Positions 1-64,000 of a stretch of DNA of 64,000 bases are shown here, piece after piece. Where the stretch lies: NCBI GenBank assembly GCA_045648925.1, contig JAZROY010000004.1, forward strand, positions 74,913-138,912, written 5' to 3'. Each line of letters begins with the position of its first letter. Positions within the stretch are counted from its first letter, which is position 1. Source of the stretch: Candidatus Enterousia sp. (GTDB taxonomy: Bacteria; Pseudomonadota; Alphaproteobacteria; Rs-D84). The notes beneath the pieces are model-generated. The model was not told where the DNA came from. It did not search any database and saw only the letters and a list, made by a program, of their open reading frames with translations. Both the position numbers and the translations under genes were made by a program.

Positions 1-1
1 T

Positions 2-97
2 GATGAAATCGGAACATTTGTTTTGGGACTTTATAAAAATCAACGCAATGCAACAGATAGAATTTATATTCCGACCACAGATATAGTCAGTTATTAA
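2..97 (+). CDS. 3' end (31 codons) of a gene running in from the window edge; product unknown
   Basis: Open frame from the window edge to TAA at 95-97 (..DEIGTFVLGLYKNQRNATDRIYIPTTDIVSY*). No recognisable motif. Confidence 0.2.
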   Translation, partial: DEIGTFVLGLYKNQRNATDRIYIPTTDIVSY

Positions 98-106
98 AAT
101 ACCAAT

Positions 107-433
107 TTAATGTCCATGCGCAAAAACATGTAATACGATACTGATAATAAAAACGATTGTTATAACAGATAAAATAATTTTCTGTGTTTTATGAGATTTT
201 TCTTCTTCACATTCTGCGCAAGGGCAATCACGCAATACCAAAACCCAAGATAAAACCAACATCAATGCAGAAAACACAAATATCCAGGGTTCTATCCATT
301 CTGGTATAAAAGATGTGTGTGCTATTTCTGGCGCGAACAAACCAATCAAAGATAATACAATCGGCAACACACAACAAAACAAGTGTGGCAAAAGTGATGC
401 AATTATCCCAATTTTTACGGCACGATTTTTCAT
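107..433 (-). CDS. MerT-like heavy-metal transport membrane protein (3 TM)
   Basis: 108 aa with three hydrophobic segments. TM1 has the vicinal Cys pair (LPHLFCCVLPIVLSLIGL, compare MerT SACCLGPLVLIALG). The cytoplasmic loop has a Cys cluster (DCPCAECEEE). No merP or merA adjacent. Confidence 0.5.
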   Translation of the reverse strand: MKNRAVKIGIIASLLPHLFCCVLPIVLSLIGLFAPEIAHTSFIPEWIEPWIFVFSALMLVLSWVLVLRDCPCAECEEEKSHKTQKIILSVITIVFIISIVLHVFAHGH

Positions 434-456
434 TTATGTTTGTCCTTTGATTTTAG

Positions 457-574
457 TGTGCGCTTTGCGCGCAATAACGAAAACCACCTTTTGTGCTTTC
501 CGTCCGCCTTCGCCCGATGGGCTACGGTGGACACTCGATTTTCTTAATTGTGCGCTTTGCGCGCAATAACGAAA
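457..574. repeat. Two direct copies of a 26-bp repeat gtgcgctttgcgcgcaataacgaaaa (457-482 and 549-574), each with an internal dyad tgcgc-N5-gcgca
   Basis: Exact 26/26 direct repeat seen in the sequence. It lies between the 3' end of tRNA-Arg and the merT-like start. Confidence 0.7.
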
Positions 575-579
575 ATCGG

Positions 580-655
580 TGGCGTCCCCAGCAGAATTCG
601 AATCTGCATCTAATCCTTAGGAGGGATTTGTTCTATCCTGTTGAACTATGAGGAC
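580..655 (-). tRNA. tRNA-Arg (anticodon CCT), CCA encoded
   Basis: Manual fold. Acceptor stem GTCCTCA/TGGGGAC (one G-U pair), D-arm GTTC-AACAGGATA-GAAC, anticodon stem AATCC/GGATT with loop CTCCTAA (U33-CCT-A37), T-arm GCAGA-TTCGAAT-TCTGC, discriminator G, then CCA. Confidence 0.85.
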
Positions 656-747
656 ACGAACCAGATTCTACAACAATAAAAAAATAAATCAATATTTAGT
701 AATTGCAATATCTAAAACCTTTTGTATAATATGAATCAAAGGATTTT

Positions 748-1038
748 ATGATGGCAACAATAACCCGCCTTGATTTGGCAAATGCAATTAAAAACCGTTT
801 TGGTTTGACGGTTGCGGATTCGTATAAAATGATAGATATTATTTTCGATGAAATCGAACAATCTTTGGTTAACGGCGAAGATGTTAAAATAGCTGGTTTC
901 GGAACATTTAAAATATTGTCTAAATCTGCGCGTATTGGTCGCAATCCAAAAACCGGAATTCCTGCGGTAATATCTGCGCGCCGTGTCGCATCTTTCCGCC
1001 CAAGTGCAGAATTTCGTAAAACCGTTTCCGGAAAATAA
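748..1038 (+). CDS. ihfA: Integration host factor alpha subunit (HU/IHF family DNA-binding protein)
   Basis: 96 aa with GFGTF...RIGRNPKTGIPAVISARRVASFRP, the beta-arm signature of IHF/HU. The N-terminus resembles the alpha subunit. Likely start is the second ATG at 751 (Shine-Dalgarno spacing). Confidence 0.85.
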   Translation: MMATITRLDLANAIKNRFGLTVADSYKMIDIIFDEIEQSLVNGEDVKIAGFGTFKILSKSARIGRNPKTGIPAVISARRVASFRPSAEFRKTVSGK

Positions 1039-1087
1039 TACCCACCTTTAGCTAGGATAAAAATTTTATCCCGCGATGAAATTAAAT

Positions 1088-1218
1088 ATTCCCCGCCCGG
1101 GGCGGGGTGGATTGCTGGAACGACAGAGACAGCAAGACGGGGAGGGTTGAAAATTCATGGTTTGTTTTTTCACAACCCTCCCCACCGCAAGCGGTCCCCC
1201 CCGCCCCAGGCGGGGAAT
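1088..1218. repeat. GC-rich composite palindromic element (three nested or adjacent hairpins), REP/RPE-like
   Basis: ccccgcccggggcgggg (1091-1107), ggggagggttg...caaccctcccc (1139-1183), ccccgccccaggcgggg (1199-1215), flanked by aatatt/aattt. Near-identical modules occur at 15511-15531 and 32674-32765. Confidence 0.65.
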
Positions 1219-1577
1219 TTATAATGCAGCAAGAATAATAATACGCATACGTTCCCATACATATTTTGCATAAAATTTGATAATTATAATTTTACCGTTG
1301 ATAAACGATGTTTTTTGTGATACCATAAGAATTGAATCCAAGAGATTGGGTTCGGGGCTGTAGAAAGCCCAGCATATTCGGTGCGAAAGCATCGTTAAAA
1401 TGATGTATTCGGTGTCTTTTGCACCGTTATCATCCCCGATGTTAGTCGGGGGGCCGTTGGTTATAAAATACGGGCGACCGAAAAACCGCGGAATCAATAA
1501 TATGCTGATTTTCTAACTCCCCGACTGCCTTTTCTTGGTGGTCAATTTTTTTTATAAGAAGAAAAAGGAGAAAAACA

Positions 1578-1958
1578 ATGAAAAAAACTTTTTTAATTGC
1601 GGGCCTGATTGCTGGTCTAACTGCAACAAATGGATATGCCGTACAGTCACAAACCGTTGTGGTTACATTTGTGTGTCCACCAGGATGTGAGCTTTATACT
1701 AGTATGAGTACTTCTGGTTACACTTATGCTAGGTGTGATTGTGGTAAGTTTGATACAGATCCTGAAGTCGTAATTCAAGATACTCAACCTTCGCCAAGTG
1801 AAATACAGAACATAATGGGTCAAAGTGCTTTAAATCAGGCGGCCATCAAAGACGCAAAGAAAATGAAAACGACTTCTGCACGTGTAGCAACTATATCACC
1901 AAAGGTGGTAAAAAAGGTTGTTTATGAAGAAATCGTTAAAGATAACGATGCGGAATAA
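1578..1958 (+). CDS. Small secreted Cys-containing protein, paralog A (unknown function)
   Basis: Signal peptide MKKTFLIAGLIAGLTATNGYA. Shares CPxGCEL, C..DPEVVI and a C-terminal SAR...VKKVVYEE motif with the ORF immediately downstream. Strong Shine-Dalgarno (aaaaaggagaaaaacaATG). Confidence 0.6.
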   Translation: MKKTFLIAGLIAGLTATNGYAVQSQTVVVTFVCPPGCELYTSMSTSGYTYARCDCGKFDTDPEVVIQDTQPSPSEIQNIMGQSALNQAAIKDAKKMKTTSARVATISPKVVKKVVYEEIVKDNDAE

Positions 1959-1992
1959 TTTAAATGAATTTAATAAAACAAAAGGATGACAA

Positions 1993-2340
1993 ATGAAAAA
2001 AGTATTTTTAATTTTGGGAATGGTGGGTGGTTTATCTGCGAATAATGCTAATGCAACTCAATCTCAGGCGATAGTAGATTATATTTGTCCAGATGGATGT
2101 GAACTTCATTTTTCTTACAATGGTAGTTCTGTCCATGCCAGTTGTGCAAAGCCAAGTGGCGAAGCCTGTGCAGATCCAGAAGTAGTTATAAGCTCTATTG
2201 CACCAAATGTTAATCAACCAATGTCAGAAATAAACAAAGTAAAAGCAAAGAAAAAAACTGTTTCTGCACGTAGCGCGGAAACACCGCGTATGGTAAAAAA
2301 GATTGTTTATGAACAGGTTGTCGAAGAAGACGAAGAATAA
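1993..2340 (+). CDS. Small secreted Cys-containing protein, paralog B (tandem duplicate of 1578-1958)
   Basis: Signal peptide MKKVFLILGMVGGLSANNANA. Same Cys framework as paralog A and an acidic C-terminus. Followed by a terminator. Confidence 0.6.
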   Translation: MKKVFLILGMVGGLSANNANATQSQAIVDYICPDGCELHFSYNGSSVHASCAKPSGEACADPEVVISSIAPNVNQPMSEINKVKAKKKTVSARSAETPRMVKKIVYEQVVEEDEE

Positions 2341-2351
2341 CAAAAACAAAA

Positions 2352-2380
2352 GCCCGGATTTTATTCCGGGTTTTTATTTT
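2352..2380 (+). terminator. Rho-independent terminator
   Basis: cccgga-ttttat-tccggg followed by a T-run. Confidence 0.7.
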
Positions 2381-2492
2381 TCTTTATACTTTATGGTTTG
2401 TAAATTCACAAACCTTGAAGTTTTAACTTGATTTTTGTTTCTTTTTACTTTATAGTTGTAAAAAATATAAACCTTAAAGTAAAAGGTAAAAA

Positions 2493-3377
2493 ATGAACGA
2501 ATTATTAAAAGACATTTTAAAAAACAAAGCCGCGTTATCTAAATTATTAAAAAACAAAGATAACCGGGATGTTTTGTATAACTGGCTGAAAACAGAATTG
2601 GCATATACTTCCAATGCTATCGAAGGCAACACATTAACCCGTCGTGAAACTACATTGGCGATAAACGAAAATATCACCAGCGGTTCAAAACCGATTTCGC
2701 ATTATGTTGAGGCAACAAATCATGCCAAGGCATTTGAGTTGGTTATGGAATTGTCCAAAAAGAAACATATAACAGACAACCGGGATATTTTACAAATTCA
2801 TAAATGTATATTGTCTGGTTTGGATGATGCTAATGCTGGATGTTTCAGACGGGTTTCTGTCCGACTTTCTGGTTCAAGGACGGTGTTACCAAATCCGATT
2901 AAGGTTCCCGACCTTATGGAACAATTCAACCATTGGTTGATAAGTACAGATGAAAACACATTATTCAAAGCGATAAATGCTCACTATCGATTGGTTACAA
3001 TTCATCCGTTCAAAGATGGTAATGGCAGAACGGCACGATTGCTGATGAACCTTATACTGATGCAAAATGGTTTTACACCAACAATCATCAGAAAAATTGA
3101 CCGTAAACGTTATCTGGATGCATTGGAAAAATACCAGACCACGGGCAATGCTGATTCTTATAACCGTTTTATGTTGTCTGCGTTGAATCGTTCTTTGAAA
3201 ATGGCGCTGGATATACTTGATACGAATAAACCAGATACAAAGTTAGTCACTATATCAAAATATGCAAAGATAAAAGGTGTTCCAACATCAACGATTCGTT
3301 ACTGGGTGCAATCTGGCAAGATAAAGCCAACAACATACACAGATGCTGGTTATATGATGTTCGACCCAAACAATTAA
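2493..3377 (+). CDS. Fic-family AMPylase (class II, intramolecular inhibitory helix) with C-terminal HTH domain
   Basis: Fic motif HPFKDGNGRTARLL. N-terminal inhibitory motif TSNAIEGN ((S/T)xxxE(G/N)). C-terminal LVTISKYAKIKGVPTSTIRYWVQSGKI resembles a MerR/excisionase-type HTH. Confidence 0.85.
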   Translation: MNELLKDILKNKAALSKLLKNKDNRDVLYNWLKTELAYTSNAIEGNTLTRRETTLAINENITSGSKPISHYVEATNHAKAFELVMELSKKKHITDNRDILQIHKCILSGLDDANAGCFRRVSVRLSGSRTVLPNPIKVPDLMEQFNHWLISTDENTLFKAINAHYRLVTIHPFKDGNGRTARLLMNLILMQNGFTPTIIRKIDRKRYLDALEKYQTTGNADSYNRFMLSALNRSLKMALDILDTNKPDTKLVTISKYAKIKGVPTSTIRYWVQSGKIKPTTYTDAGYMMFDPNN

Positions 3378-3403
3378 AAAACCGCCGTTTCGGCGGTTTT
3401 TTT
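3376..3403. terminator. Bidirectional rho-independent terminator shared by the fic gene and the convergent M13 peptidase gene
   Basis: aaaaaaccgccgtttcggcggttttttt. Confidence 0.75.
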
Positions 3404-3404
3404 A

Positions 3405-5387
3405 TTACCATAATTTCACGCGTTTTTCGGGGGCGATGTATAACTTATCATTTGGCTTTATATCGTAAACATCATACCATGCCTCTACATGTGGCAAGAT
3501 TCCATTTACGCGCCAACGCGATAATGAATGTTCATCAACCTTTGTTCTGCGCAAGATTTCTTCATCGCGAATATTGCCTGCTTCGGTCATAGCATACGCA
3601 ACAAAAAATCTTTGGTCACTTGTTAAACCGATTGCATCTTCGCTTTTTTCACCATATTTTTTATACGCGTCAAATGCGATTGTTATTCCGCCATAATCTG
3701 CCAGATTTTCACCCAATGTAAATTCACCATTTGCATGTGTATCTGGGGCAACCAAAATATTATTAAAATGATTCTTCATTAAATTAGTGCGTTCTTCAAA
3801 AAGTTTCGCATCAGTTTCTGTCCACCAATCTTTCATATTACCCGCGCTGTCAAAATGTCTTCCCTGGTCATCAAAGCCGTGTGTCATTTCATGTCCAATC
3901 ACAGAACCAATCGCACCGTAATTAAATGCGTCATCAGATTCCATATCAAAAAATGGATACTGTAAAATTCCAGCCGGAAAACAAATTTCATTTGTTGATG
4001 GGTCGTAATATGCGTTAACTTCGTGTGCATTCATATACCATATGGTTGGGTCTTTTTCCTTACCAACCTTATCCAACCAGAACGCATCTTCAAATTCAGA
4101 AACGCGCATCATATTTTCATAAAGCGAATCGTTTTTAATTTCCAGTTTTGAATAATCGCGCCATTTATCTGGGTATCCGATTTTCGCATGAAAAGTATTT
4201 AATTTTTTAAGCGCTTGTTTTTTTGTATCATCACTCATCCAAGTTAAATTATTAATTCGTGATTCATATGCGCGCTGTAAATTTTTTACCAGATTTTCCA
4301 TACGCTTTTTTGCTTCCTTTGGAAAATATTTTTTTACATAAATTTGACCGACCATTTCACCAAGTGAGCCATCAATCATACCAACCGCCCTTTTCCAACG
4401 CGGTTTCTTTTCTTTTTGTCCGGACATTTCGCGATTATAAAAATCAAATGCGATACCATATGTTTTATCATCTAAAAATGAAGTTGCTCCATTTACAATT
4501 TTATATTTCAAATATGTTTTTATTAAATTCAAATCCGAATCATTTATAATTGCAATCGATTCCGCAATCGGTTCAATTTGCGCAACATTTATAAATTCTG
4601 GCTTTGCCCCACGCGCATCAAAATATGTATCCCAATCAAAACCGGATAATTCTTTCTTTAATTCCGCGTAAGATTTTTTGTGATAATTCGCCAATGGGTC
4701 ACGCAGTTTTTCTTTTTTATAAAAAGATTTTGCCATTCTTTCTTCAAGTGCATATAATTTTTCCGCATCAACATTGATGCCAAAATTATTCATTATGTCT
4801 TTGATATATTTTTTATATTGTTTTCTGATTAGTTTTGATTTTGCATCATCATCGAAATAATAATCTCTGCTTAAACCAATACCACCTTGTCCTATATTAT
4901 AAAGATAATGTTCGCTGTCCATTTCGTCCAACCCAACACCATCGCCCCAAAAGGCAGAAGAGAAACGATGCATTTTTCCCAAATATTTTGGCAAATCATT
5001 TTTTGTTTTTATGTTATCTATTTCATCAATATATTTTTGAACAGGTTTTGTTTTATCCGCGTTTAATTTTTCTTCGTCCATCGCAATTTTATAAAGCATG
5101 CCTATTTTACCATTATCGTTTTCTACAATATCACGAACGCGTTTATTATTGTCTTCAATTAATACTTCAAACGAACCGAATCGTGTATAATCGTTTGGAA
5201 GTGGATTATTGTTGCGCCAACCAATTGTTGCAAAATCATAAAAATCTTTTCCTGGATTAACACCGATGTCCATATTTTCAATTTTAATTCCAACCTGCAT
5301 AATTTTCTCCTTTTTAATAAACACAGCAATCAATACCGCAATACACACGGCAACTATTCCAATTAAGTTTAAAAATTTATTTTTCAT
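3405..5387 (-). CDS. M13-family zinc metallopeptidase (neprilysin/PepO-like), N-terminal membrane anchor
   Basis: HExxH (VIGHEMTHGFDD), GENLADYGG (ExxxD), NAYY. N-terminal TM segment. 660 aa. Confidence 0.9.
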   Translation of the reverse strand: MKNKFLNLIGIVAVCIAVLIAVFIKKEKIMQVGIKIENMDIGVNPGKDFYDFATIGWRNNNPLPNDYTRFGSFEVLIEDNNKRVRDIVENDNGKIGMLYKIAMDEEKLNADKTKPVQKYIDEIDNIKTKNDLPKYLGKMHRFSSAFWGDGVGLDEMDSEHYLYNIGQGGIGLSRDYYFDDDAKSKLIRKQYKKYIKDIMNNFGINVDAEKLYALEERMAKSFYKKEKLRDPLANYHKKSYAELKKELSGFDWDTYFDARGAKPEFINVAQIEPIAESIAIINDSDLNLIKTYLKYKIVNGATSFLDDKTYGIAFDFYNREMSGQKEKKPRWKRAVGMIDGSLGEMVGQIYVKKYFPKEAKKRMENLVKNLQRAYESRINNLTWMSDDTKKQALKKLNTFHAKIGYPDKWRDYSKLEIKNDSLYENMMRVSEFEDAFWLDKVGKEKDPTIWYMNAHEVNAYYDPSTNEICFPAGILQYPFFDMESDDAFNYGAIGSVIGHEMTHGFDDQGRHFDSAGNMKDWWTETDAKLFEERTNLMKNHFNNILVAPDTHANGEFTLGENLADYGGITIAFDAYKKYGEKSEDAIGLTSDQRFFVAYAMTEAGNIRDEEILRRTKVDEHSLSRWRVNGILPHVEAWYDVYDIKPNDKLYIAPEKRVKLW

Positions 5388-6439
5388 TTTATCAAATCCG
5401 TTATTATATCATCTAATACTAATAACCCACGCGTGGTAGTATGCAAATATTCAGAATTTAATTCAACCAAATCTTTGTGCAATTCCACCCAATCAAAATT
5501 TATTTGATTTTTAACATCATCTGTTAATTTTACCCCACTCATTGTCCGCATGCCTGTTAAGATTTTTTCTGTTGAGCGCGTTTCATTACTGATTGGTTTA
5601 AATAATTCATTTGCACCCTTTTGTTCATACCAAACATTATCAATGAAAACACGCCCCGCTGCACCGCGTCCAATGCCGATATAAGGCTCCCCATCCCATA
5701 CATTTTGATTATGTCTACATTCTTGTCTCGAAACCGCATAATTCGAAACTTCGTATCGTGGCAAAGACAAATGTTCACCAATCACCATATACATATCTGC
5801 CATTGTTTCATTGTCTGGCATTTTCAGATTCATTTTTCCAAACGGAGTATTTGATTCAATTGTCAATTCATATAACGACACATGTTTTAATTCCAATTTA
5901 TTTATGTCTTTACACAAATCAATCACAGATTGTGCATTCTGATTCGGCAGACCATAAATAAAATCAGCCGAAACACGCAAATTCATATTTTGTGCTAGTG
6001 TTAATAAATTCAATGCTTGTTTAACATTGTGTCGGCGACCCAAAAATTTTAATTCCGTGTCATTTAATGATTGCACACCGACAGACAAACGATTTACACC
6101 ATTTGATACAAATTCAGATAATTTGTCTTTATCAATTGTTCCTGGATTGGATTCCAAAGTGATTTCACAATTTTCTTTAATACAAAAACACTCACGAACA
6201 CAATTCATTATTTGTTCAAAAACATTAACCGGCATCAAGGATGGTGTCCCGCCACCAAAAAACACTGTCGGGACATTTACTTTGCCCAACTTTCCAGACC
6301 AAAATTTTAATTCGCTACATATACCATTTGCGTATTTTTTCCAATCTGGATTTGCACACGCAGTCGAATAAAAAGCGCAATAATTGCATTTAGACATGCA
6401 AAAAGGGACATGTATATAAATATTGTGTGAAAAAGCCAT
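5384..6439 (-). CDS. hemW: Radical-SAM heme chaperone HemW (HemN-like)
   Basis: CxxxCxxC (CMSKCNYCAF) near the N-terminus, YIHVPFC, about 350 aa. 4-bp overlap with the downstream peptidase gene. Confidence 0.85.
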   Translation of the reverse strand: MAFSHNIYIHVPFCMSKCNYCAFYSTACANPDWKKYANGICSELKFWSGKLGKVNVPTVFFGGGTPSLMPVNVFEQIMNCVRECFCIKENCEITLESNPGTIDKDKLSEFVSNGVNRLSVGVQSLNDTELKFLGRRHNVKQALNLLTLAQNMNLRVSADFIYGLPNQNAQSVIDLCKDINKLELKHVSLYELTIESNTPFGKMNLKMPDNETMADMYMVIGEHLSLPRYEVSNYAVSRQECRHNQNVWDGEPYIGIGRGAAGRVFIDNVWYEQKGANELFKPISNETRSTEKILTGMRTMSGVKLTDDVKNQINFDWVELHKDLVELNSEYLHTTTRGLLVLDDIITDLIK

Positions 6440-6534
6440 AGAAGGAATAGTAATTATAAAAAAATGAAATTCAATCTAAATTAATGCTTTACTTAAAAAT
6501 ACTTTTTATACTATAATGGTTCCAAGAAAGAAAT

Positions 6535-8040
6535 ATGAAAAGGAATTTTTTAGCTTTTTTACTTGCATTTGTGCCGTCTTTCGCTTGCGCTGCATCGAAT
6601 GAGGGTGTGCCTGCGTATTATGCTGACCCTGGTCGTCCAAACGCGAATAAAATCGGTTATGGCAAATATCAAGATTATGGATATACGGGATATGTTGGAA
6701 CTTCTGGTAAAAAACAGGTTATTGGAACACGTCAATATTCTTACCAAGTGCCGCGTCAACAAACAACTTATACTTATGATGTGAAACAATATGATGTGCG
6801 CGGGACACAGACAACAAATGGTATCGCGAAACCTACAGATGAACATAATACGAATATCTATGCCAGATACGGGGTTCGGTTCGCAGATTTTGAATTTAAA
6901 ACCGGTGTTAATTCTGTTCTTGAATGGGACGATATGTGGTTTCACGAATTTAATGTCGGATTAAAACATATATTTGATGTGCGCGGTTTTGATTTGGCTG
7001 TTTATGGCGATTATACTTATGGTTCCATGTTTGCGGGTGGTATGTCTATGGACTATGATTTGGAACCATATGATTATTCTATACCTACCGAAGGGATATT
7101 TACTATTTCCATGGGCGACCAAACTGGTTATACCAACAAATTAAAACTTGGTGTATCTGCGCATCATATTTGGAATTTGGGTGGCTGGAAAATCAGCCCG
7201 CATATTGGATACGAAATATTCAAACACAATTTAAAGATGTCTAATCATCTGTATCCAAATCCTGGGGTATATCTGCCTTTGATGACCAGTTCCGGCGATT
7301 ATGTATTTGGGGACACATTGGGTAATTATTATGCTGTTCCAACGGATGTATATGTTTCTGATGATTCCGAATTGCGCCAGGTTTGTATGGGTCCCGAAGA
7401 TATCAAGGTTGTATTGGCACCTTCTGGCGGAACAGCTATTGATGGTGTTTTATATCCATTGGGAACATCTTTGACAACTGTTGATTATTCTTCCAGTATG
7501 GGCAATTTACCGTGGGGTGTGGTCGAAGGTGACTGTGTTGTTATCGGTGGTGACGGCGCAATCACTGTAGAAGGAACGACCCATATTTATAATACTACGT
7601 GGAGTGGTTTCTATCTTGGACTGGAAGTGGAAAAACAAATGACTTTGTCTGATAAACTTCGTTTTTATGCCCAGGTCAGCATGCCAAAGTATTCATCCAA
7701 AGGAACATGGCCTAATCGTGACGATTGGCAACAAAACCCCAGTTTCTTGGACGAAGGCGACAATGGTGCTTTTGCCTATGAAGCGGAAATAGAATATTCC
7801 TATCAATTGTCAGACCGCATGCAAATATCGTTAAAGGCGGATACAAATTATTTCCACGTTGGAAAAATTTCTGGTGAATTGTATGTTGCTAAATCTGTTG
7901 TGTATTACGAAGATGAATTGAACCCAGGGAACTGGTACGCAGAAGAAATACCTGCGTATACGGAACATGTAAACGAAGCATTAAAGGAAGCAAATTGGCG
8001 TTCGTTTGGTTTGCACCTTGGGTTGACATATTCGTTTTAA
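6535..8040 (+). CDS. Secreted protein, probable outer-membrane beta-barrel (unknown family)
   Basis: Signal peptide MKRNFLAFLLAFVPSFACA. Rich in Tyr/Gly/Thr. C-terminus ...FGLHLGLTYSF ends in Phe, typical of OM beta-barrels. Confidence 0.5.
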   Translation: MKRNFLAFLLAFVPSFACAASNEGVPAYYADPGRPNANKIGYGKYQDYGYTGYVGTSGKKQVIGTRQYSYQVPRQQTTYTYDVKQYDVRGTQTTNGIAKPTDEHNTNIYARYGVRFADFEFKTGVNSVLEWDDMWFHEFNVGLKHIFDVRGFDLAVYGDYTYGSMFAGGMSMDYDLEPYDYSIPTEGIFTISMGDQTGYTNKLKLGVSAHHIWNLGGWKISPHIGYEIFKHNLKMSNHLYPNPGVYLPLMTSSGDYVFGDTLGNYYAVPTDVYVSDDSELRQVCMGPEDIKVVLAPSGGTAIDGVLYPLGTSLTTVDYSSSMGNLPWGVVEGDCVVIGGDGAITVEGTTHIYNTTWSGFYLGLEVEKQMTLSDKLRFYAQVSMPKYSSKGTWPNRDDWQQNPSFLDEGDNGAFAYEAEIEYSYQLSDRMQISLKADTNYFHVGKISGELYVAKSVVYYEDELNPGNWYAEEIPAYTEHVNEALKEANWRSFGLHLGLTYSF

Positions 8041-8044
8041 ATAA

Positions 8045-9100
8045 ATGTGGGGTAATATGAAATATAAATTGCCTGTATTTTGTGGGTTATTTTTTTTATC
8101 TGTTGTAACTGCGACTTTTGCAGAACGCGGTTCTTTTGATTTGGATAGATGGGAAAAAGTTATGCAAGATATTCGCACCAAGGCAACCGCGGAAAACATA
8201 GATAAATCTGTTATTGATGCAACATTAAAATCACCTGTGTTTATTCCTGGAATTGTAAAATCAGACAGAAATCAGTCCGAATTTAAATTGACACTGGAAC
8301 AATATTTAAATCGCACGGTAAGTGATGCCCGCGTAAGTAACGGAAAGAAGCAACGCGCAACATATCCAACATTGCTATCAAATGTTGAAAACAAATTTGG
8401 TATTCCACGCAATGTGACATTGGCTTTTTGGGGAATGGAATCTAATTATGGAGAGGTTAAATCCAAATATCAATTAACCAATGCGTTTATAACTTTGATT
8501 TACGAAGGGCGGCGCGAAGAATTCTTTTCAAAACAATTAATCGCGTTGATGAAAATCGCAGACAAAAACAAATTATCAATAAATAATATTTATGGTTCTT
8601 GGGCGGGCGCAATGGGACATTTTCAATTTATACCAACAACCTTGGCGCAATATGGTATGGACGGTAACAATGATGGACGCGTTGATATTATTCACAGTGT
8701 TGGTGATGCGATGTATAGTGCCGGAAATTATTTGAACAAATTGGGATGGAACCAAGACGAACCAATTGTTCATCGTGTTATTTTGCCGGCTGATTTCGAC
8801 AGGGATTTAATGGGTGGCGATGCAAAGAAAACCTTTACAGAATGGGCAAAACTGGGTGTGATGAATATGGACGGAACACCGGTGGATGCAAATGATACAG
8901 TTGTTGGTTTGGTTGCAGATGTAAAGAATATTGATAAAATGTTGGAAGCCCAAGCAGATGAAAACCTGGATTCAGATGTTGCGCCAGCCCCTGTGATAAA
9001 GGCATATTTAACATACCCTAATTTTTACAGAATAAAAAAATGGAACAATTCATCTTGGTATGCAATTGCAATTGCCGAGTTGTCTGATAAATTAAAGTAA
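8045..9100 (+). CDS. Lytic murein transglycosylase, MltB/Slt35 family
   Basis: WGMESNYG and GAMGHFQFIPTTLAQYGMDGNNDGRVDI match the MltB signature region. Signal peptide starts at the second ATG (8057). Confidence 0.8.
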   Translation: MWGNMKYKLPVFCGLFFLSVVTATFAERGSFDLDRWEKVMQDIRTKATAENIDKSVIDATLKSPVFIPGIVKSDRNQSEFKLTLEQYLNRTVSDARVSNGKKQRATYPTLLSNVENKFGIPRNVTLAFWGMESNYGEVKSKYQLTNAFITLIYEGRREEFFSKQLIALMKIADKNKLSINNIYGSWAGAMGHFQFIPTTLAQYGMDGNNDGRVDIIHSVGDAMYSAGNYLNKLGWNQDEPIVHRVILPADFDRDLMGGDAKKTFTEWAKLGVMNMDGTPVDANDTVVGLVADVKNIDKMLEAQADENLDSDVAPAPVIKAYLTYPNFYRIKKWNNSSWYAIAIAELSDKLK

Positions 9101-9211
9101 AAAACTTCCCCCCTATACCAATTTTTCCAAAAGTCCAGAAGAAATAAAAACAATTGATTGTGAAGTTTTTCTTTGGTAATATTACCTGTATCATTATAAA
9201 GGAATTATGTT

Positions 9212-10171
9212 ATGGCTATAAAAGTTCGTGATTTCGAAGTGCGATTAACTCGCAACAAAGAAGAAAGAAAAATGGTGCGCCAGTTGCGTTACGAAGTTTT
9301 CTGTTTGGAAGAAGGTGCATCTGCAACCGAAGAACAAAAAAACCTGGGCGAAGAATATGATGCCTATGATACATATGCCGATTATATGGCGGTTTTCCAC
9401 GATGGTAAAATTGTTGGAACATATCGTATTATTGACAAAGATGCTGCCGACAAAATGGGTGGTTTTTACACAGAAAGCGAATTTAATTTATCCAAAATAA
9501 AAAAGGTAAAGGGCAATATTGCAGAAATGTCACGCGCCTGTGTAAAAAAAGAATATCGCGATGACGGTTTGGTTATTCGTTTGCTTTGGGCGGGATTATG
9601 CGAATATGTCGTAAAGCGCAAAGTTGTTCTTTTATTCGGTGTTCCATCTTTTGTTGGAACAAATCCTGCACAATCGGCCCAGGCATTATCTTATCTTTAT
9701 TACAACTGTTTATCACCTTCGCATTTATTGGCAACTGTGTTAAAAGAAAACCTGGACCCAAGTGTTGATCCGCGTATGACCCAGATGAATATTTTGCCAC
9801 GCGCTTTTGTTAACGAAGACGAAGCAAGAAAACAAATGACACCTTTGATTAAGGGGTATTTGCGCCTGGGGGCGACATTTGGACGCGGGGTGTTTATTGA
9901 TAAACCTTTTGGAACATATGATGTGTTTGTTTTGGTTCAAACGAAAAAAATTGACAAAGTATTCCAAAAACATTTTGCTGGTTCTGAAACTGCTTTTGAT
10001 GAATTCGATATCAAAGAAGGGCCATTACATCTTTTGACCCGCATAATTATGTCACCGTTTACCGGCACCGCTAAGGCAATAAGGGCATTTGGCGAATTGT
10101 TTATGCGTGAAGATGCAGACGATATCGAATACATTGACAAAGAAGAAACCGAAGAAGAGAATAACCAATAA
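9212..10171 (+). CDS. olsB: Ornithine lipid N-acyltransferase OlsB-like (GNAT/hemolysin-like acyltransferase)
   Basis: About 319 aa. N-terminus LRYEVFCLEEGA..YDAYDTYADYMAVFHDGKIVGTYRII resembles the OlsB family. Immediately followed (1-nt overlap) by a PlsC-type acyltransferase, the olsBA arrangement. Confidence 0.65.
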   Translation: MAIKVRDFEVRLTRNKEERKMVRQLRYEVFCLEEGASATEEQKNLGEEYDAYDTYADYMAVFHDGKIVGTYRIIDKDAADKMGGFYTESEFNLSKIKKVKGNIAEMSRACVKKEYRDDGLVIRLLWAGLCEYVVKRKVVLLFGVPSFVGTNPAQSAQALSYLYYNCLSPSHLLATVLKENLDPSVDPRMTQMNILPRAFVNEDEARKQMTPLIKGYLRLGATFGRGVFIDKPFGTYDVFVLVQTKKIDKVFQKHFAGSETAFDEFDIKEGPLHLLTRIIMSPFTGTAKAIRAFGELFMREDADDIEYIDKEETEEENNQ

Positions 10172-10980
10172 TGAAAATTCGCAAACCAAATATTTTTATT
10201 AAAATTGTGAAATTTTTTTGGCTGATGCTGGCGTGCCTTATGGTGCTTGTTAATGCCTTTATACTTTGCTTTATTCCAAAGGGTAAATTGTCTGTTAAAT
10301 ACATGCAATTTTTTATGCGTCAATTTAACTTTATGACTGGTGTGAAGTATAAGGTAAAGGGCAAGTTAACAAACAAACGACCCCTGCTCTGTGTTTGCAA
10401 CCATATTTCGATATTTGAAATTTCTACTATGGCGGTGGCATTTGGCGGTTCTTTCTTTGGTAAGAAAGAAATCGGAGAATGGCCTTTGGTTGGCTGGATT
10501 GCAAAAAAGTTTGGTGTAGTATTTATTGACCGCCGTCCTTCACACGCGATTGAAGCATTGGGGGCGATAAAATCTGAATTGGACACTGTTGATTATCCAA
10601 TGTTTATATTTCCCGAAGGGACATCGACAAACGGCGCATATGTAAAACAATTCAAAAGTTCTATGTTTGATATCGTTGAAAAAACGGGCATTACCGTACA
10701 ACCAATCGTTATTCATTATCGTTTAAAAGACGGCACAAAAATAAGCGATGAAGACATGGCAAATCATTTTGCTTACTTTTCTAATGCGAAAATGGATTGT
10801 GGCCCATATTGTAACAAAGAACGCGATGCTTTTATGCAGGTTTTCCATATAATGTGCTTGGGCGGTTTCTTGGTTGAAATCAAAGTTTTGCCAGTTCCCG
10901 ATTTGTCGGGTATGGATAGAAAACAAATGGCAGAAACCCTGCATGAAACAATTTCAAAAGAATATATGAAAAATAAATAA
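10171..10980 (+). CDS. olsA: Lysophospholipid/lyso-ornithine lipid O-acyltransferase (PlsC family), OlsA-like
   Basis: N-terminal TM. Acyltransferase motifs CNHISIFE (HX4-acidic) and FPEGTSTNG. Confidence 0.7.
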   Translation: MKIRKPNIFIKIVKFFWLMLACLMVLVNAFILCFIPKGKLSVKYMQFFMRQFNFMTGVKYKVKGKLTNKRPLLCVCNHISIFEISTMAVAFGGSFFGKKEIGEWPLVGWIAKKFGVVFIDRRPSHAIEALGAIKSELDTVDYPMFIFPEGTSTNGAYVKQFKSSMFDIVEKTGITVQPIVIHYRLKDGTKISDEDMANHFAYFSNAKMDCGPYCNKERDAFMQVFHIMCLGGFLVEIKVLPVPDLSGMDRKQMAETLHETISKEYMKNK

Positions 10981-10998
10981 TAGAAAAGAGTAGAAAAA

Positions 10999-12435
10999 AT
11001 GAAAACAGCGATTACACCAACAAGAAGTGAAAATTTTAGTGAATGGTATCAAAATTTAATTGTGGCAGCGGATTTGGCCGAAAATTCACCTGTGCGTGGT
11101 TGTATGACAATTAAACCATACGGTTGGGCAATTTGGGAACTGATGCGTGATGAAATGGATAAACGAATAAAAGCAAGCGGGGTATTAAATGCAAATTTTC
11201 CTTTGTTGATACCTATTAATTTTTTCAATAAAGAAGCAGAACATGTCGCGGGCTTTGCCAAAGAAGCAGCCGTTGTCACACATTATCGTTTAAAAATGAT
11301 TGACGGAACATTGCAACCAGACCCAGAAGCAAAACTGACTGAGCCATACATAATTCGTCCAACTTCTGAAACGATTATCGGCGAAGCAATGTCAAGATGG
11401 GTTCAATCTTATCGTGATTTACCATTAAAATTAAATCAGTGGGTAAATGTTATGCGTTGGGAAATGCGTCCAAGATTGTTCTTGCGCACCGCTGAATTTA
11501 ACTGGCAAGAAGGACACAATGTTTTTGCCACGCATGATGAGGCAAATGAAGACGCGCGTAAAATGCATAAAATGTATGCCGAATATATGGCTAATGTTTT
11601 GGCGATACCTGTTATTATGGGCGAAAAAACAGTCGAGGAAAGATTTGCAGGTGCAGACCACACTTATACAGTTGAACAAATTATGCAAGACGGCAAGGCA
11701 CTGCAGGCCGGGACTTCACACGATTTGGGACAACATTTTGCAAAATCTTTTGGTATTCAATATCTGGGGACAGATGGGAAATTAACACACGGTTGGACAA
11801 CATCTTGGGGGACCTCAACCCGCATGATGGGTGGTTTGTTTATGACACATTCTGATGACGATGGTTTAATTTTACCCCCAGCGGTTGCACCGTATCAAAT
11901 TGTTGTTATTCCAATAACTCGTGAAGAAAATGAAAAAGAATTAAATGCTTGTGCGAATAAATTAGCAGAACAATTACGCACCAAGGGTATTCGTGTTTTG
12001 GTTGATGATACAGATGCGCGTGCACCTGATAAAATGTGGAAATGGATAAAACGCGGTGTTCCATTGCGCGTTGAAATTGGTGCAAAAGAAATGGCGGATA
12101 ATACATTGACCGTAACGCGTCGCGATTTGGGTAAATCATCCAAAATAACTGTTGCAGCAGAACATTTTATAAACGATGCGCAAAATATGTTGGAGACAAT
12201 TCAACACGATATGTTGATTGCTGTTGAAAAACGAAACAAAACAATGATTCACGATGTCAAAGATTTAAAAGAATTAGAATCCGCATTGGAATCTGGAAAG
12301 ATTGGATTTTTCCGTATCAAATACGATTTAACCACAAACGAAGAATTTGATGGATTGGTTGAAAAATATAAAATATCCCGACGTTGTCTTGACGATAAAG
12401 ACCCAAGTTTTGTATTTGTTGCAAAATCATATTAA
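10999..12435 (+). CDS. proS: Prolyl-tRNA synthetase, archaeal/eukaryotic-type (short class IIa ProRS, no INS editing domain)
   Basis: 478 aa, MKTAITPTRSENFSEWYQNLIVAADLAENSPVRGCMTIKPYGWAIWE, class II motifs, C-terminal anticodon-binding plus ProRS-C1-like region. Confidence 0.9.
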   Translation: MKTAITPTRSENFSEWYQNLIVAADLAENSPVRGCMTIKPYGWAIWELMRDEMDKRIKASGVLNANFPLLIPINFFNKEAEHVAGFAKEAAVVTHYRLKMIDGTLQPDPEAKLTEPYIIRPTSETIIGEAMSRWVQSYRDLPLKLNQWVNVMRWEMRPRLFLRTAEFNWQEGHNVFATHDEANEDARKMHKMYAEYMANVLAIPVIMGEKTVEERFAGADHTYTVEQIMQDGKALQAGTSHDLGQHFAKSFGIQYLGTDGKLTHGWTTSWGTSTRMMGGLFMTHSDDDGLILPPAVAPYQIVVIPITREENEKELNACANKLAEQLRTKGIRVLVDDTDARAPDKMWKWIKRGVPLRVEIGAKEMADNTLTVTRRDLGKSSKITVAAEHFINDAQNMLETIQHDMLIAVEKRNKTMIHDVKDLKELESALESGKIGFFRIKYDLTTNEEFDGLVEKYKISRRCLDDKDPSFVFVAKSY

Positions 12436-12436
12436 A

Positions 12437-12465
12437 CAAAAAAACCGGCAATGCCGGTTTTTTTA
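12437..12465. terminator. Bidirectional rho-independent terminator
   Basis: aaaaaaaccggcaatgccggtttttttt. Confidence 0.75.
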
Positions 12466-13209
12466 TTTAACCGCCAGCACAATATTTCTTATCAAGGCAT
12501 CTTCTGTTGCGCCGCGCGAATTTAATATAACTGTATTTTTACCGCCCATCAAAAAACATGCTGGTTCCCAATTTCCCAAGACTGATAAAGATTTGAATAT
12601 CGCGTTGCCTGTATTGATATTATCAACAACAATGATGTCTGCGATTTCGCCAGATAGATGTTTTTCATGTCGAATATCTTTATCCAGCGCAACATCTAAC
12701 TGTTCAATACGCAATGTGTTTTCCGGGAATTCGTTTTTATGTATTTCGTGCCAATCGTGCAAAAGTGGTGCTATTTTTGTATTTGTATCACCACCCGCCG
12801 AAATCAACGATATAAACGGTACGCGCGTATTACCGAAAACTTTACCGAACAAAGCGACTGCATTATTCACAATGTGTGTTAATTGATTTTCATCTGGCAT
12901 CGGGATACACGCGGCATCAGTCAAAATAAAAGGTGGCCGCACACCCGCTTTATCAAAAAACACCGCGCAATGTGTTAAATAAAATTTTGCCCCACCCGTT
13001 TGTTTTTTATTTATTGCAATTATACGGCGCAAGAAATCATCAGAATGAATATCACATTTCATTAAAATATATTCAAAATTCCCAATTGGCAATTCATCAC
13101 CCATTGGCGCAGTTTCCCAGCCCACCAAGTCCGGACATTCGCGCATAGCAGATTCAATTGCATTTTTATATTTTTCAGAAACTTCACCAAAGCATAAAAA
13201 TTTTTTCAT
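12463..13209 (-). CDS. Phosphate acetyl/butyryl-transferase family protein (PTA_PTB superfamily)
   Basis: YILMKCDIHSDDFLRRI (alMKG...lR core) and C-terminal NTGNAIFKSLSVLG...SRGATEDALIRNIVLA match the PTA/PTB C-terminal region. Short at 248 aa. Confidence 0.55.
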   Translation of the reverse strand: MKKFLCFGEVSEKYKNAIESAMRECPDLVGWETAPMGDELPIGNFEYILMKCDIHSDDFLRRIIAINKKQTGGAKFYLTHCAVFFDKAGVRPPFILTDAACIPMPDENQLTHIVNNAVALFGKVFGNTRVPFISLISAGGDTNTKIAPLLHDWHEIHKNEFPENTLRIEQLDVALDKDIRHEKHLSGEIADIIVVDNINTGNAIFKSLSVLGNWEPACFLMGGKNTVILNSRGATEDALIRNIVLAVK

Positions 13210-13311
13210 TTCCTATTCCCTTTTTATCGGTGGGAATCTTAGCAAAATATAAATATTTTTATCAAATACTTTTTTGTGATATAATTATTACAACAAATTC
13301 AGGAGAGATAA

Positions 13312-14241
13312 ATGAAAATAGCAATTATCGGTGTTGGCACAGTTGGTTCTGCGATTGCAACGGCTGTTCAAAAGACAGGTTTAGTACATGAAATTGTTTT
13401 ATTCGATACAGACGGTGTTCGCGCACGCGCCGCCGCAGAAGATTTAGGACACGCGTCTGCTTTTTCTTATGATATAAAAATAAATGCGGTATCTAATTAT
13501 CGCGCAATCAAAGGGTCCGAGATAGTCATTATTGCAGCAGGTGCGAATCAAAAGCCCGGCGAAACGCGCACTGATTTATTACATAAAAATTCAGAAGTTA
13601 TCAAAGATATTGTTCCACGCGTTATGGCAAATGTTGATAACAAAAATGTAAAGTTAATTATTGTCACAAATCCGTTGGATGTTATGGTTATGTTGGCACA
13701 AAAGTTATCTAAATTACCCACATCACGTGTTATAGGAACCGGAACTATGCTGGATTCTGCACGTTTAAAGATTATTCTATCACGACAATTAAATGTATCT
13801 ACGCGTTCAATTACTTCTTATGTATTGGGCGAACACGGCGATTCGTCTGTTGTAAATTGGTCCGCAATTTGTATTGGTGGAATTGGAATTGATGATTTTT
13901 GCAAACAGGCAAAAATTTCAATGCCACAAACGACACGCAAAACTATTGAACACCGCGTAAAAAATGCAGCATATGAAATTATCAAAGGACGTGGTGCAAC
14001 ATGGGACGGAATTGGCGCGGCTGTTGTTGATTTGTTATACGCGATTGTGAACGATGAAAAACGAATTTTAACAACATCTATACTTGGTGGCACTGGCAAA
14101 GACGCAGTTGCTATGTCTATGCCACGCATAGTCGGTGCAAATGGTGTCATTATGAATCTGCAACCAAAGATGGATACAAATGAAAAAAATGCTTTGCGCA
14201 AAAGCGCGAAAATCATACGCAAAAACTTTGATTCGATTTAG
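13312..14241 (+). CDS. ldh: L-lactate dehydrogenase (LDH/MDH family, Gln at the specificity position)
   Basis: MKIAIIGVGTVGSA Rossmann, GANQKPGETR (Q as in LDH rather than the R of MDH), LGEHGDS active-site signature. Confidence 0.8.
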   Translation: MKIAIIGVGTVGSAIATAVQKTGLVHEIVLFDTDGVRARAAAEDLGHASAFSYDIKINAVSNYRAIKGSEIVIIAAGANQKPGETRTDLLHKNSEVIKDIVPRVMANVDNKNVKLIIVTNPLDVMVMLAQKLSKLPTSRVIGTGTMLDSARLKIILSRQLNVSTRSITSYVLGEHGDSSVVNWSAICIGGIGIDDFCKQAKISMPQTTRKTIEHRVKNAAYEIIKGRGATWDGIGAAVVDLLYAIVNDEKRILTTSILGGTGKDAVAMSMPRIVGANGVIMNLQPKMDTNEKNALRKSAKIIRKNFDSI

Positions 14242-14311
14242 AAAGAAATCAATCTTATAGCCATAAAAAAATCCTGTGTTATATTGAAAATCAAATACTC
14301 AGGATTTTTTT

Positions 14312-14617
14312 ATGAACAGGAAAGATATAACTTTTATAATCAAAGATAACGGTTGTCGGCTTTGCGCGATATGTAATGGCACACAAATCGGCAGTTTGTT
14401 TTTTGTTCGTACAGGTTCAGATAAAATCCTTATTTCTGATGCGGAAATAGATTCAAATTATAACGCAGATGAAATCGAATTGTATTTGGTTCAAGAAATA
14501 ATTTCTATGGCGCGCAATCAGCACCGCAAAATAATTTCAATCTGCCCGTATATTTCTGAAATATTTATGCAGCATCCAGAATTTGATGATGTTCGTATGC
14601 TGAATCACGGAAGATAA
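14312..14617 (+). CDS. Small GNAT-like acetyltransferase (Acetyltransf_CG/YjdJ-like)
   Basis: 101 aa. Layout resembles the 90-100 aa CG-type GNAT proteins. Terminator hairpin ccgccacaaaaattcatctgtggcgg follows. Confidence 0.45.
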   Translation: MNRKDITFIIKDNGCRLCAICNGTQIGSLFFVRTGSDKILISDAEIDSNYNADEIELYLVQEIISMARNQHRKIISICPYISEIFMQHPEFDDVRMLNHGR

Positions 14618-14682
14618 AAGAACCGCCACAAAAATTCATCTGTGGCGGGGCTCCCTTCCTTCCGCAATAGCGGAAACTGTTA

Positions 14683-15018
14683 TTATGCGGCCATGCGATT
14701 TGCAGATTTAGTTTCTGATTTTTCTGCATCCATAATCTTTTTCGCTTCGGCAAATACCATTTCTTTGACACGCAGTGCCAAATCTGGTGTTTCCAAAGTT
14801 TCAGCAGCCACATCAAAATTGTCTGTTCTGATTTGCAACGAAACATATGCGCCAATCAGTGCAGCACGTGACAAATCTTCGATAGACCGTGGCGCATTGT
14901 TTTTCCCAATATGCAATTCGTCACTAAGCGATACTATCTGTCTGTCTGCGTTGACCCATACAGTCGTTGTCAAAACTTTATCCAGAGCAATCATAATCTC
15001 TTTTATGTTTTTTGACAT
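14683..15018 (-). CDS. Conserved hypothetical protein (111 aa from the internal ATG with strong Shine-Dalgarno)
   Basis: ATG at 15018 is preceded by gggagga. The longer 128-aa ORF extension lacks a Shine-Dalgarno. No recognisable motif. Confidence 0.4.
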   Translation of the reverse strand: MSKNIKEIMIALDKVLTTTVWVNADRQIVSLSDELHIGKNNAPRSIEDLSRAALIGAYVSLQIRTDNFDVAAETLETPDLALRVKEMVFAEAKKIMDAEKSETKSANRMAA

Positions 15019-15487
15019 TGGTTCCTCCCTTCCAGTCATTTGTTTTATGAGAAAAAATAAACCTTTCATTGTATTTACTGTTGTATTTACAATTTTTTAC
15101 TTTTATTTTTTCCCAGTTGTTATTTTTTCCCAGATTTCCGGTTTTTACCAGATTTCTGGGGGTTTACAGGTTCCTCCACCTTGTCTATACAAACATCTTA
15201 AAACAAAAACGAATCGCGGGTCAAGTATAAATTTTGATTATTTTTAAAAAAATTAAAAAATGGCTGATTTGTAACGGTTTTATCCTCAAATATGCAGGAA
15301 AAGAATTAAAAGTCCCCATCTTTGCTTTTGTGTCATTCCGAGCGAATCGTGGGAATCCATATATACCAAAGTATCAGCAATGCAAAAATATATGGATGCT
15401 CATGCTCGTTCACACTCGCTCAGCATGACCACCTTTCGCTAAAGCTTCGGGTGGCAGGCACAGACACTTTGGGTTGAAAACTTCAAT

Positions 15488-15531
15488 CCTCCCCATTCGC
15501 TTCGCGTCCACCCCGCCCCAGGAGGGGAATT
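15488..15531. repeat. GC-rich palindromic element, partial copy of the 1088-1218 family
   Basis: cctcccc...ccccgccccaggaggggaatt, nearly identical to ccccgccccaggcggggaattt at 1198-1218. Confidence 0.55.
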
Positions 15532-15680
15532 ATCTATTTCCTGTTACAGTATAAATTTTCCCGCATTATTAATTCCACTTTGATACATAATCAGGAAAAT
15601 TTTTTGTTTAAACTTTATTTTTGTGCTTGCGCGATTTTTGATATTGTGATAAAATGATAGAAAAAGGAAAGGGAAATCTC

Positions 15681-18374
15681 ATGAAAAGATTTATTAGTGT
15701 GTTAAGTGGTTTGCTGGTTTTGCCTGCTTTTGCAGAGGTTGCACCGGTTTATTACGACGAAGTTGTCGAATATTCTGATGATGCAGCAGTGGCAGAAGAT
15801 TCTGCTGAATCTGTTGCACAAAAAAATGGTGGGCAACGAACAAATATAAATCGTTCGACATCTGCCACGCGTGCAATATCATCCGGAACAAATACATCTT
15901 CGCGGACAAATACGGCTTCACGTGCGGTTGCTTCTTCGCCAAGAACGGCGACATCTGGGACAACCCGTGGCACTGTGGCGCGTACTGCGACAAAAACATC
16001 TGGGACTGCAACACGAACCAACCAGACCGCTTCACGTGCAGTTACTTCGCGTAACGCCCAAACTTCTAAACCTGTGACGGCGCGTGTCGGTGTGTATAAC
16101 AGCCAGGTTATGTCTGGCGATCGCACTGGTGGTGGTATAACGGTCATCCCTGCCTCTGGTAACACTGCATTATATAACCCAAGTGCATCGTCCCGTATTG
16201 GTGTTGCAAGTCGTCGTGCATCTTCGCGTATTTCTACTCCGGTTGCACCTGTGACAACAACGACAACTATTACCCAAGAAGATGTCACTTCTACAACCAA
16301 CAATTTAACAAATATTGCCGAATTGACCGATTATTGCAAGGCACAATATGCGGCTTGTATGGATAATTATTGTAATATATTGGATGATAATCAGGGCAGA
16401 TGTTCTTGTTCTAAAAACATCAAAAATTATGAAAAAACAGAACAAACATTGGCCCAGGCAACCGAAGATTTCCAAAATGTCGTTCAACAAATAAGATATA
16501 TCGGTTTAACATCTGACCAGATTGAAGCATTATTCACAGAAACCGAGGCAGAACTTACCATGAAATCCACAACTGATTCTTCGCGTTTGAAAAACAGTTT
16601 GGACAGCATTAAAAAGAAAATTGTTGATGTTTCAACACCATCTGCGGCAAGTAATGTCACAAGTGGTTTGACATTGGACATGAATGGTTTGTTGACGGCT
16701 GACTTTTCTGCTGGGTTTGATTTGAATTCATTCTTGAATATGAATAACAATTCATCAAGTGTTTCCAATCAACGCGGCGAACAATTATATAAAACTGCGG
16801 CAAACAGATGTAAAACAGCGGTGCTGAATTCCTGTACAACCCAGGGTATTGATGCCAATATTATAACAAATGCTTATGATTTGGAAATTGATAAGCAATG
16901 TGTGTTATATGAACGTTCTTTGAATGATGCAAATGCTGAAATGAAACAAAATGTGACAAATGCAACCACAATTTTGCAACAGGCGCGTTTGCTTTTGGCA
17001 CAAAACAAGAATTCATATGATTTACGTGGATGTATCGCGGCAATTGATTCTTGTATGCAGGACGAATATATCTGTGGAACCGATTATGAATTATGTTTGG
17101 ACCCAACTGGTAAATATTTGGCGAACGGCGAAATTGTAAAGGGTGGAACACCTGGTGTTTCTGGTGGTCAACCAAGAACAGACGATATAATGTGTGCAAC
17201 GGCTTGCGGCAACTGGGACGATTTGGGGTATGGCACAAATTATGATGATAATGATTTAGACCAATACTGCCCTGATGGTTGTGTAGATAAGGATAAATGG
17301 GTCAGTGAAGGTATGTATAATTTATATTCCACATGGGATTATAGCAACAAAAACTATAATGCGTGGAGTATGGGTGAAAAAGAAAATCTTGGTGGATATA
17401 TTGATGAAAATTTAACTAAATGGAAATCAAATTACAAAAAATCCAAAGATACTACTTATACAGACAATATGGCAATGTATTTATTGCAAAAAATTGGCTA
17501 TATCGATGATAATGACAAGGTTCACGGGATGTGTGCATCTGTCTTTAAACAATGTCAAGATTACACATATTCATCTTCGTCCAGTCGTAAATCGACCAAA
17601 AAGTATGTTCCAGATAACGAAGTTGTTCGTCAATATCTGAACAATACACTGGCCAAAATAAAGGTACAGCAAGATGCAATCATCGCCGATTATGCAGAGG
17701 GTTGCCGTAACGATGTTACATCATGTTTGTCCACAAATGGATATGATGAAACAGCACCAAATTCAACCGCCACAAAAACAGCGATTAACGCGTGTGCTGC
17801 GGAAATCACAACATGTATGTCTGTGGGCGGATATCAAATTACAGATGGTGTGAAATTGACATTGCGTGCGATGTCCGACTGGGTTGCAAGTATTATGTTA
17901 ACATGTCCAGAAAATCAATATTTGGCTGATGATGGCGCTGGTCACGTATATTGCGCATCATGTCCATCAACTACTGTGATTTTTGATGCAAATGTGGCAT
18001 GGGCTGCAAATAATCCAGATGCCCCATACGAAGCGGCTAACGCAAGTACTAAGTATGTTACAGTGTTTGGCGGGAGTTCTACTGTCCAATTAGTTTCCGC
18101 TGGTGGACGTATAACGAGTTGTTCCTGCCCAGAGGGATATGTAGATTATAGTTCTAAAGGCGATTGTCTTATAGGTTCAAATGGTGAAGTAAGAACAACA
18201 TGTACTACTGATCCTGGGACAGCCTTGGTTTCTAATGTTCATAAGGGAGACACGTTGTGTTTAGATGCCAGTGTAAGATGTATATATACCATTGGTAATC
18301 AAAATGGATACTGTGGCACCAGTCAGGCAGATGCGGAACGTATTTATAACTTATATAATAGTTCTGGAAATTAA
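15681..18374 (+). CDS. Large secreted protein: signal peptide, S/T/R-rich low-complexity region, Cys-rich C-terminal domains (unknown family)
   Basis: ATG at 15681 with aaaggaaagggaaatctcATG. Signal peptide MKRFISVLSGLLVLPAFA. Residues about 60-200 are S/T/R/A-rich (TSATRAISSGTNTSSRTNTASRAV...). More than 40 Cys in the remainder. Terminator at 18400-18430. Confidence 0.6.
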   Translation: MKRFISVLSGLLVLPAFAEVAPVYYDEVVEYSDDAAVAEDSAESVAQKNGGQRTNINRSTSATRAISSGTNTSSRTNTASRAVASSPRTATSGTTRGTVARTATKTSGTATRTNQTASRAVTSRNAQTSKPVTARVGVYNSQVMSGDRTGGGITVIPASGNTALYNPSASSRIGVASRRASSRISTPVAPVTTTTTITQEDVTSTTNNLTNIAELTDYCKAQYAACMDNYCNILDDNQGRCSCSKNIKNYEKTEQTLAQATEDFQNVVQQIRYIGLTSDQIEALFTETEAELTMKSTTDSSRLKNSLDSIKKKIVDVSTPSAASNVTSGLTLDMNGLLTADFSAGFDLNSFLNMNNNSSSVSNQRGEQLYKTAANRCKTAVLNSCTTQGIDANIITNAYDLEIDKQCVLYERSLNDANAEMKQNVTNATTILQQARLLLAQNKNSYDLRGCIAAIDSCMQDEYICGTDYELCLDPTGKYLANGEIVKGGTPGVSGGQPRTDDIMCATACGNWDDLGYGTNYDDNDLDQYCPDGCVDKDKWVSEGMYNLYSTWDYSNKNYNAWSMGEKENLGGYIDENLTKWKSNYKKSKDTTYTDNMAMYLLQKIGYIDDNDKVHGMCASVFKQCQDYTYSSSSSRKSTKKYVPDNEVVRQYLNNTLAKIKVQQDAIIADYAEGCRNDVTSCLSTNGYDETAPNSTATKTAINACAAEITTCMSVGGYQITDGVKLTLRAMSDWVASIMLTCPENQYLADDGAGHVYCASCPSTTVIFDANVAWAANNPDAPYEAANASTKYVTVFGGSSTVQLVSAGGRITSCSCPEGYVDYSSKGDCLIGSNGEVRTTCTTDPGTALVSNVHKGDTLCLDASVRCIYTIGNQNGYCGTSQADAERIYNLYNSSGN

Positions 18375-18502
18375 TTTCGGTTATGTTTGGAATTACATAA
18401 AAAAAGCGTTGGAAACAACGCTTTTTTATTTTATTTATTCTATAAATTGTGGGCAATAATAACTGGGTGATTATCAATAAAAAAAATGCCATTGGCATTT
18501 TT

Positions 18503-19567
18503 TTATTCCGTTTTCTTTAATTCTTCTTTGATATTTGATAATGAATTAGTTAATTCTCTTATCTTGCCGTAAAAGTCAGATTTACACAAATTTGCCGCAT
18601 ATTCCAATGCATGCGACCAGGCAAGTGCATCAGAATTTCCATGTGTTTTTATCGAAAATCCGTTAAGACCCAAAAATACCGCCCCAGCATAAGAACGTGG
18701 ATCTATTTTATTCTTTAACCTTTTGAACAAATGAATAAGGAAAAAGGTGCCAAGAATTGCCAACAGAGAACGTTTATAATTTGCCTTTACAATGCGGGAA
18801 ATTAATTTTGCGGTACCTTCTACTGTTTTTAACATTACATTGCCTGTAAAGCCATCTGTGACGACAACTTGAACCTTGCCCGATGTGACATCATTACCCT
18901 CAACAAAGCCAATGTATTCATAAGGCAATTCATCAATGTGTTCTGTCAAAACCTTATTCAATCTTTGCAGTGTGTCACTGCCCTTGGTATCTTCTTCGCC
19001 GATATTTAAAATACCAACGCGTGGACGTGTCATACCGCCGATGATTTCGGCATAGACACTGCCCAAAATTGAAAAATCAAACAAAATTTCTTCGTCACAT
19101 TGAACATTTGCACCTAAATCAAGCCCCACAACCCGGCTGTCCCCATCACCAGACGGCAACATCGTTGTTATCGCAGGTCTGGAAATTCCATCAACCGTTT
19201 TTAATGCCAATTTAGAAAGCGCCATTAAAACACCAGTATTTCCGGCAGACACAACCGCCGCAGAGTTTCCTTCGCGGACATCCTTAATCGCCATATACAT
19301 AGATGTCCCCTGGGCATGGCGGATAACATCGCGAATTTTATCGGTGCCAGAAATTACTTCATCAGCATTAATGATTTCGCAATTACGCGCGACACGCGGG
19401 AATTTCTTTAATAAATTGCGTAACTTTTGTTCTGGGCCAAAAACACGAAAGAAAGCGCTGTCTTCGCCATATTGATACAAAAACTGGTTCATACCACCAA
19501 ATACAGCAGTCGGGGCATGGTCGCCGCCCATTGCATCAATTGAAATAATTTTTTTGGTTTCTGCCAT
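18503..19567 (-). CDS. plsX: Phosphate acyltransferase PlsX
   Basis: MAETKKIISIDAMGGDHAP. Downstream of rpmF as usual. Confidence 0.9.
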   Translation of the reverse strand: MAETKKIISIDAMGGDHAPTAVFGGMNQFLYQYGEDSAFFRVFGPEQKLRNLLKKFPRVARNCEIINADEVISGTDKIRDVIRHAQGTSMYMAIKDVREGNSAAVVSAGNTGVLMALSKLALKTVDGISRPAITTMLPSGDGDSRVVGLDLGANVQCDEEILFDFSILGSVYAEIIGGMTRPRVGILNIGEEDTKGSDTLQRLNKVLTEHIDELPYEYIGFVEGNDVTSGKVQVVVTDGFTGNVMLKTVEGTAKLISRIVKANYKRSLLAILGTFFLIHLFKRLKNKIDPRSYAGAVFLGLNGFSIKTHGNSDALAWSHALEYAANLCKSDFYGKIRELTNSLSNIKEELKKTE

Positions 19568-19633
19568 CTTTCAATGTAAAAAGGGCAAGTGAAAATTCAC
19601 ACCCATGCCCTTTCTATCCCATATATCCCAAGA

Positions 19634-19783
19634 TTATTTTGAACCGCACGCAGGGCAAACATGATGTGGACGTTTCTTTTCGCCACATTTTTTGCATACC
19701 GACACAGGCATCACAGACAAAGCATCATGTGAACGACGTTGTGCAGAACGTGCTTTACTTGTTTTACTTTTTGGAGTTGCCAT
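19634..19783 (-). CDS. rpmF: 50S ribosomal protein L32
   Basis: Not in the ORF track (49 aa). Manual translation MATPKSKTSKARSAQRRSHDALSVMPVSVCKKCGEKKRPHHVCPACGSK*. Confidence 0.85.
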   Translation of the reverse strand: MATPKSKTSKARSAQRRSHDALSVMPVSVCKKCGEKKRPHHVCPACGSK

Positions 19784-19896
19784 TTTACAATCCTTTTATT
19801 TAACTTTTTCTATTCTATTCTTTTATCGCCCATTTGCAAGTAAAATTTTAAATGCCCAACATTTCACAAAAGTGATTTATTGGGCATTTGCATATT

Positions 19897-22800
19897 TTAT
19901 ATATCCAACAATTGTTGTTGTTTGCCACCTTCGCGGGCCAGTTTTTCCGCGCGTTCCTCTTCTTTTGCGATTTCACGAACGCGGCGAACATAGGCACCTG
20001 TTCCGATTGGTATCAATCGACCAACAATCAGGTTTTCATTTACACCGACCAATTTATCGGTTGAGCCACTGATTGCAGCATCTACCAACACCTTGGTTGT
20101 CTGTTGGAACGAAGCATTGGATATAAATGAACGCGAAGTCAATGATGCACGTGTCAAACCAACCAAAACCTGAGAAGCCGTAGCAACACGACCATTATCT
20201 TTGGCAACACGAGCATTTTCTTCTTCGAAATCAACACGGTCAACCACAGCACCACTAAGGAATGTTGTATCACCCGGATCGCTTATTTCTACACGACGCG
20301 TCATTTCACGTATCAATATTTCAATATGTTTATCGTTAATGGACACACCCTGTAAACGATAAACCTGTTGAACTTGTTCGACCATAAATTGTGCCAATGC
20401 TTTTTGACCCAAGATTCGCAAGATGTCTTGTGGCACAGGGTCACCATCAACCAATTTATCGGCTTTGCGAACAACATCGCCACTGCGAACCAATAGGTTA
20501 GTTCCCTTTGGCACAGCATATTCAACCGGTGCAGTTCCATCCGTTGGTTCAATGCGAATAATGATTTTAGATTTCGCATCTTCCAATTCAATTGTTCCAT
20601 CAATTTCTGCCAACAAAGCAGGATTCGCAGGACGGCGGATTTCCAACAGTTCTTCAACGCGTGGAAGTCCCCCAGTAATATCGCCTGTCTTTTTGGTTTG
20701 CACAGGGATACGCGCCAAAACATCACCCGCATGTATTTTGTCGCCATTAGACACATTTAATGTCGAATATGTTGGCAACAGATATTCTGCGATCTTTTTG
20801 CCACCCAATGATATCACATTACCCTTGTCATCAACCAATCTTATTGACGGATTTAATGCTTTCTTGGTATTTGTTTTCCAATTTATAACTTTGCGCGAAA
20901 CGATACCAGTAATTGCATCAACTTCTTCTTGGTAAGAAACATCTTCAATCAAATCATTGAACGAAACAATACCGTCTTTTTCCGCAATAATTGTATTGGA
21001 ATAAGGATCCCATTCCGCAACCTTTTGCCCCTTTTCAACAGTATCACCATCGTTAACCAGTAACATAGATGCATAAGGCAATGCGACCGAGAACAATTCT
21101 TTGCCGTCTTTATCTACAACACCAATCTTACCAGTACGCGACAACACAACCACACGACCAGCAGAATTTTTAATTGTGTTAACATTGTCCAACTTGATTT
21201 TTCCACCAACTGGCATTTCAATAAAGTGAGATTCAGAATTACCCTCTGCAATACCACCAATGTGGAAAGTACGCAAAGTCAACTGAGTTCCAGGTTCACC
21301 AATTGATTGACCAGCAATCAAACCGACCGCTTCACCAACATGAACCAGCGCATTTCTTGACAAATCCATACCATAACATTTTGCACATAAACCGTCACTT
21401 TGACAGGTCAACACACTGCGTACATCAACACTTGGCAAACCAGATTCATTGATTTGACGCGCAGCAGCCTTGGTTACCAATTCGCCTGCTTTCACGATAA
21501 CTTCCTTAGTAAGCGGATGAACAATGTCATGCGCTGCAGTGCGTCCCAAAACCACATCACCCAATGGAACAGACAATGTAGAACCTTGATATACTGGTTT
21601 CGCAGTAATAAATTCATGTGTTCCACAATCATGTTCTGTGATAACTGTGTTAATTGCCAAATCAACCAAACGACGCGTCAAATATCCAGCCGTAGCAGTC
21701 TTTAACGCAGTATCTGACATACCTTTACGCGCACCGTGGGTGGATGTAAAGTATTCAGACATGGTTAAACCTTCTTTAAAGTTCGAAATAATTGGAACCT
21801 CGATAATTGAACCGTCTGGTTTCTGCATCATACCACGCATACCTGCCAACTGCTGAATCTGCCCCTTGGATCCACGAGCACCTGACAAAGCCATCATATG
21901 TATGGAATTCCAATTATCACCTGTTGTATTACCAAGTGATGCGTATGCTTTATCACCCAATTCATCAGTTGTATGTTGCCACAAATCAATCAATTTATTA
22001 TGACGTTCACCACTGGAAAGCAAACCGTTTTGATATTGATTTTCGATTTCCGCTGCTGCTTTTTCAGATTTTTCAATGATTGATTCTTTGTCACTTGGCA
22101 CAACAATATCATCAAATCCGATTGAAATACCACTGCGTACAGCCTGTTCAAAACCAGTATCTTTTAATGCATCAGCCAATAAAATCATCGCTTTATCACC
22201 ACATTTTTCGTATGTAGCAGCCAACAATTTTCTGATTTCTTTCACTGGCATTACTTTGTTCACAGAATCAAAAGGCATACCATCTGGCAACAATTCACCC
22301 AATATCATACGACCAGCCGTGGTGGCATATTTTTTACCATTTACACGCGCATAAATTGGTGTATGCAAAGTGATTGTTTTGTTTTCCAAAGCCAATTTGA
22401 CTTCGTCCATATTCACGAATTTTGGTGATTTCTTTTCATCGTGTTCACCGTTTATCAAAGATATATAGTAAACACCCAACACCATGTCTTGGGAAGGAAC
22501 AGTCATTGGTTCACCATTTGCAGGCGACAACACATTATTCGTTGACAACATCAATGTGCGCGCTTCCAATTGTGCTTCCAAAGAAATAGGAACGTGCACA
22601 GACATCTGGTCGCCGTCAAAGTCCGCATTGAAACCTTTACAAACCAATGGATGTAAACGAATTGCCTTGCCTTCGATTAAAACCGGTTCAAACGCGATAA
22701 GTGACAATCTGTGCAAAGATGGCGCACGGTTTAACAACACAGGATGTTGATATATAACCTTTTCCAAAATTTCCCACACGATATCTTCGCCATTTTCAAC

Positions 22801-24003
22801 CATTTTGCGTGCTGTCTTTAAAGTATTAGCATAATCACCAGCCAATAATTTTGCATAAACAAATGGTTTAAATAATTCGAGTGCCATTGTTTTTGGTAAA
22901 CCAACCTGGTGCATGCGCAATGTTGGACCAGGTGTAATAACGCTTCGTCCAGAATAATCCACACGTTTACCCAACATATTCATACGGAAGCGACCTTGTT
23001 TACCGCGCAAAGAATCAGACAAAGATTTCAATGGACGACGGTTTTGTGAAACCATTGGACGTGCTTTGTGTCCATTATCAAATAATGAATCAACCGCTTC
23101 TTGTAACATGCGTTTTTCATTACGAACGATGATTTCAGGTGCGTGCATTTCCATAAATCTTTTCAAACGATTGTTACGAATAATTACACGACGATACAAA
23201 TCGTTCAAATCAGAAGCCGCAACATGACCCGCATCCAAATTTACCAATGGGCGCATATCTGGTGGAATAACCGGAATAATATCAGGCAACATCCATTGTG
23301 GTTCTGTTTTAGAATCTAAAAATGATTCAACCAATTTTAATTGTTTTATGATGGATTTGCGTTTTGCTTCGGATTTGGTTTCTGCCAATTCAGCGCGCAA
23401 ACGCGTTCTTTCATCACCCATGTCTAAATTTGCGATGATGGAACGAATACCTTCGGCACCAATACCAACATGGAAAGAATCTTCACCAAATTCTTCAACA
23501 GCTGCCTGGTATTCATCTTCACTGATAACATCATATTGTTTCAAACTGGTAAGACCTGGTTCTGTCACAATATATGCATCGTATGAAATAACCTGCTCTA
23601 ATTTCTTTTGTGGCAAATTGTTCAATAGTGTAGCAATTTTACCTTCGCGTAAAAACCAAGTATGCGCGACAGGAATCGCCAATTTAATATGCCCCATACG
23701 TTCACGACGCACAGCCGAAGACCCAACTTCGACACCGCAACGTTCGCAAACAACACCGCGGAATTTAATACGTTTATATTTTCCGCAAGCACATTCGTAA
23801 TCTTTGACCGGTCCAAAAATTTGCTGACAAAACAAACCTTCGGCTTCGGGTTTCAAGGAATGATAATTTATTGTTTCTGGCTTTTTCACTTCACCATGCG
23901 ACCAGGAAAGAATTTCTTCTGGGGACGCAATAGAAATACGCAAAGCATCAAATTGTTCCTTGGTTTCTATTTGTCCAAATATCTTTTGCAACATATTTGT
24001 CAT
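19897..24003 (-). CDS. rpoC: DNA-directed RNA polymerase beta' subunit
   Basis: 1368 aa. NADFDGDQM catalytic motif. Canonical position after rpoB. Confidence 0.97.
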
Positions 24004-24039
24004 TTGTTTTTGCTCCTTTTAAGTCACTAAAAGTGCCTT

Positions 24040-24080
24040 GTGGCCGGCGGGTGATTTTGCTCACCCGATGGCCCGGCCAC
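24040..24080. promoter_or_regulatory. GC-rich bulged hairpin filling the rpoB-rpoC intergenic spacer
   Basis: gtggccggcgggtga-ttttgc-tcacccgatggcccggccac. The right arm abuts the rpoB TAG stop (24080-82), and the rpoC Shine-Dalgarno aaaaggag follows on the mRNA strand. Confidence 0.6.
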
Positions 24081-27000
24081 TAGTCCATTTTTTTCGGGTT
24101 TAACGCCAAACCGAGTCCGCGCAATTCACGCACAAGCACGTTAAATGCTTCTGGTGTTCCCATTTGAATATCGTTGTTTCCAGAAATAATTGCTTCATAC
24201 ATCTTATTTCTTCCAACGATATCGTCAGATTTAACCGTCAACATTTCGCGCAACAGGTGTGCTGCACCGTGTGCTTCCAATGCCCAAACTTCCATTTCTC
24301 CAAGTCGCTGACCACCCATGTGTGCCTTTCCAGACAATGGTTGTTGTGTGACCAGAGAATAATTACCGGTTGAACGTGCATGAATCTTTTCGTCCACCAA
24401 ATGATGCAACTTCATCATATACATCACACCAACAGTCACAGGACGGGCAAATTTTTCACCAGTAACACCATCATACAATGTGAATTGTCCAGATTCTGGT
24501 AATTTAGCCAATTTCAACATTGATTTGATTTCAGCCGGTGTTGCACCATCAAATGTTGGTGTTGCCATTGGAACACCGTCACGCAAAAGTGCTGCCTCTG
24601 CACGAACATCTGTATCTGTCATTTTTTCTAATTTCTCAGCAACTGCTTTGCCATAGATTTTACCCATCACGGCACGCAAATCATCCGTTACTGCACGTTT
24701 CTGTTTTACTTCGTCCAGCACATCACCGATTTGTTTACCCAATGCTCTTGCTGCCATCCCAAGGTGAGTTTCAAATATCTGACCGATATTCATACGGCTT
24801 GGCACACCCAATGGATTCAAAACGATATCAACAGGTGTTCCATCTTCCATATGTGGCATATCTTCGATTGGAACAACACGAGATACAATACCTTTGTTTC
24901 CGTGACGACCAGCCATTTTATCACCAGGCTGCAGTTTCATTTTATGTGCGATATACACTTTGACTTCTTTTAAAACGCCCGCAGCCAAAGATGTGCTTTC
25001 GGTTGCCTTGGCAATTTCAGCATCAGCACGTTCGTTCAATTCTTGCAATTTCAAAACATGTTGTTCACGCAATTCATCAATCTTTGATTGAATTTCCTTA
25101 TTAGAAACAACCAGTTTTTTCATGTCAGACGCACGAATACCTTCGAATACTTCGGCGGTTAATTTCTTACCAATAAATGGTTTCAAACTACCGGTTCCTG
25201 CGGAAACAGTTGCGTTTTCAGCCAATTGGAATATTTGATCTGCAAAACCTTTTTCAACAATAGCTGTTTCTTCATCACGATCTTTGTTGATTTTTTCAAT
25301 TTTTTGCAATTCAATCATCTGTGTTCTTTCGTCTTTTTTGACACCATGTCTTGTCAAAACATTAACACCGATAACAGTTCCTTCTTCGTTTGGCCCGACC
25401 TTTAACGAAGTGTCTTTGACATTCAATGCCTTTTCACCAAAGATGTTACGCAACAATGCTTCTTCTGGGGTCAATAATGTTTCAGATTTTGGCGAAACAC
25501 GACCAACCAAAATATCACCCTGCTTTACGCGCGCACCAACATAAATCATACCAGATTCATCCAAATTTTTAAGTGCTTCTTCACCAACATTTGGAATGTC
25601 ACGGGTAAAACTTTCTGGTCCCAATTGTGTATCACGCAATTTGATTTCTTTTTCAACAATCTTGATAGATGTGTAAACATCATCACGAGAAATGCGTTCA
25701 GAAATCACAATAGCATCTTCATAGTTATATCCACGCCATGGCACAAAAGCAACCAAGACATTGCGACCCAATGCCAATTCACCATAATTCATTGATGAAC
25801 CGTCTGCGATGATATCACCTGCGGAAATTCTGTCGCCAACATGAACAAGCGGTTTTTGATGAACCAATGTTTCACCGTTCGAACGACCAAATTTTTCAAG
25901 GTTGTAAATATCAACACCTGTCACAACATTACGTGAATTCATACATTTAACCACAATACGATTTGCATCAACAGATTCAACGATACCGCTGTGTTTTGCA
26001 ACCTTACCTGTTCTTGAATCACGCGCAACTTCGCGTTCGATACCGGTTCCAACCAATGGTGCTTCTACACGCATCAATGGGACACCTTGACGTTGCATGT
26101 TTGAACCCATCAAAGCACGGTTCGCGTCATCGTTCGCAACAAATGGAATTAATCCAGTTGCAATGGACACAACCTGACGAGGTGCCACGTCAATTAAATC
26201 AATTTCGCCCTTTGGCACCATAACGAATTCGCCATCTACACGCGCAGTTACCATATCTTCTGCCAAAACACCAGATGAAGTTGTTGGTGTGTTCCCTTGG
26301 GCAATTTTGTGACCCAATTCTTCATCAGCAGTTAAATACACCATTTCATCTGTGATTTTACTGTTTTTAACAACATAGTATGGTGTTTCAATAAATCCGT
26401 ATGGATTAACACGTGCATATGCAGACAAGTGTGAAATCAAACCAATATTTGCACCTTCGGGTGTATGAATTGGACACAATCTTCCATAGTGCGTTGGATG
26501 CACGTCACGTACATCAATCCCAGCGCGTTCACGATTCAATCCACCAGGCCCCAATGCAGATACAAGACGTTTATGTTCAACCTCTGCCAATGGGTTATAA
26601 GAATCCATAAACTGAGATAATTGTGAAGTTCCCAAGAATTCAGAAACCAAAGACATCAATGGTTTTGCATTGATAACATCTTGGGGTTGCATAGTTGCAA
26701 TATTTGGCGAAGTCAAACTTTCACGAACCAATCTTTCAATACGCAACATACCTGTGCGGAAAGTTTGTTCAAACAATTCACCAACTGCACGTACACGACG
26801 ATTAGACAAATTATCAATATCATCGATTACATCTTTGTGATCGATGATGTTTGTCAATGTCTTTAACACAGCCAGGAAATCTGCCTTGGTCAAAGTGCGT
26901 TCATCTTCTGGTTTTTTGCCAGAATCTATTTTCAAACGTTTGTTCATTTTGAAACGACCAACCGCAGACAAATCGTAATACGCAGGGTCAAAACCTTGAC

Positions 27001-28150
27001 GCAAGAACAAATTCAATGCTGCCTCGACAGTTGGTCTTTCACCTGGACGAATCAAATCATAGATAGCAATCAATGCTTCTTCGCGATTTGATGTTTTATC
27101 TGCCATCAAAGTATTGCGCATATGTGCAGTAATTGTAGTGTTATCAATCGCAATCAAAGAAATATTTTTAACACCCAATTTTTCCAATTCGTTTAATACT
27201 TCTTCGGTGATTTCTGTTCCCTCACTAAACAAAACATCATCGCCATTTTTCACAGCACTGAACAAATATTCACCAATCAAAGAATCACGTTCCACACCAA
27301 ACTTTTTGGATACAGATGCGATTTTTGACAAACGTTTAGCATTTAAACGATCACCCTTTGATGCCAAAGCTTTTTTATCTTTTGGGTTAATCAAATCATA
27401 ATTCAAACGATATTTTTCCAAACCTTCAAAGCAAGAAACATCACCAACCCACAATTTGCCATCAAAAGACAATGGGATTTGTTTATAAAACGCGCCCAGA
27501 ATTTCTTCGCCACTCATACCGACAATGTTTGCCTTGCGTGGGTCCGCAGCAAATTTCTTTTCTTCGCCAGCCGCTGGCAAACAACGCAACAAAACTGTCG
27601 CAGGTATCTTGCGTCTGCGGTCAATACGAACATAAATAATTCCTTTGGATTCTTCGAAATCAATCCATGAACCATGTTCTGGGATTATACGACCAGTATA
27701 AGTTTCCGGATTGCCGGCAATTTTTGCTTCTTTTGTTGTTCCAAAAACAACACCTTGGGCGCGATGCATTTGCGATACAACGACACGTTCCACACCAGCC
27801 GCGATAAAACTTCCACGCTCTGTCATCAACGGAACATCGCCCATAAATATTTCTTGTTCTTTGATATCGCGCAAAGTTTTTTTACCATCTTCTGCGATAT
27901 CCCATAATATCAATCTCAGCTTCAATTTCAGTTTGCTGGAATAAGTCAAATTACGCAGCATACATTCTTGAACATTATATACAGGTTTATCCAATGTATA
28001 TTCAATAAATTCCAAATCCGCAATTCCGGCATAATCTTTAATTGGGAACATAGATTTGAACACATTTTGCAGACCCATATTTTTTCTATTTTCTGGGGCC
28101 ACATCTGCCTGTAAGAAATCTCTGTAAGAATTGTACTGAATTTCAACCAA
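24080..28150 (-). CDS. rpoB: DNA-directed RNA polymerase beta subunit (as ORF-tracked from TTG; the conserved N-terminus continues upstream to ATG 28216 but is interrupted by an in-frame TAA at 28166-28168)
   Basis: 1356 aa in the ORF track. Upstream in the same frame: ATG(28216) MAIIQELRKSFGKSFL-TAA-TPLPDLVEIQYNSY, which is the conserved rpoB N-terminal RKSFGK...P.L.EIQ motif. Confidence 0.9.
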   Translation of the reverse strand: MVEIQYNSYRDFLQADVAPENRKNMGLQNVFKSMFPIKDYAGIADLEFIEYTLDKPVYNVQECMLRNLTYSSKLKLKLRLILWDIAEDGKKTLRDIKEQEIFMGDVPLMTERGSFIAAGVERVVVSQMHRAQGVVFGTTKEAKIAGNPETYTGRIIPEHGSWIDFEESKGIIYVRIDRRRKIPATVLLRCLPAAGEEKKFAADPRKANIVGMSGEEILGAFYKQIPLSFDGKLWVGDVSCFEGLEKYRLNYDLINPKDKKALASKGDRLNAKRLSKIASVSKKFGVERDSLIGEYLFSAVKNGDDVLFSEGTEITEEVLNELEKLGVKNISLIAIDNTTITAHMRNTLMADKTSNREEALIAIYDLIRPGERPTVEAALNLFLRQGFDPAYYDLSAVGRFKMNKRLKIDSGKKPEDERTLTKADFLAVLKTLTNIIDHKDVIDDIDNLSNRRVRAVGELFEQTFRTGMLRIERLVRESLTSPNIATMQPQDVINAKPLMSLVSEFLGTSQLSQFMDSYNPLAEVEHKRLVSALGPGGLNRERAGIDVRDVHPTHYGRLCPIHTPEGANIGLISHLSAYARVNPYGFIETPYYVVKNSKITDEMVYLTADEELGHKIAQGNTPTTSSGVLAEDMVTARVDGEFVMVPKGEIDLIDVAPRQVVSIATGLIPFVANDDANRALMGSNMQRQGVPLMRVEAPLVGTGIEREVARDSRTGKVAKHSGIVESVDANRIVVKCMNSRNVVTGVDIYNLEKFGRSNGETLVHQKPLVHVGDRISAGDIIADGSSMNYGELALGRNVLVAFVPWRGYNYEDAIVISERISRDDVYTSIKIVEKEIKLRDTQLGPESFTRDIPNVGEEALKNLDESGMIYVGARVKQGDILVGRVSPKSETLLTPEEALLRNIFGEKALNVKDTSLKVGPNEEGTVIGVNVLTRHGVKKDERTQMIELQKIEKINKDRDEETAIVEKGFADQIFQLAENATVSAGTGSLKPFIGKKLTAEVFEGIRASDMKKLVVSNKEIQSKIDELREQHVLKLQELNERADAEIAKATESTSLAAGVLKEVKVYIAHKMKLQPGDKMAGRHGNKGIVSRVVPIEDMPHMEDGTPVDIVLNPLGVPSRMNIGQIFETHLGMAARALGKQIGDVLDEVKQKRAVTDDLRAVMGKIYGKAVAEKLEKMTDTDVRAEAALLRDGVPMATPTFDGATPAEIKSMLKLAKLPESGQFTLYDGVTGEKFARPVTVGVMYMMKLHHLVDEKIHARSTGNYSLVTQQPLSGKAHMGGQRLGEMEVWALEAHGAAHLLREMLTVKSDDIVGRNKMYEAIISGNNDIQMGTPEAFNVLVRELRGLGLALNPKKMD

Positions 28151-28280
28151 ATCAGGAAGCGGAGTTTACAAAAAACTTTTACCAAAAGATTTTCTAAGTT
28201 CCTGGATAATTGCCATTTTCTGAACCCTTTTATTCTTCTGTTTTTTTATTTTGCAAACGAAAAAAGTTTATCACCTTTTT

Positions 28281-28312
28281 ACGCCTGTGTGCCCGCCACA
28301 GATTTTTTCAAT
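28281..28312 (-). terminator. rplL-rpoB intergenic attenuator/partial terminator hairpin
   Basis: gcccgccacagattttttcaatcttggcgggc in the 165-bp rplL-rpoB spacer. A partial terminator is established at this position in the rplKAJL-rpoBC operon. Confidence 0.5.
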
Positions 28313-28380
28313 CTTGGCGGGCGGCGAAATTGCATTAGATGCAATTTGATTTTTCGGAATCTTTTGATTCCAAGTAGAAA

Positions 28381-28749
28381 TTATTTCATTTCTACTTTTG
28401 CGCCAGCTGCTTCTAATGTTGCTTTCATTTTTTCAGCTTCATCTTTTGCAACTGCTTCTTTAACAGCTTTTGGTGCAGATTCGACCAAAGCCTTGGCTTC
28501 GCCCAAACCTAAACCAGTGATGTCTTTGACAGCTTTGATAACAGCCAATTTGTTTGCGCCTGCTTCTGCCAAGATAACATCAAATTCTGTTTTTTCTTCT
28601 GCCGCAGCACCGGCCGCTGGACCCGCAGCAACTGCAACAGCCGCAGCAGCGCTTACGCCCCATGTTTCTTCCAATGCTTTTGATAATTCAACTGCTTCTT
28701 GAACAGTCAATTTTGACAATTCTTCAACTATTTTTTGAATATCTGCCAT
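28381..28749 (-). CDS. rplL: 50S ribosomal protein L7/L12
   Basis: [32 protein letters not shown]..., Ala-rich hinge. Confidence 0.95.
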
Positions 28750-28771
28750 TTTTTACTCCTTATTGAGTTTA

Positions 28772-29251
28772 TTAATTTTGTTTTTTTCCATACTCTGCTG
28801 AAACACGTGCCAAACGTGATGCTGGCTCTATCAATATACGTGCGATAGTTCCACGAATTTCAAGCAATGATGGAAGCTTGGATAATTGCACAATGCCGTT
28901 CACATCCAGAAGTTCTGCATCCATTTTACCACCAACGATGGTCAATTTTTGATGTTCTTCGGCAAATTTTGCCAAAACTTTGGTCACAGCCAACGCATCA
29001 GTTGCCACAGCAACCGCAGTTGGATGTTTCATCAAATCGGATACAGCTTCAAAATTGGTATCTTTTAATGCCAATTTCATCAAACGGTTTTTGACAACTT
29101 TGAAAACGGACACCTTGTCACGCAATTCATTACGCAGGCCTTCCATTTCTTTTACTGTCAAACCATGGTTTTCAACGACGAAAACACCGTCTGCTTCTTT
29201 CAAGGACGACTGCAACGCTGAAATCAAATCTGATTTTTCTTCGCGTCTCAT
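28772..29251 (-). CDS. rplJ: 50S ribosomal protein L10
   Basis: Start placed at the internal ATG 29251 (MRREEKSDLISALQ...) preceded by aagga. The ORF-track N-terminal extension is probably leader sequence. Confidence 0.85.
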   Translation of the reverse strand: MRREEKSDLISALQSSLKEADGVFVVENHGLTVKEMEGLRNELRDKVSVFKVVKNRLMKLALKDTNFEAVSDLMKHPTAVAVATDALAVTKVLAKFAEEHQKLTIVGGKMDAELLDVNGIVQLSKLPSLLEIRGTIARILIEPASRLARVSAEYGKKQN

Positions 29252-29426
29252 TTTTATATATCCTTTTAAGCTTTTTGTTAACTTTCCATCTGTGGTTTCC
29301 CACGGGTGGGGCTTTGTTTTCTGCCCCAAAGAATTTTTCTTTGTCTATGATGGGAATTAAGTGATTTTCTTCACACCATCAGTCTCGGACAGAAATCTTT
29401 TGTTATGGTGGGGGGCCCACCATAAA
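29252..29426 (-). promoter_or_regulatory. rplJ (L10) leader region with GC-rich hairpins
   Basis: Hairpins cccacgggtggg, ggggc-N10-gcccc and atggtggggggcccaccat in an otherwise AT-rich 175-bp leader between rplA and rplJ. The L10(L12)4 autoregulatory leader is established at this position. Confidence 0.5.
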
Positions 29427-30101
29427 TTATTTTACTTCGACCTTTAAACCTGGGCCTTGGGTCGTAGCAACACTGCACCCAAGGATATATTGACCCTTGG
29501 TGGACGCAGGTTTAACTTTTTTCAATTGTTCAATCAATGCGTTTGCATTTTCGACCAATTTATCCGTTGCGAAAGACATTTTACCAATGCCAGCGTGGAT
29601 AATACCTTTCTTTTCAGCACGGTATTCAATTTGTCCCGCTTTGGCATTTGCAATTGCTTCGGCTACATTGTTTGTGACAGTACCTAATTTTGGATTTGGC
29701 ATCAAACCTTTTGGTCCCAAAACACGTGCAACCTTGGACATCTTTGGCATCATATCAGGTGTTGCGATAACACGATCAAAATCCAAAAATCCATTTGCAA
29801 CTTTTTCAATCAATTCTTCGCCACCAACAACATCAGCGCCAGCTTTTTTTGCTTCGTCTTGGCTGTTGACTGTGAACACAGCAACACGAACTTTTTTACC
29901 AGTTCCATTTGGCAAAGACAACATACCACGAATATTTTGGTCTGCTTTTGTAACATCAATACCTAATTTAACAGCAATTTCCAAACTTTCATCGAATTTC
30001 TTAGAACAAAAACCGCGCAAAGTTTCGATTGCTTCATTTAATGTATAAACTTTCTTTGGGTCTAATGTGGACCAAGTTTGTTTTCTTTTTGTAACTTTCA
30101 T
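29427..30101 (-). CDS. rplA: 50S ribosomal protein L1
   Basis: 224 aa, canonical L1 sequence and position. Confidence 0.95.
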   Translation of the reverse strand: MKVTKRKQTWSTLDPKKVYTLNEAIETLRGFCSKKFDESLEIAVKLGIDVTKADQNIRGMLSLPNGTGKKVRVAVFTVNSQDEAKKAGADVVGGEELIEKVANGFLDFDRVIATPDMMPKMSKVARVLGPKGLMPNPKLGTVTNNVAEAIANAKAGQIEYRAEKKGIIHAGIGKMSFATDKLVENANALIEQLKKVKPASTKGQYILGCSVATTQGPGLKVEVK

Positions 30102-30104
30102 GAC

Positions 30105-30536
30105 TTAGCCCTCCACCTTTACGCCCATAGAACGACATTGACCCGCAACGATATTCATTGCAGATTCAATTGTTGAACAATTCAAATCAGGCATTTTGTT
30201 TTTTGCAATTTCTTCAATTTGTGCCTTGGTAATAGTACCAACAAATTCACGACCTGGCTTATGAGAACCAATTTTCAATTTCAATGCTTTCTTGATATAA
30301 TAAGACACAGGTGGCAATTTCATAATGAATTCGAAACTGCGGTCTGTGTAAACAGTAATTATACAAGGAATTGGCATTCCTGGTTCTTTGTCTGCTGTTT
30401 TATCATTAAATTGTTTGCAGAATTCTGCGATATTAACACCAGCAGCACCCAATGCAGGTCCAATAGGAGGCGCAGGGTTAGCTTGTTTTGCAGGGACGAC
30501 AAGTTTAACAATCCCTTTTAATTCTTTTTTTGCCAT
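30105..30536 (-). CDS. rplK: 50S ribosomal protein L11
   Basis: [30 protein letters not shown]. Confidence 0.95.
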
Positions 30537-30631
30537 AACTTCACTCCGTTTTTTTGTGATGTTTTTTCAACATCTGGTTAGTGTTGTGGTGCGATGTGGC
30601 GCATCTACCACGTTTTTATTTAGTATTTCTA

Positions 30632-31177
30632 CTAAACTCTTTCGACCTGAGAGAAATCAAGTTCAACGCTTGTTTCACGGCCAAATACCAAAATGGTCAC
30701 TGTCATTTTCTGTTTTACATTATCAACATTTGATGCAATACCATTGAAATTCGCAAAAGGACCATCGATAACATGAACCTCTTGACCTTCTTCATAGACA
30801 GTGTCTTCTGTGACAACAGAACCTTCTTCGACCTGTTTCAATAATCTGCGGGCTTCTGCTTCACTGATAGGAATTGGTTTAGATTGATTTTTAACCTTTT
30901 GCCCCAAAAACATAACAACCTGGGGCATCAATTTTACCAAAGAAAAAGTTTCATTATTCATAACCATTTGAACAACGATATAGCCCGGAAAGAATTTCTT
31001 TTCTGTTTTAACGCGTTTTCCGCCTTTGATTTCAGAAACTTCACGGGTTGGAACCAAAATCTCTCCAAAATAAGCATTTAATTTGCGTTTATCAATTTGT
31101 TCACGCAATTCACGTGCAACCTTGTCTTCGCACGAAGTATGAACATTTACAACAAACCACTGCATTTTATCTTCCAT
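30632..31177 (-). CDS. nusG: Transcription termination/antitermination factor NusG
   Basis: 181 aa. NGN domain WFVVNVHTSCEDKV. KOW motif near the C-terminus. Confidence 0.95.
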   Translation of the reverse strand: MEDKMQWFVVNVHTSCEDKVARELREQIDKRKLNAYFGEILVPTREVSEIKGGKRVKTEKKFFPGYIVVQMVMNNETFSLVKLMPQVVMFLGQKVKNQSKPIPISEAEARRLLKQVEEGSVVTEDTVYEEGQEVHVIDGPFANFNGIASNVDNVKQKMTVTILVFGRETSVELDFSQVERV

Positions 31178-31200
31178 TGCTTAATCCCCTTCGGTTTTTT

Positions 31201-31380
31201 TTAGAAAATCCAGTTCACCAAAGCATTCAAAATGCTGTCGATTATGAAAAAGAATAACGCGGCAAGACCAGAAAACACCAATATCATAATAGTAGTATGA
31301 ACAACTGTTTCACGCGTTGGCCAAACGATTTTAAACCATTCGGAACGCACAGATTTGATAAATTCAATTATTTTTTTCAT
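31201..31380 (-). CDS. secE: Preprotein translocase subunit SecE
   Basis: Start at the internal ATG (MKKIIEFIKSVRSEWFKIVWPTRE...). Single C-terminal TM. Canonical position between tRNA-Trp and nusG. Confidence 0.8.
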   Translation of the reverse strand: MKKIIEFIKSVRSEWFKIVWPTRETVVHTTIMILVFSGLAALFFFIIDSILNALVNWIF

Positions 31381-31413
31381 ATTTTCCGCTCTTTTCACAT
31401 TTTTTCTGGTTTC

Positions 31414-31487
31414 TGGCAGGGGCTGAAGGAATCGAACCCTCATCCGCGGTTTTGGAGACCGATATTCTACCGTTGAACTAAGCCCCT
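31414..31487 (-). tRNA. tRNA-Trp (anticodon CCA), CCA encoded
   Basis: Manual fold. Acceptor stem AGGGGCT/AGCCCCT, anticodon loop CTCCAAA, T-arm GGGTTCGATTCC, discriminator G plus CCA. Canonical position upstream of secE. Confidence 0.9.
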
Positions 31488-31703
31488 TTAAAATCGCTTT
31501 TCGTTAATCTGTACCCATAAAAACACCCCAGCATTTTTGCCATTTTACCCATAATCGGTGCTAAGCATAGCACACCGATATCAAAAATCAAGCGGAAAAA
31601 TTATAATGTTTTGAAAAAATTAAAGCAAGTGAAAAAATGTTATTGCGACACCCCGAACACCGCCCGATGAAAATTAACACCGTGATTAAATTCAGTTTTA
31701 ATT

Positions 31704-32570
31704 TTATTGCACACTGAAAAATGGTGCACGAAAACCATCAGAATAAGAATGAAGATAACTAGAACAAGACGCAGCGCAATTGGCTAGGCACTCCTGTGTA
31801 TCATTATCATACCCTGTTGGATGTAACACCCACACAGAACCAGATAATACGCACGATGGACCACCATTTGACGTATAATTGGTTGCCTTGCACCAACAAT
31901 ATTCTCCATCTTGCGTCGAAGTTATTTCACTGTCTGTCGCTGTCCAATTTGAACTGTTATTATCGTATGCACCATCATTAGTATTCCCCGCTTTGGTACT
32001 GCATTTTGAAATACCTTTTATCGTACCATAATTAAATCCTATTGCCCATTCACCGGCACTAAAGCCATCAAAATAACTATCGCTACAATCATTACTGCCT
32101 ACCTCTGTATCATTGTTCCAATAGCTACACAGGTATTGCCAATTCCATTGGACAGAGTAGTTCATACCAAGTTCCCATATTCCTTCTATTGTTGCATCCA
32201 AACTTGATAAACTGCATTGTTGTACCTGTTGACCAGCACCAGCTTGTCTTACCCGCCAGCCCTTAAATGTATATCCTGTTTTTGTCGGTATTGTTGATGG
32301 TGGGGTTAATGTTCCGTCATATACGCAACTTTGTGATACACTTGGCACATTTTGTATTTCCGTGTCACCATTATACCAATGAAGTTGTATTGTGTTTGCC
32401 TGCCAATTTGCTTGCAGGTTTGATGTGCCAGAATATGTTTGTAATGGATTATTTCTACAATTCGCTGTGGATGCACTTGATGGGATATCTGGGTCGGCAA
32501 AACTTGGGGCGGAAAAAATAAAAGAAATTGCAAAACAAATCGTTCCGATTTGTTTTATGCTTAGCAACAA
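31704..32570 (-). CDS. Cys-rich secreted protein with a (CA)16 tract in its 5' region. Probable phase-variable surface or secreted protein. Contains a GYTFKGW motif reminiscent of Listeria-Bacteroides (Flg_new) repeats
   Basis: The ORF track starts at TTG 32570 with no Shine-Dalgarno. The hydrophobic signal-peptide core is SLLLSIKQIGTICFAISFIFSAPSFA. The only Shine-Dalgarno plus ATG (aaaggagaaataaaATG, ATG 32641-32639) is upstream of the repeat and currently out of frame. Confidence 0.6.
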   Translation of the reverse strand: MLLSIKQIGTICFAISFIFSAPSFADPDIPSSASTANCRNNPLQTYSGTSNLQANWQANTIQLHWYNGDTEIQNVPSVSQSCVYDGTLTPPSTIPTKTGYTFKGWRVRQAGAGQQVQQCSLSSLDATIEGIWELGMNYSVQWNWQYLCSYWNNDTEVGSNDCSDSYFDGFSAGEWAIGFNYGTIKGISKCSTKAGNTNDGAYDNNSSNWTATDSEITSTQDGEYCWCKATNYTSNGGPSCVLSGSVWVLHPTGYDNDTQECLANCAASCSSYLHSYSDGFRAPFFSVQ

Positions 32571-32572
32571 AC

Positions 32573-32611
<39 letters not shown>

Positions 32612-32673
32612 GTTTCTGCGGGTTTCAGCGTTTTTGACCATTTTATTTCTCCTTTCTTTGTTTCATTTTTTTA

Positions 32674-32765
32674 TTCCCCGCCCGGGGCGGGGGGGACCAC
32701 GAAGTGGTGGGGAGGGTTCACCCCCCTCCCCGACTTCGTCGGTACTCCCCCACTGGGGGGAGAAT
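32674..32765. repeat. GC-rich composite palindromic element (same family as 1088-1218)
   Basis: ttccccgcccggggcggggg, then nested gaccacgaagt...acttcgtcggtac and ggggaggg...ccctcccc, then ctcccccactggggggag. Confidence 0.65.
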
Positions 32766-32823
32766 TTTTTATCGATATGAATATTATACCATATTTTAAT
32801 TTTTATGAAAAGTGTTTTTTTAG

Positions 32824-32958
32824 TTCCCCTCTATGGAGGGGCCTGTCCACAGTAGCCTTTGGCGAAGGCGGATGGCGCGAAGCGACGGGGTGGTTTACAT
32901 AAAAACGAATTATCTGACCACCTCCCCGGCTCCGCCGGTACTCCTCCAACGGAGGAGA
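32824..32958. repeat. Second GC-rich hairpin cluster in the same divergent intergenic region
   Basis: cccctctatggagggg, ccggctccgccgg and ctcctccaacggaggag hairpins. Confidence 0.55.
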
Positions 32959-33037
32959 ACTGTTTTTGCAGGGAATTATTATCGTTTTTGATTTAAAAAT
33001 TTTTATGTAATTTTTTACTTGCGCTTGATAAATAAAA

Positions 33038-33778
33038 TTGTCTAGAATCAAATTGAATAATGTGGGAGATAATGTGGCAAAAGTAATACAACCGCCGGTT
33101 TTGTTGTCACGCGTGTTGACGTTCGTGTTCGCAACGTCTGTTGTTGTTTTGGCAACTTTGATTATTACATTGGTAAAAATTATGCCACTGGAACGACCAG
33201 AAGTTTTCTTTTTATCAACGCACACACTGTCTGTAAATGCCACAATTGAACCATTGGTTCCAAATTCGGCAAATCAACAGGCACTGGAACAATATGAAAA
33301 GGGCTTTGTTCGTGAATATATAATCGCACGAAATACTTTGATGCCAAATTCTGGATTGACATTGAAAAATTGGGCAAATGTGGTAAAACCTTGGTCAAAT
33401 AATCGTGTATATTCCGCATTTACACGCACCACATTATACAAAGAATATAGTGATAGTGGTGTTTCATCGGCAATTTCTTGTTCTGTCAATTTTTCTGACA
33501 AAAACAAAGAGCAGCCCGTCGTAAAAACCGGACACAATTCTCAATACGATGAATATACTGTCACTTTTGCGTGGGTTTGTAAAAATAGTGGTGGACAAGC
33601 CACACAAAAAAATTATAAGATACGATTAAGAATACAATCTGTTTTGGATGACAAAGTGTCGGACACATTGGAAAACCTGAACAAATTGCGTGACAATCCT
33701 TTGGGAATACGGGTTGTAGAATACACAATTTTGGATGGCGATGGCGACCCTTTGAATTCTGACAAATACTCTTTGTAA
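33038..33778 (+). CDS. virB8: Type IV secretion system protein VirB8 homolog
   Basis: Short N-terminus, one TM (VLTFVFATSVVVLATLIITLV), periplasmic domain with the conserved NPLG(I/F)xV motif (LRDNPLGIRVVEY). The probable true start is GTG 33077, preceded by gggaga. Confidence 0.75.
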   Translation: MSRIKLNNVGDNVAKVIQPPVLLSRVLTFVFATSVVVLATLIITLVKIMPLERPEVFFLSTHTLSVNATIEPLVPNSANQQALEQYEKGFVREYIIARNTLMPNSGLTLKNWANVVKPWSNNRVYSAFTRTTLYKEYSDSGVSSAISCSVNFSDKNKEQPVVKTGHNSQYDEYTVTFAWVCKNSGGQATQKNYKIRLRIQSVLDDKVSDTLENLNKLRDNPLGIRVVEYTILDGDGDPLNSDKYSL

Positions 33779-33815
33779 AAGGGTTGGGTAATTCATAAGG
33801 AAAGGATTATAAAAG

Positions 33816-35306
33816 ATGACTTTTATAAATTTTTGCAAAATAAATGTTTCATTACTGGCAATTTTGTGCTGTGTGTCCCCTGCGGCGGCTGTTTATCAGA
33901 TGGCATGGGACAACCCAAACATGAATATGGCAAGCGGTTCTTTGAAGCCAGGATATGCGAATTTAACTTGGTCTACGGGAACAGTATTACCGATAAAAAC
34001 CCGCGCTGGGATGGCAACTTTGGTGACTTTACCAAACGGTGAAAAGATTGCGGACATTGTTGCTGGAAACGAAGCATTGTTCCATATTGATGCGAATCCT
34101 GGCGATTCGTATATGTATATAACCCCAACCGATGAAAACAATGGTAATGATACCAATATGATTGTGACCGGTGAATCTGGGAACAAATATATTTTCTATT
34201 TGCGCGCTTATCCTATTAATTCCAGCGATATCACATATTCCCAGGTTGATGTTTCCGCGGGCTCTGGGGCAAATGTTGTTATTTCAAACAGTGTACCCGC
34301 GCCATCTGGATCTATGGGGTCTATATTCAAAAAGTCTACATCAAAAACATCAACTATTGGTGTTGATGGTGAAGATTATGGTTGGATAAAAACAATGAAA
34401 ATCGACCCTTCGGAATTCCGTTTTGATTTGGATATATTTGTTCCAAACCCAGACGATTATGTAATTGCACCAGAACGCGTATGGCGCGACAGAATCTTTA
34501 CATACATTGATTTCGGGGACAAGGTTATATCTATGACACAAAGACCGGTTGTATCATTATTGGTCGAAGGTGGCGAAAGCCCTGTTGGTTTCCGCACAGA
34601 CGGTGAAGACGGTCGTTTATTGATTGTCGAAGCGGTCGGCGATTTGGTTTTGCGTAGTGGTCAAAGAATTGTTTGTATCAAAAAACGTGCTAAACCTTTC
34701 TTGATTGCCGATACCGCATCTGTTATGGCACTGGCTGAGGCAAATGTTGCACAATCATTGGCGGCGAATCAATCTTTGAATACGATTGCGTATAATGATG
34801 AAATGTATGCGATAAACGCAAATGTCAATGATTATTACAGCACTACACCAACATATGTTTATAATCAACCAACTGATTTGATGTATGCAACTGGTGGGAT
34901 GCAATCTGTTTCTGTATCTGGTGGTCCAAATATGATTCCATCAGAACGCGCAACCGCTGGTTCTTATTTACCGCAATCAAATATACCACTGATTACCAGC
35001 AATCAAACCGGGGTTGCGGTCGAATTGAAATCAGATACTTCGGTAAAGGCATTAAATGATTACTGGACAGAATTGCTGGCTAAATTCAGCGGCGAAGATG
35101 GTGATGGTATACTGACACCTTATAAGAACAGTGTATTTTTTGCGGTTGATGAACAAGGTGTTGGTGATTTGGGTTCAGAATCTGCAACAGCGCGTCTGTA
35201 TCGCTTGCGTATTGGACCTTTGTCTGATATAGATGCCGCACAAAAATTGTGCGACCAGTTGTTAAAGTTCAGTGGTGCCAGTTGCTATGTAGTCAGGATA
35301 CAATAA
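33816..35306 (+). CDS. virB9: VirB9/TrbG/CagX-family T4SS outer-membrane core protein with extra C-terminal SPOR (peptidoglycan-binding) domain
   Basis: Signal peptide. N-terminal domain GMATLVTLPNGEKIADIVAGNEALFHIDANPGDSYMYITPTDENNGNDTNMIVTGESGNKYIFYLRA (TrbG/VirB9 pattern). C-terminal beta-domain DRIFTYIDFGDKV...LRSGQRIVCI. Then about 200 extra aa ending in a SPOR-like YRLRIGPLSDIDAAQKLCDQLLKFSGASCYVVRI. Confidence 0.75.
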   Translation: MTFINFCKINVSLLAILCCVSPAAAVYQMAWDNPNMNMASGSLKPGYANLTWSTGTVLPIKTRAGMATLVTLPNGEKIADIVAGNEALFHIDANPGDSYMYITPTDENNGNDTNMIVTGESGNKYIFYLRAYPINSSDITYSQVDVSAGSGANVVISNSVPAPSGSMGSIFKKSTSKTSTIGVDGEDYGWIKTMKIDPSEFRFDLDIFVPNPDDYVIAPERVWRDRIFTYIDFGDKVISMTQRPVVSLLVEGGESPVGFRTDGEDGRLLIVEAVGDLVLRSGQRIVCIKKRAKPFLIADTASVMALAEANVAQSLAANQSLNTIAYNDEMYAINANVNDYYSTTPTYVYNQPTDLMYATGGMQSVSVSGGPNMIPSERATAGSYLPQSNIPLITSNQTGVAVELKSDTSVKALNDYWTELLAKFSGEDGDGILTPYKNSVFFAVDEQGVGDLGSESATARLYRLRIGPLSDIDAAQKLCDQLLKFSGASCYVVRIQ

Positions 35307-35309
35307 AAA

Positions 35310-37721
35310 ATGAAATATATCAAAGAACAATATGATGATTTTAGAAATAACACGCCGACATATGTCCAATGGCTGTTGTTGGCTGTGGCTTTCTTGATTG
35401 TGATTATATTGTTGACTTTGCTGTTGTCGCACAAAAAAGAAGACAATACACCAGAGGTGGAAAATCAACATATTGAATTTAATGTCACACCACAAAATAT
35501 AAAATTTGATAATGTCAAAGTTGGCGAATCAGAACATGCAAAAGTTAATATTTCTGTGAATGTGCCTGTTATCATAGAAAGTGTGAAAATATATAATAAC
35601 GATTTCACAACACCTAATAATTGTGTGTATGACGAAGTAGATTCATGTAATATAAATATAATTTATACACCAACTGCGCCACAAAAATTATCAAATACAA
35701 CTTTGGTAATCACATGGTATGATGTAGATTCAGAAGATACCGTAAACACCGAAGAAATCCCTGTGGTGTTCAGTTCTTATAAAGAACCAGCAAAAGTGGT
35801 TGAACCAGAAGTAATACCAGAACCAGAACCACCTTTTGTTGATGAACCAGAACCGGAACCTGTGACACCTGTGGAAGAAATAAAAACTATCGCAATACCA
35901 AACCCAATAAGACAGCCAGAGCCAGAACCAGAACCAATTGTTCGTGCGAATCCTTGTTCTGAATTTGCTATACCAGGGTATGATGCATCTGGTCATCAGA
36001 TTGGTTGGATAAAACCAGAACGCGGAACAAATTATTTCTATCCTTTTTCGGATAAAACTTGTTCAAATCCGACTGGCAAATACGATATGGCAACCGGGGT
36101 TATTTTATCTTTGAAAGATGGTTCCAGAATCGGAACAGATTCAGACCATATCGGATACAGAAATGTTCGTGACAGAAATCTTAGTATGCCAAAATTATCA
36201 ATGCCTGGCTCGTCTTCTGTTTCTGCAAGAAATGGCGAATTCGATAGTTCCGCAAAATGGGTCGCAACAGGCAGTAATGGTCGCACAATCGCAACAAAAC
36301 ATGATGATAGTAGAAAATTCGACAGAAATCGTAAAAATACAGCAAACGAGGCTTTACTGGTTGGCTCTGGATTTGGTGCTGGGGAATCTGTAACTTCTTC
36401 TTTACCGTATGACAGAACATTTATCCTTCGGCAATTTAAACCTATTCCAGCAACCATTGTTTCAGAAGTGCGCGCAGACCCAAGTGTATACGGATGCACA
36501 AAGGCGGGCGATAAATGTGACCCAAAGAAAAATTACAGCATCCCTGTGCGTGCAACAGTTGACAGAAATGTTTATTCTGATGATGGGCGCACAATAATAT
36601 TACCAACAGGGACATTGTTAATGGGATATTTGGATGGTGATTTGCCCGGTCCGTACCAAGCATTTGGTCGTATGAGTATAAAGTGGTATCAATTCATCCG
36701 CCCAGATGGTGTTGAATTTAATTTCGCCGATGGTCAAGATCCGTATTCTGCTGATGCCCAGGGGCGTATGGGGGTCCCAGGTCACGGCAGCACTGATTAT
36801 ATCGAACAGATGGTTATGCCGTTGTTAACATCATTGGTCCCCGCGGCTGTAAATATGATTGCACCTATTGCTGATACAGTCATAAATCAAATAGATTTGG
36901 ATAATAACACTATCGTTCAATCTGGAACGATTCGTTCATCGGAAATGGCAAAACAAGATGTTATCAATACATGGAATAAAATCACACAAAAATTGTTGGT
37001 TGATGCGATTGATAATACTGTGCCACCGTTTTCTATTGCTGCTGGAACGCGTATAAATGTGTTTTCACCGGTCGATTTGATTGTGTCTTGCCAAGACAAA
37101 GGTATAAATGGAAAATGTTCTGTTATAACACCTGGCTCTGATAAACGTCGTAAATGGTCTGATTTAAAGGGCAAAGCAAGTTTTGATCCAAATGATGGTT
37201 CATGGGTTGGTCAGGTGCGTTCGTTTGATTTGATGCAATATTGCGACCAAGACAGCAAAGACAAATGGACAATCAAAAACGATGGATCTTGGACAGAATC
37301 TGGATACGAATACAGAACAGTCCTGTTATATTGCGAATCCTTGAATTACGCAGCTGTAAACAACGCGAAACAATCTGTGTATAACCAAAATGTTCAACAG
37401 CAAGCGACCAAGAAATATGGCACAGCAGAATATGATCAAAAAACAAACACTTTGAAACAATACGGGACAGAAGAACAGACCAAGGCATATAATACCGAAG
37501 TACTTGGGTTGGAATACGATGATGAAGGCAATATAAAGAATCCATTTGCAAAACCAGACGCTACTGTTGACACCCAAGATATTTTGACCTGTGATGACGG
37601 GTTGGCACCTGATACCAATGGTTGTTGCCCCGGCGAAACATTTACTGATATGGGTGAAGATGGATGGAATTGTTGCCCGGATACTGGTGGTGATTGTTTC
37701 CCACCAATAACAGTTGAATAA
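35310..37721 (+). CDS. virB10: VirB10/TrbI-family T4SS core protein, unusually long (803 aa) with an inserted region and a Cys-rich C-terminal extension
   Basis: N-terminal TM (WLLLAVAFLIVIILLTLLL). Pro-rich linker (PEVIPEPEPPFVDEPEPEPVTP...QPEPEPEP). TrbI barrel domain (ILPTGTLLMGYLDGDLPGPYQAFGRMSIKWYQFIRPDGVEFNFADGQDPYSADAQGRMGVPGHGSTDYIEQ...). About 230 extra C-terminal aa with a CC..CC..C cluster. Confidence 0.75.
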   Translation: MKYIKEQYDDFRNNTPTYVQWLLLAVAFLIVIILLTLLLSHKKEDNTPEVENQHIEFNVTPQNIKFDNVKVGESEHAKVNISVNVPVIIESVKIYNNDFTTPNNCVYDEVDSCNINIIYTPTAPQKLSNTTLVITWYDVDSEDTVNTEEIPVVFSSYKEPAKVVEPEVIPEPEPPFVDEPEPEPVTPVEEIKTIAIPNPIRQPEPEPEPIVRANPCSEFAIPGYDASGHQIGWIKPERGTNYFYPFSDKTCSNPTGKYDMATGVILSLKDGSRIGTDSDHIGYRNVRDRNLSMPKLSMPGSSSVSARNGEFDSSAKWVATGSNGRTIATKHDDSRKFDRNRKNTANEALLVGSGFGAGESVTSSLPYDRTFILRQFKPIPATIVSEVRADPSVYGCTKAGDKCDPKKNYSIPVRATVDRNVYSDDGRTIILPTGTLLMGYLDGDLPGPYQAFGRMSIKWYQFIRPDGVEFNFADGQDPYSADAQGRMGVPGHGSTDYIEQMVMPLLTSLVPAAVNMIAPIADTVINQIDLDNNTIVQSGTIRSSEMAKQDVINTWNKITQKLLVDAIDNTVPPFSIAAGTRINVFSPVDLIVSCQDKGINGKCSVITPGSDKRRKWSDLKGKASFDPNDGSWVGQVRSFDLMQYCDQDSKDKWTIKNDGSWTESGYEYRTVLLYCESLNYAAVNNAKQSVYNQNVQQQATKKYGTAEYDQKTNTLKQYGTEEQTKAYNTEVLGLEYDDEGNIKNPFAKPDATVDTQDILTCDDGLAPDTNGCCPGETFTDMGEDGWNCCPDTGGDCFPPITVE

Positions 37722-37724
37722 CAT

Positions 37725-37810
37725 AAAAAATCCGCCTTGGCGGATTTTTTAATATGAGATAAAAACCGATTCGCTTTGTATAGAACAAAAACGATTAGCG
37801 AATCGGTTTT
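37725..37810 (+). terminator. Two tandem rho-independent terminators after virB10
   Basis: aaaaaatccgccttggcggatttttt (37725-37750) and aaccgattcgct-N-agcgaatcggttttt (37761-37810). Confidence 0.75.
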
Positions 37811-37926
37811 TCGATTCGGTTTTCTATTTATAGTTGTATTGTTTTACACGATTCAATTTTTATTTTATTTTTCATTGTATCTTTGAATAGGTACAAATAC
37901 TTAATAAAAATAAAAAGGAGAAAAAC

Positions 37927-38280
37927 ATGAATACTAATACATTACAAAACACAAATATATCAACATCTGAAAAATTTCAAAATGCAGAACAATTATGGTT
38001 TTGGTTTTTATATTCAAAATCTATTCAAAACGGATTTAATCGAAATTGTTCTTCGATTCGCAGACCATGTGAATTATTGGATGTAGAAACATTAATAACA
38101 AAATTGTATTTATGTGGAAAATTATCAGAAGAACAATTAAATGTTATGAAAAAATTCGGCGACAAAAGACGCGCACCACACCAATATATTTATTCTGAAA
38201 ATCGCGCAGCCGCGCTTTGGAAATCCGCGATGGATGTATTGACTGAATATGCGCATAAAAAAGACTGGTTGATCGATTAA
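37927..38280 (+). CDS. Hypothetical protein (117 aa)
   Basis: Good Shine-Dalgarno (aaaaaggagaaaaacATG). No recognisable motif. Confidence 0.35.
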   Translation: MNTNTLQNTNISTSEKFQNAEQLWFWFLYSKSIQNGFNRNCSSIRRPCELLDVETLITKLYLCGKLSEEQLNVMKKFGDKRRAPHQYIYSENRAAALWKSAMDVLTEYAHKKDWLID

Positions 38281-38347
38281 TATTATTTTCTGATTTATGG
38301 GTATGGGAGATAAATCAGAATCTATATTTTTAAAAAAGGTTGTTATT

Positions 38348-38695
38348 ATGATTATATACATTGGTTTTTCAACGAAAACTCATAAAATTTTGGTACGTAT
38401 TTTTTGTCGTCATTTTAAACACTGTGCGCCCATTGTTATTAAAAAAAACAACTATAAAATATATCAATTCACAAACAGAAAAACCATTAACATCATCACA
38501 ATAAAAAGACACGATATAAAAATTCTGGAACAATATGGCTGGCGATTCATCAAATACAACATTAAATCTGTCCCACAAAACGCGTTAAGCATACATACAT
38601 TAACATGTGTTCAATTTACAAAAAAATTTTGCAGAATTAAAAAAATCACGATACAAACCCCAGATGCACTTTTGAAATATTTGATACAAAAATAA
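38348..38695 (+). CDS. Hypothetical protein (about 115 aa from the internal ATG)
   Basis: ATG 38348 is preceded by aaaaagg. Basic protein, no recognised motif. A bidirectional terminator (aaaaatgcccatttgggcatttttt) follows. Confidence 0.3.
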   Translation: MIIYIGFSTKTHKILVRIFCRHFKHCAPIVIKKNNYKIYQFTNRKTINIITIKRHDIKILEQYGWRFIKYNIKSVPQNALSIHTLTCVQFTKKFCRIKKITIQTPDALLKYLIQK

Positions 38696-38716
38696 AAATG
38701 CCCATTTGGGCATTTT

Positions 38717-40273
38717 TTATTTCATTGTTTTTTTGATAATATACATTTGTAATATTCCAAACAGATTAGATACTGTCCAATACAATACCAATCCCGCCGG
38801 CATCCAAGCAAACATTATCGTAAACAGCACAGGCAACCATTTCATAACGCGCTGGGTCGATGCAAGCGCATCATTTGAATTGTTTGATGTTTGTGGTGTT
38901 TGTAAATACTGTTGCAACCACATTGTTGCGCCCATTAAAATCGGCAATATGAAATAAGGGTCCATCGCAGCCAAATCAGATACCCACAAAAAGTGCGCAG
39001 ACCGCATTGGAACAGATATTAACAACGCCTTGTACAATGCAAAGAATATTGGAATTTGAATTAACATTGGTAAACACCCAGACATAGGCGAAGTTTTATG
39101 CGATTGATACACCTTCATCATTTCGATTTGAAGGCGCGCTTTATCATTGGCATAAAGTTTTTGTACGCGCTGTAATTCTGGCTGCATACTTTGCATTTTC
39201 ATTGTCGACACATACGATTTGCGTGTTAATGGCCATATCAAAATTCGCAAAATAAGTGTCATCAAAATAATCGCAACACCATAATTGCCAACCAACCAAT
39301 TCAGCCAATTTATTAACCATAACATCGGCTGGGCAAAGAACCAGAACCAACCATAATCCATAGTTTTATTTATCCCTGGGATTTTATCGGCCGCACTATT
39401 TAAAAGATTTGACATACGGGGGCCTGTAAAGACATAAGTTTTTATTTCCTTTTCGGACCTGGCAGCAATTTTTATTGGTGCAGCACTTGTTTGTGAAAAA
39501 TACAAATCACCAGATTTTTTCAAACTGATTGTTTGGTCATTTGTATCAATAGAAGCAACCGTTTCCCAATATTGATCTGCGAATCCAAAAGAACCACGCA
39601 CTGTGGAGTATGCAACAGATTTTTTATCTAATTTATTCCAACTTGTATAATCTAATTTTGAATTTGCGTAAACCATACCACCACTATCCACAACAGAAGA
39701 CATTTTGTCCCCTGCACCACGAACTATGTTTGCATATGGTGCAACAGATATTTCCCGCGCAGAATTATTTTTAATCAAATCAGAAATTGTTATAACATAA
39801 CCATCCACCGATATTTTACGCGTAAAATTCACACCAGAACCATTATTCCACGACATAGAATTTGAATTTTGTTTCCAATTGGTATTAACATTTGGAATCT
39901 GGGTATCTTGGGACACATAACCCATTTCTATAAAATTATTTTCCGCGTTCAGCAAAGAAATTTTTTCATCACTTTTGGAATCTTTTTTGTGTTTATCCAA
40001 AATAATATTTGATATACGAAGCCCCTGGACATCCAGAGAAATTTCATCAGAATTGATATTTTGTTTTGTCACATTTGATTGTTCAATAGTCACGGGTTGT
40101 GTTGCGACAACTTCTGTATTTTGTGGTTTAAACCACGCACCCATTATCCACCAAGCAAATAAAAACAAAATCATCCACCAAAAAAAACTGCCGAATCGTG
40201 AAGGTTTTCGTTGTGATTGTTGTGACGACATCCATTGATTAAAACCAGAATTATTATCCAAATATTTTACCAT
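38717..40273 (-). CDS. yidC: Membrane protein insertase YidC
   Basis: 518 aa, N-terminal TM plus periplasmic domain, conserved core GVAIILMTLILRILIWPLTRKSYVSTMKMQSMQPELQRVQKLY. Confidence 0.9.
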   Translation of the reverse strand: MVKYLDNNSGFNQWMSSQQSQRKPSRFGSFFWWMILFLFAWWIMGAWFKPQNTEVVATQPVTIEQSNVTKQNINSDEISLDVQGLRISNIILDKHKKDSKSDEKISLLNAENNFIEMGYVSQDTQIPNVNTNWKQNSNSMSWNNGSGVNFTRKISVDGYVITISDLIKNNSAREISVAPYANIVRGAGDKMSSVVDSGGMVYANSKLDYTSWNKLDKKSVAYSTVRGSFGFADQYWETVASIDTNDQTISLKKSGDLYFSQTSAAPIKIAARSEKEIKTYVFTGPRMSNLLNSAADKIPGINKTMDYGWFWFFAQPMLWLINWLNWLVGNYGVAIILMTLILRILIWPLTRKSYVSTMKMQSMQPELQRVQKLYANDKARLQIEMMKVYQSHKTSPMSGCLPMLIQIPIFFALYKALLISVPMRSAHFLWVSDLAAMDPYFILPILMGATMWLQQYLQTPQTSNNSNDALASTQRVMKWLPVLFTIMFAWMPAGLVLYWTVSNLFGILQMYIIKKTMK

Positions 40274-40277
40274 GATT

Positions 40278-40877
40278 TTATTCCCCTAAATTTCTTAAAC
40301 ATTTTCTTCTATTAATAAACATATTTATCAGATACAAAATAACACCAAAGGTTATAAACACATCCCCAACATTAAATATCGCTGGGAAAGTCCAAAGCCC
40401 ACCAATATGCCATTGAATAAAGTCCGCAACAGCGCCAAAGCGAACACGGTCCACCAAATTACCAAAAGCCCCACCAATTATCATCGCAAGTGGCAAGCGT
40501 TCATAAAGCGCGGACTTTTTGAACAAATAATAAAGCAACCATAAAACAATCAATGCGGTTAAAACACTTAACACAATTGGCATTACAAAATTAAATGCGG
40601 AAAAAGAAACACCACGATTCCAAATAAAATGAATATTGAATAAACTAGAAAGTCCGTAATCGCCACCGATTAAATCAGTCCACGATGCAATGATTCCATT
40701 TATACGACATTTAGCGCAAATAACATTTGGATCATATATGGAATCGCCCCATTTATTTGCGAAAAAACCGAGCAAATATGCCTTTGACCAAAAGTCCGCC
40801 GCGAAAACAGCAATTATAATCGCTATATATTTGAAATACTTTTTCATGAACAACCTCATTTCAGATGAATATAGCAA
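40278..40877 (-). CDS. lspA: Lipoprotein signal peptidase (signal peptidase II)
   Basis: 4 TM. Conserved FNVGDVFITFGVIL and NRGVSF regions. Confidence 0.85.
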   Translation of the reverse strand: MLYSSEMRLFMKKYFKYIAIIIAVFAADFWSKAYLLGFFANKWGDSIYDPNVICAKCRINGIIASWTDLIGGDYGLSSLFNIHFIWNRGVSFSAFNFVMPIVLSVLTALIVLWLLYYLFKKSALYERLPLAMIIGGAFGNLVDRVRFGAVADFIQWHIGGLWTFPAIFNVGDVFITFGVILYLINMFINRRKCLRNLGE

Positions 40878-40907
40878 TTACAGATGATAAAATCAAATGG
40901 AATATCT

Positions 40908-42611
40908 TTATTTTACTTCCAATGGTTTATTAACATTTGCGTATCCTTTTTCACGCAAATATTCCATCAATGAATTGATTTTATTTTCAGACAAACCGAT
41001 ACTTTCCAAAACCGCAGAACCCAATATAAATGAAGATTCAATGATTTCAGGTGTTGCATATTTCACCCCAACATCTAATAATTCTTTCGCGGATTTCAAA
41101 CTGTGCGCACGCGCAAATATTTTCATTTTTGGTGATATAGTATGAACCGTATGAACAATTTCATGTGCAGCAACTTCGTCATTTAACGATATTACTACCG
41201 CCCGCGTTTTACGCGGTTTTAAACCTGCTGCCAACAAAATAGATTCTTTGTTAGATTCACCATAAATCACATTATATCCATTTTCGCGCGCCACAATAAC
41301 CTGGTCTACATTACCATCAATCGCGACATAAGAAATATGTTCAGAATCTAACATTTGTGCAATAATTTGCCCCATACGACCAAATCCACAAATTATTACT
41401 TCTGGAATTTCTTCAGAAATTCTTTCAGACAGTTTTGTGTGTCGTGTATGTTTGAATAATTTACCCATCCTTAAAATCTTGTCGTAAATCGCCAACAATA
41501 TCGGGGTTAACATAATTGATACTATGATTACCGCTGTCAAAATTTCTTGGTGTTCCATCGGTATCGCACTTATTCCATTTGTTTTCATGGTCTGTAAAAT
41601 CAATAAACCAAATTCACCGCCTTGCGCCAAGATAAGCGACATCAAAAACGCCTCACGACCCGCAACATGGCGAACACGCGCAACCATATAAAGCGCAAAG
41701 AATTTGATAAGGACCAGTCCCACAACCCCCATCAAAACCGTCCACTTGTGCGCCATCAAAAACGGTAAGTTTATCCCCATACCGAGCACTATAAAGAAAA
41801 ATGCCAAGAATAATGTTGCATATGGTTCTATGGATGCATTGATTTGATGTCTGTAAACCGTTTCAGACATTAACATACCCGCCAAGAACGCGCCAAGTGC
41901 CGGTGGCAATCCCATTAAATTCAACACAACCGCCCATACCGCGATATTCACCATTATCGCCAAAACCAATGCTTCGTGAGATTGCACCTTGGCCACAACA
42001 TGCAAAAGCGGATTCAAAATAAATTTAGCAACAATAACAACGCCCAAAATCAAACCTGCCGACATCACCAAAATATCAATTGCCGATGCCCCAAGATTGA
42101 TTGATTTTCCAGCCATAACCGGCAACATCGCCAACAACGGAATTGATAATAAATCTTGGAATAACAAGATTGAAAAGGTCTGTCGCCCCATATTTGTTTG
42201 TAATTGATTTCTGTCTATTAAAATTTGTAAATCTTCAGAAGTACTGGACATCGCAAGAATCAAGGAAATCATTATCGTTCCAATCAATGTCCATTGTGTT
42301 ACACCCGCCAATATTGGAAACAGCATAATCGCAACCATTAAAACCTGAGAAGCGCCAAGACCAAATATAGTGCGCCGCAATTGCCATAATCTTTTCATAT
42401 TGATTTGCAAACCAATATTAAACCATAAAAACATTATGCCCATTTCACCCAAAAAATTCCAAGTGCCGGACAATTCAAACAGCCCAAAAACATGCTGACC
42501 CGCCAAGATACCTGTTAATAAAAACGCAAGTAATGTTCCCATTTTCAGATATCGCATAAAAAATACCGAAATAAATGCGATTACAAAAAATACAAGTGTT
42601 GCTGTTGACAT
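40908..42611 (-). CDS. Kef-type K+/H+ antiporter (CPA2 family) with C-terminal TrkA-N/KTN domain
   Basis: Multi-TM Na_H exchanger domain followed by a Rossmann VIICGFGRMGQIIAQML. Confidence 0.85.
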   Translation of the reverse strand: MSTATLVFFVIAFISVFFMRYLKMGTLLAFLLTGILAGQHVFGLFELSGTWNFLGEMGIMFLWFNIGLQINMKRLWQLRRTIFGLGASQVLMVAIMLFPILAGVTQWTLIGTIMISLILAMSSTSEDLQILIDRNQLQTNMGRQTFSILLFQDLLSIPLLAMLPVMAGKSINLGASAIDILVMSAGLILGVVIVAKFILNPLLHVVAKVQSHEALVLAIMVNIAVWAVVLNLMGLPPALGAFLAGMLMSETVYRHQINASIEPYATLFLAFFFIVLGMGINLPFLMAHKWTVLMGVVGLVLIKFFALYMVARVRHVAGREAFLMSLILAQGGEFGLLILQTMKTNGISAIPMEHQEILTAVIIVSIMLTPILLAIYDKILRMGKLFKHTRHTKLSERISEEIPEVIICGFGRMGQIIAQMLDSEHISYVAIDGNVDQVIVARENGYNVIYGESNKESILLAAGLKPRKTRAVVISLNDEVAAHEIVHTVHTISPKMKIFARAHSLKSAKELLDVGVKYATPEIIESSFILGSAVLESIGLSENKINSLMEYLREKGYANVNKPLEVK

Positions 42612-42633
42612 GTTTTCCCTCTCCGTTATTTTA

Positions 42634-43461
42634 TCATAGTAAATTTACATCAATTTTATCTGCGATTTCAAGAAATTTTTTCGCATCAATTTCTTCGGCA
42701 CGCTCGGTCCCCAATAATCCAAATTTTTCCCAATCTATTTTGATAATTCCGCGTATCATTTTGCGGCGCTGACCAAATAATTTCGCCGTTAATTTTTCAA
42801 GTTTTTTTATATCTTTGATTTGTTTAATTTTTTTTGCATTTGGAATAATTTGAACAACCGCAGATTGAACCTTTGGACGCGGAACAAAAGCAGTATTTGG
42901 CACATCAAATAAAATTTTAGTATCCGCAATTAAATTTGATAACACAGCCAATCGCCCATATTGTTTATCACCAACATGTGCAACGATGCGTTCTGCAACT
43001 TCCTTTTGAAACATCAATGTTAGTGATTTTATTTTTTCGCCGCTTGCAATTTTTTGAAGCCAACCTGTTAACAATTCTGTACCAACATTATAAGGTAAAT
43101 TAGAACAAATCGCGTAACCCGTTTTATTTTCTAAATTCACCTTTAACGCATCAGCGAAAATTACTTCTAATCTTTCATCAGACGCGTCAATAATTTGTGA
43201 TAAAATCGCACCAGCAGTTTTATCTTTTTCTATTGCAATCACTTTTTTTGCGCCAGCAATCAGTAATGCGCGTGTAAGACCACCCGGTCCCGGTCCAACC
43301 TCAACCACTGTTGTTTTTTCTATATCAGGCACAGACCGCGCGATACGACCAGTTAAATTCAAATCAAACAAAAAATTCTGTCCGAATTGTTTTTTGGGTT
43401 CCAATCCTGATGCGCGCATCATTTCAGACACAGGTGGCAAAGATAAAATCTTGTTTATCAT
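42634..43461 (-). CDS. rsmA: 16S rRNA (adenine1518/1519-N6)-dimethyltransferase RsmA/KsgA
   Basis: FGQNFLFD, VVEVGPGPGGLT SAM motif. Confidence 0.9.
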   Translation of the reverse strand: MINKILSLPPVSEMMRASGLEPKKQFGQNFLFDLNLTGRIARSVPDIEKTTVVEVGPGPGGLTRALLIAGAKKVIAIEKDKTAGAILSQIIDASDERLEVIFADALKVNLENKTGYAICSNLPYNVGTELLTGWLQKIASGEKIKSLTLMFQKEVAERIVAHVGDKQYGRLAVLSNLIADTKILFDVPNTAFVPRPKVQSAVVQIIPNAKKIKQIKDIKKLEKLTAKLFGQRRKMIRGIIKIDWEKFGLLGTERAEEIDAKKFLEIADKIDVNLL

Positions 43462-44048
43462 AATTTTTTGCGACCCCCAAAAGCCAATGTTAATGTACCA
43501 TCATCAATATAATCTAAATCACCACCAAGTGGCACACCAGATGCCAATTCTGAAAAAGATATATTCGCATTGTTTATTGTTGAAATTATATATTGCTGGG
43601 TCGTTTTACCTTCGACAGTATTTGGCAAAGCAAAAATAATTTCATTTATTTTTTCTTTTTCAATGCGCCCCTTTATATTCGCAATATTCAAATCAGACGG
43701 TGTGATTCCGTCAACCCCAGAAAGTGTCCCGCCCAGCACATGGTATCTTCCACGAAAAACACCTGATTTTTCAATTACCAAAACATCTGATAAATCACGA
43801 ACGATACATAATTCACCATTTTGACGCGCCGTGTCAGAACAATATTCGCAAATTTTAGAATCTGTTAACACACCACAATTTGGACATGGATGAATATGTT
43901 CTGCCGCATCAATCAACGCATGCGCCAAAGATTCGGATTTACCAGTTTTATCTTGCAATAAACTAATCACTATACGCGTTGCCGCCCGCGTTCCGACACG
44001 TGGTAATTTAGCAAATTGTTTAATAAGTTTTTCTATTTTTATATTCAT
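43458..44048 (-). CDS. recR: Recombination protein RecR
   Basis: HhH, CPNCGVLTDSKICEYC zinc finger, Toprim. 4-bp overlap with rsmA. Confidence 0.9.
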   Translation of the reverse strand: MNIKIEKLIKQFAKLPRVGTRAATRIVISLLQDKTGKSESLAHALIDAAEHIHPCPNCGVLTDSKICEYCSDTARQNGELCIVRDLSDVLVIEKSGVFRGRYHVLGGTLSGVDGITPSDLNIANIKGRIEKEKINEIIFALPNTVEGKTTQQYIISTINNANISFSELASGVPLGGDLDYIDDGTLTLAFGGRKKL

Positions 44049-44057
44049 ATTTTTTAT

Positions 44058-45170
44058 CTAGTGAAATGTATAGCAATCTATACCATTGGCACCAGCCATA
44101 CTTTTTGTGCTTTGCGCGGCACTTTCAGAAAGCCCATTTATGCGAACCCGATAAAGCCCAGCATCATTTCTTTCAACATTTGCAGTCATACCGGTCACTT
44201 GGTAGACACGCGCCGCCTGTTTATTGGCAGATTCATACGAAGAAAACGCACCACACTGCACCCCAACACTTCCAGAAGAATAAGAAACCGTTTTCGTTTC
44301 ATTTGTTGCATATTTTACCATTGGATTAGATTGCGTTGGCGCGACCTTATGCGCGGATTCTGTATAATTTGTTCCACCAACACCTAATTTTTTAAAACCA
44401 ATATTTAACATTTTTGCAGCCGTATTTGCGCGAACATCTTTGTTTTCAGCACCCAATACCACAGCAATAAGATGATAACCATCGCGATTCGCCGTCGCAA
44501 CAAGCGAATATTTTGATTTATTGGTGAACCCTGTTTTCATACCATCGCATCCCGGATATGACCCCAACAACCGATTGCCATTTGTATATGTTTTCCCATT
44601 ATATGTCCAAGTTTTTATACCAAAATATTTCCAATACTGTGGAAAATGTTTATATACCGCCATGGACAATAACGCAATGTCACGCGCAGTCGACATATGG
44701 TCATCGTTTGGTAAACCCGAAGAATTTTCAAAATTAGTATGTTCCAGCCCAATCTCATTCGCGACACGCGTCATCAATGTTGCAAAATTGCCTTCTTTGC
44801 CACCTTTTAAATTTTCCGCCAATACACGCGCAACATCATTTGCAGAATGCACAGCAACCGCCTTAATCGCATCTTCAACCTTTATCTTGCTACCCGCGGT
44901 CAGTCCCAGTTTCACAGGCTGAGCCTCTGTGGCATATTTTGACACAATTAAATAATCATCCAAATGAAGCCGACCATGTTCCAATGCATCAAAAGTCAAA
45001 TAAAGCGTCATTATTTTTGTTAAACTGGCCGGATAATTCATTTGATTTGCGTTTTCTTGATAAAGGACACGACCAGAATCTATATCTGCGACCAACACAG
45101 CCCTATAATCTGCGGCATTTGCAGCACATAATGTGAATACCGATATAAAAAACGCAAAAACTCTCTTCAT
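44058..45170 (-). CDS. D-alanyl-D-alanine carboxypeptidase (PBP5/6-like, S11) with C-terminal SPOR domain
   Basis: Signal peptide. SLTKIMT (SxxK), SANDVA (SxN), KTGFT (KTG). C-terminal GLYRVRINGLSESAAQSTKSMAGANGIDCYTF resembles SPOR. Confidence 0.85.
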   Translation of the reverse strand: MKRVFAFFISVFTLCAANAADYRAVLVADIDSGRVLYQENANQMNYPASLTKIMTLYLTFDALEHGRLHLDDYLIVSKYATEAQPVKLGLTAGSKIKVEDAIKAVAVHSANDVARVLAENLKGGKEGNFATLMTRVANEIGLEHTNFENSSGLPNDDHMSTARDIALLSMAVYKHFPQYWKYFGIKTWTYNGKTYTNGNRLLGSYPGCDGMKTGFTNKSKYSLVATANRDGYHLIAVVLGAENKDVRANTAAKMLNIGFKKLGVGGTNYTESAHKVAPTQSNPMVKYATNETKTVSYSSGSVGVQCGAFSSYESANKQAARVYQVTGMTANVERNDAGLYRVRINGLSESAAQSTKSMAGANGIDCYTFH

Positions 45171-45224
45171 AATAGAGAATCATAGTAAAAAAATTACAAT
45201 TCGGTCAACAGTAAAAAATATTTA

Positions 45225-46592
45225 TTATTCCAGTGTGGTTAAACTGATTTTATCATCATCCACAATTACTAATTTGCCAACACCGATACCAAATTGATGC
45301 GCTGAAGCGAACGCATCGCGTTGTCCGAATAAATATTTATCACAAATTGAGAACACGCCACGAAGTAAACATAATTGATTTGCGATTATTTCTTCATCAC
45401 ACACAGCGATAATTGGAATATCTGGGCGGCGACACGAAATCTGGGTAGCAATATCTGTATCACGAGCAAAGACCACAATGGCCACAGCCTTGTTCAAATG
45501 CGCCATTGATGACACAGAACGCGACCAATCATTTTCAGGGATATTATCTATGCGCGACCAATCGTATGGATTTTCAATAGTGTCTTTATCCGAATAAGAC
45601 AATATTTTATTCATTGTTTCAATCACATTTACCGGATTATCACCAATGGTCGTTTCTTCGGATGTCATCGTGGAATCAGCCCTTAAATACGCGGCATTTG
45701 CAACATCAGAAATTTCTGCACGTGTTGGAAATTCACTGTGCACCATACTTGACAACATTTGTGTCGCCATAATAACTGGACGATTTAATTTTCTACACTC
45801 ACGAATTATATGTCGCGAAATTGCGGGAACTTGTTCAAACGGAACCTCTACTGCCAAATCGCCACGCGCAATCATAATACCATCCGCCGCAGTAGCAATA
45901 TCCGTGATTCTTTCCACTGCATTTGGGCGCTCTATCTTTGCAATTATTTTTATTGGGCGGGAAGTCCGCATCGTTATAAAATCACGCACATATGCAACAT
46001 CTTCGGCACATTGAACAAAGGACAATGCCACAAAATCAGGATTTTTAGTAATCGCGTATTCTAAATCTTGTTTATCTTTTTCGGTCAAAATATCTGTATC
46101 AACATCTGTGTCTGGCAGATTAAATCCGCGACGCGACCAAATTTCATCGCCACGAACAACAGTCGTTTCAATTTTATCATCAAAAACTGCATCAACACGC
46201 AATTCTATTTTACCATCGTTTAATAAAACCCTATCGCCGACAGATAATGAACGCATAACATCCATATCTGGCAAATATACACGATGCTCATCGCCTGGCG
46301 TTTCATCAGAATCAAGAATAAATTTTTGTCCGACTTTTAATGGGTAATGTTCTTCGGTTTTAAAATCACCAATTCTGTGTTTTGGACCCTGAATATCAAT
46401 CATAACCGCCACAGGGGTTCCAAGTTTTTTAGATATTGAACGAACCATATCAATTTTAGCGCCCTGGACATCGCCGGTATCATGACTAAAATTCAAACGA
46501 CATACATTTACACCAGCCCGAACCATCTCGGTCAAAATCTTTTTATCTTCACAATTTGGTCCGATTGATGCCGTAATCTTTGTAAATTTCAT
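45225..46592 (-). CDS. pyk: Pyruvate kinase
   Basis: MKFTKITASIGPNCEDKKILTEMVRAGVNVCRLNFSHD. Start at the internal ATG. Confidence 0.9.
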   Translation of the reverse strand: MKFTKITASIGPNCEDKKILTEMVRAGVNVCRLNFSHDTGDVQGAKIDMVRSISKKLGTPVAVMIDIQGPKHRIGDFKTEEHYPLKVGQKFILDSDETPGDEHRVYLPDMDVMRSLSVGDRVLLNDGKIELRVDAVFDDKIETTVVRGDEIWSRRGFNLPDTDVDTDILTEKDKQDLEYAITKNPDFVALSFVQCAEDVAYVRDFITMRTSRPIKIIAKIERPNAVERITDIATAADGIMIARGDLAVEVPFEQVPAISRHIIRECRKLNRPVIMATQMLSSMVHSEFPTRAEISDVANAAYLRADSTMTSEETTIGDNPVNVIETMNKILSYSDKDTIENPYDWSRIDNIPENDWSRSVSSMAHLNKAVAIVVFARDTDIATQISCRRPDIPIIAVCDEEIIANQLCLLRGVFSICDKYLFGQRDAFASAHQFGIGVGKLVIVDDDKISLTTLE

Positions 46593-46677
46593 ATCTACAT
46601 TCCCCCAAAATAAAAACATTTGCTTTTTATATTTGATAATATATCATATATCTTGCAAAAAAAACAAGGGGAAGAAT

Positions 46678-46926
46678 ATGAAAAATGCAAACCATGGCGC
46701 AATTGATAACGCTCAATTAATCAGTATTATTGAAAGAATTGAAAAATTAAACGAAGATACTGCGGCAATCGCGGCTGATATAAAAGAAGTGTATAGCGAG
46801 GCTAAATCTGCAGGATACGACCCAAAATATATTCGTCAGATGATAAGATTGCGCAAACTGGATCCAGATGAATTGGATGAAGCAGACGAATTAACAAAAA
46901 TGTATCGTGACGCATTGGGTTTATAA
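46678..46926 (+). CDS. DUF2312/GapR-like alphaproteobacterial nucleoid-associated protein
   Basis: NAQLISIIERIEKLNEDTAAIAADIKEVYSEAKSAGYDPKYIRQMIRLRKLDPDE matches the GapR/DUF2312 pattern. ATG 46678 is preceded by aaggggaag. Confidence 0.7.
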   Translation: MKNANHGAIDNAQLISIIERIEKLNEDTAAIAADIKEVYSEAKSAGYDPKYIRQMIRLRKLDPDELDEADELTKMYRDALGL

Positions 46927-46927
46927 A

Positions 46928-47242
46928 ATGAAGAAATTTACAAAACAAGTTGAAAATTTTACCTGCGCCCATTGTGGCGCAGAAGTTTTAGGCAATGGAT
47001 ATACCAACCATTGTCCAAAATGTTTATGGTCGCGACATGTTGATAATAACCCGGGCGACAGACAATCAAATTGCGGTGGTATGATGCGACCAATATCCGT
47101 TGAACAAAAAGGTGGCGAATTTATAATCACTCATAAATGTGAAAAATGCAGAAAAACCATAAAACAAAAAACATCTGAAAATGATGATATGGATACAATT
47201 ATCGCAATATCATCAAATCCAGATTTTATTTTTGGAAAATAA
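46928..47242 (+). CDS. RNHCP-domain zinc-ribbon protein
   Basis: CAHCGAEV...YTNHCPKCLWSRHVD...CGGMMRP (RNHCP motif). Confidence 0.6.
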   Translation: MKKFTKQVENFTCAHCGAEVLGNGYTNHCPKCLWSRHVDNNPGDRQSNCGGMMRPISVEQKGGEFIITHKCEKCRKTIKQKTSENDDMDTIIAISSNPDFIFGK

Positions 47243-48811
47243 TTATTTCTTTTTAGCAGCGGCAACAAATGCATTAAACATGGGATGCCCAGTAAAAGGG
47301 TTGCTTTGGAATTCTGGATGGAATTGTCCCGCAATAAAAAATTTATGCGATGGGATTTCAACCATTTCTGGCAATTTTCCATCTGGTGAAATTCCAGATA
47401 TTATCATCCCATTTTTTTCCAGTGCATCTTTGTATTTAATGTTAACTTCGTACCTATGACGATGTCGTTCTGAAATATGTTGCGCGCCATAAATTTGTTC
47501 CGCCAGTGTCCCAGGTTTTATATTACACGGATATGCGCCAAGTCTTAATGTTCCGCCCATATCTTCCCTGTCACAATCAGACATAATATCTATCACAGGG
47601 GTACAATTTTTTACAAATTCAGTTGAATTAGCATTTTCATCACCAACTACATCACGCATAAATTCGATAACCGCGACTTGCATTCCAAGACATATTCCCA
47701 TATATGGAATATTGTTTTCACGTGCATATTTTGCGGCTGATATTTTACCTTCGATGCCACGTTGTCCAAAACCGCCCGGAACCAAAATTCCATCAACATC
47801 GGAAAAATCTTCTTGTTCAACAGTTTCAGCATTTATCTTTTTGATTTTTACATGTACATTATTTTGAATACCAGAATGAAACAACGCTTCGTTCAGCGAT
47901 TTATAAGCATCAGCGATATCAAAATATTTTCCAACCACACCGATTGTACAGGTTGACAAATCTGCATTCAAATGATTTTCTATTTTTTGAATTTTTGACA
48001 TATCGCCTGCTGCATTTGGTAAACCAAAATGTTCCGCCATTATATCGAAAACATGTTGAGAATCATAAACCAATGGAATTTTATAAATATTATCAACATC
48101 CATACTGGTAATAACATTTTTCGCAGGTAAATTACAAAACATCCCGATTTTTGCACATTCGTCAGAAGTTAACATACGCGGAGAACGAACAAATAAAATA
48201 TCCGCCTGGATACCATTTTCCAATAATCTTCGCACAGACATTTGTGTCGGCTTGGTTTTTAATTCACCACTTTGTTCCAAATATGGTGCCAAAGTTAAAT
48301 GCGCAAACATAACATTTCTTCGACCGACATCATTTGCAAACTGACGAATTGATTCAAGAAAAATCTTACCTTCGATATCGCCAACTGTGCCACCTATTTC
48401 GCAAATTACAAAATCAGTGTTTGTTGGCGCAGAAATATATTCTTTGATTTTATTCGTAACATGCGGAATCATTTGAACCGTAGAGCCAAGATAATCCCCC
48501 CTTCTTTCCGCATTCAAAACATCCCAATAAATACGACCACCAGAAACAGAATCGTTGCGCGATAATTTCACCCCTAAAAATCGTTCGTAATATCCCAAAT
48601 CTAAATCAGTTTCGAAACCATCATTGGTAACATATACTTCGCCATGCTGTAATGGCGACATAGTCCCAGGGTCAATATTTAAATATGGGTCAAATTTCCG
48701 TGCATGCACAGAATATCCACGGGATTGAAGAAGGGCGCCCAGTGAAGCCGCTGAAACGCCCTTGCCTAAACTCGATACAACACCACCAGTCACAAATATA
48801 TACTTTGACAT
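47243..48811 (-). CDS. pyrG: CTP synthase
   Basis: Start at MSKYIFVTGGVVSSLGKG (ATG 48811, Shine-Dalgarno aaggag). C-terminal glutamine amidotransferase domain. Confidence 0.95.
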   Translation of the reverse strand: MSKYIFVTGGVVSSLGKGVSAASLGALLQSRGYSVHARKFDPYLNIDPGTMSPLQHGEVYVTNDGFETDLDLGYYERFLGVKLSRNDSVSGGRIYWDVLNAERRGDYLGSTVQMIPHVTNKIKEYISAPTNTDFVICEIGGTVGDIEGKIFLESIRQFANDVGRRNVMFAHLTLAPYLEQSGELKTKPTQMSVRRLLENGIQADILFVRSPRMLTSDECAKIGMFCNLPAKNVITSMDVDNIYKIPLVYDSQHVFDIMAEHFGLPNAAGDMSKIQKIENHLNADLSTCTIGVVGKYFDIADAYKSLNEALFHSGIQNNVHVKIKKINAETVEQEDFSDVDGILVPGGFGQRGIEGKISAAKYARENNIPYMGICLGMQVAVIEFMRDVVGDENANSTEFVKNCTPVIDIMSDCDREDMGGTLRLGAYPCNIKPGTLAEQIYGAQHISERHRHRYEVNIKYKDALEKNGMIISGISPDGKLPEMVEIPSHKFFIAGQFHPEFQSNPFTGHPMFNAFVAAAKKK

Positions 48812-48891
48812 AAGTTTTTTCTCCTTATGTAAAATTATCATACAAAAATTATCGGTTGCAGGGCAAGTATAAAATCTTGTAATGTTAAAAT

Positions 48892-50847
48892 ATGAAAGAA
48901 ATCTTAGGAAATCAATATAAAAACATATTTCTTTGGTCGCCATTTATTATGGCTTTTGGCGCAGCATTATACTTTTCATATGGGACTGAGCCAAATTTTC
49001 ATTTCCCAATTTTAATCACGATTTTATCGGCAGCCATTATATGGAAAAAGAAAAATATTTTGACGCGCGCGATTGCCATATTTTTATTTGGGTTCTTTTA
49101 CGCGATGTCTTTTACTCATATTATTGATACACCTGTTGCACGCGATTCTTTTGGTGCAATTCCAATTTCTGGTAAAATCAAAGATATAGATTATACGACA
49201 GACAAAACGCGTTTAACTATTCGTATTCCAACAGAACAAATAAAAACTAATTCATCCAAAAAATTTGCAAATATTCGTATATCTATATCTGATGATACCA
49301 AGGACATAAATATTGGCGATACAATCACTGGAAATGCGATATTATTTCATCCATCATCAAAATATGTTCCGTCATCTTTTGATTATGCGCGTTGGGCATA
49401 TTTTAATGGTATTTCTGCAACTGGATTTTTTGAAAATTATGAAATAACGAAATCTGCTGATAATCCAAACACCAGAGCATATATTCATAACAAAGCGAAT
49501 TCATTTTTAACCGACTCTCTGGTTTTGGGATATAAAAAAACAATCCCAGAAAATGAAAGTAATATTTGGAAATCTGTTGGCATTGGGCATGTATGGTCAA
49601 TCAGTGGTTTTCATATGACCTTGGTCGGTGGGTGGTTGTTTGCAATATTCTATTTAATATTCAGATTATTTCCATACATTACAAAACGCGTGCCAGCAAA
49701 ATATCCCGCCATTATTTGCGCATGGATTGGTTTATTGTTTTATTTGTTTATTTCTGGAATCAGTGTTGCCACGGTTCGTGCATTTTTAATGACAACTTTA
49801 ATTTTTATCGCGATACTTTTGGGACGTGGTGTTTTATCTTTGCGTAACGCAGCATTGGCATTTTTGATAATATTTTTAATAAACCCTTTTTATGTGATGA
49901 ACGCAGGATTTCAATTATCATTTGCGGCGATATTTGGTCTGCTTTGGTTCTTTGGAGATACAGAATATAAAAAGCGCACATTTATAATGCGACATTTACA
50001 TATTTTATATCTATCTTTGATGACTGCAGTAATCGCAACAATTTTCACAATGCCTTTTATAATCGCCCATTTTGGATATATTCCATTATATGGTCTGATT
50101 GGGAATTTGATTTTACTGCCCATATTTTCAATTTTAATTATGCCGTTGATTATGATTGGAACAATTTGTGCATTGTTTAATTATCATTTTTTAATAGATT
50201 GTGCGCACAATATTTATCGATTAAGTTTATCTTTGGCAACACATATAACCAATATGCCGTACGCAAACATACATATACCGCATATTTCTAATACAGTTTT
50301 AATGTTATGTATAATCGGTTTATTATGTTTAATTTTAATTGTTAAAACAGATTCAAAGAATTTGTTCATCAAAAACCTAAACTATGTTTTATGTGTTTTA
50401 TTTGTCGGAACAGCAATTTTAATAAATGTTTCAACACCGCGACCACTATTTTATGCGACAGACGACCACCAACTGGTTGGATTTGTTGTTAATGATAAAT
50501 TACAATTTAATCATGCAAAGATGTCTAAACATTATTTTGCTTTTTCCAGTTGGTATGAATTTAATAATGAAAAAATACCAGATAAAAATAAAAGATACAA
50601 ATGCGATCACGGACTCTGCAAATACAATACACCAAAATGGAATTTGGTTTACATGCAAAATTTTACAGCATTAATGAATAATATTGAAGATGTGTGTCGC
50701 GATAAATCTGTCGATTATATAGTCACTACATTTGAAACAAGTGCACCGAATTGTCATGCCAAAATTTTAACAGATGGAATTATCATTTATCCAAACGGCA
50801 AATTCACAAAAATCATTAATCGCCGTCCTTGGCATATTCAGCACTGA
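48892..50847 (+). CDS. comEC: ComEC/Rec2-family DNA internalization competence protein
   Basis: Multi-TM. DUF4131-like N-terminus. Competence domain ...GHVWSISGFHMTLVGGWLF. Confidence 0.85.
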   Translation: MKEILGNQYKNIFLWSPFIMAFGAALYFSYGTEPNFHFPILITILSAAIIWKKKNILTRAIAIFLFGFFYAMSFTHIIDTPVARDSFGAIPISGKIKDIDYTTDKTRLTIRIPTEQIKTNSSKKFANIRISISDDTKDINIGDTITGNAILFHPSSKYVPSSFDYARWAYFNGISATGFFENYEITKSADNPNTRAYIHNKANSFLTDSLVLGYKKTIPENESNIWKSVGIGHVWSISGFHMTLVGGWLFAIFYLIFRLFPYITKRVPAKYPAIICAWIGLLFYLFISGISVATVRAFLMTTLIFIAILLGRGVLSLRNAALAFLIIFLINPFYVMNAGFQLSFAAIFGLLWFFGDTEYKKRTFIMRHLHILYLSLMTAVIATIFTMPFIIAHFGYIPLYGLIGNLILLPIFSILIMPLIMIGTICALFNYHFLIDCAHNIYRLSLSLATHITNMPYANIHIPHISNTVLMLCIIGLLCLILIVKTDSKNLFIKNLNYVLCVLFVGTAILINVSTPRPLFYATDDHQLVGFVVNDKLQFNHAKMSKHYFAFSSWYEFNNEKIPDKNKRYKCDHGLCKYNTPKWNLVYMQNFTALMNNIEDVCRDKSVDYIVTTFETSAPNCHAKILTDGIIIYPNGKFTKIINRRPWHIQH

Positions 50848-51562
50848 CAAAATACAGACCGCACGCCGGCGCATTTATACCCGCCGCGCTGCGATTTTTC
50901 GCATCAAAAATTTCATCAATGTCTAATGGTTTACCCATACCAATTTCAACCAATGTTCCGACCATATTTCGAACCTGGTGATGTAAAAAAGAACGCGCCG
51001 AAAATTCAAAAATTATTTCATCACCATTTTGTGTTATTGTAACAGAATCAAGTGTTTTTATTGGCGATTTAGCCTGACACTGGGCGGCACGAAATGAAGT
51101 AAAATCATGTTTACCAATTAACTTTTTTGCTGCCGCGCGCATGGCATCAATATTCAATTTTTGTGGCACCCACCAAACGCGATTTTTATTCAAAACAACC
51201 GGTGCAGAACGATTTAAAACGATGTATTTGTAATTTCTTTTTGTACATGAAAAACGCGCATGAAAATCATCACTAACTTTTTCACAATTTAATACAGCGA
51301 CAGGTTTTTCGGTTAAATAAAAATTCATTGCGCGCATAACAGTTTCTGGATTTTGTTCTTTTTCTAAATCAAAATGCGCGACCATAGAAATCGCATGAAC
51401 ACCTGCGTCTGTGCGACCGGCAGAGAAAACATCTACCTTTTCACCACAAAATTGAAATATTGCGTCCGTAACCAGTGATTGCACAGAAGGCCCGTTAGCA
51501 TTTTCTTGCCATCCAATTAAATCAGTTCCATCATATTCAAGATTTATTTTGTATCGCGTCAT
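50816..51562 (-). CDS. truA: tRNA pseudouridine(38-40) synthase TruA
   Basis: YDGTDLIGWQ, GRTDAGVHA catalytic Asp motif. Start at the internal ATG. Confidence 0.85.
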   Translation of the reverse strand: MTRYKINLEYDGTDLIGWQENANGPSVQSLVTDAIFQFCGEKVDVFSAGRTDAGVHAISMVAHFDLEKEQNPETVMRAMNFYLTEKPVAVLNCEKVSDDFHARFSCTKRNYKYIVLNRSAPVVLNKNRVWWVPQKLNIDAMRAAAKKLIGKHDFTSFRAAQCQAKSPIKTLDSVTITQNGDEIIFEFSARSFLHHQVRNMVGTLVEIGMGKPLDIDEIFDAKNRSAAGINAPACGLYFVSAEYAKDGD

Positions 51563-51563
51563 T

Positions 51564-51749
51564 TTATCTGGCATCACGATTTTTGCATATACCACAGATT
51601 ACCTGTTGCACCACCGCCCTGTGTTCATCATGCAATAATTCACAATCTTTGATGTTTTTACCCAAACATCTTAAACATTTGCATTTTGGTTTTTTGCAAT
51701 CACCAACCGTGGCATTGCAATTATTTAAAAAACATTTTCTTTCTGACAT
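51564..51749 (-). CDS. Small Cys-rich (9 Cys of 61 aa) putative zinc-ribbon protein filling the fmt-truA gap
   Basis: ORF exactly bridges the fmt stop (51751) and the truA start (51562). The Shine-Dalgarno-like acggagattaa precedes the ATG. Not confirmed by homology. Confidence 0.3.
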   Translation of the reverse strand: MSERKCFLNNCNATVGDCKKPKCKCLRCLGKNIKDCELLHDEHRAVVQQVICGICKNRDAR

Positions 51750-51750
51750 T

Positions 51751-52563
51751 TTAATCTCCGTATTTTATATCTGCACCATGCAGACCATTTACAAAACTTT
51801 TCCAATCCATTGGACTTTTTCCAGATGGTTGAATTTTTACAATTCTCAACTCATTATTTTCAATTTTTGTTGCTAAGATTTTTACATCCACACCATTTAT
51901 TTTTGTTCGACCGCACCCCAGCGCACGAATTTGATTATGAATTCGAATTGGTGATTTTTTCCAATCTATGATTTCGTCCATACCAGTAAATTTTCTGGTA
52001 AAGGTTGGTTCGCCAGTTTGTGAAATCGGCGGATATTGATTTGGACTTTTTAAATATTCGTTCAACATTTCTATTGCGATTTGCGAAACCTTATTTTCAA
52101 TGTCTTCATTGGTATCATTTTCGCCAATTTCAATATTTTTGCGCATATAGACATCGCCCGCATCCAGTTCATCTGTCATATTCATTAAACAAACATCCAT
52201 ATTTTTATCACCGTTTAAAATCGCAGTCCTTATTGGCGATGGCCCACGATATTTTGGTAAAGAGCTGGGATGAATATTTATACACTTTGCACTATTTAAA
52301 ACATTATCACGCAAAATCACACCATAAGATATAACAACAATCATATCTGGTTTTTCATGAACAGAATCAAAATCTTTGATTGATGTGTAAACGGACAGCC
52401 CGCGTGATTGCGCCCATTGATGCACTGGCGATGGGGTTAAAATATGCTTACGCCCCATGGGTTTTGGCGCACGGGTAAAGACCGCGATAATATCGTGCTT
52501 ATTTGCCAAATCATCAAACACAGGCACAACAAAATCATTTGTTCCCATCAATATCAGTTTCAT
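51751..52563 (-). CDS. fmt: Methionyl-tRNA formyltransferase
   Basis: MKLILMGTNDFVVPVFDDLANKHDIIAVFTRAPKPMGRK. Follows def. Confidence 0.9.
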   Translation of the reverse strand: MKLILMGTNDFVVPVFDDLANKHDIIAVFTRAPKPMGRKHILTPSPVHQWAQSRGLSVYTSIKDFDSVHEKPDMIVVISYGVILRDNVLNSAKCINIHPSSLPKYRGPSPIRTAILNGDKNMDVCLMNMTDELDAGDVYMRKNIEIGENDTNEDIENKVSQIAIEMLNEYLKSPNQYPPISQTGEPTFTRKFTGMDEIIDWKKSPIRIHNQIRALGCGRTKINGVDVKILATKIENNELRIVKIQPSGKSPMDWKSFVNGLHGADIKYGD

Positions 52564-53063
52564 TTGTGCCCCCGATTAACCTTGCGCATCAACATTTCGC
52601 GTTTTACACCTGATAAATAGTCAATAAACAAAACCCCATCCAAATGATCTGTTTCATGTTGCACGATGCGCGCAATCGTTCCCGCCATTTCAACCATTTG
52701 TTTATCACCCTTTTCATCTGTCCATTCAACCACAACAGATTTTGGGCGACGAACATGCGCATATACAGGCAATCCATCCGCCCCAAGAACGGACAAGCAC
52801 CCTTCTTCCATCAAACATGTATCTTCGCTTTTTGATAATATTTTTGGGTTTATCATACGATATATTTCATTTGTATCGGGATTCATCATGACCAAGAATC
52901 TTTGTGTGATGCCAATCTGGGGCGCGGCAAGGCCAACCCCATTTTGTGACTCCATCATTTTAACCATTTCATTCATGGTGTTTAATAAATCCGGGGTTAT
53001 ATCAGACACCGGTGCGCACTTTTCACGCAAAATCAAATCACCACAAAGTTTCATTTGCAACAT
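52560..53063 (-). CDS. def: Peptide deformylase
   Basis: GLAAPQIG, EGCLS, HETDHLDG motifs. Confidence 0.92.
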   Translation of the reverse strand: MLQMKLCGDLILREKCAPVSDITPDLLNTMNEMVKMMESQNGVGLAAPQIGITQRFLVMMNPDTNEIYRMINPKILSKSEDTCLMEEGCLSVLGADGLPVYAHVRRPKSVVVEWTDEKGDKQMVEMAGTIARIVQHETDHLDGVLFIDYLSGVKREMLMRKVNRGHK

Positions 53064-53116
53064 TTATAAAACCCTTTTATAATCGTGTATATAGGATTGT
53101 AGCAAAGGATTTTCAA

Positions 53117-53995
53117 ATGACAACTTATATTTTTATTGTTTTGATGGTAATTGTATTCTTATTGCTGGTTCTGATTTTTCGCAAACCAAACATTGATATA
53201 TCTGCCCTGCGCGAAGATAACGCACGCCTTCGCGAAAGATTGGCAGAAAGGCTCGGTATGTTATCACAAAATGCAATTGAATTGAAAAATATCAGTTCTG
53301 ATATCGCAAATTTCAAAGATATTTTGATGGGCAATAAACAGGCACGTGGAACATTCGGTGAACGGCAACTGGCTGATTTGGTTGCGGATATTATGCCGCC
53401 AGAAACCTATGCCTTTCAAAGTGTTTTATCAACTGGGGTGCGCCCAGATTGCATAATTCGCCTGCCCTATCCACCGGGGGATATGATTATCGACAGTAAA
53501 TTCCCATTGGAAAGTTATAATCGAATTTTACAAAATCCAAACGATATTGGTTTTAAAAAGCAATTTGAATTAGATGTTCGAAAACATATTGATGCAATCG
53601 CCGAAAAATACATTATTCCTGGGGTTACCGCGGAAAGTGCGATGATGTTTATTGCGTCTGAATCTATATTTGAAAAATTGCACAGTGATTTTCCAAACAC
53701 TATTGAATACGCAGCGCGCAAAAAAGTATTTATCGTATCCCCGGCGACACTTTGGGCAACATTAAATACCATACGTGCGGTGTTATCAGATATAAAAATC
53801 AAAAGGGTTGCGACAAAAATAAAACGCGAACTAGATTTATTATTAACGGACCTTTCGCGCCTTAATGACCGCACAACACGCGTGGCCCAGCATTTTAATT
53901 CTGCACAAACGGATATCGAACAAATACAAACATCGATTTCGAAAATCAGCCCACGTGCAGAAAAATTACGCGATATGGATTTCGGTGAAGATTGA
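53117..53995 (+). CDS. rmuC: DNA recombination protein RmuC
   Basis: N-terminal TM, coiled coil, RmuC C-terminal domain (YPPGDMIIDSKFPLESY). Start at ATG 53117 (Shine-Dalgarno aaagga). Confidence 0.85.
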   Translation: MTTYIFIVLMVIVFLLLVLIFRKPNIDISALREDNARLRERLAERLGMLSQNAIELKNISSDIANFKDILMGNKQARGTFGERQLADLVADIMPPETYAFQSVLSTGVRPDCIIRLPYPPGDMIIDSKFPLESYNRILQNPNDIGFKKQFELDVRKHIDAIAEKYIIPGVTAESAMMFIASESIFEKLHSDFPNTIEYAARKKVFIVSPATLWATLNTIRAVLSDIKIKRVATKIKRELDLLLTDLSRLNDRTTRVAQHFNSAQTDIEQIQTSISKISPRAEKLRDMDFGED

Positions 53996-53996
53996 T

Positions 53997-54071
53997 TGGC
54001 AGTCCCAACGGGAATTGAACCCGTGTTACCGGAATGAGAATCCGATGTCCTGACCGCTAGACGATGGGACC
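53997..54071 (-). tRNA. tRNA-Glu (anticodon read as CTC), CCA encoded
   Basis: Manual fold. GGTCCCA acceptor (G1-U72), GTCTAGCGGTCAGGAC D-arm and GGTAACA-CGGGTTCAATTCCCG T-arm, typical of tRNA-Glu. Anticodon loop TTCTCAT. Confidence 0.75.
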
Positions 54072-54191
54072 ATGATTTCCCTGTATTTTATATGCGCCTT
54101 TGCCGTTTTGCAATAAAAATTATACTGACTTTTCTCTTGTTGTTTTTTATGTCATAAAATGGTACAATTATATCCAAGAGAGATTTATATC

Positions 54192-55040
54192 ATGAAATCA
54201 AAAGTATCATTTTGCATCTTTGCCATGGTTGCATGTTTTAGTGCAAATGCCCAAGATATTGAATTGGACAATGCCTTGCGTGAAACTTATGTAAACTGTG
54301 TTGGTATCGATGATGCACTGCACGATATGAAAGTCAAAGCAGGCATTAATACCGCCGTAACTGGTGTTGGGACTGTCGCTGGGGGCGCTGCTTTGGTTGT
54401 TGGAATTAAAAAAGCACACTTGATGGATAAATTACCCAGTATTGAAGATAAATATCTTGATCAATATCCGCAACAAACTTCTGATGATTTGAACATAACA
54501 AGAAATCCAAATTTTAAACCAGATTTGAAATCAAAAAGAAAAAAATTGGGTAATTGGCGCACAGGTTTGTTGGCTGTTAATACTGCGACCAATGTAGCTG
54601 GCGCGACAATTGCTGGGACAAACAAAGTAAAAAAGCCATTAGAAGAACAAATAGATAATTGTAAAACATCTGTGAAAAATTTAAAAAATGAAATAACCCG
54701 TGCAAAATTTAATGGCGAAGATGTAAGTGAGGCCCAAAATATAGCATCTGCTTGTGGCGAATTTGAATACACAGACCTTAGCAAGATAAACAATCGTGCC
54801 AAAGGTGCAGAAATTTCATCTATTGTTGGTGCCGGAACTGGTTTTGTTGGAACAATAACAAGTGCGGTTGCAAATAAATCTTCGGGTGAAAAAGAAAGAA
54901 AATTGGATACAGCATCTAATGTCTTGGCTGGTGGCGCAACAGTAGCCACAGGAACCGCGACAGTATTTAATGCAACGCAAATTGCCGCTATAAAAAAAGT
55001 TGTCGATGTAGCACAAAAATGTGAGAGTTTATTAAAATGA
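54192..55040 (+). CDS. Secreted protein with three Gly/Ala/Thr-rich hydrophobic segments (unknown family)
   Basis: Signal peptide MKSKVSFCIFAMVACFSANA. Segments TAVTGVGTVAGGAALVVGI, VNTATNVAGATIAGT, SIVGAGTGFVGTITSAVA and LAGGATVATGTATVF. Stop overlaps the start of the next gene (ATGA). Confidence 0.5.
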   Translation: MKSKVSFCIFAMVACFSANAQDIELDNALRETYVNCVGIDDALHDMKVKAGINTAVTGVGTVAGGAALVVGIKKAHLMDKLPSIEDKYLDQYPQQTSDDLNITRNPNFKPDLKSKRKKLGNWRTGLLAVNTATNVAGATIAGTNKVKKPLEEQIDNCKTSVKNLKNEITRAKFNGEDVSEAQNIASACGEFEYTDLSKINNRAKGAEISSIVGAGTGFVGTITSAVANKSSGEKERKLDTASNVLAGGATVATGTATVFNATQIAAIKKVVDVAQKCESLLK

Positions 55041-56134
55041 AAAAAACATTGTTGATTTTTTGCTTGGTATCACTTGCGAATTTGAATTCTGCATCTGGCG
55101 CGTATTTTTATGCTGATGTTGTTGAACAAGCAATACAAACATCTTTCCCATCAGAAGTCCAAGCAGATGTTGCCGCTGAATACGAAGCGCAAATGAATCC
55201 AGATACAGGTGAAATTGATACAAACGGAATCATGAATGTTTGTTATGCTGGCGGTTTTGATGTGACCACAGAAGATGGCGCAGCCGAATGTGCTAATTTT
55301 GTTCAAACAATGGCTGGAACATGTCCTTATACAATATCTGGGGCTGTATATGACGATAATGGCGACAAAATTTTAAAAGATACAGACCCCAGAAGTTTCA
55401 TTGATTATTATAACAATCCGCAAACGAATGAAGAAAAATTAAGAAAATGCGTTTTGGATAAAACTATTGATTGGGCGATAAAATCTGCCGCAGAAGGTGG
55501 CGGTAACGAAGGCGGTTTTCAACAAACGCGTTCTGACAAAGGCAATCGTATTTGTGATAAAAACGGAAATCCGTTAAAAGATGCCAAAGGAAATTATCTT
55601 TTGGGCGCGACTAATTTTGGTATTACAACTTGTGCATCAGGACTGTCTGTTGCATGCATAAAAAATATGACAAAAGCAGATGCGAAAAAATATTACTGGA
55701 CGCGTCATTTTATGAAGATGAGATATTATCGTTTACCCATAGAAATTCAAGCATTGGTAATGGAAATGTCTATTTCTGGGATCGGGAATGCTGGAAAAGC
55801 ATTCAGATGCACCCTTGATGGAAAACCTGCTTCGTGGGGCAATTATCCGGTCGTTACAAATGACCCGGTAAATGCACTTAGAGAATGGGAAACTTCGCAT
55901 TCAAATGGTGAAAGAGATGCGTTTAAACGCCGTTATACTGGCATGGATTTGGTCAACGGCAAAAATTGCGTTCCTGTTCATCAAGAAAGAAGAAAACGCG
56001 CATATGAACATTTGAAAGAAATATATAAAACATGTGCAAACGAGTTGGGCATCAGTTGGGTTAAACCTATCACTAAATATCCGTTTATGAAAGACCCATC
56101 AACACTAAAAATGACACCTTCTAAAGCAGGTTAA
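55037..56134 (+). CDS. Secreted GH108-family lysozyme-like peptidoglycan hydrolase with PG-binding-3-like C-terminus
   Basis: Signal peptide. EGGGNEGGFQQTRSDKGN...NFGITT...MTKADAKKYYWTRHF...LPIEIQALVMEMSISGIGNAGKAF matches the GH108 consensus (EGG..D.GG.T.yGI...lt..qA..iY...YW...lp...a...fD.avN.G...A). Confidence 0.6.
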   Translation: MKKTLLIFCLVSLANLNSASGAYFYADVVEQAIQTSFPSEVQADVAAEYEAQMNPDTGEIDTNGIMNVCYAGGFDVTTEDGAAECANFVQTMAGTCPYTISGAVYDDNGDKILKDTDPRSFIDYYNNPQTNEEKLRKCVLDKTIDWAIKSAAEGGGNEGGFQQTRSDKGNRICDKNGNPLKDAKGNYLLGATNFGITTCASGLSVACIKNMTKADAKKYYWTRHFMKMRYYRLPIEIQALVMEMSISGIGNAGKAFRCTLDGKPASWGNYPVVTNDPVNALREWETSHSNGERDAFKRRYTGMDLVNGKNCVPVHQERRKRAYEHLKEIYKTCANELGISWVKPITKYPFMKDPSTLKMTPSKAG

Positions 56135-56183
56135 AAAATTTACAGTTTTGATGCACCACAAAACATCCTCGATGTTTGTTATT

Positions 56184-57107
56184 TTATTCTTGACCGTCAA
56201 AAAGACCCGTGGTGCGCGCAACTTTCCACCAATATTCTGAAAATACTGGTCGTTTGCCCTTTTCGCCCCATGGTTTCATATAGTCAGAATAATGCAAACA
56301 AACCAAATTATGTTTCAAATCATCCAATTCTTTTTCTGGATAAATTTTAAATATACGTGAACCGTGCGAAAGTTGGAAATTATACCGCAACGGTAAAAAC
56401 TGAATTCTTCCGACAAGTGTCGCATTTAAAACATCTTGGTCTGGGTTTTTGAAATCGTTTTCTATCGAAGATTTTATCCATTTATCGTAAAATTTTTCCG
56501 AACGAATCTTGTCCAAATCCATCAATAAAAATCCAGAATTTATATATCCGTTTGTTCTGGTTGGCACTGCTGCAATGACATTTTTACCCAATTCCATTTC
56601 ATATACATCTATCAAGTCATTGAAAAACACCATATCCATATCTGCATAAATAATTCTGGAAACATTTGGCAACAACTTTGGCAGCATCAACCGATACCAC
56701 ATAGCCACAGGCCAATTACGGCGATTAGATTTATCAAAATCATGATTTCCATATACAAAATGAACCGTTGAGCCAGTTCCCTTTACAACACCGCGAATAA
56801 TATCTTGTGATTTTTTATCTACATCTTCATTGATTACACAATACACATCATAATCACAGCGATTTTCAGATGCGATTAACAAAGATTTTAATGTGACCGC
56901 CGCCTTGGCACAGCCGCGCGCATCAAAGCATAATGCAAAAGGAATTTTTGTTGGATATTTTATGCGAGGTATTCTTGTTTCACCAACCGTAGAAATCAAG
57001 CCATGATATCTGACCCGGTCGCGATTTAAACGGCGCGCAGCCCGATTGGTCCCGAACATCCCAGCCACAGTTGCACAAATTTGACGAAATTTACTGTATT
57101 TATACAT
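56184..57107 (-). CDS. Glycosyltransferase family 8 (LPS alpha-1,3-glycosyltransferase-like)
   Basis: DxD (YADMDMVF), NSGFLLMDL, HYSDYMKPW motifs. Confidence 0.8.
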   Translation of the reverse strand: MYKYSKFRQICATVAGMFGTNRAARRLNRDRVRYHGLISTVGETRIPRIKYPTKIPFALCFDARGCAKAAVTLKSLLIASENRCDYDVYCVINEDVDKKSQDIIRGVVKGTGSTVHFVYGNHDFDKSNRRNWPVAMWYRLMLPKLLPNVSRIIYADMDMVFFNDLIDVYEMELGKNVIAAVPTRTNGYINSGFLLMDLDKIRSEKFYDKWIKSSIENDFKNPDQDVLNATLVGRIQFLPLRYNFQLSHGSRIFKIYPEKELDDLKHNLVCLHYSDYMKPWGEKGKRPVFSEYWWKVARTTGLFDGQE

Positions 57108-57405
57108 ACAAATCTCCTTTTTAAATATATCATTTTAATCCTAGATAAAAAAGCAGCCCAAGGCAAGTGAAAATAAGATTATCATATCGCCTTAAATCAT
57201 ATTCAAATCACATAAAAAATAGGAATATTTCACCTTATCTAATTCTTCTATTTATACCTATTTCTGTTGATTTTCCGGCATTTTAACATTTTTTATTATC
57301 CACCTTTTACCCCTTTTTATATACCTGATTCATAAAAACAGGATAAAATAAAATTCCCAAAAATGAATATAATGAATATTGTCACAAGAAAAAAAGGAGT
57401 ACAAT

Positions 57406-57633
57406 ATGACACACCAAGAAGTATGGCAAGCAATTGATAATTTTGCATTTCAACAACAAATGTCTTGTTCTGGACTGGCAAGATTTTCTGGTCTGGACGC
57501 AACAACTTTTAACAAAAGTAAGCGGTGGTCAAAATATGGTCAACCAAGATGGCCTTCGACAGCCAGTATCGCAAAGATATTGAATTCTACTGGGAAAACG
57601 TTGGACGATTTTGTAAAATGTATTTATGAATAA
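57406..57633 (+). CDS. Ner/Nlp-like HTH DNA-binding protein (HTH_35 family)
   Basis: ATG 57406 with aaaaaggagtacaatATG. LARFSGLDATTFNKSKR...PRWPSTASIAKIL parallels Mu Ner/Nlp LSR..GLs.sTLaNAL.R.WPKGE.IIA.AL. Confidence 0.5.
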   Translation: MTHQEVWQAIDNFAFQQQMSCSGLARFSGLDATTFNKSKRWSKYGQPRWPSTASIAKILNSTGKTLDDFVKCIYE

Positions 57634-57676
57634 ATATTTTTATTTACAAATGCTTTTATCTGTATAAGATGTAAGT

Positions 57677-58579
57677 ATGTCAACGTTAAAAACAAAGATA
57701 CTTTTATTAAAAGAGTTATTGGCACTTAAAGAGGTTGTTGATAAGGGCAGTATTCAAATCGCCGCCAACGAGAACGGGATTAAAAATTCTAATTTGTCCC
57801 AACTGATTAAAGATTTGGAAGACAGATTTAATACTAAACTTATCAACAGAAATTTTGATGGAAGCCAACCAACAAATTCCGCCCAGATTATATATAATGA
57901 TATATGCGCCATAGAAGAATTACTGAATAAAATCGCAGAAAATTTTGTAGACATGGATGCTTTGTCTGGTTCTGTATCTGTTTGGACCGAAGAAGGTTTA
58001 TTTGGCAGTTTTATCATGAAAGATTTGTCTGAATTTTATGGAAAATATCCAAAACTTCGTTTGGAATTGTTGATGCGAAAAGACCCAGATATATCTAATA
58101 CAGATATTTTAATTATTAAACCAAAGGTGCACCCAAACATTCATGGAACGGTTTTATTTAAATTTAAAACACATTTAAAGTTTTATACCAGTAAAAAATA
58201 TTTGGAAACACACGGAACCCCACAAAACATAAACGATTTGTTGGAAAATCATAACTTGTGTATGGTTTATCGTTATATGAATCTCCCAGAATGTCAAAGT
58301 ATGATAAAACGCGCAAAACATTTAAATACTATTTCTGATTCATTGGCTTTGATATATAGACTGGTTAATGATGGTGATGGTATCACAGTTTTTCCATCAT
58401 GGTTTGAAGATAGCAGTAAAAATCTTGTTTGTTTAAACAATCTAGATTTTGAACACGAAATGGAAACTCAGTGTATGTGCAGGACCGAAATCGCTGAATC
58501 ACCAAAAATTCGTGCCTTTGTTGATTTCTTTATAAGTTTTTGCTCTGGGCATAATGTGCCTATTGATATTTATTATTGA
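57677..58579 (+). CDS. LysR-family transcriptional regulator
   Basis: N-terminal LysR HTH (LKTKILLLKELLALKEVVDKGSIQIAANENGIKNSNLSQLIKDLEDRFNTKLINR). C-terminal substrate-binding fold. Confidence 0.8.
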   Translation: MSTLKTKILLLKELLALKEVVDKGSIQIAANENGIKNSNLSQLIKDLEDRFNTKLINRNFDGSQPTNSAQIIYNDICAIEELLNKIAENFVDMDALSGSVSVWTEEGLFGSFIMKDLSEFYGKYPKLRLELLMRKDPDISNTDILIIKPKVHPNIHGTVLFKFKTHLKFYTSKKYLETHGTPQNINDLLENHNLCMVYRYMNLPECQSMIKRAKHLNTISDSLALIYRLVNDGDGITVFPSWFEDSSKNLVCLNNLDFEHEMETQCMCRTEIAESPKIRAFVDFFISFCSGHNVPIDIYY

Positions 58580-58584
58580 TTAAC

Positions 58585-58622
58585 CTTGGTTGTGGTACAT
58601 GGGCGAAACACGAGTTAGAATA
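58585..58622. repeat. Right-arm-type cassette boundary repeat cttggttgtggtacatgggcgaaacacgagttagaata
   Basis: About 30/39 identical to 59368-59406. Inverted relative to 59280-59305 and 60071-60097. Confidence 0.7.
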
Positions 58623-58715
58623 CTTTTTTATTGCTTTTTATACGAATTGTTGTTATTAATATCAACATAAAATCGGGAGTGTGTGAGATTTTGTTCAAAT
58701 GAAAGGGAAGTTCGA

Positions 58716-59237
58716 ATGCAAAAAACAATTTCTTACGAGCCGTTTTGTGTTGATGGTTATTTGATTGTACCACAAGAAGAAAAGAAAATTACATCTGTTT
58801 ATAATATCATTGGTGGTGCACCCATTATGAAAGCACATGTAGAAATTGGTGCGTTGCCTAAACAGGTTTCTTTCCGGCGTAATTTTGATAGACAGATATT
58901 TGATATATTGAATAAAAGCGGTTTATATAGAAGTGAAAAATCAGTAAGAAATAGTTTTTTTACACCGTTTGAAAATGGTAAATTGAGCAGTAAATTTGAT
59001 TCTTCGATTTTGCTTAGATTGACGACATCCCATTTCGTTCAATATTTGTTAAATTCAAAAAAAGGTGAAATTATTGGAATGTATTTTGAAGATTGGTCGT
59101 GCGGTTTGCTTGAAAGTGCAGTATTCCAACTAAATAATGGAAGAACAGTCGGGGGAATAAAAGAATTTGAAGAAGAGATTCAGAAATCGGCAGAATGGCA
59201 AAGAAAAGTAAAAGAATTTAATGAAAAAATCAAATAA
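58716..59237 (+). CDS. Hypothetical cytoplasmic protein (cassette gene 1)
   Basis: 173 aa from ATG 58716 (Shine-Dalgarno aagggaag). Followed by the terminator ccgccattaaatcggcgg plus T-run (59246-59273). No recognised motif. Confidence 0.45.
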   Translation: MQKTISYEPFCVDGYLIVPQEEKKITSVYNIIGGAPIMKAHVEIGALPKQVSFRRNFDRQIFDILNKSGLYRSEKSVRNSFFTPFENGKLSSKFDSSILLRLTTSHFVQYLLNSKKGEIIGMYFEDWSCGLLESAVFQLNNGRTVGGIKEFEEEIQKSAEWQRKVKEFNEKIK

Positions 59238-59279
59238 TTAGGATGCCGCCATTAAATCGGCGGTATTTTTTTATATCTT

Positions 59280-59394
59280 GCCCACACACCACAACCACAT
59301 TGAATAAAAATATTAAATTTTTTTGTTGTTTGTGGGCAAAATTTATTCGTTTCAAAGCCAGTTGAATCTTGGTTGTGGTGCGTGGGCAAAACGC
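59280..59394. repeat. About 115-bp imperfect palindrome between the two cassette genes (attC/MITE-like)
   Basis: Left arm gcccacacaccacaaccaca-ttgaat. AT-rich spacer containing a partial third copy (tgtgggcaaaa). Right arm ttgaat-cttggttgtggtgcgtgggc. The arms are reverse complements over about 18/19 nt. Confidence 0.7.
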
Positions 59395-59458
59395 AAGCTG
59401 AACAATTTGACTTTATAATAAAAATTATAATACACTTGAAATATACAAGGGTGAAAGT

Positions 59459-60067
59459 ATGGTTAAATTTATTAAAACTTATGCATTGGAAATTTTTACA
59501 GTAATATCTATGGCGATGTTGCTGGTTGGTGGATTGATTGGTGATTTGTCAGTTATTCAAAAATTTACTTTGGTTTATATATTTTTATTTGTTCTGCATG
59601 AATGGGAAGAAATGAAATATCCAGGTGGCTTTGCAGATTCTATTGCAAAAATGTTGGGTATAAAATTAAACAATAATATGAAACGTGCCAGTCGTATTCC
59701 AACCAGTATATTATTGCTAACATTTACTATTACACCGTTTGTTTTGCATGAATATCCAATAACAATATTACCAATTGCATGGCTGGGATTGTTTGAAGGT
59801 TTTGTTCATATATTTACAATCCGTTTGTTTAAATACCCAAGATTTTATTCTCCTGGGTTTGTAACTGCAGAAATACAGGCTGTATTTACGATATTTGTTT
59901 TTACATATTTTGTAAGAAATGATATTGTATCATGTGGTGAATTTTTGATTGGTTTTATGGTTATGTTTGTGTGCTTTGTAATTATGCAAAAGAGCCTGAC
60001 AGCAATGATAGGGTATAAATACAGCAATGTTTTCAAAGTAATAAAAAAACAATTTGCTAAGAAATAA
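59459..60067 (+). CDS. HXXEE-domain integral membrane protein (cassette gene 2)
   Basis: VLHEWEE motif, several TM segments, 202 aa. Confidence 0.55.
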   Translation: MVKFIKTYALEIFTVISMAMLLVGGLIGDLSVIQKFTLVYIFLFVLHEWEEMKYPGGFADSIAKMLGIKLNNNMKRASRIPTSILLLTFTITPFVLHEYPITILPIAWLGLFEGFVHIFTIRLFKYPRFYSPGFVTAEIQAVFTIFVFTYFVRNDIVSCGEFLIGFMVMFVCFVIMQKSLTAMIGYKYSNVFKVIKKQFAKK

Positions 60068-60070
60068 TTG

Positions 60071-60106
60071 TTTCACCCACACCCCATAACCACTTTGAAT
60101 AAAAAG
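60071..60106. repeat. Left-arm-type boundary repeat tttcacccacaccccataaccactttgaataaaaag
   Basis: Matches 59280-59310 (cccacacc.c..aaccac.ttgaataaaaa). Confidence 0.65.
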
Positions 60107-60359
60107 ACCTGTTAGAGCAGTTTTTTATTAGTTTTATAATATTATTGCTGGTTCGAATGTTTTTAAAGTGTTATAAGCAGTTCGAAAGTGTGGATAACGA
60201 CATAAAAATTCAAATCCAAACTTTCGAACTCGGTGAAACACTTGCTTTTCTAACACAAAACCGCTCTTTCGGGCAGGATTGCCTTCAACCCTTTTGGTTT
60301 TTCATGTTTGGCGATTTCTGGATCGCTTATTTCATCTATTCTTTGTGAACCTGCGCGAG

Positions 60360-60664
60360 CTAGCCATAACTTAAACGGTTCTGCTTTTTTGATGGTATTG
60401 ATTGAACCAGGCGCAAAATTTGTTCCACGTCACCAACATCAGTATTATAAAACTTACCATCAGATGATCGCATTTTCAGTTGTCCGATTTTTTCGGACAA
60501 CTCACTACCTTCTTGTTTAAATTTAGTTTTTAAATTGCTCCAATATTTTCTAGGTCTATCTGAACCTGTCAAAGCTGCAATAATATCAACGATGGAAAAA
60601 TACCACTATCCCAAAGTGTCCGGATGTCTTTGCTATCAAATAATTTAACCTGTGTATCTGGCAT
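60360..60664 (-). pseudogene. Frameshifted Bro-N/KilA-N-type phage antirepressor N-terminal domain remnant
   Basis: Frame 1: MPDTQVKLFDSKDIRTLWDSGIFPSLILLQL*. Frame -1 continues ..SIVDIIAALTGSDRPRKYWSNLKTKFKQEGSELSEKIGQLKMRSSDGKFYNTDVGDVEQILRLVQSIPS. The two halves join if one A is added at the A5 run at 60596-60600. Confidence 0.5.
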
Positions 60665-60667
60665 AAT

Positions 60668-61135
60668 TTAATCCTTTATATCAGTATCATTGTTTGCCTT
60701 TTGCCATTCTTCATATTCTGGGTTTGGTATATTCGCTGGTATAAAAGACAGTTTTCGTACTGTTTTTCGGCTGCCAAATGCGTTCAAATAAGAATATGTT
60801 CCTTTTGATACAGCACATTTATCTATCAACATTAATTTCATATCATCATACAAATTATCTGGACCAATCGTGCCAAATTCTTTTTTATCAACGGCAAACA
60901 AATTACCATTATCTTGCAAAGTTGCATAGCCAGAACTGCAACGTTTTTCCCAGTTAGGATAAGAAGTATCACAATAATACAATTTAACCAAAACAACATC
61001 ATCCGCAACTTGTGCTATTTTTATCATACGAGATGTAAAACACTGAGGGTCTCGTATAGTTTCTGCCGGCTTTTGCGGTGTAAAAAGACCAGCACAAGAA
61101 CATAATAATAAATTTATAAATATTATTTTTTTCAT
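60668..61135 (-). CDS. Putative lipoprotein (unknown function)
   Basis: MKKIIFINLLLCSCAGLF, signal peptide with lipobox-like LCSC. Start at the internal ATG. Confidence 0.45.
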   Translation of the reverse strand: MKKIIFINLLLCSCAGLFTPQKPAETIRDPQCFTSRMIKIAQVADDVVLVKLYYCDTSYPNWEKRCSSGYATLQDNGNLFAVDKKEFGTIGPDNLYDDMKLMLIDKCAVSKGTYSYLNAFGSRKTVRKLSFIPANIPNPEYEEWQKANNDTDIKD

Positions 61136-61398
61136 ATTCCATCCTTTGGTTCTCATTTATGTTAACCAAGAAACTAGGTATTTGCAATATCAATTATTAG
61201 TACTTTACATAAATTCTCTGGAATGCGCACGAGACCTTGATAAACAATAACCAACCGCTGGGCAAAAACTCTATTAAAAATATCCGTTTTTGCACGGTTG
61301 CTAATTGTTCATCTGCGTATTCGCCATGCGCTTCGCTCTGGCGTATCCGTGCGCCCAGGAATAAATAAAAACACCCAAAAGGGTGTTTTTGTTTATTC

Positions 61399-61472
61399 TG
61401 GTTGGAGCGCACGGATTCGAACCATGATAAAGAGAACCAAAATCTCTTGTCCTACCATTAGACGACGCTCCA
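61399..61472 (-). tRNA. tRNA-Gln (anticodon TTG), CCA encoded
   Basis: Manual fold. Acceptor TGGAGCG/CGCTCCA, anticodon stem AGAGA/TCTCT with loop TTTTGGT, T-arm CATGG-TTCGAAT-CCGTG, discriminator A plus CCA. Confidence 0.85.
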
Positions 61473-61633
61473 AGGACTCTCGTTATTATATATGCCTTTT
61501 TAACTTTTTCAATAATAAAATATAAAAATTACAATATTTTACGAATCTCTGCTTGACTTTATAAATCAATGTACATATAATCATTAAAGTTTTTAATGAT
61601 TTAATTTTTTAATATTTATCAAGGGGGTCAAAT

Positions 61634-62083
61634 ATGACACACGAAGAAGTGACACATTTGGTGGCTGAAAACATGCAGATTCTTGCGCGTTTTTCACGCA
61701 GATTACAATCTGTTTTTGAACACGGTTCCAAAAAATCTAGACAACAGATGTCTTTTTTAATCCGTCTTTATTTGGTTGGGAAAATCAAATTAAAAGATTT
61801 CGCCAATCGTGAGGCAATTTCTACTGCGGGGCTTTGTGGAATCTTGCGCAAACTGGAACAGGCAAAACTGGTTGTGCGCTCTGATGACCCAAATGACCAT
61901 CGCGATGTTTGGTACGAAGTTTCTAAATCTGGCAAAAATTTAGCAGAAAAGTTAATAGATAAACGCGTAAGCGCACTAAGCGAACTCTGCAAGGTTTTAC
62001 CCGAAGAAGAAGAAGACAAATTAGCGGAATCAATGCGGACCGTGAACGAAATTTTGAAAAAGATGGAGGCATTAAATGCGTAA
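61634..62083 (+). CDS. MarR-family transcriptional regulator
   Basis: Winged-helix core IRLYLVGKIKLKDFANREAISTAGLCGILRKLEQAKLVVRSDDPNDHRDVWYEVSKSG. Confidence 0.8.
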   Translation: MTHEEVTHLVAENMQILARFSRRLQSVFEHGSKKSRQQMSFLIRLYLVGKIKLKDFANREAISTAGLCGILRKLEQAKLVVRSDDPNDHRDVWYEVSKSGKNLAEKLIDKRVSALSELCKVLPEEEEDKLAESMRTVNEILKKMEALNA

Positions 62084-63389
62084 GTTTTTGTTTTATTGTT
62101 TATGCGCAATTTGCGCGATTTCAAATGCAAGTGCCTTGGATTTATCATTAAAAGACGCGACAGATAAGATTGTTGCAGAGTCCAATGATGTAAAAAAAGC
62201 CGAAGCAAATGTTAAAAAAGCAAAAGCACAACTAAGCGCTGTTAATGCAAATCGTTGGATGTCAGTTGATGGGACAGTTTCTTATATGAATTTGATAGAC
62301 CCAATTCGTCCACTGGATTCGAATGGGGTAAAAATACCATCTGAAATCGGTGCAATGTTGGAACATTCTTTGCCTGTGCCACTGGGTGAAATTCCAGATA
62401 ATATGTTTTCTGCGGGGGTTCAAATTACACAACCAATTTATACTTTTGGAAAAATCGGTAATGCAGTGGATGCAGTTCACGATGCAATTGATATGTCAAG
62501 ATCTGCCCGCGAATTAACCAAGCGAGAGGTAAAATATGCCGCGGCAAATCTTTATTGGACCGCGAAAATGACAGATGGTATTGTGGCGGCCGCGCAAAAA
62601 AACCTGGATAATGCACGTGCTGCACGCAAACATTTAACCGCTGCGGGACGCGCCAATAAAAGCAATTTGATTAAAATTGAATCTGATATCGCGACAAAAG
62701 AAATCAATTTATCTGATGCTGAATTTAACCGTGATACCGCATACAGAATGTTGAAAATTATGGCGGGAATTGATGAAAATGAAGAAATAGTTTTAACCGA
62801 TGAATTTCCAGATTCTTTTGAACCATTACCAGAAACAAAACTTAAATCCAATCCAGAATGGGACATTTATCAAAAACAAATTAAGATGTATGAAGCAAAT
62901 GCTTCGTCTAAACGCGCGGGTGCATATCCAACATTAGCGGCAGTGGGTTCGTATTCATACTATGCAATGGGCAACGACATAAATCATATCTTTGACAAAG
63001 AAGGCAGTCAATCTGCATATTGGGGACTGGCTTTACAGGTTCCTTTATTCAGTGGTGGTCTGCATTCTGCAAACGCGACTGTGGAAGCAATGAATGCAGA
63101 ATCTGCGCGTCAAGATTTGGACAAGTCAAAAAAATTAAAAACCGAAGAATATAATACTGCGGTTAATAAATACAAACATCTTTGTGACAATTTGGAAAAA
63201 TTAAACGAAGCGCACACCCTGGCACAAAAGGCATATGATGTTTCTGCAAATCGTTTTGCAGCCGGTCAAACATCTGCCATAGAATTATCTGATGTATCCA
63301 GCGCTTTGTATCAAATGGATATGGCGCTATTAAATGCGAAATACAATATTTTAATGTCGAAAGAATCTGTTAAAAAATTGGGTGAATAA
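62076..63389 (+). CDS. TolC-like outer-membrane efflux protein (OMF family)
   Basis: Signal peptide, two OEP repeats, 437 aa. Overlaps the marR stop. Confidence 0.8.
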   Translation: MRKFLFYCLCAICAISNASALDLSLKDATDKIVAESNDVKKAEANVKKAKAQLSAVNANRWMSVDGTVSYMNLIDPIRPLDSNGVKIPSEIGAMLEHSLPVPLGEIPDNMFSAGVQITQPIYTFGKIGNAVDAVHDAIDMSRSARELTKREVKYAAANLYWTAKMTDGIVAAAQKNLDNARAARKHLTAAGRANKSNLIKIESDIATKEINLSDAEFNRDTAYRMLKIMAGIDENEEIVLTDEFPDSFEPLPETKLKSNPEWDIYQKQIKMYEANASSKRAGAYPTLAAVGSYSYYAMGNDINHIFDKEGSQSAYWGLALQVPLFSGGLHSANATVEAMNAESARQDLDKSKKLKTEEYNTAVNKYKHLCDNLEKLNEAHTLAQKAYDVSANRFAAGQTSAIELSDVSSALYQMDMALLNAKYNILMSKESVKKLGE

Positions 63390-63390
63390 A

Positions 63391-64000
63391 ATGAATTACA
63401 AACAAAAAATTGATATTGTGATAAAAAAATTAAACACGAAAAAATCAAAAAATATAATTTATTTGATTATTGTGATTTCTGTTGTCGGCATATTCGGATA
63501 CAGATTTTATGCTGTCGCCAAAGAACACAATTTTCCGGTTTTTAACATTACTCGTAATAATCTTGATAACGGAACCCCGGTTGAAACAAAACTTATGAAA
63601 AAAACTAATGGTATTTTATATGAACCGTTAACAATCAAAAACAATACTGCATTTATATCTGGTGCGCGCCTTAATATTTTTAAACCAGGGCAAAAATCTG
63701 GCAATTGTAAAATAGTTTCTGTATCGCATAAGATTGATTTAGATTCAGGTATGCATATTATAAAAACATCTGGTTGCAAAAATGGGCTTCAATATATTGA
63801 AAAAGAAAAAATTGGTTTTTATGTTCCTGTATCGGCAACAAATGGAAACTCTGTATACATTGCAAACAACGGGGTTGCCGAGATTCGTGATGTTGTTATC
63901 GAAGATAGGGACGCACAAAATGTTTTAATAAAATCTGGTATCCAAGATGGCGATATTTTGATTTTATCCAAAGTAAAAAACAATGAAAAAATAAAAATCA
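63391..64000 (+). CDS. HlyD/EmrA-family membrane-fusion (periplasmic adaptor) protein, 5' part (runs off the window)
   Basis: ATG 63391. N-terminal TM (IIYLIIVISVVGIFGY) then a beta-rich periplasmic region. Sits in a MarR-TolC-MFP layout. Confidence 0.65.
   Translation, partial: MNYKQKIDIVIKKLNTKKSKNIIYLIIVISVVGIFGYRFYAVAKEHNFPVFNITRNNLDNGTPVETKLMKKTNGILYEPLTIKNNTAFISGARLNIFKPGQKSGNCKIVSVSHKIDLDSGMHIIKTSGCKNGLQYIEKEKIGFYVPVSATNGNSVYIANNGVAEIRDVVIEDRDAQNVLIKSGIQDGDILILSKVKNNEKIKI

Follow-up and report, generated by a model that had tools for sequence, protein, structure and literature searches.

Inverted 23-bp cores bracket single-gene cassettes beside tRNA-Gln in Candidatus Enterousia: an apparently undescribed, integron-like system

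Integrons have the tyrosine recombinase IntI and an attI site at the head of the array, and CALINs are arrays without IntI, although related genomes have IntI. Integron cassettes are mostly promoterless and co-oriented, and their attC sites are conserved in structure, not in sequence, with ends reading R'' RYYYAAC and then R' GTTRRRY (5'-3'), an imperfect stem, extrahelical bases and an unpaired central spacer. In the plasmid-borne pdif modules of Acinetobacter, genes lie between inverted XerC/D sites in varied contexts and the enzyme is encoded by the host. Elements flanked by attachment sites but without an integrase are covered by the CIME concept (PMC5704250, PMC6323972), and mobile insertion cassettes without a transposase have been documented (PMC4337579, PMC3913671).

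A stretch of 64,000 nt from Candidatus Enterousia sp. (assembly GCA_045648925.1, contig JAZROY010000004.1, positions 74,913–138,912, forward strand), referred to here as the window, was analysed. Two of its genes are bracketed by four copies of a 23-nt core (consensus TGGTTGTGGTGTGTGGGCGAAAC) in the order → gene ← → gene ←. An 18-nt core pattern with up to three mismatches gave four matches in the window versus 0.09 expected from shuffles, and no copy was found outside the cassette locus within the 64 kb. With a probability of roughly 0.55, genes 1 and 2 are lineage-specific small mobile cassettes that accumulate 3' of tRNA-Gln in Rs-D84/Candidatus Enterousia. The features of the locus are:

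57677–58579, + strand: LysR-family regulator gene (Pfam HTH_1 and LysR_substrate)
58587–58609, + strand: core copy R1, TGGTTGTGGTACATGGGCGAAAC, three differences from the family consensus; promoter-proximal end of cassette 1
58716–59237, + strand: cargo gene 1, 173 aa (from the ORF list)
59240–59269, + strand: terminator-like hairpin of gene 1, within the cassette (11-pair stem, then a T run)
59275–59297, − strand: core copy L1, distal end of cassette 1; gene strand ATCTTGCCCACACACCACAACCA
59298–59369, no strand: inter-cassette spacer, 72 nt, with an L-type flank start (cattgaat...), a decayed core-like piece (59323–59345) and a tRNA-type flank end (..caaagccagttgaatct)
59370–59392, + strand: core copy R2, promoter-proximal end of cassette 2; homology to locus L019 begins at 59369
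59459–60067, + strand: cargo gene 2, 202-aa membrane protein, weak HXXEE match
60070–60092, − strand: core copy L2, distal end of cassette 2, three differences from the consensus; homology to locus L068 stops exactly at 60092
60093–60260, no strand: cross-species conserved block 3' of L-type cores (12-locus alignment, motif map, inverted repeat)
60290–60660, − strand: phage-type gene remnant (ORF 60360–60572 matches the first third only of phrog_15286)
60668–61156, − strand: predicted lipoprotein gene, 162 aa, without family match, inside the inserted segment
61210–61398, no strand: conserved flank block B, 92–95% identical across species, above backbone genes
61399–61472, − strand: tRNA-Gln(UUG), 3' end TGGTTGGAGCGCACGG on the + strand

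A preliminary description of this DNA had placed two genes between inverted repeats with a palindrome between them, and all of these elements were found, with coordinates within a few bases. Its repeat unit of about 26 bp held as an inverted repeat but not in length, the conserved unit being the 23-nt core with its sharp outer edge. Gene 1, called unknown there, gave no match in Pfam, PHROG or NCBIfam, and its proposed terminator corresponds to the hairpin listed above. Gene 2 had been named an HXXEE membrane protein; a match to Pfam HXXEE is present but weak (E 0.0011, 20.1 bits, under the 25-bit cut-off). The ttgaat motifs beside the arms are real, as is a degenerate third copy in the spacer (59323–59341). 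Exact-protein look-ups of the LysR, gene 1 and gene 2 products returned no record, and Rfam at the gathering threshold reported four tRNAs and nothing else in the whole window.

The LysR gene is conserved chromosomal backbone bordering the variable region and lies outside the cassettes. Its homologues are found at 82–98% identity in many Alphaproteobacteria MAGs, and homology to related strains on this side ends at 58583. LysR was also considered as part of the system and rejected, there being no LysR at tRNA-Gln(CUG) arrays or in P0133 strains; a small GIY-YIG gene near many arrays was likewise set aside, being missing from the window. R1 begins 7 nt past the LysR stop codon, at the exact start of the homologous cassette in L022, L120 and L153. 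L153 has an identical L1, its flank diverging directly past CCA, and the same 72-nt spacer is found upstream of the cassette slot in L068 and L152–L154.

On the other side, the block at 60093–60260 holds three TTCGAA motifs (60150, 60179, 60218) and an inverted repeat with 30-nt arms, and in L019 it moves with the cassette up to 60238; we interpret it as a putative arm of the attachment region. The phage-type remnant lies within the segment missing from empty-site strains. Block B starts with a decayed tRNA-Gln-like copy (ctctggaatgcgcacgag..ttgataaacaataaccaa); at its other end are an inverted piece of tRNA (atccgtgcgc) and, abutting the tRNA 3' end, a terminator hairpin. This flank is also found upstream of R-type cores in L047 and L131. 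The preliminary description had missed that the array is anchored on the tRNA-Gln at 61399–61472 and that the repeat resembles the tRNA 3' end.

The arms between the two cassettes (59278–59297 and 59370–59389) are 95% complementary across 20 nt and 72 nt apart, and as ssDNA the 131 nt from 59270 to 59400 adopt an extended hairpin fold (−26 kcal/mol, z = −4.2). This strong hairpin, the layout of an ORF plus a palindrome, and cargo functions like those of integron cassettes are what the locus would share with a true integron array that has no integrase of its own, with the palindrome at 59275–59392 serving as attC. The ends of the palindrome are without RYYYAAC and GTTRRRY boxes: it reads 5'-..GCCCACACACCACAACCA ... 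TGGTTGTGGTGCGTGGGC..-3', and the family consensus has GTTTCGC at the 5' end and GCGAAAC at the 3' end, the reverse of attC with 5/7 matches. The stem is paired at 19 of 20 positions, with one mismatch and without the bulged bases of attC, and the spacer runs from 72 to several hundred nt across the family and includes conserved blocks. Promoter-like motifs are frequent, both orientations occur, and the anchor is a tRNA gene instead of attI.

Recombinases were searched for by phmmer in all ORFs of the window and of the first 38 repeat-bearing loci. The queries were XerD, a resolvase and the catalytic domain of lambda Int, and the sole match was a serine recombinase in L060. No IntI-like tyrosine recombinase was found in either set with the XerD and lambda Int queries, and no recombinase query matched any ORF of the window, in agreement with the preliminary description, which had seen no integrase there. 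It had also observed that the core does not carry the canonical GTTRRRY, and the inner ends GCGAAAC/GTTTCGC, arranged opposite to attC, agree. Its suggestion of an integron-type array is not supported, as the canonical attC R boxes are absent and no IntI-like enzyme was detected in these loci. An integron array of the CALIN kind is largely refuted by this evidence and scarcely credible here.

A scan for the core in other genomes returned about 105 unique cores in 60 loci, and every one of these loci comes from an Alphaproteobacteria MAG of gut or rumen origin (Candidatus Enterousia, order Rs-D84). Of the 119 matches in the genome scan, about 80 fell within coding sequence of unrelated taxa, often rich in GC, and were set aside as chance matches; an estimated 140 or so of these were expected. 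The family counts are slight undercounts, as the fuzzy-regex scans missed R1 of the window. A core scan of viral contigs gave no match, blastn of 58560–60300 against plasmids and phages gave none, and the core sequence was not found in a full-text search of the literature.

Across the 105 copies, core positions 1–18 are 88–100% conserved and conservation ends abruptly at the outer edge, beyond which the flank is variable. Among species with 70–85% identity between their genes, the 23 bp hardly vary. They have no internal dyad symmetry, a feature typical of simple recombinase sites. A REP/BIME element was rejected on the ground that the core itself is not palindromic, a DNA-uptake sequence on the ground that it occurs at one locus only in 64 kb, and a XerC/D dif-like site on both sequence and architecture.

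Nearly always, the cores form convergent pairs located 3' of a tRNA-Gln gene and enclosing highly varied cargo; in 32 such pairs the enclosed DNA measures 415–1820 bp. The cargo includes subtilase, EEP nuclease, LRR, HD, RNase T, methyltransferase and nucleotidyltransferase types, as well as S51 peptidase, glutathione peroxidase, GNAT, P-loop kinase and transporters. Relative to the end types, it may be encoded on one strand or the other. A sigma-70-like -35/-10 pair is present just inside the core at 17/47 promoter-proximal ends, and in a minority of cassettes the promoter end is on the tRNA side. Spacers between cassettes measure 72 to several hundred nt, some with conserved blocks. A repeat confined to this locus, and a locus identical in all relatives, would by its own criteria have counted against the preliminary description; neither is the case, since many further loci carry the repeat with differing cargo and close strains differ here. 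Its proposal of discrete exchangeable cassettes bounded by a recombination-type repeat is borne out by those other loci.

Most loci have a tRNA-Gln gene (UUG or CUG) adjoining the array, and one MAG carries arrays at both isoacceptor genes (L002, L046). The outer core hexamer TGGTTG equals the CCA end of tRNA-Gln, and the rest of the core resembles a diverged acceptor and T-stem strand of the tRNA; contiguous identity is limited to the 6 nt of TGGTTG, plus scattered matches. The outer-flank families found at tRNA-Gln 3' ends are those found at cores, always joined immediately before TGGTTG, with counts at tRNA ends and cores of 11/14, 4/5, 4/8, 3/2 and 2/6. The L-type flank (TTCAAWG) stands beside 37 cores and no tRNA. 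R-type cores point the same way as the tRNA end, the identity being unusually short and an inverted copy being present too. In L004, 16 nt from the tRNA end are joined to core in a chimeric site. Other elements occur in the same tRNA in L141 and L010, with a 19-nt displaced fragment, and an island in L060 ends CTCCAACCA followed by a tRNA-type flank and carries the serine recombinase. The shared hexamer is too short for homologous recombination, and together with the shared flank families it points to site-specific recombination at the junction. The 3' end of tRNA-Gln is probably the primary attachment site.

Empty and occupied sites were both observed. In L142–L150 the flank ..ccggttgaatttt is joined to TGGTTGGAGCG-tRNA directly after LysR, and in L037 the same ..ccggttgaatttt is followed by core, cargo, core and arm and then the tRNA. 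Strains with the empty site, whose backbone is 93–96% identical, have LysR, 78 nt and tRNA-Gln, where the window has 2.8 kb. The window does not represent a clean insertion, a point against the mobile-cassette reading: R1 comes right after the LysR stop codon, with the ancestral flank of 78 nt missing. The insertion relative to empty strains (about 2.8 kb, 58584–61395) comprises more than the two cassettes, which the preliminary description had not noticed.

Cassettes have also been transferred laterally. In both L019 and L068 the HXXEE cassette is 97.6% identical to that of the window, against about 75% for the single backbone gene common to the window and L068 (L019 has no backbone gene in common with the window for comparison). 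The gene-1 cassette is 97.9% identical in L153 (58586–59310) and 89.6% identical in L120 (58586–59304), where the backbone is at 68–79%. Both were found between unrelated flanks with only the two 23-bp cores in common, as a comparison of the window with L153 shows for gene 1 and one with L019 and L068 shows for HXXEE. Cargo has been replaced as well, strains with identical MarR sharing flank and core and then carrying different cargo.

In these MarR strains the variable cargo is flanked on either side by identical stretches long enough for exchange, so that homologous replacement in conserved flanks might account for the turnover with no dedicated enzyme, as in 'minimal mobile elements' or capsule-locus switching, and the cores would be kept for some other reason, for instance as a protein-binding or RNA-level signal. 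The varying homology breakpoints (59273; 59369, the R-core edge; 60092, the L-core edge; about 60238) fit such exchange, as does the lack of a recombinase nearby. In some comparisons cores diverge more than cargo: between the window and L153 the R-core differs at 5/23 positions though the gene-1 cargo is 98% identical, which, like the shifting breakpoints, also counts against the mobile-cassette reading. Homologous replacement does not account for cassettes set between flanks that share only the 23-bp cores, nor for flank exchange between tRNA-Gln ends and cores with six contiguous bases in common, and it leaves the mimicry of the tRNA 3' end, the inversion around every cargo and the near-invariance of the 23 bp unexplained. 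We regard it as unlikely.

The unit common to all three copies of the HXXEE cassette runs exactly from core to core. Such a unit would be expected of non-autonomous transposons with the cores as TIRs (5'-TGG...CCA-3'), moved by the transposase of an IS elsewhere and inserting preferentially at tRNA-Gln flanks or existing ends. The near-perfect inversion and sharp outer edge of the cores and the free orientation of cargo relative to the flanks agree with this, and TG...CA-type termini are typical of DDE transposons. No consistent target-site duplication was seen at any cassette, however; the bases beyond the two cores of a pair are not repeated, and only a TTGAA motif recurs there, at unequal distances (-4 vs +2) and as part of the conserved flank families. 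The outer flanks fall into the few families common to tRNA-Gln ends instead of being varied target DNA, and an end flanked by TTCAAWG that is never at tRNAs is an asymmetry not expected of symmetric ends. The copies are all at tRNA-Gln loci and not dispersed, plasmids and phages gave no match, and no transposase-bearing copy was seen at the repeat-bearing loci examined, where the recombinase queries included no DDE transposase. For the MITE-bounded modules offered in the preliminary description as an alternative, neither target-site duplications nor, at these loci or among viral contigs, plasmids and phages, a cognate transposase was found, and transposition of this kind is distinctly improbable.

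The only candidate enzyme, which we treat strictly as a lead, is a serine invertase of the Mpi family conserved in the lineage. The 199-aa protein matches the NCBIfam 'master DNA invertase Mpi family' at E 8e-80 and 267 bits (cut-off 272) and is 86–96% identical in >120 clusters; where a source is named, as it is for a few of them, it is an Alphaproteobacteria MAG. In L060 the gene adjoins a cassette array, and in L162 its distance from the tRNA-Gln 3' end is 3.7 kb. The invertase is absent from the window and its other contexts are without cores; an Mpi-like recombinase of cluster P0312 has plasmid- or phage-like contexts, also without cores.

Since Mpi acts on many dispersed sites (PMC4747536), an Mpi-like master invertase supplied in trans might simply flip the DNA between inverted cores or TTCGAA motifs and so switch expression of the cargo or its neighbours. 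Every cargo is indeed bracketed by inverted repeats, the recombinase is conserved in the lineage and near arrays or tRNA-Gln at the two loci named, and the minority of cassettes with the promoter end toward the tRNA could be inverted forms. Between any given pair of flanks a cassette was only ever seen in a single orientation, and the gene-1, HXXEE and nucleotidyltransferase cassettes have one orientation relative to the tRNA in every locus. The promoter-like motifs, where seen, are inside the segment, so that inversion would not switch the cargo, and the core is without the dyad symmetry of hix-type sites. Inversion alone cannot give empty sites, different cargo or lateral transfer, and the invertase contexts described above also speak against it. 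A purely invertible segment is highly improbable.

For mobile cassettes accumulating 3' of tRNA-Gln, the following mechanism may be proposed. The core would be the asymmetric site of a site-specific recombinase supplied in trans, with the conserved part of the site on the cargo side and exchange at or next to the TGGTTG edge. A circular cassette would consist of a core, often a promoter, the cargo, an inverted core and a conserved arm of 70–350 bp that ends in a tRNA-type terminator flank. It would integrate at the tRNA-Gln 3' end, the primary chromosomal site, joining the old tRNA flank to the new core and leaving the tRNA intact. Arrays would be built by repeated integration, and recombination of core with core could excise, replace or reshuffle cassettes. 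As no recombinase gene was found in the window or, apart from L060, beside cassettes of the first 38 loci, the enzyme and the circular intermediate are hypothetical, as is the exact crossover point. A simple integrase model does not require inverted repeats, which leaves the role of the second core unexplained, and the missing dyad symmetry of the core weighs against the proposal as well. Our fullest version of the mechanism is tentative and falls short of even odds: an independent analogue of the integron, capturing genes in the chromosomes of genome-reduced gut Alphaproteobacteria, in which the tRNA-Gln 3' end acts as attI and the tRNA-mimicking 23-bp core as attC, and a host recombinase acting in trans, possibly of the Mpi family, inserts, excises and swaps single-gene cassettes, many of them with promoter-like motifs.

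Genomes of very small size are expected to be poor in mobile DNA. Those of Rs-D84/Enterousia are below about 1 Mb (PMC12306168). If the proposal is true, a fast-turning cassette platform would be the main route to accessory functions for these symbionts, and a second, independent solution to the problem solved by integrons. The platform offers a defined 23-bp site and a recombinase to seek, and the core could be used as a probe to retrieve the flexible gene pool of the lineage from metagenomes and to track strain-level variation.

Compared with known systems, the arrays share with the Mpi systems of Bacteroides fragilis a gut host and dispersed short inverted repeats, there served by one serine recombinase in trans (PMC4747536), and an Mpi-family homologue is conserved in the lineage studied here. 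Mpi flips promoter segments of about 200 bp, whereas here whole genes of variable identity are bracketed, and gain, loss and lateral transfer were seen and inversion was not. Like MICs and cargo MITEs, the cassettes have short inverted terminal repeats around passenger genes and are transposase-free (PMC4337579, PMC3913671); unlike them, they have no target-site duplications and no cognate IS was found, and they show a strict association with tRNA-Gln and conserved asymmetric outer flanks. With tRNA islands and CIMEs the arrays share a position at the 3' end of a tRNA gene left intact, tandem build-up there, border repeats resembling that 3' end and, as in CIMEs, the lack of an integrase inside. 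The cassettes differ in measuring 0.7–2 kb with one gene, against 10–100 kb, in having about 6 nt of tRNA identity plus scattered matches, in the inverted copies that bracket the cargo, and in that no integrase-bearing parent element was found. The pdif modules are also gene modules bounded by inverted short recombination sites, with the enzyme encoded elsewhere, but the core has no similarity to dif or the XerD arm and no 11-6-11 architecture, and the arrays are chromosomal and tRNA-linked.

In comparison with integrons and CALINs, differences lie in the inverted pairs of 23-bp cores around the cargo, without R/L boxes or bulged bases, in the frequent promoter-like motifs, the either orientation of cargo, the tRNA anchor and the lack of a detected IntI (window and 38 loci), and in the conservation of primary sequence in place of structure. 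Shared with them are arrays in which cassettes of varied function, mostly single genes, gather at a single chromosomal location, a palindrome separating consecutive genes, content that varies among close strains, cassettes without a recombinase of their own and a fixed primary site, the part played by attI in integrons falling here to the tRNA-Gln 3' end. The arrays appear to be an integron-like, tRNA-anchored cassette system that has apparently gone undescribed.

Two genes in the window were each bracketed by inverted copies of a 23-nt repeat (the core), in the order core, gene 1, inverted core, 72 nt, core, gene 2, inverted core, and the region read as in the preliminary description of two genes with inverted repeats and a central palindrome. 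R-type cores form the promoter-proximal end of a cassette and L-type cores the distal end. The locus comprised:

ending at 58579, LysR-type regulator gene (Pfam), upstream of the cassettes
58587-58609, + strand, core copy R1 (sequence match)
58716-59237, gene 1
59275-59297, - strand, core copy, distal end of gene 1 (sequence match)
59370-59392, + strand, core copy, promoter-proximal end of gene 2 (sequence match)
59459-60067, gene 2
60070-60092, - strand, core copy, distal end of gene 2 (sequence match)
60668-61156, predicted lipoprotein gene
61210-61398, block B, upstream of tRNA-Gln
61399-61472, - strand, tRNA-Gln(UUG), downstream of the cassettes

An 18-nt core pattern with up to three mismatches was matched four times in the 64 kb window (0.09 expected), and none of the matches lay outside this locus. 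Folded as single-stranded DNA, the two middle cores and their spacer formed a long hairpin (-26 kcal/mol, z = -4.2). Gene 1 (173 aa) had zero matches in Pfam, PHROGs and NCBIfam, in line with its earlier description as unknown; gene 2, described as an HXXEE membrane protein, did match Pfam HXXEE, but below threshold. R1 adjoins the LysR stop, the ancestral flank being missing there. LysR (57677-58579) and an 84-aa protein without family match (57379-57633) form a conserved pair edging the variable region in many species, missing in the P0133 strains and at tRNA-Gln(CUG) arrays.

Between the distal core of gene 2 and the tRNA, a phage-type gene remnant (60290-60660, - strand) carried a 70-aa truncated ORF (60360-60572) matching positions 37-101 of the 274-position phrog_15286 (E 2e-16), which suggests that a larger element formerly occupied this tRNA-Gln. 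Block B, at 92-95% identity across species more conserved than backbone genes, begins with a decayed tRNA-Gln-like copy (61210-61260; ctctggaatgcgcacgag..ttgataaacaataaccaa) and also contains 10 nt of the tRNA T/acceptor strand in inverted orientation (61345-61354, atccgtgcgc).

One genome per bacterial species was scanned for TGGTTGTGGTRYRTGGGC, giving at least 119 loci. About 80 of those listed were isolated matches within coding DNA of unrelated taxa, estimated to be about the chance expectation; the remaining 38 listed belonged without exception to Alphaproteobacteria MAGs of gut or rumen origin (Candidatus Enterousia, RUG and RGIG bins; G+C 32-44%), and in all 38 the match extended to the full 23-nt consensus TGGTTGTGGTGTGTGGGCGAAAC, often with zero mismatches. 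Scanning metagenomes yielded a further 21 such loci. The genome-wide search proposed earlier thus found the core at many other loci with different cargo. No match was found in viral contigs, phage genomes or plasmids, nor in a full-text search of a library of papers. Genomes of the host order, Rs-D84, are below ~1 Mb (PMC12306168).

Among at least 105 unique copies, core positions 1-18 were 88-100% conserved and conservation ended abruptly at the outer edge. Adjacent cores were mostly convergent, with at least 32 pairs enclosing 415-1820 bp and one or two ORFs of widely varying type: subtilase, EEP nuclease or phosphatase, BspA-type LRR protein, HD protein, RNase T-like exonuclease, methyltransferase, nucleotidyltransferase, S51 peptidase, glutathione peroxidase, GNAT acetyltransferase, P-loop kinase and many without family assignment. 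Larger cargo near the tRNA included a Fic-domain protein (L152 6338-7333; L numbers denote the compared loci) and a putative ATPase of 596 aa (L060 638-2428); the tRNA-Gln hot spot may also collect toxin- or defence-type genes.

Inward of the core, most promoter-proximal ends carried GCGAG then TTGnnn, followed 16-18 nt further by a -10-like hexamer in 17 of 47 such ends; no conserved sequence was found inward of the distal core. On the gene strand the distal core reads ...CCACAACCA, and its outer flank, starting CWTTGAAY, is alignable between species over ~165 nt with three TTCGAA motifs (window 60093-60260). The TTCGAA-centred motif AAACTTTCGAACT lies at 60150-60162, 60179-60191 and 60218-60230, an arrangement recurring in more than 10 loci, two copies forming an inverted repeat with 30-nt arms. 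Outside the promoter-proximal core there are few flank families, mostly a terminator-like hairpin then TTGAATTTT, TTGTTAACTT or TTTGTTTATTC. Two small inserts sit exactly at the outer edges of some cores, marking this edge as a hot spot: a 31-nt insert (cgaagtcRcggcgKagcRaagcgaagacgga; L068 6107-6137, L050 3529-3559, L060 3139-3169) and a ~63-nt palindromic spacer bounded by CAACCA...TGGTTG (L004 690-756, L044, L112).

The conserved site, in inverted pairs around cargo, is anchored on the tRNA-Gln 3' end. In most loci ARAGORN placed a tRNA-Gln (UUG or CUG) next to the arrays, its 3' end always toward the cassettes, and one MAG (L002 and L046) carried an array at each of its two isoacceptor genes. 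Written in the direction of the promoter-proximal core, this 3' end is TGGTTGGRGCGCACGGATTCGAACC; it has in common with the core the outer hexamer TGGTTG (CCA end, discriminator and first acceptor bases) and several positions beyond, and intermediates occur among core variants, including TGGTTGGGGCGCACGGGCGAAAC in L004. tRNA ends and cores exchange flanks at TGGTTG: the families next to real tRNA-Gln 3' ends also adjoin cores, with the junction at the same nucleotide.

Flank families, with numbers at tRNA-Gln ends and at cores
hairpin + TTGAATTTT: 11 tRNA-Gln ends, 14 cores
hairpin + TTGTTAACTT: 4 tRNA-Gln ends, 5 cores
GCAGACGCGAAGTG: 4 tRNA-Gln ends, 8 cores
TTTTGTTTATTC: 3 tRNA-Gln ends, 2 cores
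CGTTTGAATAT: 2 tRNA-Gln ends, 6 cores
TTCAAWG (L-type): 0 tRNA-Gln ends, 37 cores

The 70 nt preceding the window's tRNA (61329-61398) matched those preceding a core in L047 at 93% identity. DNA once beside a tRNA end now lies beside a core, or the reverse. Because tRNA end and core share only six contiguous bases, the exchange points to site-specific rather than homologous recombination.

Other units were seen at the same tRNA. A displaced piece of the tRNA-Gln 3' end, 19 nt long (TGGTTGGAGCGCACGGATT) and continuing into unrelated DNA (L141 6981-7005, L010 1500-1518), suggests a second kind of element integrating with crossover in the T-loop. A stand-alone gene for an 81-aa GIY-YIG nuclease domain (L112 4323-4568; L162 5418-5663; also L095, L111, L049, L062, L080 and L088), with 90-100% identity among species, was located ~100 nt downstream of a core or of tRNA-Gln, preceded in each setting by the palindromic flank ..GCAGACGCGAAGTG, and may itself be mobile.

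Empty and occupied alleles, cargo replacement and lateral transfer were all found. In empty-site contigs (LysR 98% and backbone DNA 93-96% identical to the window's), the LysR stop is followed by 78 nt ending ..ccggcaaaaacgccggttgaatttt, TGGTTGGAGCG of tRNA-Gln, and MarR; homology ends at 58583 and restarts at 61396, so that the window has 2.8 kb (58584-61395) which they lack. L037 carries the same hairpin-TTGAATTTT flank, core, methyltransferase gene, inverted core, conserved arm bearing a new hairpin, and tRNA, which would be the expected product of integration at the tRNA end. Contigs with identical MarR (95% to the window's) had in common the left flank ..caaagccRgttgaatat, the core and the tRNA side, and differed in the cargo directly after the core: methyltransferase plus Fic (L152), gene-1 cassette (L153), sodium-solute transporter (L154) or an NT5C-like gene (L158). 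In L153, whose GT8 gene is 99% identical to the window's, the gene-1 cassette (97.9% identical) fills the slot held by HXXEE in the window, where gene 1 lies one slot further out, beside LysR. The strain comparison proposed earlier therefore found a locus that differs among relatives.

The HXXEE cassette was 97.6% identical in L019 (window 59369-60238) and L068 (59273-60092); the sole backbone gene common to window and L068 was 75% identical, and L019, having none in common, allowed no such comparison. The gene-1 cassette in L120 was 89.6% identical, against 68-79% for the backbone. Judged by these identities, the cassettes have been laterally transferred. In some comparisons R-cores diverged more than cargo.

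The gene-plus-palindrome layout had suggested integron-type cassettes, perhaps a CALIN-like array, or MITE-bounded modules. A canonical integron was rejected: as noted earlier, the core lacks the canonical attC GTTRRRY; R boxes are either missing or reversed, the stem pairs almost perfectly, and conservation lies in sequence, not in structure. Promoter-like motifs are frequent in the cassettes, which lie in either orientation, and a search of the window and the first 38 loci found no IntI-like protein. Nor is a transposon-type origin obvious: target duplications and transposase-bearing copies were not found in the repeat-bearing loci examined, and the outer flanks are conserved and asymmetric. 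Copy distribution and sequence excluded a DNA-uptake sequence, REP element or dif site.

The neighbouring recombinase whose search the preliminary description proposed was not found near the cassettes of the window or the first 38 loci, apart from a single lead in L060, where an island ending in CTCCAACCA, joined to a tRNA-type flank at the same junction as cores, encodes a 199-aa serine recombinase (L060 27-626). The NCBIfam model for the 'master DNA invertase Mpi family' scored it at E 8e-80 and 267 bits (cut-off 272). At 86-96% identity there are more than 120 clusters, the few with a source name being Alphaproteobacteria MAGs, a spread resembling that of LysR. The L060 gene adjoins one cassette array, and the L162 copy (9001-9600) lies 3.7 kb from a tRNA-Gln 3' end. 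It is only a lead, as candidate cassette enzyme. Against it, the gene is absent from the window, another cluster (P0312) occurs in plasmid- or phage-like contexts without cores, no cassette inversion was seen among the loci compared, and the core has no dyad symmetry. The TTCGAA motif AAACTTTCGAAC resembles, at 8/10 positions, what we take to be the Mpi repeat consensus, ARACGTWCGT, which is a lead only. In Bacteroides fragilis, Mpi works in trans at 13 dispersed sites (PMC4747536).

We infer that the core serves as an asymmetric site of recombination, with 17 conserved nt on the cargo side and a variable outer side, and with exchange at or near TGGTTG. In a circular cassette the core, in many cases with a promoter, would precede the cargo and the inverted core, and a 70-350 bp arm would follow, closing with a tRNA-type terminator flank; such a cassette would integrate at the tRNA end, restoring the tRNA, and repeated integration would build arrays with the newest cassette closest to the tRNA. 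Core-by-core recombination would excise or swap units, for example window 59273-60092, common to L068, which spans successive L-type cores as direct repeats. Cassette 1 would then be 58587-59369, its arm shortened to 72 nt, and cassette 2 would run from 59370 to ~61398, ending in block B, its arm interrupted by the phage-gene remnant and the lipoprotein gene.

We give this site-specific cassette model slightly better than even odds (roughly 0.55). The preliminary finding is real, and of more interest than could be seen from the sequence alone: single-gene cassettes that can be swapped form an integron-like array anchored on tRNA-Gln, and the array is specific to a gut lineage with reduced genomes. 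Its recombination-type site is well defined. Compared with integron cassettes and with tRNA-targeted integrase-less islets, the array is best viewed as a variant of both.
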